Assembly: GCA_020536535.1 (NCBI GenBank)
Contig: JAHLWZ010000370.1
Location: 1-38,334 of the forward strand
DNA length: 38,334 nucleotides
DNA from: Pelomyxa schiedti
Taxonomy: Eukaryota; Protista; Evosea
Direction of reading: 5' to 3'
Part shown: positions 1-38,334 of the stretch, in pieces
Layout of the letters: every line of letters begins with the position of its first letter
Position numbering within the stretch: the stretch's first letter is position 1
Program-made: the position numbers and the translations under genes
The notes under the pieces: model-generated
The model's database searches: none
What the model was told of the DNA's origin: nothing
The model's input: the letters and a program-made list of their open reading frames with translations, nothing else

Positions 1-776
1 AAGCTCTGGAGTTGGTGTTAAGGGTGATGTCGGTGCAGTTGGTAAGGTATGGGGAGGGATGGGGGGAGCATGAGATGTATGTGGGGGTAATGGTGGTGCC
101 TGTGTTTGTGGAGCGTTATGTGGTGGCAGTGGTGGTGCCTGTGTCTGCGAAGCGTTATGGGGTGGAAGTGGTGGTGCTTGTGACGGTTGAACGTTGTGTG
201 GTGGTAAGGGTGGTGTCTGGGGAGTACTGTGTTGGGGTACCTGAGGAACATTGTGGGGTGGTAAGGTTGGTGTCTGAGGAGCACTGTGTGGGGGTACAGA
301 TGGTGCAGCCGCGGAAGGCTTCTTGGCTTCAGGAGGAAGAGCAAGAGCTGCAGTAATCATAAGACTTTTCCGTTGTAGGAAAGCCTTTCTCCCACACCTA
401 CTCAAGTTAAAGGGAACTACAGCAATAATTGAGGTACTGTTCACAGTAGGCTCCACCGGCAACACGCAGAAATTCTGATGGGAGGCGTTTGCCGCATCCA
501 AAGCATCCAAAGCACCTTTTTTCCTCCTTGGTCATAACGAACACGTAATGAGTACCACAAACTTGGCATGGAAATGCCTATCACAAGCCTCAATAACCTC
601 ACCAGATAGTGGTTCTCCACATTTGGAACATGGCATGGCGCTGAGGGTAGCAGCGACACTTCGCCTCTTTTCCCTAAATTCCATGTAAGAGCAGAATATT
701 AAGTGGATTCTACTGTGAACGTGGGGCAGGAGGAGGAGCAGTTTGTGCAACAGACTGCAGTCTTTGTGCCACCTCG
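1..776 (-). repeat. Near-identical second copy of 14669-15444 (LIM and Pro-rich exons of the CH-LIM-PH gene); partial CDS copy or alternate haplotype
   Basis: Ungapped alignment at offset 14668. I count 13 substitutions in 776 nt. The copy ends exactly at the N gap. Confidence 0.95.
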
Positions 777-876
777 NNNNNNNNNNNNNNNNNNNNNNNN
801 NNNNNNNNNNNNNNNNNNNNNNNNNNNNNNNNNNNNNNNNNNNNNNNNNNNNNNNNNNNNNNNNNNNNNNNNNNNN
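777..876. other. Scaffold gap (100 N)
   Basis: Run of 100 n characters. Confidence 1.
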
Positions 877-889
877 TTTGTTTTTACAG

Positions 890-1835
890 TCACCAAGCCA
901 ACTGTTCCTGCTCCAAGTGATGCTAAGTTTGTTCCCATGCTATTTTTTGGGCACTAATAGTTCTTACATTGTGTATAGGTTCACGATCATTGACAGACAC
1001 AGTGGGTGCAGGAGACCCTCTCAAGGCAAAGATTGAGGAGTGGGCACGTGATTGTAAGGAGAAACGGTGCTGTGCTATTGGTGTGCCAACTAACAGTCTC
1101 TCTATTTCTTGACTTAATCGTAACTCCCTCACCAAATTATCAAGGAATCGACAACTACTTGCACGAGACCCTTTCTGAACCTGATTACTACATTCAGTCG
1201 GTGTGTCACCTTCCTATTTACCGGTTTATAGAAACTCAAACGCATTAGGGCAAAGTTCTGGAGGAACCTCCTGGTGAATGCCCAACCAACAAAGGTGCAC
1301 CGATGCTGTTCTCCAAGCGTCATTTGGCCATGAAGGGGACCGCCGGTGTCATGTACGTCCTTACTGTCTGTTCATTTCTCACTTGTTGTTCATCAGGTCA
1401 TACAACATAATGGGGCGCGATTCCAGGAAGCTCACGATGTATTGTATGTGGAGTGTTCCCGAGGTTCTGGGTCAAAACACATTCAACGTGGTCATCTCTG
1501 AGGTTCTATCTCCCGCACCACATTCAATGATACTAACCACCAAACTCGATATACTCCCACAGCCAATGGAGGAAGAACTCTCAATTGACACCTGGCGCAA
1601 GTTATACAAAGATGCCAAATACGCCAAAGGTATAGCAAACAAAAAAACATTCATTCCTACCCCACTGACCTTCAACAGATGGTGAAGCCACATTAGAGTT
1701 CGAGCATTACCGTTGCACTTGCAATATGGTTCGTACTATTCCCAATGCGTATCTTTTCCGTTGTTGTTTGACAACTCTACGCAGACATCTGATTCCATGG
1801 CTACACTCAACTGCAAACTCTGGTATCAGTCCTAA
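890..1835 (+). CDS. Actinoporin-like (anemone cytolysin fold) domain protein, 5'-partial, multi-exon
   Basis: Splicing at GT-AG introns (e.g. 1081-1144, 1201-1248, 1353-1396) gives KRCCAIGIDNYLHETLSEPDYYIQSGKVLEEPP...FSKRHLAMKGTAGVMSY...MWSVP...NTFNVVI...DTWRKLY...CNMTSDSMATLNCKLWYQS*. This is collinear with equinatoxin II motifs as I recall them (KRKIAVGVDNE, YFRSG, GAVGVLAY, FSVP, NWWNV, MYEELY, FMNSSGHAILEI). Stop TAA at 1833-1835. Confidence 0.72.
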
Positions 1836-1967
1836 TTACACCACGAAGCCAAGGAACATTTGCAAAGAGGAAAAAACCTTAATCCCATCTCCAAGCAACT
1901 CAAGTCAAGTCAAAAAAAAAACTTTCGTTTTTTCCTATTCATTTGTACAACAGACAAAACGGAGGGG

Positions 1968-3152
1968 TTAAAAGAGAAGCAAGCTTCCAAAAAGTACGAG
2001 GACAAAGATCACACATGCCCATAGGAACCTGTCCATGTACGGGTGGGATTTGCGCTCAACAAGGCAAGCCAGAGGCACAACGCCATCAAGAACTATCCAG
2101 AGCAACAATGCCCAAAGCCATAACATCAGTGATACAAGCATTGGCCGCACCCTTGGCCAGGCCCACACAAAGAATCGGCGAGCAGTATCAGCAAGGAAAT
2201 GAGACGAGAGTGCTGCTGTGAATACTGTGGCATTCCACACTGCTTCCAATGCTCTATCATTGCCACCGGTTTGTGCTAGGTAGATACTTTCGTCGGGTAC
2301 ATGGTCATACTGAACGGCCAGCTGCGTGATTGGAGGTTCTGCATTTCTGAGCGCAATGGAATCAGCCAGCAAAGCCCCGTGAATCTCCTCCGGGTCAAGG
2401 ACTCCCCTCTCGGCAGTTACGTCGGCGTCGGCGTAGGCGTAGGTTTTGTCATCGTCATCGAAGCCGGCGTTGTAGGCATTGTCATAGCCGGCATCCTCGG
2501 CGTCTCCAGCGTTGGCGTAACCATCGGCGTAGGCGTAGGCATCCACTGCTCCCTCGGGATCCCCGCTGTTGTGGGCATAGTAGCCTGCACCGAAAGCGAG
2601 GCTGCGATGCAGTGCCACGGCAGCCTCATTAGCCTCGTGTTCCTGCCGCAGAAGCAGCGACTCGTCATCACCTTGGGCTGGTGCGGCAGTTGCAACGGGC
2701 GATGTAGTGGTAGCGGAAGCCGCGGGTGTGCCGAGATCGCGAGCGTGATAGGGAGCCGAGGGAATGGCAGCCGTCGGCGGGGTGCGATTTGGCGATGGTT
2801 CCCTGTTTCTCGGCGGCTGGTGCACCGCGCGCGAGTGGGACAAAAGCGCCTTCTCAGAGCCGAACTGCTCGCCGCAGGTGAAACAGGTGTACAGCGATCG
2901 ATTGCGTTCGACGGCGATCGAGTTTGGGGTCGTGCTCGCGGCGTTTGTAGCTGGCGATGCGGAAACGGAAGCGGAGGCAGCAGCGGTTGTGCCCGCAGCG
3001 GGTGACTGGTTTGCGGCCGCACCGATACGCGCGCGATCTAGGAAGGCATTGACTAGCTGGCTCTGCGCCTCGTATTCTTTGGAAAATGTGCGAAGAGATT
3101 TGCCTGGAAGTAGATCTACAGAGAGGGAGGTAGTGTCGACACTTGAAGTCAT
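1968..3152 (-). CDS. Hypothetical protein with one C2H2 zinc finger, Ala/Thr/Pro-rich and acidic regions, and about two C-terminal transmembrane helices
   Basis: 394-aa open ORF. YTCFTCGEQFGSEKALLSHSRAVH fits C-x2-C-x12-H-x4-H. Hydrophobic segments MLVSLMLWLWALLLWIVLDGVV and FLWACVIFVLVLFGSLLLF lie at the C-terminus. Confidence 0.7.
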   Translation of the reverse strand: MTSSVDTTSLSVDLLPGKSLRTFSKEYEAQSQLVNAFLDRARIGAAANQSPAAGTTAAASASVSASPATNAASTTPNSIAVERNRSLYTCFTCGEQFGSEKALLSHSRAVHQPPRNREPSPNRTPPTAAIPSAPYHARDLGTPAASATTTSPVATAAPAQGDDESLLLRQEHEANEAAVALHRSLAFGAGYYAHNSGDPEGAVDAYAYADGYANAGDAEDAGYDNAYNAGFDDDDKTYAYADADVTAERGVLDPEEIHGALLADSIALRNAEPPITQLAVQYDHVPDESIYLAQTGGNDRALEAVWNATVFTAALSSHFLADTARRFFVWAWPRVRPMLVSLMLWLWALLLWIVLDGVVPLACLVERKSHPYMDRFLWACVIFVLVLFGSLLLF

Positions 3153-3393
3153 GTTGTCTTATTATCGTCGGAGTACTGTTACAGTACGGGGAGTTTGACT
3201 TGGTGGTTTTTTATATTATTATGTTGTTGAAGGAGAGGGCTTTAAAAGCCAGAGGTTTTTTGCAGTTGCAGGTCCATAGTTCTACTGCCTAATCGAGGTT
3301 CTTTTCAAAGAAGCCGACAAGTGCTCCACTTTTCGATATCAAAGGTGCACATCGATATGGGTTTCGGAGAAAAGATAGTTTTGAAAAAAAAAC

Positions 3394-5547
3394 TCAAAAA
3401 ATATCGGGTTCAATTGGGGCAGGGGGAGGGCGCGACTGTACAGTTGGGAAGTCGGGCCTGGATTCTAGCCACTGCATGACTCTGTTGGTGCCCCACCATT
3501 CGTCCGGGTAGCCTGGTACATTCATCCCGAGTGTACAACAGCAGCACGCACCAACAATCACACCACCGCGGGTGTGTGTGTCAGCGTGGCCTCTGAGGCT
3601 GTTGGTGGCGGGTGCCGGAATTTTGGGTTGCGGATGTTGTTGCCGAGGGAGTGCTTGCAGTACAAGGTTGTAGACGCATTCCACATCGACCATCTGTGGT
3701 TCACTAAGAGCGGTGGGGAGACACCACCGGTGGTTGTGCTCATCCTTGGGTGTTTGTGGCACCACTGAAGGGTGGCGGGTATTGTTCAGCAGTAGTATAG
3801 GGTGGTCAGGTGTGATCTCAAGTACTGTCTCAGTTTCTGCCTCTGCGGTCAATTTGCCGTTAATAACAATCATTGGAATAGGGTGATGCACCGGGCATCT
3901 ATAGGTGTGAGATGATGTGGGAGGTGTGAGACACACTTCCAAATGCAATGAACAACAGCGGCTGCTAAGTCTCCCCCATCGTTATTAGGATAGAAAGCAA
4001 GAACTTGATCCCCAACTGCGAGGTCTTTCATCGGGCAGTATTTGTTATTTGATAGCAGGATGCTCGTATTTGGACCAAAGCATACAATATCGTCTGAACT
4101 GGACTGTGTAATATGAGAATATTAACTCATAGCTGATACATACACGCCGACGTCTGGGTGGAGGGGGAACATATTCGCGGAAACACTTTTCATGGTCCCA
4201 TGTAAACGAGGGGTTTTTCCAACTCAATCCTTTAACACAGCCAGGGTAATTCCAAACTCCACGAAACGCCGTTGTCCACATTGGCTCAGTCTTGGCAAGG
4301 TGGTAAAACAGCTTGCAAGTTCGAGAGACCCGAACCAGTGCAACAAAGTCAAGGTATTCCATCACCACTGTGTTGCTGTTGGAGCGAAAAGTTTTGGGTG
4401 GCACATACGGAGCCAAATGTCATTTGGGATGAGACCCAGTGAAGTTTGAATTGCAGTCGCAGGAGAGATTTCCGTAGTATGGGGAGGACTGTGAAAATGA
4501 GGATAAGAAAAGCAGTAGATAAGCACACTTTTTTGTGGGTTGTTCTAGTTGTTTTTGTGATCTTTTGGAAAAAAAACTGAAGAATCCTGGTTTTTTGGTA
4601 GATATAGGTTTCGTATCTCCAAACATTCCAGCTCTGCATACTTCCTCGAAGAGGAGGTCCAAACCAATATATTGCTTTGAGCTGAACGATTTCCGATTAA
4701 CGGAAAACAAAAAAGGACATAGTACCTGCATTGAAAGTAACCATACATCGAATTTCTTATTACTGCAGAAATGCCCTCTTGAAATGAAACAGTGGTCCCG
4801 GAAGGCGGCTGTGAGAAAAACGTTGGAAATGAGAACAAGTTACGATATGTAAGAAAATGCATACTGGAAGCTCATTGTCAATAAGGTCTAGTTTGAGACC
4901 GACAAGGATCACAACCCCCTAACAAGTCCCGTGAAAGAAAAAATAATGAAACATGAAGCATACGTGTGATATTTTCCGAATTTCAGAGAGACATCTATTC
5001 AGAGCCTCATCGAATGTACCTCGGTCATTAAGAGAGAAGCATAAGAGGACCACGTTTGATCTCGTAATACTGGTCGAGGGGCACATTGGGGGAAAAATTT
5101 TTCATAATGAATATTTTGCATACTACTGTTGTCGCACTGACACGAATTCATCCTGTCCCATTCTTTTTCCGAAGTTAAAGAAATGCAACCAGGTACCTCT
5201 TACTCACGTATCTAGAAGATCCAGTGTCACGTAAACAGTGTCCACAACCAGCATTTTACTGTACTAGTTCATTGGACAAAACAAAATCGGAACTTGCTTG
5301 AAACATACAGAAGGTTCCAAAGAACCTTCGTCAGGGTACGGCCACCATCGGCCACTGACGTAGCTGCATTTCGAGAGCAAAAGCCACATTAGTGCAGTTG
5401 CACATAAAGAAGGTTGCGGCTGCGCGTGGAAAAAAGCTCCCTAGTAAGATCTGCCAGAGCCAACACCACATACGATTCTACGAGCGCCGTTTTTCCCACA
5501 CAACTGGGTCCGTACACGAGCACCGTTCCTACCTTGCGTGCCGTCAT
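3394..5547 (-). CDS. Ras/Rho-like small GTPase + F-box + Vint-type Hint (hedgehog/intein) domain fusion, multi-exon
   Basis: One continuous frame through canonical GT-AG introns. GTPase: G1 GPSCVGKT, G3 LDTMGQDEF, NVVLLCFSL, G4 LVGLKLD, G5 YFQCSSKQYIGLDLLFEEVCRA. F-box: LGLIPNDIWLLVMEYLDFVALVRVSRTCKLFYHLA. Hint: CFGPNTSILLSNNKYCPMKDLAVGDQVLA...ITPDHPI...WCLP...VYNLVL...CTLG...WWG. Confidence 0.82.
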
Positions 5548-5718
5548 TTAACAAGATCTGTCTAACCAAGCCAAGCGGTTGCTCTTTCCAGCCAACTCCT
5601 GCCAATCAAAAAACAGAAAAAAGAAGAGAGATGATTACAGGAAAAAATGATCTCTCATTTTCGTTTGGCTCAATGGGGAACTGGAAGATAGGGGGATGAC
5701 AGGCCTTGTGAGCTATCT

Positions 5719-7681
5719 TCAGGCGTACTTGGCACTGAGGTTTGTGTAGATGTGATGGAACCTCCTGAGCCTGGTGCCGGTCGTGGGGCTGGATTCCGTG
5801 ATGTAGATGTTGCCTGCCTTGTCCATGGCGAGTGCCTGAGGTGCGTCGAGCAGCGCTGCCCGTGGGTCTCTCGAGTCATCGTGGCCTCTCTTCCCGTAGC
5901 AACCAACGAACGGCGCAACATTACCTATTAATGGCGGTGGGAGTGAGATATATGGGCTTGAAATAGAGAGGACTGTGGGGGTGTGGGGGGAGGGGAGGAG
6001 ACAAACCGTCATGGTCCATTCTCCATACACAGTGGTTGGATGAATCAGAGAAGAATGCATTTCCTATACGATCAAGAATGATCCCACAGGGCCAGCCCAG
6101 CACAACCGGCGCCCAGAACTCTCCAACAGGGTCCCATTGTGAAAGAGATATCTCGGAGACAACAGCGGCGCCGGAGTTTTGAGGGGTAATTCTGAAGAGG
6201 CACTTACTCTTTGTTGCTGTGACCAAGAAAGTTCTATTTTTGGCAACGCAAAGATCCTCCCAGTCACTCTTCATTGATGTACTTGCAATCTCAGAAATCA
6301 AAGCCCCTGTGAGGGTTAAGTCTAGGGCTCTTGGTGAAATGTGAAGTGATACCATCTAGAGTATAGCAATTGAGCGTATCTCCGGCTAGACCATCACATA
6401 TAACATTCAAGAACCCTTCTGAATCGATTGTAATTCCCCGGGGGTTGGTACACAGTGTAATATTGGTTTTTCCTTCGCTTTATAAGTTTGAACGAAATCT
6501 CGGCCGACGATACCTGCTGGTGTGACTTTGGATATCACTTGAGCACAAGTGATATAGAGGTTATCATTTTCATCAAGAACGATGCGTCTAGCACATTCGA
6601 CCTCACAGACGGGTGTAATTTGATCTTGAGAATAGTCACTAATCCGTCAAAATGGAATTGAGGGAATACATTCTGTAATTTTGAATACATGAGACAGATA
6701 GAGGCAGAAAATGTGTTCTGAAACTTCTTCTTTAGTTTTTTTCCCTATGGCAACACCACAAGCCCCACAATATCCCCCTTTATAAATTGTGGTGACACGT
6801 CCTGTACAGATTTTTAATAGGAGTAAGAGAATCAGGTGCCAACCATAGCAAGCAATATATAGCCCAATCACTTTACCAATGCAGAACGGAACGGGATTGC
6901 GTGACAGAATGCTGTTGGCGCCACACCGACTGTGCCACAAACACAAGAATGTCACTGCCTGCCTTACAGTCATTTCGTCACTTTCAGAGCCTTTGCTCGT
7001 CACACCAAGGGCAGAGCTCCACGGCCTCTGGAGAGTAATCCTAGGGTCCACCAACTTGGGACGCTCGACAGAGTTAATCACAGGTGGAGGCCTCGCAGGA
7101 GGAACAGGTGGAGGAGCTGCTGGATGCGGCAAGGCGGGAAACCCTGGGTCAGCCATCCTAGCCAGCATGTTTGTTGAAAACGCCCTCAGAGACTGGTGGA
7201 CATAGAAATTGTCAACAACCCCGGCGTCGCCCATGTCGAGCCGGGAGTGGAACTTGTGGGTGAGTGCAGTCATGAACCTGAAGATGCTCCAAAAACCCCC
7301 GGTCGGGGGCAGCGCCTCGGGAAGTTCCGAGCTTGAGTGGATTGCTTCCATGTAGGAATGGCAGTAGGCTCCAATGAGGAGTATGACCTCTTTTTGCAGC
7401 AGGCACTTTGCCAGAGCCGTCGCCATGGGGATTATGGGAGCGCCCATCCCCTGCGCCTCAGACACGACCGGAACCGAGATAAGTATCGGCAGCACTTGCT
7501 CCTCGATTATTTGGCGCTCCCTGTCAGTTTCTGCTGCGGGAGGGGCAAAATCTAGCTGGAACGGCGGCGGGTGGCCGATTGTGGGAGGGGTGCCAAAAAT
7601 GTTCGGGGGCAGGGGCAGGTTGGCATTGAAGTTGTCGTCGTGGTTTCGGGGGAAGTTAAAGGGATTGAAGTCGTCCGCCAT
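5719..7681 (-). CDS. NHL-repeat beta-propeller protein with a Pro-rich N-terminus, multi-exon
   Basis: C-terminal NHL-like repeats WPCGIILDRIGNAFFSDSSNHCVWRMD and PQALAMDKAGNIYITES. Long first exon (ORF 6647-7681). Internal exon boundaries are only partly checked. Confidence 0.7.
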
Positions 7682-7949
7682 TGTTTTGTTATATTGTGCT
7701 GTGATCCTGGCGTTTTTTTTTTATGTGTGCATTCGATAGCCAAGTACTTGTACAAAAAACTGGGGGCAAGTTGGCGGCAGTTGGCCACTGGGATGAACTC
7801 TGGGGCAATTTCGCTCTGAGAAAACCCTTTCCAATGCTCCCCTTAGTTGTTCTTAAGTCCCGGAGTAGAGAATAAGAGTCTGAGGCCGGAGTACTTTCCT
7901 GGTTTTCTTTTGTTTCTATTTCGTTTGATCCAATAACCACTTTGATCCG

Positions 7950-10900
7950 ATGCAGGAAAGCCAAGGTACCGGAACAGCGACACCGTCGCCCACCCCCACG
8001 CCCTCGGAACAAGGACAAGACAAGGACCAGGGCCACGAGATCTCCGCTGCTGCCGCCAATAACAACGACAAGCAAAACGACGAGGGATCTACAGCCGCTA
8101 CCATTACGCCAATCTCCATCGCCGTGAGCTACAATGAGAGCGACTCCAGCGACAGCGGCGACGACGGCAGGAACACCAGCGCTGGCGGCGGCGCTGCGGG
8201 AGGCGCCGTGGCCACCCACGAGGAGGAGGAAGCGGGAGGCGACGGCAACGACGAGGGGGGCAAAGGTGATGATGACGGCGACGAGAAGGAGAGGAAGGAC
8301 GGGCAAGGGGAGGACCCCTCGTCCTCGTCGTCGAGCGACGGAGACGCCGGCGACGACGAGAGGAACAACGCGGCGGGAGAGGGGGCAGGCACAACGGGGG
8401 CGTACCCAATGACTTCGTTCTTCAGCACCTCCACGGCCACAGCGACCACCTCGCAGGCCAGCAGGGCGCACTCTTATGTGGCTTACCTGGCTGCCAAGAC
8501 GGGCATCCCTTCACTGATCAGTCAGGTTTCGGCTATTGAGGAGCAGCAGCAGGAGGAGGAAGAGCGCAACAAGCAGCAGGCTGCGCAGTCTACTGCCTTT
8601 GTTCTTGTTAAGGAGGAGAAGCCACGGAGACCTGTGGCTGTTCAAAATCAGAGACTGGCCGCCATCTTGGATGAAGAGTTGCCAGAAGTAAGTGAGGTGG
8701 GTGCTCTGCCAACTGTAGCAACGTCTCCACCCATTCGACAACCCAAGGAGGCCCCTTCCGTCATTGATTCTATTACTGCTGCAGTGGTACATTCGTTTCC
8801 TGTATTTCGTTAATATTAAAACTTGTACTAGGAGGAGCGTTCTACAAAACCCAGCAAGGTGTTTTGTGAGGAATGTGAAGACCAAGAAGCTACAGTGTTA
8901 TGTTCACAAGTAAGTCCAGTTGTACGGTTTTTTTTAAAGTTTCACATCCTTCTCAGTGCCATGATAAGTATTGCAACTTGTGCTTTTTTGCACAACATCG
9001 AAAGGGTAGTCGCTCATCACACATTGCGACCAACCTCGATGGTTCCCCAATTTCAACATCCCATACCACAACAGTTGAAAGTATGAGACCTTCTGCGACA
9101 GCCACTCCCAGTGCCGCTTCTACAACCCCAGACAGTGATGATGACAGTAACAGCAATACTAATGCTGCTTCCAGTGACGATGACGCACCTCCTTTGCGGA
9201 GGATGTTTTGGAGTTACTATGACTCCTACTACAGATCCAAGCCACGAGCTTTCAAGCCACCTCCAGATTCTGCCAAGAACATGAGAAGCAAGGAATCTGA
9301 AACTGTTGCAGAGCGTGCTAGATATATTCCATTACGTCTTACACTGGTAGGAACGAACCACATGATTTGGTGTAACATCTACCAGGAAGAAAGAAAACTT
9401 CTTCGCCTTCTTGAGGCTGTGTTGAATGCCAGTAAGTATACAGATAGAGTTGACGCAGTTTTTAAGTCACCAGCGGCCCGTATGCAGCAACAAGTATAGA
9501 TACCCTTCACAGTGAACCTTGAAGTGAAAACCAAAATAGGTAAAAAATATATGCTCTCTACTCTCAGGAATTCTTTCTGCATGGGATAATAAAGCTGGGC
9601 AGGTTTTGATGTAACCACCATGAGACATATCATCTCACCACATGGCAGGAACTTCTTGAGGATAGGGATTTTGCAAAATACGAAAAATTTTTCCAACAAG
9701 TATTTGAAATAGGCCGAAGACATAAAATTATGAACCCAGGTTAGTGAAGCTTCCCTCGTGGTACCATGTAATGAACAACAGAAAAAATGAGAACACAGTA
9801 CGCCATGATGGTGTATCTTCTTCAGGACAGCTGCTCAGTACAAATCCGAGTATTATTTTCCTTCTTGGTTTATGGTTTAATAAGAGGAAAGGAACTCCTT
9901 GGCTTCTCTCTTGTAAAGAAAATAACTACAGTGTACAGCTACCTAGAAGAACGCGGCGCCTTGGTAGCTCTTTTTTTGGGCTTAGTGATAACTAAAAAAC
10001 GCTCCTTAGGGTGCTCTGACCGACGACTTCATTGTGTGTGCCACTAGTGAAGTTGTACAAGCACCAGTAGGAATTTCCCTCTTTTTTGCTGGTTAGTAAT
10101 TTGGGATTTGCAGGAAAAATCACGTTATGATATTCAACGAGAAATTAAAATCAAAGAGCGGGCAATTGAGCATATAGGTAATAAATACGCGAACGCAAAC
10201 GTGAATGCCGAGCAAATTAAAGTCTGCTTGTACTCAGTTTGTGATAACAACAGGTTTGATACATCCCAAGAAATAACTTCTTACCATGTAACAGCTTCTT
10301 GAGATCCAATCGCGATCCTATTGATAAAATGATAGACTACTTAAAAACCATGTTTGCAGGAATGGACAATGATCCTTTGTGCTCATTGGCCATCTATGGT
10401 ATACCATCAATCCAAACCGTTCTAACTGTTGAAGGTGGTCAGGATGGATCACGATTAACACACACGCATGAGAGGCAATATCTTTATGTTCTGCAGTCGC
10501 TTACTCTATGGCGTGAGATTCAGCATAATATGTTCAAATTGTGGATCCTTGCCGAAGAAGATATGCTGAAGTGCGTTGAGGCTTTTAAGTTTTTGAATTG
10601 ACATCCCCAGACCCGGAAATGCATATGAACTCCGTAACACTGGGCAAGGACTTAACAGGGTGCAAAGTTCCCCTCAGATTTACCGTGTCATGCACACAAT
10701 TCTCCACACCACACAGCGCACAGTGGGTACGTGGGTAGGCTCGTCCGTGGTTCATCTTGGTACCTTTCTTTCTTGCTGTGGACTTGGCTTGAATATTCAT
10801 TTCCCTTAGGGGACCACAATGTACCAAATGCACTGAATTTCATTGATAAGTATACACAAGTGCCAAGAATTCTCAACCCAATTGTGCTCACACTCTCTCA

Positions 10901-11261
10901 TCTTGCTCCACTTGCTGATAACGAACTGGTGGGGCCTTACTTCAACGCAACATTTGGGGGGATCAACGACATCACGAAACGAATCCTCGTTGACTTTTTC
11001 CGACATGCTTTTGGTAACATAGTTCTTTTACCATTACTTCCCTGTAATAATTCCACACAGACGGCAGTGGTGCAGACAATTTTTACGATGCCGGGTCATG
11101 TGTGTCCCTTTTTATCCCTAACACTCCAACTCATCCACAAAAAAGGTATCGACGGCCGTCTGACTAGTGCCTGGAACTGGTGCAACACGTTGGAGAGGAA
11201 AGAATTCTTCTCAGTGTTCCTCCTTGCTGGGTTTGTTGGTTTTGACGGCGAATGGAAATAG
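7950..11261 (+). CDS. B-box zinc finger + DUF2009 (UPF0652) protein, multi-exon
   Basis: Acidic low-complexity N-terminus, then B-box CEECEDQEATVLCSQCHDKYCNLCFFAQH. DUF2009-type motifs [95 protein letters not shown]. All introns are GT-AG and keep the frame. Confidence 0.88.
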
Positions 11262-11343
11262 AACACTCCATGCCCTCAATAGGGAATACACTCCACTTTG
11301 TTTCTTTTTTTATCTTTATTTATGTTGGAAGAGGTCACCCTCT

Positions 11344-14300
11344 TCAGTTGTTAATAATGGCAATGGATTCCTCAATAGCCAGTTTTTGTTTTATTAGCGA
11401 ATTGAGCCACCTTTTTTGTGTTTAGCCCAATTTCAAGTTGGATAATGAGGAAGGAATAGATACGAGTGCATTTCTTCTACAGCTGTGCCTCTGAGTACGA
11501 TACTTTTAATCCTGCCTTCAGGTGTGCGGGATACTATCTCAAAGGCAAAATCAATTTCATCAGGTTCATACTCTATGAAAAAGAACGTTGACAAAATTTA
11601 TTTTGGGGGAAAGTGGAACCGTGAAGTTCAGAATTATACAGTGTAATCTTGCCACTGACGGGTGCACCCTTTTTGGTTGCATTTACGGGTTTTTTCAGAC
11701 ATTCAGTAATGTGCATACCGGGGCATTGAAATAGAATAGTACACCTCCTTTCATGACCACCCAGCATCTCTTCCATTGCCGGAGTTTGACAAAACCAATG
11801 TCCACATTCAAGCGGTTCAACCAGCCTTGTTTGGTCTGATTGAAAAGGGTTATGACCGGTAGACGCTATACAAGCCCACAAACCTCGTTCAGGTTGATCA
11901 ACCCAGGGGGTATTTCATGCTTCTTCTTTTCTTTCCAGGTATCTATCACCTGTTGCCGGTTCAAACAGAAGAACTATGAAGTTAAACATACAGTCTTGAT
12001 ACCCCTTATCCATGCATGGCAATCCTCATCGCATGCAGCCTCAAGAACATAACGGCGCTCAGGCGTGAAAATTTCAAATGTTTTATCTCTTCCTTTATGA
12101 ACCTCTGCAAGTATAGAATGTAAAACAAGACCGAGACGGCCAATAAAAAAAAAAAAGCCACTCACCAACTTTGGTTGCAAAGTACAAGTCAATTGTTCCC
12201 AAAGGTGGATCATATGGCCCGTGTGGCTCTCTGTAGTACACGAGCTGTCGTCCATCTTGAAGGACAAAGTATCTATAACTCCAATCAATGTGGAATGAGA
12301 AAAAAAATAAAATAAACCTTGGTTGCCACAGCCAGTCATGGAACATGCTGGTTGTGTCCTGCTTTAGTAATATTCCTTCAAGGATTCCTCTCTAAATACA
12401 TTAGCAATACATTTATACCTTACTGATACAGAACCTGTATTGCGGGAATAATAGGGGAGGAAGCTGGAGGCGTTGCAAAGGACCCAAGTGACACCTCTGG
12501 TACAGCTCTAAGAAAAGAATAAATAGGTATCAGGTAGATCACTAGCACGTACTCTTTAATTTTAAGTGCAGCAAAAGGATCAAAGTCATTTGAAGTGTCA
12601 GCTGCAGATTCAGCGGGAATTGCAAATGGATTGTCACTGTCATCATCTGGGAAGGGATTATCCCCGCCAATAGCAAATGGGTTGTCATCATCGAGAGCGG
12701 AACTGGTATCTTCGCCTCCCTAAAATGGGTGAGACGAATGTGCAGGAGGAAGAGAAACAGAATTCATACTGTTTCAAATGGATTTGCGAATGGATTATCA
12801 TCATCAAGTTCAGGCTTCGTAGTGGCTTTTGGAGTCGGCTCTTGGACTGCTGCTGCTAAATTTATCTTGGTAGCACTTACAAATTCAAATTTTGGTTCTT
12901 CAGGATCCTCACTGGCAAATGGGTCTTGGAACGGAGAATCTTTCAAGAGTTAGGTGCTTGTAGGAAGTTGTTTGGATGAATTACTTGTATCGGTAGCAAC
13001 AGGCACTTCTTCAAATGGGTTCTTTGGTACCGAGGGCATATTCGGTTCAGGTTTGTGATGAACAGTTGGCGGCTCCGGTGAAATTTCGAAGGGTGATGTA
13101 GCTGGTGGAGAAGGTTGAGATATGGGCTCTGGTTGCTTAGTAGGAGGCTGTGGAACTGTTGGTTTGCTGGGGGTATGTGGAGTTGTTTGGGTAGTTGGAG
13201 CTGGAGCTGGAGCACTAGAACCTTTGGAGGTTGTTGTGGAAACTGTACTAGGTGTTGACTTCGCTGTTGTCACTTTGGATTAATGAGTACATCGTGTTAT
13301 GAGTATAGGTTGCACACAAGTTTGTAGTCGATTCTGCTTTTCAAGGGCCATTTGTTGCCATTCCGCTGCTGGGGGTAGTTTCTTTACAGTTGATCTTCGT
13401 GACTTAGCCTAAGGTCTTTGAATCACCACTGTTTACTTTTTATTTGAAATACCTCAGCAAGTTGGCGTTCCATTGCATCAATATCCAGTAGTTTGACAAT
13501 TTGTTCTGGTTCAACCTAAACCTGTTAACAGAGGAGGAAAGAAGTGATAATACTTTGGCATTTGGAGGGGCCGATTTTTTAAGGCTGGCTTTGGCAATGG
13601 CACTTGCTAATTGCATTTGGGCATTTTTCGATTGGTTTTCTCTCAGCTGAGCAGCTGTGACGGTTTTTTTAGGTCCATCATCTATCAGTTCCTGAGAGAA
13701 ACAATTTGGGTAACCCAGAATTATCCAGTAATGCATACTTGGGACACAGCGTCCTGAGGCTGTGGAAGGGTTGAATTTGGTGATTCCGCGGCAGGAGTTG
13801 GTGGAGGAGTTGTGCCAATCGGAGCGGAGGGTGGGGCAGTAGACGGTACATCAATTAAAATTCCCGTTGGGACCATATGGGAGGGTTTTGTTGGTGGACG
13901 AGGAAGGGTTTTCGAGGCGATAGACGCAGGAGGTGTTGGAAGACTTTTCGTTGGGGCACCAGTGATATTGGTTGAGGAACTAGAGGGAGTTGGGTCGGAG
14001 AGCAGGTCAATCAAGGATCCTGTGTGTTGCACAGGTGTTTTGGGGGGAACTTTGGGGGGAATTGTCGGGAGTGCATGAGCAGGAGGATTAGAAGGAACTG
14101 AGGGCGTCGAAGTATGTGGTGGAACTGCAGGAGGGTTTTGTGCTCCAAGAAGTAGAGCAGAAGGTGATAAGTCACTTGGAGAGGGGGCTATATTAGACGG
14201 AGCCAATAGATCAATAACAGATTGAGATGATATGGAGGTTGTCAAAGCTGCAGGTTTGGAGGGAAGTGGGGGACTGGTCTCTTCAATTAAATTTGTTTGG

Positions 14301-16012
14301 CTTGTAGGAGTGGGAGGTGCAGCATTCTGGATGAGAGTTGGGTTTGCTGTAGGATTCACAGTAGGTATGGGCGGAGCTGCTGTCAAAGGTGGTGGGGGGG
14401 CTTGAGTTGTTGGAGAAGGTAGGGGTGGTGTAGTTGGGGTTGGAGGTGTTGGGGAAGCTGGAGTTGGAGTTGTAGTCTGTATAGTTGGAGCTGGAGTTGG
14501 AGTCACCGGAGTTGGAGTTGGAGTTGGAGCTGGAGTTACCGGAGTTGGAGTTGGAGCTGCTGGATTAGGAGTAGATGGAGTTTGGGAAACAGTTGGAACT
14601 GGAGGCTGAGATGAAGTTTGAGTGGGGGTGGCACTTTGTGCTGGGATCACTGCTGACTGAGAAGACCTAAGCTCTGGAGTTGGTGTTGAGGGTGATGTCG
14701 GTGCAATTGGTAAGGTATGGGGAGGGATGGGGGGAGCATGAGATGTATGTGGGGGTAATGGTGGTGCCTGTGTTTGTGGAGCGTTATGTGGCGGCAGTGG
14801 TGGTGCCTGTGTCTGCGAAGCGTTGTGGGGTGGAAGTGGTGGTGCTTGTGACGGTTGAACGTTGTGTGGTGGTAAGGGTGGTGTCTGGGGAGTACTGTGT
14901 TGGGGTACCTGAGGAACATTGTGTGGTGGTAAGGTTGGTGTCTGAGGAGCACTGTGTGGGGGAACAGATGGTACAGCCGCGGAAGGCTTCTTGGCTTCAG
15001 GAGGAAGAGCAAGAGCTGCAGTAATCATAAGACTTTTCCGTTGCAGGAAAGCCTTTCTCCCACACCTACTCAAGTTAAAGGGAACTACAGCAATAATTGA
15101 GGTACTGTTCACAGTAGGCTCCACCGGCAACACGGAGAAATTCTGATGGGAGGCGTTTGCCGCATCCAAAGCATCCAAAGCACCTTTTTTCCTCCTTGGT
15201 CATAACGAACACGTAATGGTTACCACAAACTTGGCATGAAAATGCCTATCACAAGCCTCAATAACCTCACCAGATAGTGGTTCTCCACATTTGGAACATG
15301 GCATGGCGCTGAGGGTAGCAGCAACACTTCGCCTCTTTTCCCTAAATTCCATGTAAGAGCAGAATATTAAGTGGATTCTACTGTGAACGTGGGGCAGGAG
15401 GAGGAGCAGTTTGTGCAACAGACTGCAGTCTTTGTGCCACCTCGTTTGCAACCACAGACGGGGCACAATTTTCAATCCGGCTGAAGTGGTGATAGACTTG
15501 ACTGAGGTATGTCATTATTGATAGGGGTTCTGGTTTTGAGAGCAAGTATACATCTACCAAGCTATGTCAAAAAAAAGTCATTGTGTATGTGAAGTAGTAC
15601 CTTCTGCATCGAGAAGAGAAGGAATTCCCAGTTGCTCACCTGTATTAAAAGCAAGCTCTAGGTTGTGCTACGAGAAAGTGGGAAAAAAATGGGGCAGTTT
15701 AGTATGAAGATACCTTTGGGTCCTCTTTTGTTAGTTTGCTGAAATCAATCTTGTCAGGTCTGAAGTGTGCAATAAGAGCACAAAAAGCCAGTCCTTTTCA
15801 AAAAGCAAGTAAACAATTGAGAGGGAAAAAAAAAAGTGCTATGAACAGCACCCCAAAAATTACAAAACGATGTTCCAAAAAAAAAAAAAAAGAAGTTCTA
15901 ATGGGGCACCGTCTTTCCATGACATGTGGAAATCAACCACCCTCACGTCCTTGAACCCCTGAGTGTTTTTTTGACACCATGCCAAAAGTGCCTCCTTGCC
16001 TCCCACTGGCAT
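11344..16012 (-). CDS. CH domain + LIM domain + Pro-rich region + NPF/DPF cluster + tandem PH-PH scaffold (MICAL-like/EHBP1-type N-terminus)
   Basis: CH: EALLAWCQ...[26 protein letters not shown]...SIMTYLSQVYHHF. LIM: CSKC...HAKCFGCFGC...YCEQC. Six NPF motifs. PH1: GILLKQ...RYFVL...FEIFTPERRYVLEA...AWIRGI. PH2: KQGWL...WKRCWVVM...HSWLNSL. Stop at 11344-11346. Confidence 0.88.
14745..14960 (-). repeat. Degenerate coding tandem repeat (core unit about 36 nt) encoding (Q)APPLPPHN-type motifs
   Basis: Protein reads PPLPPHNVQPSQAPPLPPHNASQTQAPPLPPHNAPQTQAPPLPPH. Confidence 0.75.
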
Positions 16013-16338
16013 TTATGTGGTCCTTTTTTTTTCTGTTTGTTTCGGCTTTGGCGATCAAATCCAATAATCACTCAACGAGGTAGAAAAAATCAAAGGAACA
16101 ACACTGAGGGACGTATGGTTGTATGGTTGTATTATTGTTGTTGGTTTATTGCGATCAACAGCATTGGCAGTGTTGGTGGTGTTATGATTCGTGTGTGAGG
16201 TGTTGTTGTAATAGTACATTGGAAGTTTGTGGTGAAGCCTCCTGCTTTATGAGGGTAAGTCACGCCATGTCTCTAGCATGTACATGTGAATGGCCCGCCG
16301 AAAAAACCCCCCCAAAGCCGGGCTCATTGCGGTTGTTG

Positions 16339-17082
16339 TCACTGCTTGCTGAATACTATCTTGACTTTCTTTGGGGAGCCAACTTGTTCACACTCATCTT
16401 GGCTCTCGGAAGGAACGGCGGGGCTTATGGAGAGTGTAGCCGAGGGCGACACTGCATCAGGTTGCACTGTAAAAAAAGGGGGTGTCAGGCGAACGAGACC
16501 GAAAGCGAGGAAGAAACGAAACCTGGGTGGTCACTCAAATCGACACCGGCAGCCTCCATTTCAGCAGCAAGCTGCTTACTAGGTTTCCAGTAGTCATCCT
16601 GAGGGAACCTATCAGGCACAATGGGGATCTAAAAGTATGCGTATACTTGTTCATTCAGAGCAACGGGGCGCCTCATGCACATTCCACAGGTTTGCACGCA
16701 CTTAAAAAATGACTGTCCCATGCACGCGGTTACGTCCAGATCCGCAGCACCCGCCTTGGTTTGTTTTTTTGTTGTCGGGTAATTATTTAATTAAATAACG
16801 GTGCAACTAGTACCAATTAGCGTGATTAATTTCCCTGCGGGTAACGAAAAAAGAAAACACATGAACATTCGGAGTCACTAATGCACGGTTCTACACAGAG
16901 TTCTTCAATTTTCAAGTTGCCAAAGTGATGATTAGGCTGAGCCCCGACGGATAGAACTCTACTGGAAGCTGCAGCATACACTGCTTGTTGGTGGAACCAT
17001 TTGGGGTCCCACAAAGTACCTCCCAAGAGGACTGTCCTCCAGAGTTCGGCAGTTTTGCCTCTTTTGTGGATCGACAAAACAT
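16339..17082 (-). CDS. Small hypothetical multi-exon protein; 5' exons uncertain
   Basis: The last two exons splice cleanly to FPQDDYWKPSKQLAAEMEAAGVDLSDHPVQPDAVSP...KKVKIVFSKQ*. A consistent upstream path from ATG 17082 exists but is not unique. No family recognised. Confidence 0.35.
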
Positions 17083-17137
17083 CAGATGATTTTCCTGTAA
17101 AATCATTCACCTTAATTTCCAAACCAAACGCACTTCG

Positions 17138-18686
17138 ATGAGTTACGGTGTGCAATACCAACATTACACCTTTATTTTTTCGATAACATAAGTAATTCCC
17201 CTGCATTTCGTGGCACCATATGTTTTGTGATTTAATTTATTCATTTTTATTTATTTAACAACCACTAAAAGATGACCAAAGCCACACGAGCACAGAGACC
17301 TTTATTAGTGTGGCGACCCCTGCCGTGAAAATTGCACCACTACTTCCCCCACCCTCTCTTGGTAGCTCGGAGGACTTTTTGTCTTTCACAATACCTCCTC
17401 CGCCAGTTCAATCGAATCCGCCATCTGTTATCGCCCTGCCACCAGGCTGGGCTGAGAAAGTCGATCCAGCCACCGGTAGGAAATACTATGCCCACAAGGA
17501 CCTACGATTCACGCAGTGGATTTGGCCAAGCCCTAGTGACACGGTATGCTTTCTACGTGTAAGAGTTGTACATACCATATGTAAGTGGGTCCCGGGTGCA
17601 AGATACTAACCTAAACACTCACAGCCACCTCCACTACCCGCGGACTGGGAACAGAGATCGGATCCTCTTTCCGGAAAGTTGTATTTTGTAAACCCAAAGC
17701 TGTGTAAATCGCAATGGGGACGACCAGGCTTCACTGTAAGTTCCATTGAAGTGGTACCTCTAATAACAGAAAATTTCAAGACCAACACAACAATCGCGTC
17801 TGTGGGATCAGGGTGGAGAGAGTGCCAAGATGTGTTTGGGAAAACCTATTATCACAACCAAGTCACCAAGGAGGTACGGCGAAGAAAACCCGAGGAATCT
17901 CAATGTACACCAGAACCCACAATTACAGAATTAATGACTCCTCCACCACCTCTACCTCCACCTTTGATTGTGCCACCCCCTTTGCTTTCCACACCACCAA
18001 CCATTTTACCCCGGCATACTGTTTCTGTACACCTGTCAGCAGGCATGACCCCACTTCCCACGGGTACAAAAGGGGCAGCAATAGCTATTGATACAACACC
18101 CATATCCACACCAACACAACAACAAGAGGAATCACACCACACACCAGATTCGCCCACTTCAATACGCTCGCGGTCTTTGTCATCAGGGGCCCAGGGCAAA
18201 ACAAGCACTACCCCAAACCAGCCACCAACAGAAGCCTCATCTCCATCAAAAAAGCCACACCTCAAATTCTCCATCTTCCGGTCCAAGAAGCGCTCAAAAG
18301 AACCCCCGTCTCCCCCGAAGGAGGCCACAAACACAACCACCCACGAAGAGAACACCACCTCCCAGTCAATCCACACATCATCACACCACCCGCCCCTTGT
18401 GCGGTCCCCGCGCTTCTCCTCTCCATCGACCTTCGCACACCCCACCCCCGTCACCCCATTCACTGCCTCGCTGCCCCTGATACCCTCCACACAGCAATCA
18501 CCAACCCCGAAGCCCCCGCCATCAACCCCCGTGTCAGCACCCAGCTCACCAACCGCACTACCCACCAAGCCCCCACTACTGCCCGAAATTGAGCCCCCCT
18601 CGTACCTGCAGGGTGCCACATTGCCATCATTGTACACCCGCGGTAGCCGCATGTCTCTCCCCCCGGGGCTGTTGAGACGAGTGTAG
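17138..18686 (+). CDS. Protein with three WW domains and a Pro/Ser/Thr-rich tail
   Basis: WW motifs LPPGWAEKVDPATGRKYYAHKDLRFTQWIWP, LPADWEQRSDPLSGKLYFVNPKLCKSQWGRP and GWRECQDVFGKTYYHNQVTKEVRRRKP. Start is inferred from a 10-nt first coding exon (ATGAGTTACG) and intron 17148-17271. Confidence 0.82.
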
Positions 18687-18900
18687 AATTCTGTGTACAC
18701 ATAAGGTACATATAAATCGTGGTGTTTGAAAACAAAAAAGAGAAACACCCAAACTTTCAAGTGAAACTTTCTCTTTATTTAGTACTTTTTCTGGAAAATG
18801 GTTTTTTGGTGAGACTGAAAAGCCTTCAACAATAAGAAACACGTTTCCAGAGAAAGGAAAGCCGAATTATTCCAGTGTTTCTGCTGGTGATTTGTCAGTA

Positions 18901-20480
18901 TTAAACTCCTCCACTGGTCAGATATTTGTTGAGAGGTAAAAAGGGTTCCCCCATTGTAATGAGGGCTGATGATCGCTCTTGTGGGTAACCCAAGGGATAA
19001 TTGATGTAAGTTATTCCATCTATCTGAACTTCCAGGGGCCGGTGGCTGTGTCCTATGTAAAACAGTGGTTGAGCTTTGTTGGGAGGAAAACTGGATAGAC
19101 AAACCAAATATGTGAAGTTTAGGCCGAAGTTTTTGAATTATTGGATCCAAGAGAGTTGTACCAGCACACACAGAGAAATTAGGCCTGGCAAATGTGGATG
19201 CTGGGGGCACATAGCCTTTTCCTACCCGCCTTTTTTTAAAGAAGAATGAAAACACGGTTGAAACATAGAGATGATACGCGAGATATCTCTGCATAGTAAT
19301 TTCAGTGTGCAATCTCATCAGCTCCTTGCATGAGAAGAAGTGCGACATCGTAACAATAGGATAAGAGGTACAAAGATTATTCAAATTGGCTACAAGCAAC
19401 AGTGATTAAGTGTGATAGGACTAGTGGTTCTTACGCTGATTTTGATCAATAAAGTATTTGGAGCGACTGTGCTTTTCCATTTCACTGGGCCACTTACAAA
19501 GGTGGGTATCTGACCATACCTACCAAGTTGAAAACCAAAAAAAAAAAAAAAAAAGACATACATCTTCAGAGCTGTCAAGTGCTGGATTAGGGGCAAAAAG
19601 GGTGTGCTCACTCCCAGGAAGATCATACCAAGAAAATAGTGGGAATATATGAACTCCATTTACAATTTCTGTTCTTAGAGTTGTAAAAGCGATAGTTACA
19701 ACAAAAAAGAATGACTTAATCTTACGTGGGGATGTATGCACTCCGATTGAAGAGCACAATCTCAAAATTTCGTGGAATTTATCTATAGACGTATGTAGGC
19801 CACGTTGTGTATCCCCTTCTCTCATCCACAATTCTGTGGTTTTTTTTTAAATGGAAATTGTCAACAAAAAAATGAAGAAAGCACGGTATGCATGCCATGG
19901 TTCCCAGGAACAAAGAAAACGTGCTCGAAAATGTGAATCAAGTCTCTCATACAAGTCTCAAGTCCAACCAAGTCATGGGTCACATCACCAGCCACTAGCA
20001 ATGTCCCCCCTCTTGTAACACCATAGCCTCCACTACCTTCACTAAATAAGAATAATACAAAACAAAACAACTATGATAATGGCAGGGGGAGAAACAAACA
20101 AATAAAAACCCACTAACATTTCAGTACAAGCAGGCAACAAATTGCATTTCCTTTCAAAACTCACTTGTGGGACAAGAGTTAGCCCTCGGTGCCAATAGGT
20201 CCTCTCGATTGTAACTGGGACGACTTGAGGAAGAAGTCGAAGTAGAATTAATAGCAATTGCAGGCGTTGTTTGTGCAGCAGATGTCGCAGATGACGTGTA
20301 CGTGGACGTGGACGTGGCCGTGGACGATTCGTCGACTCGCCAGAGGTGTGGGGCCATGGACCACTCCCATAATCCCAAGCTGTCCCCGCACCACGACGCG
20401 CGTACCCTGCCGTCGAGGTGCTGGGCCAGCCACGATTTATTGGCTGGGTAGTCTACGTGGAGGTCGCTCAACGCGAACAT
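18901..20480 (-). CDS. Calcineurin-like metallophosphoesterase (resembles the PptH/carrier-protein phosphodiesterase-like subgroup), multi-exon
   Basis: Metal-binding motifs SDLHVD, VAGD, VPGNH(E), MSHF and IFGHSH, plus LFSWY and YPLGYPQER. Confidence 0.88.
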
Positions 20481-20624
20481 GTCACGAATCGATCCAAAAA
20501 AGCAAAATCAAGTCCGGGGAAACGGGAATCACCGGTTTCCAACTGTGAAAAAGACCAACTTGAAGTACGTTGACTTAAAAACAACTGGTTTTCGCTCAAA
20601 CAACACAAAGCCAAAAAAAAAAAA

Positions 20625-21165
20625 ACGGCGGCTTCGACATCGACACCAACACCAACACCAACATACAGTATGCACGTTTCCAATCACCTGTGCCGAATGC
20701 AGATCACAACGGAGGGGGTCATCAAAGCCGCTTCCAAGACTACTTACCCAGGCAGCCCCACATACGACAACTGGAGGTTCGGCCAGCCCTCTTCCTGGAT
20801 TTCGCACACAAACCCACCCGACGAGTTCCTGGAGCTCAAACTCACCTCCCCGACCTTTGTATTTGGCATAGCAATCCAGGGCAGAACGGACTCCGACCAG
20901 TGGGTGACATCGGTATGTTGGACTGCCAAACTTCATTGTCTTTGCTCATTGTCAACGCGCCCTGCAGTTGCATATCCATGTTTCGGGCAATGGACTGGAC
21001 TGGGAGGACCTGGGGGCTTTCAAGGGCTGTGAGGACCGCGATACCCCAACACTGTGTATTTTCAGGAGTCCACTTCTGGTTTCCCGGATTAAATTGATGG
21101 AATTACAACGGCACGATCACATATGTATGCGTGTTGGGTTGATTGTCCCAAGGGACCCACTGTAG
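20625..21165 (+). CDS. Discoidin / coagulation factor 5/8 C-type domain protein; start ambiguous (ACG 20625, ATG 20670 or a later ATG)
   Basis: SSWIS...EFLELKL...VFGIAIQGRTDSDQWVTS|LHIHVSGNGLDW...F.G..D......F..P....IKL...HICMRVGL, with one GT-AG intron. Confidence 0.85.
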
Positions 21166-21523
21166 GTAAAAAAAGAAGTGTGAAAGATACAACTAGACAA
21201 AGAAATTATTGTTCTCGGTAGCTAGTGAGATAGACTTTAGATCGCGGGATTAGAATGGCAAGAGATTGACCAAAGCTAAGCTTGACACCTTTGGCACTAT
21301 TCCCCTGCGTAGCATTTATAAGATCTCCGTTTCAACGAGATCACAATGGTAGTTAAATTGGTTGAGAAATTGAGTGTTGAATAAAGTATTGCTGCGTTTG
21401 AGTTATTTGGTCTTGTGAAGGAAAAGCTAAGTCGCTATTACGAGCGTATTATCCTCCATAAAAAAAAGGACTTTGGGTTTTTATTTCAAATTTTGGTGTT
21501 TTTATACAAAAGAAAGAGAGTAA

Positions 21524-24237
21524 TCAGTGACCACTACTAGCAGTAGTCGCTGCAGCACTGCTTGTTGTTGTTGTGCTGCTGCTGGGTGTTGGACCTGATA
21601 CTGTGTTTAGGGGCTTTATTCGCTTGAGTTCATCAATGAATGTGGCTGGTGTGATAATGTGGGTGGAGCCTGTGGTTCATGTATCAGAATGGAGAAATGA
21701 CTTGTTTTTTGTTTTGGTACCTATGTAACATGCACGGTTCCTTTTCTTGGATACTTCATACACGGATCGTATTTCTGAGTAGGTCATTCCGCCACAGATG
21801 AATACAATAACTCTATTGCCAACAGGTTGAGCTGCTGGTTTTTTGCCTGCAAATTTGGGGGCTACACCTCTTTTTTGTTTCAATGACAATGATCAGAGTA
21901 AATTAAGAGAGAAAAAAGGGATAAAAGCATACCCTTTCTTAAGATTGACAACGGGAGCTGCTGCTGTGAGGTTAGAGCCATCTCCCTTGGTACCAGGGAA
22001 GCCTTCTGGAGAGAGAGTCCCGGCAATGAGGTTCTAACAGATTGTTGTTGAAAAAGAGAATAGTATTTTGGAAAAGTTACTTCGAGTGTAGTTTTAACCA
22101 CAGGCACAAATCGGGACAGTTCGTAGGGTACATCCTCATCTTTTTGTACTTTTTTGCCCTTACTGGCTTTGGCTTTCTTCTTTTTTCTCCCCTCCTACCA
22201 GAAGTGAAACCGGTGACAAAGAGTTTGTACTGCACATACACTCATTATTCTTACACCTATATGGAACAAGTTGGAAACAGTGTTCTTGTCGTCCAGGTTC
22301 AGATTTGCTTTATTAAGGAGTGCTTCCAGGTCCTATAAGATCTCCATGAACAGTAAGGTATTTGAAAAGAAAACTCACACTAGGAGCCATGCCCCCTTGG
22401 CTGATAAGGTACAGCATAAGAAGGCGCATTCTGTCGTGTGTTGATACATTGGAGCGTGCCAGAATAGGGGTCATCTTTGTCATCACATGTCTTGCCTCAT
22501 TGCCTTGGGCATCTTCCCCAGTAGCCATTTCCTAATGTCCCAGTGTCAATAACGTTGTTAGGGTGATGAAAGAGTGAGGACTTGCTCCAGCGATGCCAAA
22601 GTTATCAGATCTTTTCTATTAAATTCATCCATGCACTTTTGAGACATGTTCAAGTGAACTGAGTACTAAAAAAAGGAGTTAGAGGTGTTTCACTATTTGA
22701 TGTTACCTTTCCAAGCAGCTCTAGGTACTGAGGCATTGCCTTAATTGCACTCCCCATGTCCTTGAGGTTATCCACTTTCTGAAAATTTTGTTACAAGAGC
22801 ATGAGGGATGATGATGACTGACCTTTCCTCTGGTAAGGGAAGTGGCGTTGTTACTGGAAACAAAGCTGTTGAAGCCTTCCACAATCCCGGTAATAGTGTC
22901 TGCAATGTGCCTGTGGCGCCAGGTAGCCCATAATTCATCATTTTCACTTAGTAAAACCTCCTTTCTCTCCTCCTTATTGGCATTGTTCATGAATGTATAC
23001 CTGAGAAAGTCAAACGGAAGACTAGGGGAACAAAACCTTACACATAACGATCTTTTTTAATGTTTAGTAAGTCATAGGCCATCGCTTGATAGGTAAATTC
23101 AGACAACAACGGGCACATTGTGTCAATTGTTCTATCAAGAATCAATAGCATGCTTCTTTGCTCATTCATCTAGTACAAGGGAGTCTTGATAAAACTGACA
23201 GAGAAAACATACTCGTCTTGTGTGAGAAATTCTATCTAGTTCGCTCTGTACAGCAAAGGCAATCTCCTTCGCCAAGCCATTTGTCGTGTTTTGGTATCGA
23301 ATTATGGGATTTTCATCTAGAGTTGCACATACAGATACAATCTTTTGACAATTAGAATAGCAGTAAATAAATAACACATACCCGATTTATTATACACTGG
23401 CGTGCCTCAGAGACAACAACCACATTGCTAGTTGGAGAAAATAACTTGACCATACCGTCAGGAACATCAGCAGAGAAAACGCGGGATTCAAGAACTTAAC
23501 GTCAGGTAAGTTTTCTACTAAATAGCTCCTTGACAAACCCAGGAAATCCAAATTGACCTCTTTGAAAGACTTGATACGCACATAAGCTGGAGACCTCGCG
23601 ATTCTGCTAAGATCATCTCTTCCGACAGCTTGAAGTATAATAGTTCAGCTGAAGTGCCGTTCTTAAAGTGCAATACATACTTCCAGAAAAGAAAAGGTGA
23701 GCAACAGGGTACTGGGGTGTGGCACCCGAAAAATCTTTGAGGAAGAGATCAATCGAGGCGGGAGTAGGAGATATGAAATAAATTGCTTCAAGTGTGAGAG
23801 GCTGCCTGTCCATTTCCAATGTCTCCACCACTGATGGCTTTAGTTAGGCGCCCACGTTGAATCACCAAAAAAAAAAGTATGAGTAACCTGTAACATTCTC
23901 CTCCATAATATCTGACATTCTGCAGCATGCACCAATGACCCTAACTGTGCGCGAGTCTACAACCAAAACACGCCATTTTCGTGCTCCACCATAAGCATCA
24001 TCCATACCTCCAATTATATCTCTCATCACCCCTGTAATGAGTATGAATAAGCAACATCTGAAAAGAAAAAAAGGGAAAAGAAAAAAACATATGCAAAGAA
24101 GGGAGAAAAAACTTCATACTGTTTTTGCACACTAGGAGCAAACTTGCCTCGGTGGCAGCGAGAGATGGAGTGCTACTAGTAGTCGACGCGTACTCCATTG
24201 TGGGAGCGCTACTCGTAGTAGTTGTTGTTGTCGTCAT
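21524..24237 (-). CDS. sec1: Sec1/Munc18 (SM) family syntaxin-binding protein, multi-exon
   Basis: [11 protein letters not shown]...[77 protein letters not shown]. Confidence 0.93.
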
Positions 24238-24502
24238 TTCGCCCTCTGGTGTTGTGGCTTTGGAGTTTTCTTTTTGATAAAAACAAACTGCATTTCTGGT
24301 TATGCCGCTGTGTCCTCAGCACTGAGTCTGATCGACGGTCCAAAGTCCCTCACAACACAACTTCCCAGTGATACGTTGAGTGGGAGGTATTGGGTTCTTT
24401 GGGAGCTGCCCAGCTCAATCCAGATAAGATCTCAGTATACTGCCATTTTCCCGGAAAGTCTCTTCGCAATCATCAAACACACAAAAAAGAGCAAACGAAA
24501 AA

Positions 24503-26778
24503 ATGTCGGGGACACAGCCACAACAGACGGCCGTAACTCCTACACCGACGCCAGCTAATCTCCTCAGGACCAGCAAAAACCGGGCACATCGTCACCACCA
24601 TCACCACCAGGCCCAGCTCGCGTCCTCGTCCTCCTCCTCGGACCCACAATCCGCGCCCGGGTCCGGGTCTTGCGGCACAGTTCCCAAGCCCGGGGCTACG
24701 CCGCCACCAGGCGCCGCTGGCCCCGCGTCAGGAAGCCCCCCTCACGTCAGAGTCAATGTGGTCGCTGGATATGTATGTGCAGTTGCTTGTAGATTTAAAC
24801 TTTTGGAATGAATTATAGCAGCAGGGGTGTGATTGGCGTGTCGTAATTTTTGTAATTGTTTTTGAGGGGATACGGTAAATAATAAAACCCAAACATTTTA
24901 AAAAAATCAAATAAAAATCCGACTTACTGACTTCATTGGGTGATGAACTAGCAAATGGGGCAGGTCATTGGGCGGGGAGCATGTGGTGTTGTGTATAAGG
25001 CAGTTGATGTTAAAACTGGAGAGTTTGTGGCAGTCAAACAAGTTAAGACCTCAGCTAATGCAAGCCAAGCAGCTGAGGTACCTTCTATTACAATCCCACC
25101 CATGACATCTTATCTAATCCAGAAAGAAATAAATATTCTATCGAGATTGTCCCATCCCAATATCATTCGTGTAATAGGAACACATGTGGAGCAAGACACC
25201 CTAAGCATCATCCTAGAGTGCACTCCTCTTTAACTGCTTTCTATTCCTTAGTCACCTTATGCAAGGTATGCTGACGGAGGTTCGCTTGCGGGCATTCTGG
25301 ACAAATTTGGTCCTTTACCTGAGACATTAGTTGCAACCTACATAGACCAAGTCTCGTACAACTGCACTGTTACGAAAAACTTACTCCTCACCTTATAAGG
25401 TTCTTACCGGGTTAGACTACCTTCACTCCCAGATGGTGTTGCACAGGGATATCAAGGGAGGAAATATTCTAATTTCAGCGGTAAGTCGGGATACCATTTA
25501 TCTTCTAAAAATGAAATAATCGCAAGGATGGAACAGCAAAAATTTCAGGTACCACAACCCTGAAGTTTGGTTTCTAAGTGCTTTCTACACAGATTTTGGC
25601 GTTTCAGCAGTTTTTGCCAAAACCACCAAGAGGCTTACAGTTATATCCTCCTCTCTATTCATAACAGATTTTGTAACATGTTCAACACTCAGGTTGTAGG
25701 TACTTCAGCACGCCACTTTCATGATTAACTTTGACGGATTCATCAGGCACTCCATATTGGATGAGCCCCGAAACAATCCAAATGGATGGACAAACTGACG
25801 CCTCGGATATATGGTGTGTCTCTTTCTGCATGAAACGGAAACGCCTTTTTTTCACCCAGAAAATACAGGAGCTTGGGTGCAACGATAATTGAGCTTTTAA
25901 CAGGATTTCCACCCTATCACATGCTCTCACCAATGGGGGCAATGTTTCATATTGTGCAGGATCAACTTCCACCATTACCATCAGATATTTCTAATGTCCC
26001 TTTCATTCTCACAAATGCATTCCCGATTAAATGCAATGTTAAGGAACTGCATGATTTCCTCGTTCTTTGCTTCCAGAAAGAACAGACTGATCGACCCCCA
26101 GCAGCTGCACTAAAGACACATCTCTGGTTGCGAGAGAAAGCCTTGAGGTCGTCTAAGGGTACTTTTTGTTCCTTCTTTTGTAATTTAATTTCTTTGGTAG
26201 CTCCTTCTGTTGGAGAATTAGTGGATAATGTGCAGGACTACAATGCAATAAGAGCACCAACTCCAGAGTCACCTCTCACTCCATCACAAAGTCCCACTGT
26301 ATCATCTATGCTTAATCTTGAATCAGTAGTCACACCCAGAGAGGCGGAGTTCACAAGTAGATTACAAAAGCTAGAAGACCAACTGCACCTTTCTGTACAC
26401 TCCAGAACAACATCTGTAAGTACTAACTTCTAAAAGGAGAAAAAACGGCTGGAACTGAGGAAAGAACTAGAAGATTGCCATGAAGAAATTGAAGAACTCA
26501 AGAAAACTCTTAGGGCTAACGCTTCAGCAGAAAAAACATCCCAAGAGTAAGTTCTTTGTATTTACCACAAATTTTACAGAAGCGTTATATTCTTCCTAAC
26601 TCGCACAAGGTTTTTTTGGAACCTTGCCATGGCCATAAAAACAACAGCTCTGGAGAGAGGTCAACCCTGTGCAACCAACATCCAGCCTTTGTATGAGAAA
26701 GCTGTAGCACAGGACATACCCTGGAACCTGTGGGTAGAATGGCTACCTTCAATGCTTATGCCTGCAAAGAAAACCTAA
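24503..26778 (+). CDS. STE-group Ser/Thr kinase, Cdc15/SepA-like catalytic domain, followed by a coiled coil and a short conserved-looking C-terminal domain
   Basis: IGRGACGVVYK, VAVK, HRDIKGGNIL, DFGVS, VVGTPYWMSPE, SDIWSLGATIIELLTGFPPY, AMFHIVQD.LPPLP. The model needs a 7-nt exon at 25693-25699. Confidence 0.9.
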
Positions 26779-27036
26779 AATGCACCACTCACACATTTTG
26801 TACAAAATGAGGTGTGCTAATTCCCAAATCTAAAATCCTATTCCAAACAGTTCTCAGACTTCTCCAGGTTAGTTCCAACATGTTGGTTTTCACCAATTAC
26901 AACAACAACCGGTACATCATGTCTCCCGTGCCTTTGAAAGCCGTTCATAAAAAAACAAAAACCGTTTTGTTCAAAAAAATCGCGTGTCCCTACGAGGGCA
27001 AGATCGAAGATCCGAAGATCCGAGCAGTAGAAAATA

Positions 27037-29219
27037 ATGTCATCTTCGGCTGCCGCTACGACGACAACGACTACGAGCAATGCGGCACCTCATAGATACC
27101 AGAAAACTACGTTTATGAGTCCCACATTTTGCACATATTGCAAGGGTTTCATATGGGGTCTGAGGAACCAAGTTGAGGATAGTTCATATTGCACACTGAG
27201 CATATAACTAACAGTAATAATAACCCAAACAACAAACTGAATTTTGATAGGGGTACAGGTGCCCTTTATGCCATTTGACTGTTCACAAGAAGTGTTTGGC
27301 AAAGGCAGAACAAACATCTTGTGAGGGGTATGTGCGTGGGGGTACTCACTAAACCTCACTTATTATTTTCCCTCACCCCCAGGACTAAGGAGTTACTTGC
27401 CTCTCTCAATCCCAAAGCACCTTTGACTCCCATTGCTGCTAGCTTTGTAAAAGTTGAAGAAGACCTAAAAACACAGGGGTACATTCCTTACCCCTTAGCT
27501 ATCTCAAAAACCGTGCACGGTCTTACCCAAGTTTAAACCAAAAAAGGTGTGAGATAAACCTGCCTGACCTTGAATGGGATGAGAACCTACCCCCTCTTGG
27601 CAAAGGGGCATCTGGAATTGTGAGGTTGGGACTCTGGCTTCACAGTCTCCCTGTTGCAATCAAGTCATTGAACAATCTACCAGAGTTCATTGATGATACT
27701 ATGCGAGCTGAAATTTACAAAGAACTATCGGTACGCAATATTGATTAAAATTTTAACTCAACAAACATACAAAGGTTCTGGCTCAGCTCCGGCATCCAAA
27801 GTAAGGTTCTTTTTTCTTCCAACACACGAAATCATGAATCAACCTTTTGGGTAGTATTGTATTCTTTTATGGCTATGCCAAAAAAGAAGGAACACTTCTT
27901 CTCGTTACAGAATATGTACAGTATGGAGATTTGAGTTCCTTTATTTTCAGTCCGGACCAAGTACTGGATAAATCTTTTAGTCTCATCTCATTGTGGTGTA
28001 GTATCCAATTTCCGAGACTCATGCCATTAAACTGTGTCTTTCAATTTGTGCCGGGATGATATACTTACATAGTAGGAATATCATTCACAGAGATGTGTGT
28101 TCAAATTTCCATTAAGTTCTGTAATAACACTTTCATCCAGATAAAGGTAAACCCCTAAATTCCCAGATCACATTTGTCCAACATCAAACCAAAAGATCAG
28201 TAATATATTGGTCCAGTCTTGGGATGATGCACAACTCAAAGTATGTAATTAGTGGTACTTCAGAAGTGTAATTCGTCTTTTAGGTTTGTGGTAAGCTTGC
28301 TTACTTTTATAGAACGAATATTTGACACTATGAATGCAGATTTTGGCCTATCCAAAAAAATTACGGACAACAGTATCAACCAACTACACTCAAGTCCATC
28401 TAACCACGTTTTTCTCTTTTTGCATTTTCACAGGCCTTCGGATGACTATAAATGGTATGTTTCCCTTTTTGCAACAATTCCTTAACTGTCTCTTTCAGTC
28501 CCTGGCACGCCTTCTTATGCTGCACCAGAACTCACGACTGACGCATACACAAGTAAAGTAAGTGACTCACGGATGTCACAAATGATTTAACTCAGTAACC
28601 AGGTTGATGTTTACAGCTTTGCCATAGGTTCGAGCCCCTCAACATTACAACTAATATAAACCAATCTTCACACTTTCCCATAGTTTTATGGGAAATATTC
28701 TCGAGGGAACGAGCCTGGGGCACTGTGGCCAAGCCCTGGCTTATTTTCCAGGTGCAACGGCTTTTTCCATCGCGAAGCACTCACCATTCACAGAAAGTCG
28801 CCGAAGGAGAGCGACCACCTCTCCCTCCAAGAGCCGATGCACCCGCATGGGTTTCTCCCCTCATCAGCCGTTGTTGGGCTCCCGATCATGCAAGCCGGCC
28901 CACATTTGTTGAACTCTTCCACGAGCTAGCACAGCATGACCTCACGCACCCGTTGCACACCAACTCCAGTTTTGCTCGCCTTCACTCATCATCCTCCGCA
29001 GTACTCTCCACTTCCTCCAGCTCGCTGTCCTCCACACCTTCCTCCTCCCCTACACTCACCCCAACATCACCATCAACAAGTTCAGCAACCTCATCACCAC
29101 CCTCCACAACAGCAACCACTTCCACTTCCACTTCAACTTCTCAATCTACTTCCACTTCCACTTCCTCTTCACATGCTCCAGAGGGAACAGCATCTCCTAA
29201 AGGTAACCACCACACTTGA
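27037..29219 (+). CDS. C1 (phorbol ester/DAG-type zinc finger) + tyrosine-kinase-like (TKL) kinase, Ser/Thr-rich tail
   Basis: C1: HRYQKTTFMSPTFCTYCKGFIWGLRNQGYRCPLCHLTVHKKC. Kinase: LGKGASG, VAIK, LRHPNIV, HRD|IK|ISNIL, VCDFG, GTPSYAAPE, DVYSFAIVLWE, CW...SRPTF. Confidence 0.92.
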
Positions 29220-29348
29220 TTGACTGTTTGTCGGAAAAAAGCAGACTCAGTTTTTTAAGTGGAAAAAAGAATAAACACGTGTATTGTTTGATTTCGATTG
29301 GTTGTTGTCCCCCTCCGGTTCTGTTGTTACATACAGCTCAAGTCACAC

Positions 29349-31464
29349 CTAGAATTTTGGTGCTCTCCAGAGACACAAGGCGTTGTCAGTGTTACCAGCG
29401 AGAAATGAAGGTGTATCCTGCCAGTAGAATGAAACCAGGGTCTTGATTCCAAGTCGAGGAGTTCTGCCAATGTCTCCACTGTTTGCGTGCGAAGGAGCCG
29501 GTGTGCCGCTTCCAGAGCTGGATCGTACGCTTCTGCTGGTGGTAGTACTTGTTGTTGGTGCAGTACCGGAGCCCCCGAGGGCTGTCTGGGAAAGGAAGGA
29601 GCTTCCACTGACACTGCCGCTCGCCCCTGGTGAGCCGCTCACGCCAGTGTCGGATGACTGCGCTGCGAAGCTTGGTGGCGGGAAGTGAAACTCGTGAACT
29701 TTAGGAAACTGGTTCGCGGGGTCCCAGCAGGTCACTGCGCCACTCAAATCAGATGACAGCACCAAGTTCTGGAACAAGGAAAGGCGGGTAACTTCTTTTT
29801 GGTGGGCAAGTTTCATGAGTTCCTGGATTTTTTGGGTTAAAAAGGCGTGATTGTATGTGAGCCAGGTACCTTCCCCTCAGAATTCATTACGATTACGGAA
29901 CTCCCACAACCAACCAGCATATTGAATCCCACAGGTTGTAAGGCTCCGACTCGGCAACTTGTATGGAGTGGGACTTCCTCTACATGTGATGAGCCTCCCT
30001 CCTCTGAACTGGTCGAAATGATTCGGACAAGATCAAAGCAACCTAGCCACACGTGATTCCCCAAGAAGGCTATGCTGTTGATCACTTGATTGACAATAAT
30101 ACGCCCTTTAACTTTTCCAGACTGGTATTTTTTGTTAGAAGAGAAAGAGAATAGCAGGAGTGTACATCTGTCATGATAGCAATTTGACTGCTATTGCTTG
30201 CAGGTGCGCAGCTCCAGATTTCAGGTTCAATACCTGGTGATTCATTCACTACTAAGCATCTGACGAAGCTGTGCTCAGTGTCATGAACAGCATACTTCTT
30301 GAGCTTAAAGCTCTGGTCGTACGTTAAGGAAATTTTGTTAATCTTGATGTGGCTACCTTAGTATTAACAGACCAAACAGCCCCCTGCTCACTGCTCACGA
30401 ATACTTTACTTCTGACATTTACCATTGCATAAATCCTTGACTTATGAACTGCAATTGTGTTCAGAGGTTCCAGATTTTGTGAGTTCCACAAAGAAATTGA
30501 ACCTTCTGTGCCTCCAACCTGTTGTGAATGTTATTTACACAACTTTGAGCAGAGCCTAACGCACCCAAATTACTCCCTCCACTACCAGAAGGCTGCAAAC
30601 TCTTCCCCCAGATACAGGTGGTAAGAGAGTAGGCTGTAAGTTATATACAAGATGCGGCTGGATGAATTGGTTAAAGTAAATGAAACTTTCAATGAAATTA
30701 CTTTGATTGCCACTCCAGTTTCAGGGTGAATGGCCATCTGCCGAAAATTAGTTGGAAAACTGGCGTTTTGTTTCAGTTACCTGGCACAGAGTCGCAGAGG
30801 AGGGAGTTTGAGTATTTTCCGGACCGTTTTGGGTAGGCATCTGTGAGCTGTGCTGGCCCTGTTCAGATTCACACTTACTCGATTTACGTGAGTGGTGGTG
30901 ATGGTGGTGCTCTGTCTGCTCAGTTGTTCGCCTTGGGCTTCTAGGACTGGTGGGTACTCGCGGACTTGTCGGAGTCCCCAGTAATATTCTGTAGACATAA
31001 TTAGACTCAAGTGCCCTAACCAGAAGAGAGGGGGAAAAAAATAATAATAACAATAATAATAATAAAAAAAAGAAGCGATTTCAGACATACGGCTGCGGAC
31101 CGACTGGACTAACAGATAAATCCTCTACCACAGGAGTTTCAGAAGGCAAAGTAGGTATAACATTCACGCTGACACCACCTCCGGATGTAGCTTCTGCATC
31201 GTTCGCGGGATGGGTTTTCGAGCTGGAGCAGGACGTTCCTGTGTCGGGAGGCACGGGGCTGGGAGGGTTCGTAACTAAAATCACGGGCATCGTCGCAGTT
31301 TCCTCTTCCTTGTCCTTCCGCCGGTTTTTTATCGCCGCCGACTTGGCGACGAGCGGCCGGTCTTCGCTCGCTCCCTCGGCCCTGTCGGAGCTTTCCGTGT
31401 CGCCGTCTGACACTCCAGTGCTTACTTTGGTGTACTCTCCCTCCTTCCTTTTCCCCTTATCCAT
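29349..31464 (-). CDS. WD40-like beta-propeller protein with a disordered N-terminus, multi-exon
   Basis: Repeats IWVGGTEGSISLWNS, VHKSRIYAMV...VFVSSEQG, HVWLGC, HQKEVTRL...SSDLSGAVTCWD and FLAGNTDNALCLWR. Start placed at MDKGKRK because the upstream part of the ORF is poly-A, UTR-like sequence. Confidence 0.75.
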
Positions 31465-31914
31465 CACCCTTGGTGTTTTGTGTTGTCGTCTCTTTTTTTT
31501 CTTTTTTTTTCCCTTTTGGGATCTCCATTGGCAAAGTTCCAACGCGATTTTGGCAAGATCGTGTTCCGGGAAAATAGTGTCAATGATGCTCATCAAAGTT
31601 ACTAATGGAAGCCGGGAGAAAAAAATGCAGGGGCTAATTGTGGTGGTGCATCCATGGTTACCAAGCCGAACGTCGGTAAAACGAGAAAAAAGTTGTGAGA
31701 CAGCTTATAAAATCGTATTGAGAGATTGCCCGATCTCGTTGTCTCATGCTCCCGAGTCAAATCAGGAAGACGGACGTATTGGAAGTGGAAAATTGGCCCA
31801 ACTTGCGCAAACACCAAACATTTTCCCTGATTTGGGGTCTGGAAACACTCAATGGGTCAAGGGCAAATGAATTGAAGGCTTAGAGTGTAGGTATTTCTTG
31901 ATTGGTTCTGGTCA

Positions 31915-34900
31915 TCAGACACGGGAATAATCTGTGATTTTAGGGTCCTGAAAACACAGTGAGTTGGAAAGTAGAAACGAGAAAAAGAATACCGCAATGG
32001 CATCCAAACGTGAAGACATAGTTGGGCCGAGGTAGTTGACCAAATTAACCCGGTCAACAATCGCAATATTAGCTTCCTCTTCAAGGTCCTCAGGGAAACT
32101 GAAATCGTCAGGTATTCTCCAAAGTGTGACCACTATCAGAACCACAATGCACTCAGACCACGTGTGGCTCTCTCTAAGGGCTCTCGTTTGTGCCTTGGCG
32201 TTATCCCATTTTTCACGGACCATTGAAGGTAACAGGGTTGTGGTACTACTGGGTTCAGAGAATTTGGTCTCCAGACACACCACTACTTTCTTTCCAGTTG
32301 ACGAGTCAAGTAGAAAAACAGTTTCAAATCTGAGGAGCTGTTACAAGAAAAAACTGCTTTTCAATTATGAGTGGAAAAAAACCCTGGGTTCGTGTGTGAG
32401 CAACGAATGACGGTTCTGGTTTCGATGAAACGTATCTTCTTTGACAGCCACCAACAGAAAGCATGTGTTCTCTTCAAACCGTGGTTTCCAAGAGTTTTCA
32501 CATTCCAGCACAAGAACTTTGGTACCCTTGGAAAAGCAACTGTGACCTGTGGAAAATTTGGTGTAATGTGGCAAGGATTCCCAAACATCTCGCACAACGG
32601 GAAGGTTCTGTCCCCCTGTGGCACACACAAAGTAAGGAGAAGTGGATGTAGAGAAAGAAAATCTTCCAATGCCTGTCCATTAGACCAGTCTATCCCAGGG
32701 TTAAGCATAAATTTGAGCAATGCACTCATTCCAGGAAGTGCAGCATCACGTTGACAAGAGGAAGGTAGGCACTCAACAACAGTCTTGATGTCTGTTGGAT
32801 CTCTTGGGGTCTTGTATGTATGCGCGAAACGAAGTAAGTTCATGACACTTAGGCAGGGTATGGAGCCCGTTGAAAAAATGGTACCCTTGGCAACAAGCTT
32901 GCAGAAAGGCGTGTCCCCGATCATAGAACCTTCCTGGAGAGGTTCTCCTTTTATAACAGCACTGATTAAAGCATACGGGTATGTTGATGTTTGAAATATA
33001 GAACGGGTTGAGCTAACAATGCTATCCAGGCAATACATTTTTCTTTGAAGTAATAAGCAAGCAGAGCCAGTTTCATGTATCAACCATCTGTGCAGTCCTA
33101 CAAGTAAACAAGCGTGACCACCAGTGTCACTGAGTGCTTTTCGCAGGCCATTCAACACCCCAGGATATTCATCTTTATAGGAGGCAAAAAGCTCCAGTCG
33201 TGAATTGAATACAATTGGCTCCAATTTGTGGATGATGGTATGGCGTCCAGAGTCCGTTGATAGCTCTGCGACCCAGCCTGCGTTGAGACATGACATCACA
33301 GTCATAAGAACTGGGTTCTCAGGTGTAGGCGATATGCATCCGTGTAACATAGTTTCTGGTGCACATGTTTCAGAATCTTTGCCTTGGTTTTTCAGTGAAA
33401 ATGTATCTTCAAGTTTCCCCAGCATATGGCAGATGGCCTTGGAATGGGTGTCAGAACTCCCAGGATTGTCATCACTTTTCAGGATTTCATCAATGCACAC
33501 AAGAATACAACCTTTTTTACTTTTGAGTGCCATTGCCCGTATCAACAAATTCAGTGATTCCTCAATATTCACACAAATTTGGTCCCAATTGCTAATGCAT
33601 TTGAACAGCTGTATATAGCCGAAGTTGTCTCGGGTTTCAAACCAATGCCTGGTAATACATTAATGACAAGTTGCACTATTTCACATGAGTGTACGAGAAC
33701 AAAAGCCGGAGGAAAAGGCCAGGGACACCGCTGCTACCAGCATCAATTTCTTGGGTACAGGGAGTGTTTCCATTCCAAGTCACTGATGTACAAGCAGTGC
33801 CAGAACTCACCTTTAAGTCCAACCCAGAAGAAGTTGTTTCAAAAGCAGTCATGATTTCATCAAGCATCCGTGACTTTTTTGAATGAGAATGAATATTATT
33901 TGATGGAAGAAACCTTTCCACTTCCAGGCGCTCCACAAACAAAAATGAAGGGGTTTTTGGAACGGTTATCGTCGGTTACAGGCTGCCAGCGAGTCAGGAG
34001 TTTTCTCAGTATCTCTTTGAGGAGAATGGACCTATCTTTCAGCGGAAGAAGAGTATCTTGAACGAATCGATTTGCTCCTTTGTCTTTGGAGCGCCACACA
34101 AGCCCCAAATACTCAGCCGTATCGCGGAATGCGAGTAGGGAATCGCAGAAGCCTTGAGGACTCGACAAATCTAAAACGAGAGTCCCATAAAACTGGAAAT
34201 GCATCATACTTGAGAAGATAGTATTTGTTGCGACATCAATCTGGGTGAAGGGTTAGTGGAAAAAAACTTTTTTTTTTGTTCAGGATGGTACTCACAGCCA
34301 TGTTCCTTTTCTGTTCATGTCGAATCTTCTGAACAACGAACCTGATGAGTTCTACAGGAGACTTGAGAAGCACCTGTGGTTCGAGGAGGGCATAGTTGCT
34401 CATCATAAAAGTGATAATATGGTCGATGGTCTCATTAGCACTAACAAGAAGACTCAGGACTTCAGGATTTGAAACACTGGAGAAAAGACCACATAACGCA
34501 TTTCCCATCTGCGGATTTTGTTAACCCTCTTTGTATCTCCAGTGCCATACATCATTTTTGCGTTCAGTATCCCGTGAATTAGCTACTTCCAGCAATAGAG
34601 ACGTCTCCTTCGAACGTGGGTCAGACCTTGAACTCCGGAATAATTCTGGGTGTTGGAACATAAAAAACACCTTCTCCCCAATATCTTTTGTGCTATACCA
34701 CTCTGTGCAGTTATGTACAGCCGAGTTTATTACTGGAGTTAATCTTTCTTTCTGTTGGGCTTGGAGATTCTTAATGTAGCCCAAAATAGAAGCAGCACTC
34801 GACCGTTCTAGAAAAGAGGTGTCCACCAGAGTGGCATGGCTCTTCATGAACTCGACCAATTCCTTTCTTTCCAGTGCTTCCCTGGTAAAGAGACTGCTAT

Positions 34901-35390
34901 TTGTACTTGTAGTCGCAGTTGAAGTTACAGATGTAGTTGCTGTAGAGGCAGAGGCAGAGGCAGAGGCAGAGGTAGAGATAGAGATCGAGGCACCCGCACC
35001 AGTTGATACTGCCACGCCATCTTCTCGAGATAGCACAGGGAAGCAATTAGCCACAGACTCGGCACTTTCCTTTGCAAGGGCCACAGCCACGGGGTCCACA
35101 ACTTCGTACTTTACTACCCTCAGGCCCGTTAACGTGCGAGGGCGTCGTTTTCCAGGCACCTGTTTGGCGGGAGTGTCCCGCGGCGGGGAGCCAACGGGAC
35201 TATGGGATTCCTTGCCTGTGTCCTTCTTGCTCTTGGGTGACGAGTGGCGAGCCGAGGGTGGCGGTCCTGGAGGAGGTGACCCACGAGGCACCGCCCGTGA
35301 TTTTTTCGGCACCGGGCTGGATGGCGAGGAACTGGGAGGTGCTGCGTCTCCGGCCTCTCTTGGCCGCTTCGGAGGGCACAGACGAGACAT
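31915..35390 (-). CDS. Crinkler/RHS (CR)-type P-loop NTPase + PD-(D/E)xK restriction-endonuclease-fold protein
   Basis: After splicing: Walker A FVCGAPGSGKS, VTWNGNT, LRLLFS, Walker B ILVCIDE, TDSGR, DTGGH. C-terminal NPGFETVF...VCLETKFS...EKW...IVDRVNLVNYLGPT. Confidence 0.7.
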
Positions 35391-35460
35391 GAACAACCAC
35401 TAACTCAGATCATTCTCTTCAGTTGAAAAAGCCAAAACTCGCGACGTTAAAAAAAAAAAA

Positions 35461-37587
<2,127 letters not shown>

Positions 37588-38334
37588 TGTCAAGAGAAAC
37601 ACCATACTCACCAATAACAAAACAACCCCTTTGTAAAAAAAAAAAAAGGAGAAAGAATAAAAAACGTTGAACTTGTGAGGTATTTGCACTTTGTGTGGAA
37701 GTGTGGAAACTACATTAGTCCTGTGAACTTCCTAAGGCAGGTTTGGTTCCCTTCAGTGGTCCTGGTTCTTTCAACCATCCTTGCTTGGCACTGGTACTTG
37801 CATGGAGACTCAATTGTTTCTTGTGAGTCACTACAAGTCAAGGTAAGACTGATTGATATTTCTGATCTTGCTTATTGAGCAAGTGTGAAGTGACATTTTT
37901 CAACTTGAGGGGAATTGGTGGTGACAATGGAAATCCTTCCTTTTGAACTAGGAAGGAAGTTCCCTTCTCACAACTACTATCCCCTCACTACTTTGAACAA
38001 ATCTCACTTCACAATAATAAGCAGGATCTAAATACTCCCATTACTGTTTTTCTGGTGTTGTTATGATCAAGATCTTGAGCTACCAATAGTGATTTGGCAT
38101 AAATGCCCTGGTGACACAAGCATTCGTCATCTCTTTTGGATTTACTGCTCATAAAAAAAACTAAGAATGAAATATTTAAAAAAGGAAACGAAAGGGTACT
38201 TCACCCTTTCTGGATTCTTTTATTATTTGGCTGTTGTGGTGGTGCAACAAACAAGTGTGGTTGATTGTAAATGCAACAAAGAAAGAGCCCAGCAGAGCAA
38301 AGGCAAGAGGTTCGGCAGGCAGTGAGTGACTTTG

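What the first reader, a model, noticed from the sequence alone, without database searches (positions are those of the whole stretch)
3394..5547. Small GTPase + F-box + Vint-type Hint domain in one protein: candidate self-cleaving SCF ubiquitin-ligase adaptor
Seen: manual splicing through canonical GT-AG introns gives one frame encoding three modules. These are a Ras/Rho-like GTPase (about 4620-5547; GPSCVGKT, DTMGQ, LKLD, CSS), an F-box (about 4270-4445) and a Hint domain starting at the Cys codon 4080-4082 (CFGPNTSILLSNNKYCPMKDLAVGDQVL; block B ITPDHP; block F VYNLVL; tail CTLG...WWG). The ORF track misses the fusion. Known: Hint domains need the N-terminal Cys and the TxxH motif for the N-S acyl shift, and both are intact here. 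The TLG...aromatic-G tail with no His-Asn splice end resembles Vint domains (Pfam Vint, normally fused to VWA), not splicing inteins. GTPase-cullin adaptor fusions are known for BTB (RhoBTB, Cul3) and SOCS box (Rab40, Cul5). Inference: a Cul1/Skp1 adaptor gated by a GTPase that autocleaves at ...DDIV/CF. Cleavage could attach a nucleophile to the new C-terminus, as cholesterol is in Hedgehog. The protein has no CAAX box, and a basic RRRR patch lies just upstream of the cleavage site. I know of no described protein with this architecture.
Basis: partly seen in the sequence, partly recalled or inferred. Interest (0 to 1): 0.92.

Follow-up and report, generated by a model that had tools for sequence, protein, structure and literature searches.

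The report
Amoeba GTPase–F-box–Vint self-cleaving protein
This real 12-exon gene of the anaerobic amoeba Pelomyxa schiedti joins a small GTPase, an F-box (the hook onto a ubiquitin ligase) and a hedgehog/intein-type self-cutting domain; it is one of about 20 such genes in that genome, a combination I found in no paper, and it offers a way to test what Vint domains do.

Summary
Observation confirmed. Twelve exons (5547-3394, minus strand, 11 GT-AG introns) give a stop-free 531-aa GTPase + F-box + Hint frame. The gene is GenBank's 'hypothetical' Pelo_4551, whose model shares 10 exons. About 16 paralogues keep the exon order; four more add a Kelch propeller. Intron-less contigs of three paralogues join F-box to Hint. 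All three modules show dN/dS 0.07-0.41. The Hint folds like the Tetrahymena Vint (8R2C, Z 20.9), keeps Cys1 and TxxH, and lacks the His-Asn splice end and the C-terminal histidines of canonical Vints. A Thr sits where Hedgehog has its branch-forming Cys143. Best reading: an SCF adaptor whose Hint forms a thioester at Val315/Cys316 and releases the GTPase-F-box part, slowly or on a trigger (0.55). GTP gating is not supported, since switch motifs decay across paralogues. The GTPase descends from Rac by intron positions, yet its switch half now looks Ras/Rap-like. The scan reported this family before, on eight other loci of this genome. New variant of a known kind.

The parts
3394..5547 (-). Whole gene, 12 exons, 531-aa product (GenBank Pelo_4551, KAH3763583.1, Pelomyxa schiedti)
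5124..5547 (-). Exons 1-4: GTPase switch half (G1 GPSCVGKT 5511-5488; switch I EGSLEPSY; G3 DTMGQ); ranks Ras/Rap first in PDB
4620..5069 (-). Exons 5-8 (part): GTPase C-terminal half (G4 GLKLD 4900-4886; G5 CSS); ranks Rho/Rac first in PDB (family profile)
4552..4596 (-). Basic-aromatic motif KKPGFFSFFSKRSQK, conserved in the family; candidate membrane-binding helix in place of prenylation (inference)
4270..4433 (-). F-box (aa 226-266), split by a phase-1 intron conserved in all paralogues mapped
4144..4269 (-). Conserved post-F-box segment (W..YPG, WKNPSFTWD) and Pro/Arg linker ending RRRR
4080..4082 (-). Cys316 = Hint Cys1, preceded by Val315; predicted scissile bond
3799..3816 (-). Block B ITPDHP (Thr and His that assist the N-S acyl shift)
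3658..3675 (-). Block F VYNLVL (Asn at F:4; no His at the canonical Vint position downstream)
3526..3540 (-). End of Hint core CCTLG; Thr486 (3534-3532) at the position of the intein terminal Asn and of Hedgehog Cys143
   Evidence: (end registers)
3394..3525 (-). Vint-specific tail (PG..D.WWG, helix, PDFP), lacking the two His of canonical Vints; stop at 3396-3394

Best explanation
The gene encodes a substrate adaptor of an SCF (Skp1-Cul1) ubiquitin ligase made as a precursor with a C-terminal autoprocessing domain. Shown: one conserved reading frame, three domains, Hint fold, intact Cys1/Thr/His, purifying selection. Inferred: (1) the F-box binds Skp1; (2) the Rac-derived G domain binds nucleotide but works as a static, RhoBTB-like binding module and, with the KKxGFFSFFSK helix, places the adaptor at membranes; (3) the Hint makes a thioester at Val315/Cys316; it cannot splice or cut at its own C-end (no His-Asn), so the thioester is resolved, perhaps through Thr486, by water, a thiol or a nucleophile chosen by the Vint tail; (4) this releases a 35.7-kDa GTPase-F-box fragment and a 23.9-kDa Vint. 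The conserved Val at -1 suggests the reaction is slow or needs a trigger. I put plain hydrolysis and adduct formation at about even odds within this reading.
For: Frame and exon conservation. Cys1 present at all 23 other loci where block A was read; TxxH at all loci where block B was read. dN/dS 0.07-0.10 on the Cys1 exon against the two nearest paralogues, 0.07-0.41 overall. Model pLDDT 84, Z 20.9 to Vint 8R2C and Z 11-12 to BILs, inteins and Hedgehog. The terminal position is Thr, Ser or Cys across Vints, Cys in 8R2C; Hedgehog C143 forms a branched intermediate (PMC12054796). F-box over cut-off; five Skp1 loci and several cullin loci. Type B BILs, which lack block G, cleave without splicing (PMC4031507).
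Against: No Vint has been shown to cleave in any paper I could reach. Val at -1 is beta-branched; such residues attenuate the Cne PRP8 intein (title of ref. 50 in PMC4031507), and outside relatives often have Pro there. The C-terminal His residues of canonical Vints are lost. One paralogue has Ala for the Thr (L030). The full-length model gives no domain contacts (pLDDT 55). No Skp1 binding or transcript for this gene was tested.
Confidence: 0.55

Rival explanations
1. Covalent capture: the thioester is attacked by an amine, thiol or hydroxyl of a target protein, which welds the GTPase-F-box part to that target and hands it to the SCF for ubiquitylation.
For: The Vint sits just C-terminal to the F-box, where F-box proteins normally carry the substrate-binding domain (own knowledge), while Kelch and GTPase are N-terminal here. 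Vints recur next to E3 modules: U-box-VWA-Vint (PMC2362128; row 1). Fast gene birth, loss and domain swapping in the family fit changing targets.
Against: No direct evidence. I know of no Hint domain shown to acylate a foreign protein in vivo. Closely related Hints in cryptophytes follow a domain with no detectable F-box.
Confidence: 0.13
2. The Vint does not cleave in vivo; it stays attached as the substrate-binding or ligand-sensing domain of the F-box protein, and Cys1/TxxH are kept for folding or redox sensing.
For: Val or Pro at -1; loss of the canonical Vint histidines; canonical F-box geometry; long variable loop insertions tolerated.
Against: Cys1, Thr and His of block B are invariant over 25 aligned sequences from amoebae, cryptophytes and metagenomes at 24% mean identity, which is what catalysis predicts.
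Confidence: 0.22
3. GTP-gated cleavage: the nucleotide state of the G domain switches the Hint on or off.
For: G1, G4, G5 are conserved family-wide; this copy keeps DxxGQ; one Kelch-class member has a fully canonical Rac.
Against: Switch I and G3 are degenerate in many paralogues; about 135 residues, much of it low-confidence linker, separate G domain and Hint; the same Hint occurs without any GTPase (P0004, P0018, P0019, cryptophytes).
Confidence: 0.07
4. Artefact or relic: separate genes, or a decaying expansion without function.
For: Some copies are broken or partial (C35 lacks blocks A and B; C255 has a stop). No reads for this gene.
Against: Introns between modules are 40-44 nt, leaving no room for a gene end and start; spliced contigs of three paralogues; dN/dS far below 1; same layout in two other organisms.
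Confidence: 0.03

Closest known systems
VWA-Vint proteins (Pfam PF14623 Vint, PF14624 Vwaint; Burglin 2008, PMC2362128; structure PDB 8R2C)
   Same: C-terminal Vint-type Hint with blocks A and B, C-x-T/C-L-G end and helical tail; cytosolic; some carry an N-terminal U-box E3 module.
   Different: No VWA or Vwaint; partner is GTPase + F-box; the C-terminal His residues are replaced; separate clade (100/99).
RhoBTB (Cul3) and Rab40 (Cul5) GTPase-cullin adaptors (own knowledge)
   Same: Atypical small GTPase fused to a cullin-ligase adaptor motif.
   Different: F-box (Skp1/Cul1) rather than BTB or SOCS box; ends in a Hint domain; no CAAX.
GmGIN1 of Glomus and AIG1-Hint proteins (PMC2362128, PMC7053062; row 10)
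   Same: Cytosolic GTPase followed by a Hint autoprocessing domain.
   Different: AIG1/GIMAP GTPase and a true Hog domain there; Rac-derived GTPase, F-box and Vint here.
Hedgehog Hog domain
   Same: Cys1 and block B, N-terminal acyl shift without splicing, a nucleophile at the C143 position, an extra C-terminal subdomain.
   Different: No signal peptide, no sterol-recognition region by sequence or fold, Val rather than Gly at -1, Thr rather than Cys143.
Tetrahymena BUBL BIL domains (PDB 6TMM, 6Y75)
   Same: Protist Hint domain tied to ubiquitin-system modules; second-best fold match (Z 12.3).
   Different: BIL2 has a terminal Asn (N143 in the entry title) and lies between ubiquitin-like units; this one is terminal and has no Asn.

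Membership tests
Vint-type Hint domain (PF14623) | Pfam score over the curated cut-off | tested here: met
   32.3 bits vs 27 on P0033
Vint-type Hint domain (PF14623) | Hint fold plus the Vint C-terminal extension | tested here: met
   Z 20.9, rmsd 2.9, 153 aligned to 8R2C over model 2-214; next entry Z 12.3
Vint-type Hint domain (PF14623) | Blocks A and B intact (Cys1, TxxH) | tested here: met
Vint-type Hint domain (PF14623) | C-terminal His residues seen in canonical Vints (T-L/W-G-H and H-x-Y/F-Y/W/F-G) | tested here: not met
   Replaced by TLGM and DEWWG; present in five canonical Vints of the same genome and in 8R2C
VWA-Vint gene family (Burglin 2008) | N-terminal VWA and Vwaint domains | tested here: not met
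   No VWA/Vwaint hit at E up to 5; canonical loci L013 and L019 do hit Vwaint
Splicing intein / type A BIL | Terminal His-Asn and +1 Cys/Ser/Thr | tested here: not met
   Cys-Thr then Leu at those positions by structural end register
Hedgehog/Hog | Sterol-recognition region and signal peptide | tested here: not met
   Hedgehog match stops at the Hint core, model 5-176; N-terminus is a G domain
Hint autoprocessing proteins | Cleavage at the bond before Cys1 | not testable with these tools
   needs biochemistry
F-box proteins (SCF adaptors) | F-box motif over Pfam cut-off | tested here: met
   PF12937 33.9 vs 24.3; PF00646 30.7 vs 20.5
F-box proteins (SCF adaptors) | Binds Skp1 | not testable with these tools
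   Skp1 and cullin genes exist in the genome; binding untested
Ras-superfamily small GTPase | G1, G3, G4, G5 motifs and fold | tested here: met
   PF00071 84.3 bits; G-domain topology at high pLDDT
Rho family (canonical Rac) | Rho-type switch I/II, Thr35, CAAX box | tested here: not met
   Switch half ranks Ras/Rap first; Ser for Thr35; C-terminus IEPDIF
Rho family (by descent) | Common ancestry with a Rac gene | tested here: inconclusive
   C-half ranks Rho/Rac; all four introns of the N-half are shared with the canonical Rac-Kelch paralogue; no GTPase tree with references was built

The most novel reading that the evidence does not exclude
A family of ubiquitin-ligase adaptors that use a Hint thioester (possibly passed through the Thr at the Hedgehog-C143 position) to attach themselves covalently to a target protein or membrane component and so bring the SCF ligase to it.
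Probability: 0.15. Interest if true: 0.9.

Novelty: new variant of a known kind. Interest (0 to 1): 0.6.

Why it matters
Vint domains are spread across protists, fungi and giant viruses and have a deposited structure, but I found no paper that tests their function. This family puts one behind an F-box and a GTPase, two modules with simple read-outs (Skp1 binding, localisation, fragment size), in about 20 natural variants, including one lacking the branch-point Thr. That makes the Vint question directly testable. If the domain cleaves or conjugates, it adds self-processing to the ways a cullin ligase adaptor can be matured or aimed. The limit is range: I found the GTPase-F-box-Vint layout only in Pelomyxa and one unidentified metagenome contig.

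Tried and rejected
Following the operators' note, the spliced model was searched exon by exon by reference; the joined 531-aa sequence was sent to no search or fold tool and was only built inside scripts to check frame, motif positions and fragment masses. Whole-protein work used GenBank's 506-aa P0033, which lacks 25 linker residues. Rejected: that the cryptophyte and other outside relatives also carry an F-box-like motif (hhalign probability under 1%; no Pfam hit). Rejected: RRRR as the family's membrane anchor (not conserved). The full-length structure model was uninformative outside the G domain. Ten paper searches found nothing on this architecture or on 8R2C; the library lacks most subscription journals. 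The homologue tools are length- and word-limited, so absence outside Pelomyxa is weak evidence.

Full report
1. The observation. Reading the minus strand in three frames and listing splice signals gave twelve exons between 5547 and 3394. Eleven GT-AG introns of 38-110 nt join them into 531 codons and a stop, with no internal stop, and each intron would shift the frame or carry a stop if kept. Single exons hit F-box-like, Vint and Hint in Pfam. The genome (52.4 Mb, 5337 contigs) is Pelomyxa schiedti: a protein on a 38,334-base contig, Pelo_4551 / KAH3763583.1, came back from a search with paralogues. That independent model contains ten of my twelve exons letter for letter and passes the Ras, F-box and Vint cut-offs. 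It differs only at exon 10/11, where it removes the WKNPSFTWD-to-RRRR block.

2. What I could not do. As the operators asked, the spliced model was searched exon by exon and the joined step was left out; whole-protein searches and folds used the GenBank protein P0033 or paralogues returned by tools. No contig looked human.

3. A gene family. The last exon has 30 matches in the genome. Exon-by-exon comparison shows the order GTPase, F-box, Hint at 13 other loci, and at two more cut by contig ends. Four loci have about 1.7 kb more between GTPase and F-box; in the two with GenBank proteins this is a Kelch propeller. Intron positions and phases are shared across the eight paralogues mapped, in both classes. 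Intron-less Logan contigs from SRR23919876/7 match three paralogous loci with the introns removed and run from F-box into Hint; I infer they are transcripts. None spans GTPase to Hint, so that junction rests on GenBank models, conserved phase and introns of only 40-44 nt. A Kelch-F-box-Vint ORF is in the transcriptome of Pelomyxa sp. JSP, and a Rac-Kelch-F-box-Vint gene lies on a 110-kb metagenome contig that is only about 76% identical in short patches. dN/dS against paralogues is 0.07-0.41 in all three modules and lowest on the Cys1 exon. Nearly every copy of this F-box exon is followed by the Hint. Broken and re-fused copies exist, as in a birth-and-death family. Earlier notes of this scan describe the same family at eight other loci; my tests agree with them.

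4. The Hint domain. A model from 25 sequences has pLDDT 84. Its best match is the Tetrahymena Vint crystal structure 8R2C (Foldseek E 4e-8; Z 20.9, rmsd 2.9 over 153 residues), well above BILs, inteins and Hedgehog (Z 11-12). Cys1, the block B Thr and His, and the Cys of C-x-T-L-G are invariant over the alignment; Cys1 is present at all 23 other loci where block A was read. By the end registers of the structural alignments, Cys316 equals intein residue 1, and Thr486 falls on the intein terminal Asn and on Drosophila Hedgehog residue 400, which is C143 (only first and last pairs are given, so this is a register inference). Hedgehog C143 forms a branched thioester (PMC12054796). That position is Thr here, Ser in one canonical Vint and Cys in 8R2C, with one Ala exception. 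There is no His-Asn end, so splicing and C-terminal cleavage are not expected (PMC4031507). The two tail histidines of canonical Vints, and the His that three of five carry after block F, are absent. The His-less Hints form their own clade (100/99) with a Pelomyxa branch (97/91) and a branch of cryptophyte and metagenome proteins (98/95); the latter have an unknown N-terminal domain with no detectable F-box. The residue before Cys1 is Val in all ten short-class proteins checked and often Pro outside, which argues against fast spontaneous cleavage.

5. The GTPase. G1, G4 and G5 are conserved across the family; switch I and G3 vary and are often degenerate. This copy keeps DxxGQ but has Ser-Cys at the Ras 12-13 positions and Ser for Thr35, changes that by general knowledge impair GAP-driven hydrolysis and switching. 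The two halves disagree: residues 5-79 rank Rap1/Ras first, as a profile and as the single sequence, and residues 80-175 rank Rho/Rac first as a profile. The control, the N-half of Kelch-class Pelo_14336, ranks Rac1 first. Because the Ras-like half keeps all four introns of the Rac-Kelch genes, descent from Rac with a shift to Ras-like switch residues is more likely than a graft from a Ras gene; this is not settled. There is no CAAX box. A basic-aromatic motif, KKxGFFSFFSK, follows the G domain in the family and is a better candidate membrane anchor than the RRRR patch.

6. How it probably works. The F-box passes the curated cut-offs, and the genome has five Skp1 loci and several cullin loci, so an SCF adaptor is the plain reading. 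The Hint has what is needed for the first acyl shift and nothing for the later splicing steps. I therefore favour an adaptor made as a precursor that forms a thioester at Val315/Cys316 and is released as a 35.7-kDa fragment, slowly or on a trigger (0.55), by hydrolysis or with an adduct. Rivals: the Vint stays on as a non-cleaving binding domain (0.22); covalent capture of a target protein, suggested by the Vint sitting where F-box proteins hold substrates (0.13); GTP-gated cleavage (0.07); artefact or relic (0.03). Steps shown are the gene, the domains, the fold, the catalytic residues and selection; Skp1 binding, cleavage, adduct and target are inferred.

7. Against what is known. Burglin (PMC2362128) defined Vint genes as VWA-Vwaint-Vint, four with a U-box, and noted GmGIN1, an AIG1-type GTPase fused to a Hog domain. 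RhoBTB and Rab40 are GTPase-cullin adaptors (own knowledge). So E3-Vint, GTPase-Hint and GTPase-adaptor pairings each have a precedent, but F-box-Vint and the three-part protein appear in none of ten paper searches, and GenBank calls the gene hypothetical. It is a member of the Vint domain family by score and fold, not of the VWA-Vint gene family, not an intein, not a Hog, and not a canonical Rho.

8. Verdict. Real, functional by selection, undescribed as far as I can search, narrow in range, mechanism untested. New variant of a known kind; interest 0.6.

Noticed in passing
window 4223-4099 (exon 10/11): GenBank's Pelo_4551 model adds a 70-nt intron and another acceptor here, dropping a block conserved in paralogues; probably a mis-prediction, though an alternative splice form is not excluded.
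   Followed up: partly
L028 (G000:C826), P0009: GenBank KAH3756351.1 cuts the Hint short and runs into a DUF4403 gene, although the genome holds the complete Hint tail: likely a false fusion.
   Followed up: partly
L059 / L043 (G000:C35): F-box exon runs straight into the Hint tail; blocks A and B are missing. A deletion derivative.
   Followed up: partly
L042, L058 (G000:C672), P0004: The family's Hint, nested among short-class copies (99/94 with P0003), is fused to an ankyrin-like repeat protein instead of GTPase-F-box; a second partial copy lies 5.5 kb away. Suggests a recent domain transfer.
   Followed up: partly
L044, L045, L057 (P0018, P0019) and P0016, P0017, P0020, P0025, P0027, P0041, P0042: His-less Vints behind an unknown domain of about 130 aa with no Pfam match, in Pelomyxa, Rhodomonas and metagenomes.
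   Followed up: partly
L021-L027: A further Vint-like group in this genome with LTxGHP and GLxLCTLGxDCG motifs, split by introns; N-terminal partners not examined.
   Followed up: no
L013-L020: Eight strong canonical Vint matches in the same genome; the two tested upstream carry Vwaint.
   Followed up: partly
L051 (C442), L055 (C2044): GTPase + F-box copies with no Hint match in the DNA fetched; one has an assembly gap, both are near contig ends.
   Followed up: partly
window 8900-9499 +: Exon of a DUF2009 (non-canonical E2) gene with a B-box-like stretch; another ubiquitin-system gene 3.4 kb upstream, probably coincidence.
   Followed up: no
window 5719-6355 - and 1968-3152 -: Neighbours: an NHL-like repeat gene ending 171 nt before the start codon and a C2H2 zinc-finger gene starting 241 nt after the stop; weak Pfam hits only.
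   Followed up: no
Not otherwise tested.
   Followed up: partly
PDB 8R2C: In two searches the alignment to 8R2C starts just after the Cys1 position, which hints that Cys1 was replaced in the crystal construct; not verified.
   Followed up: no
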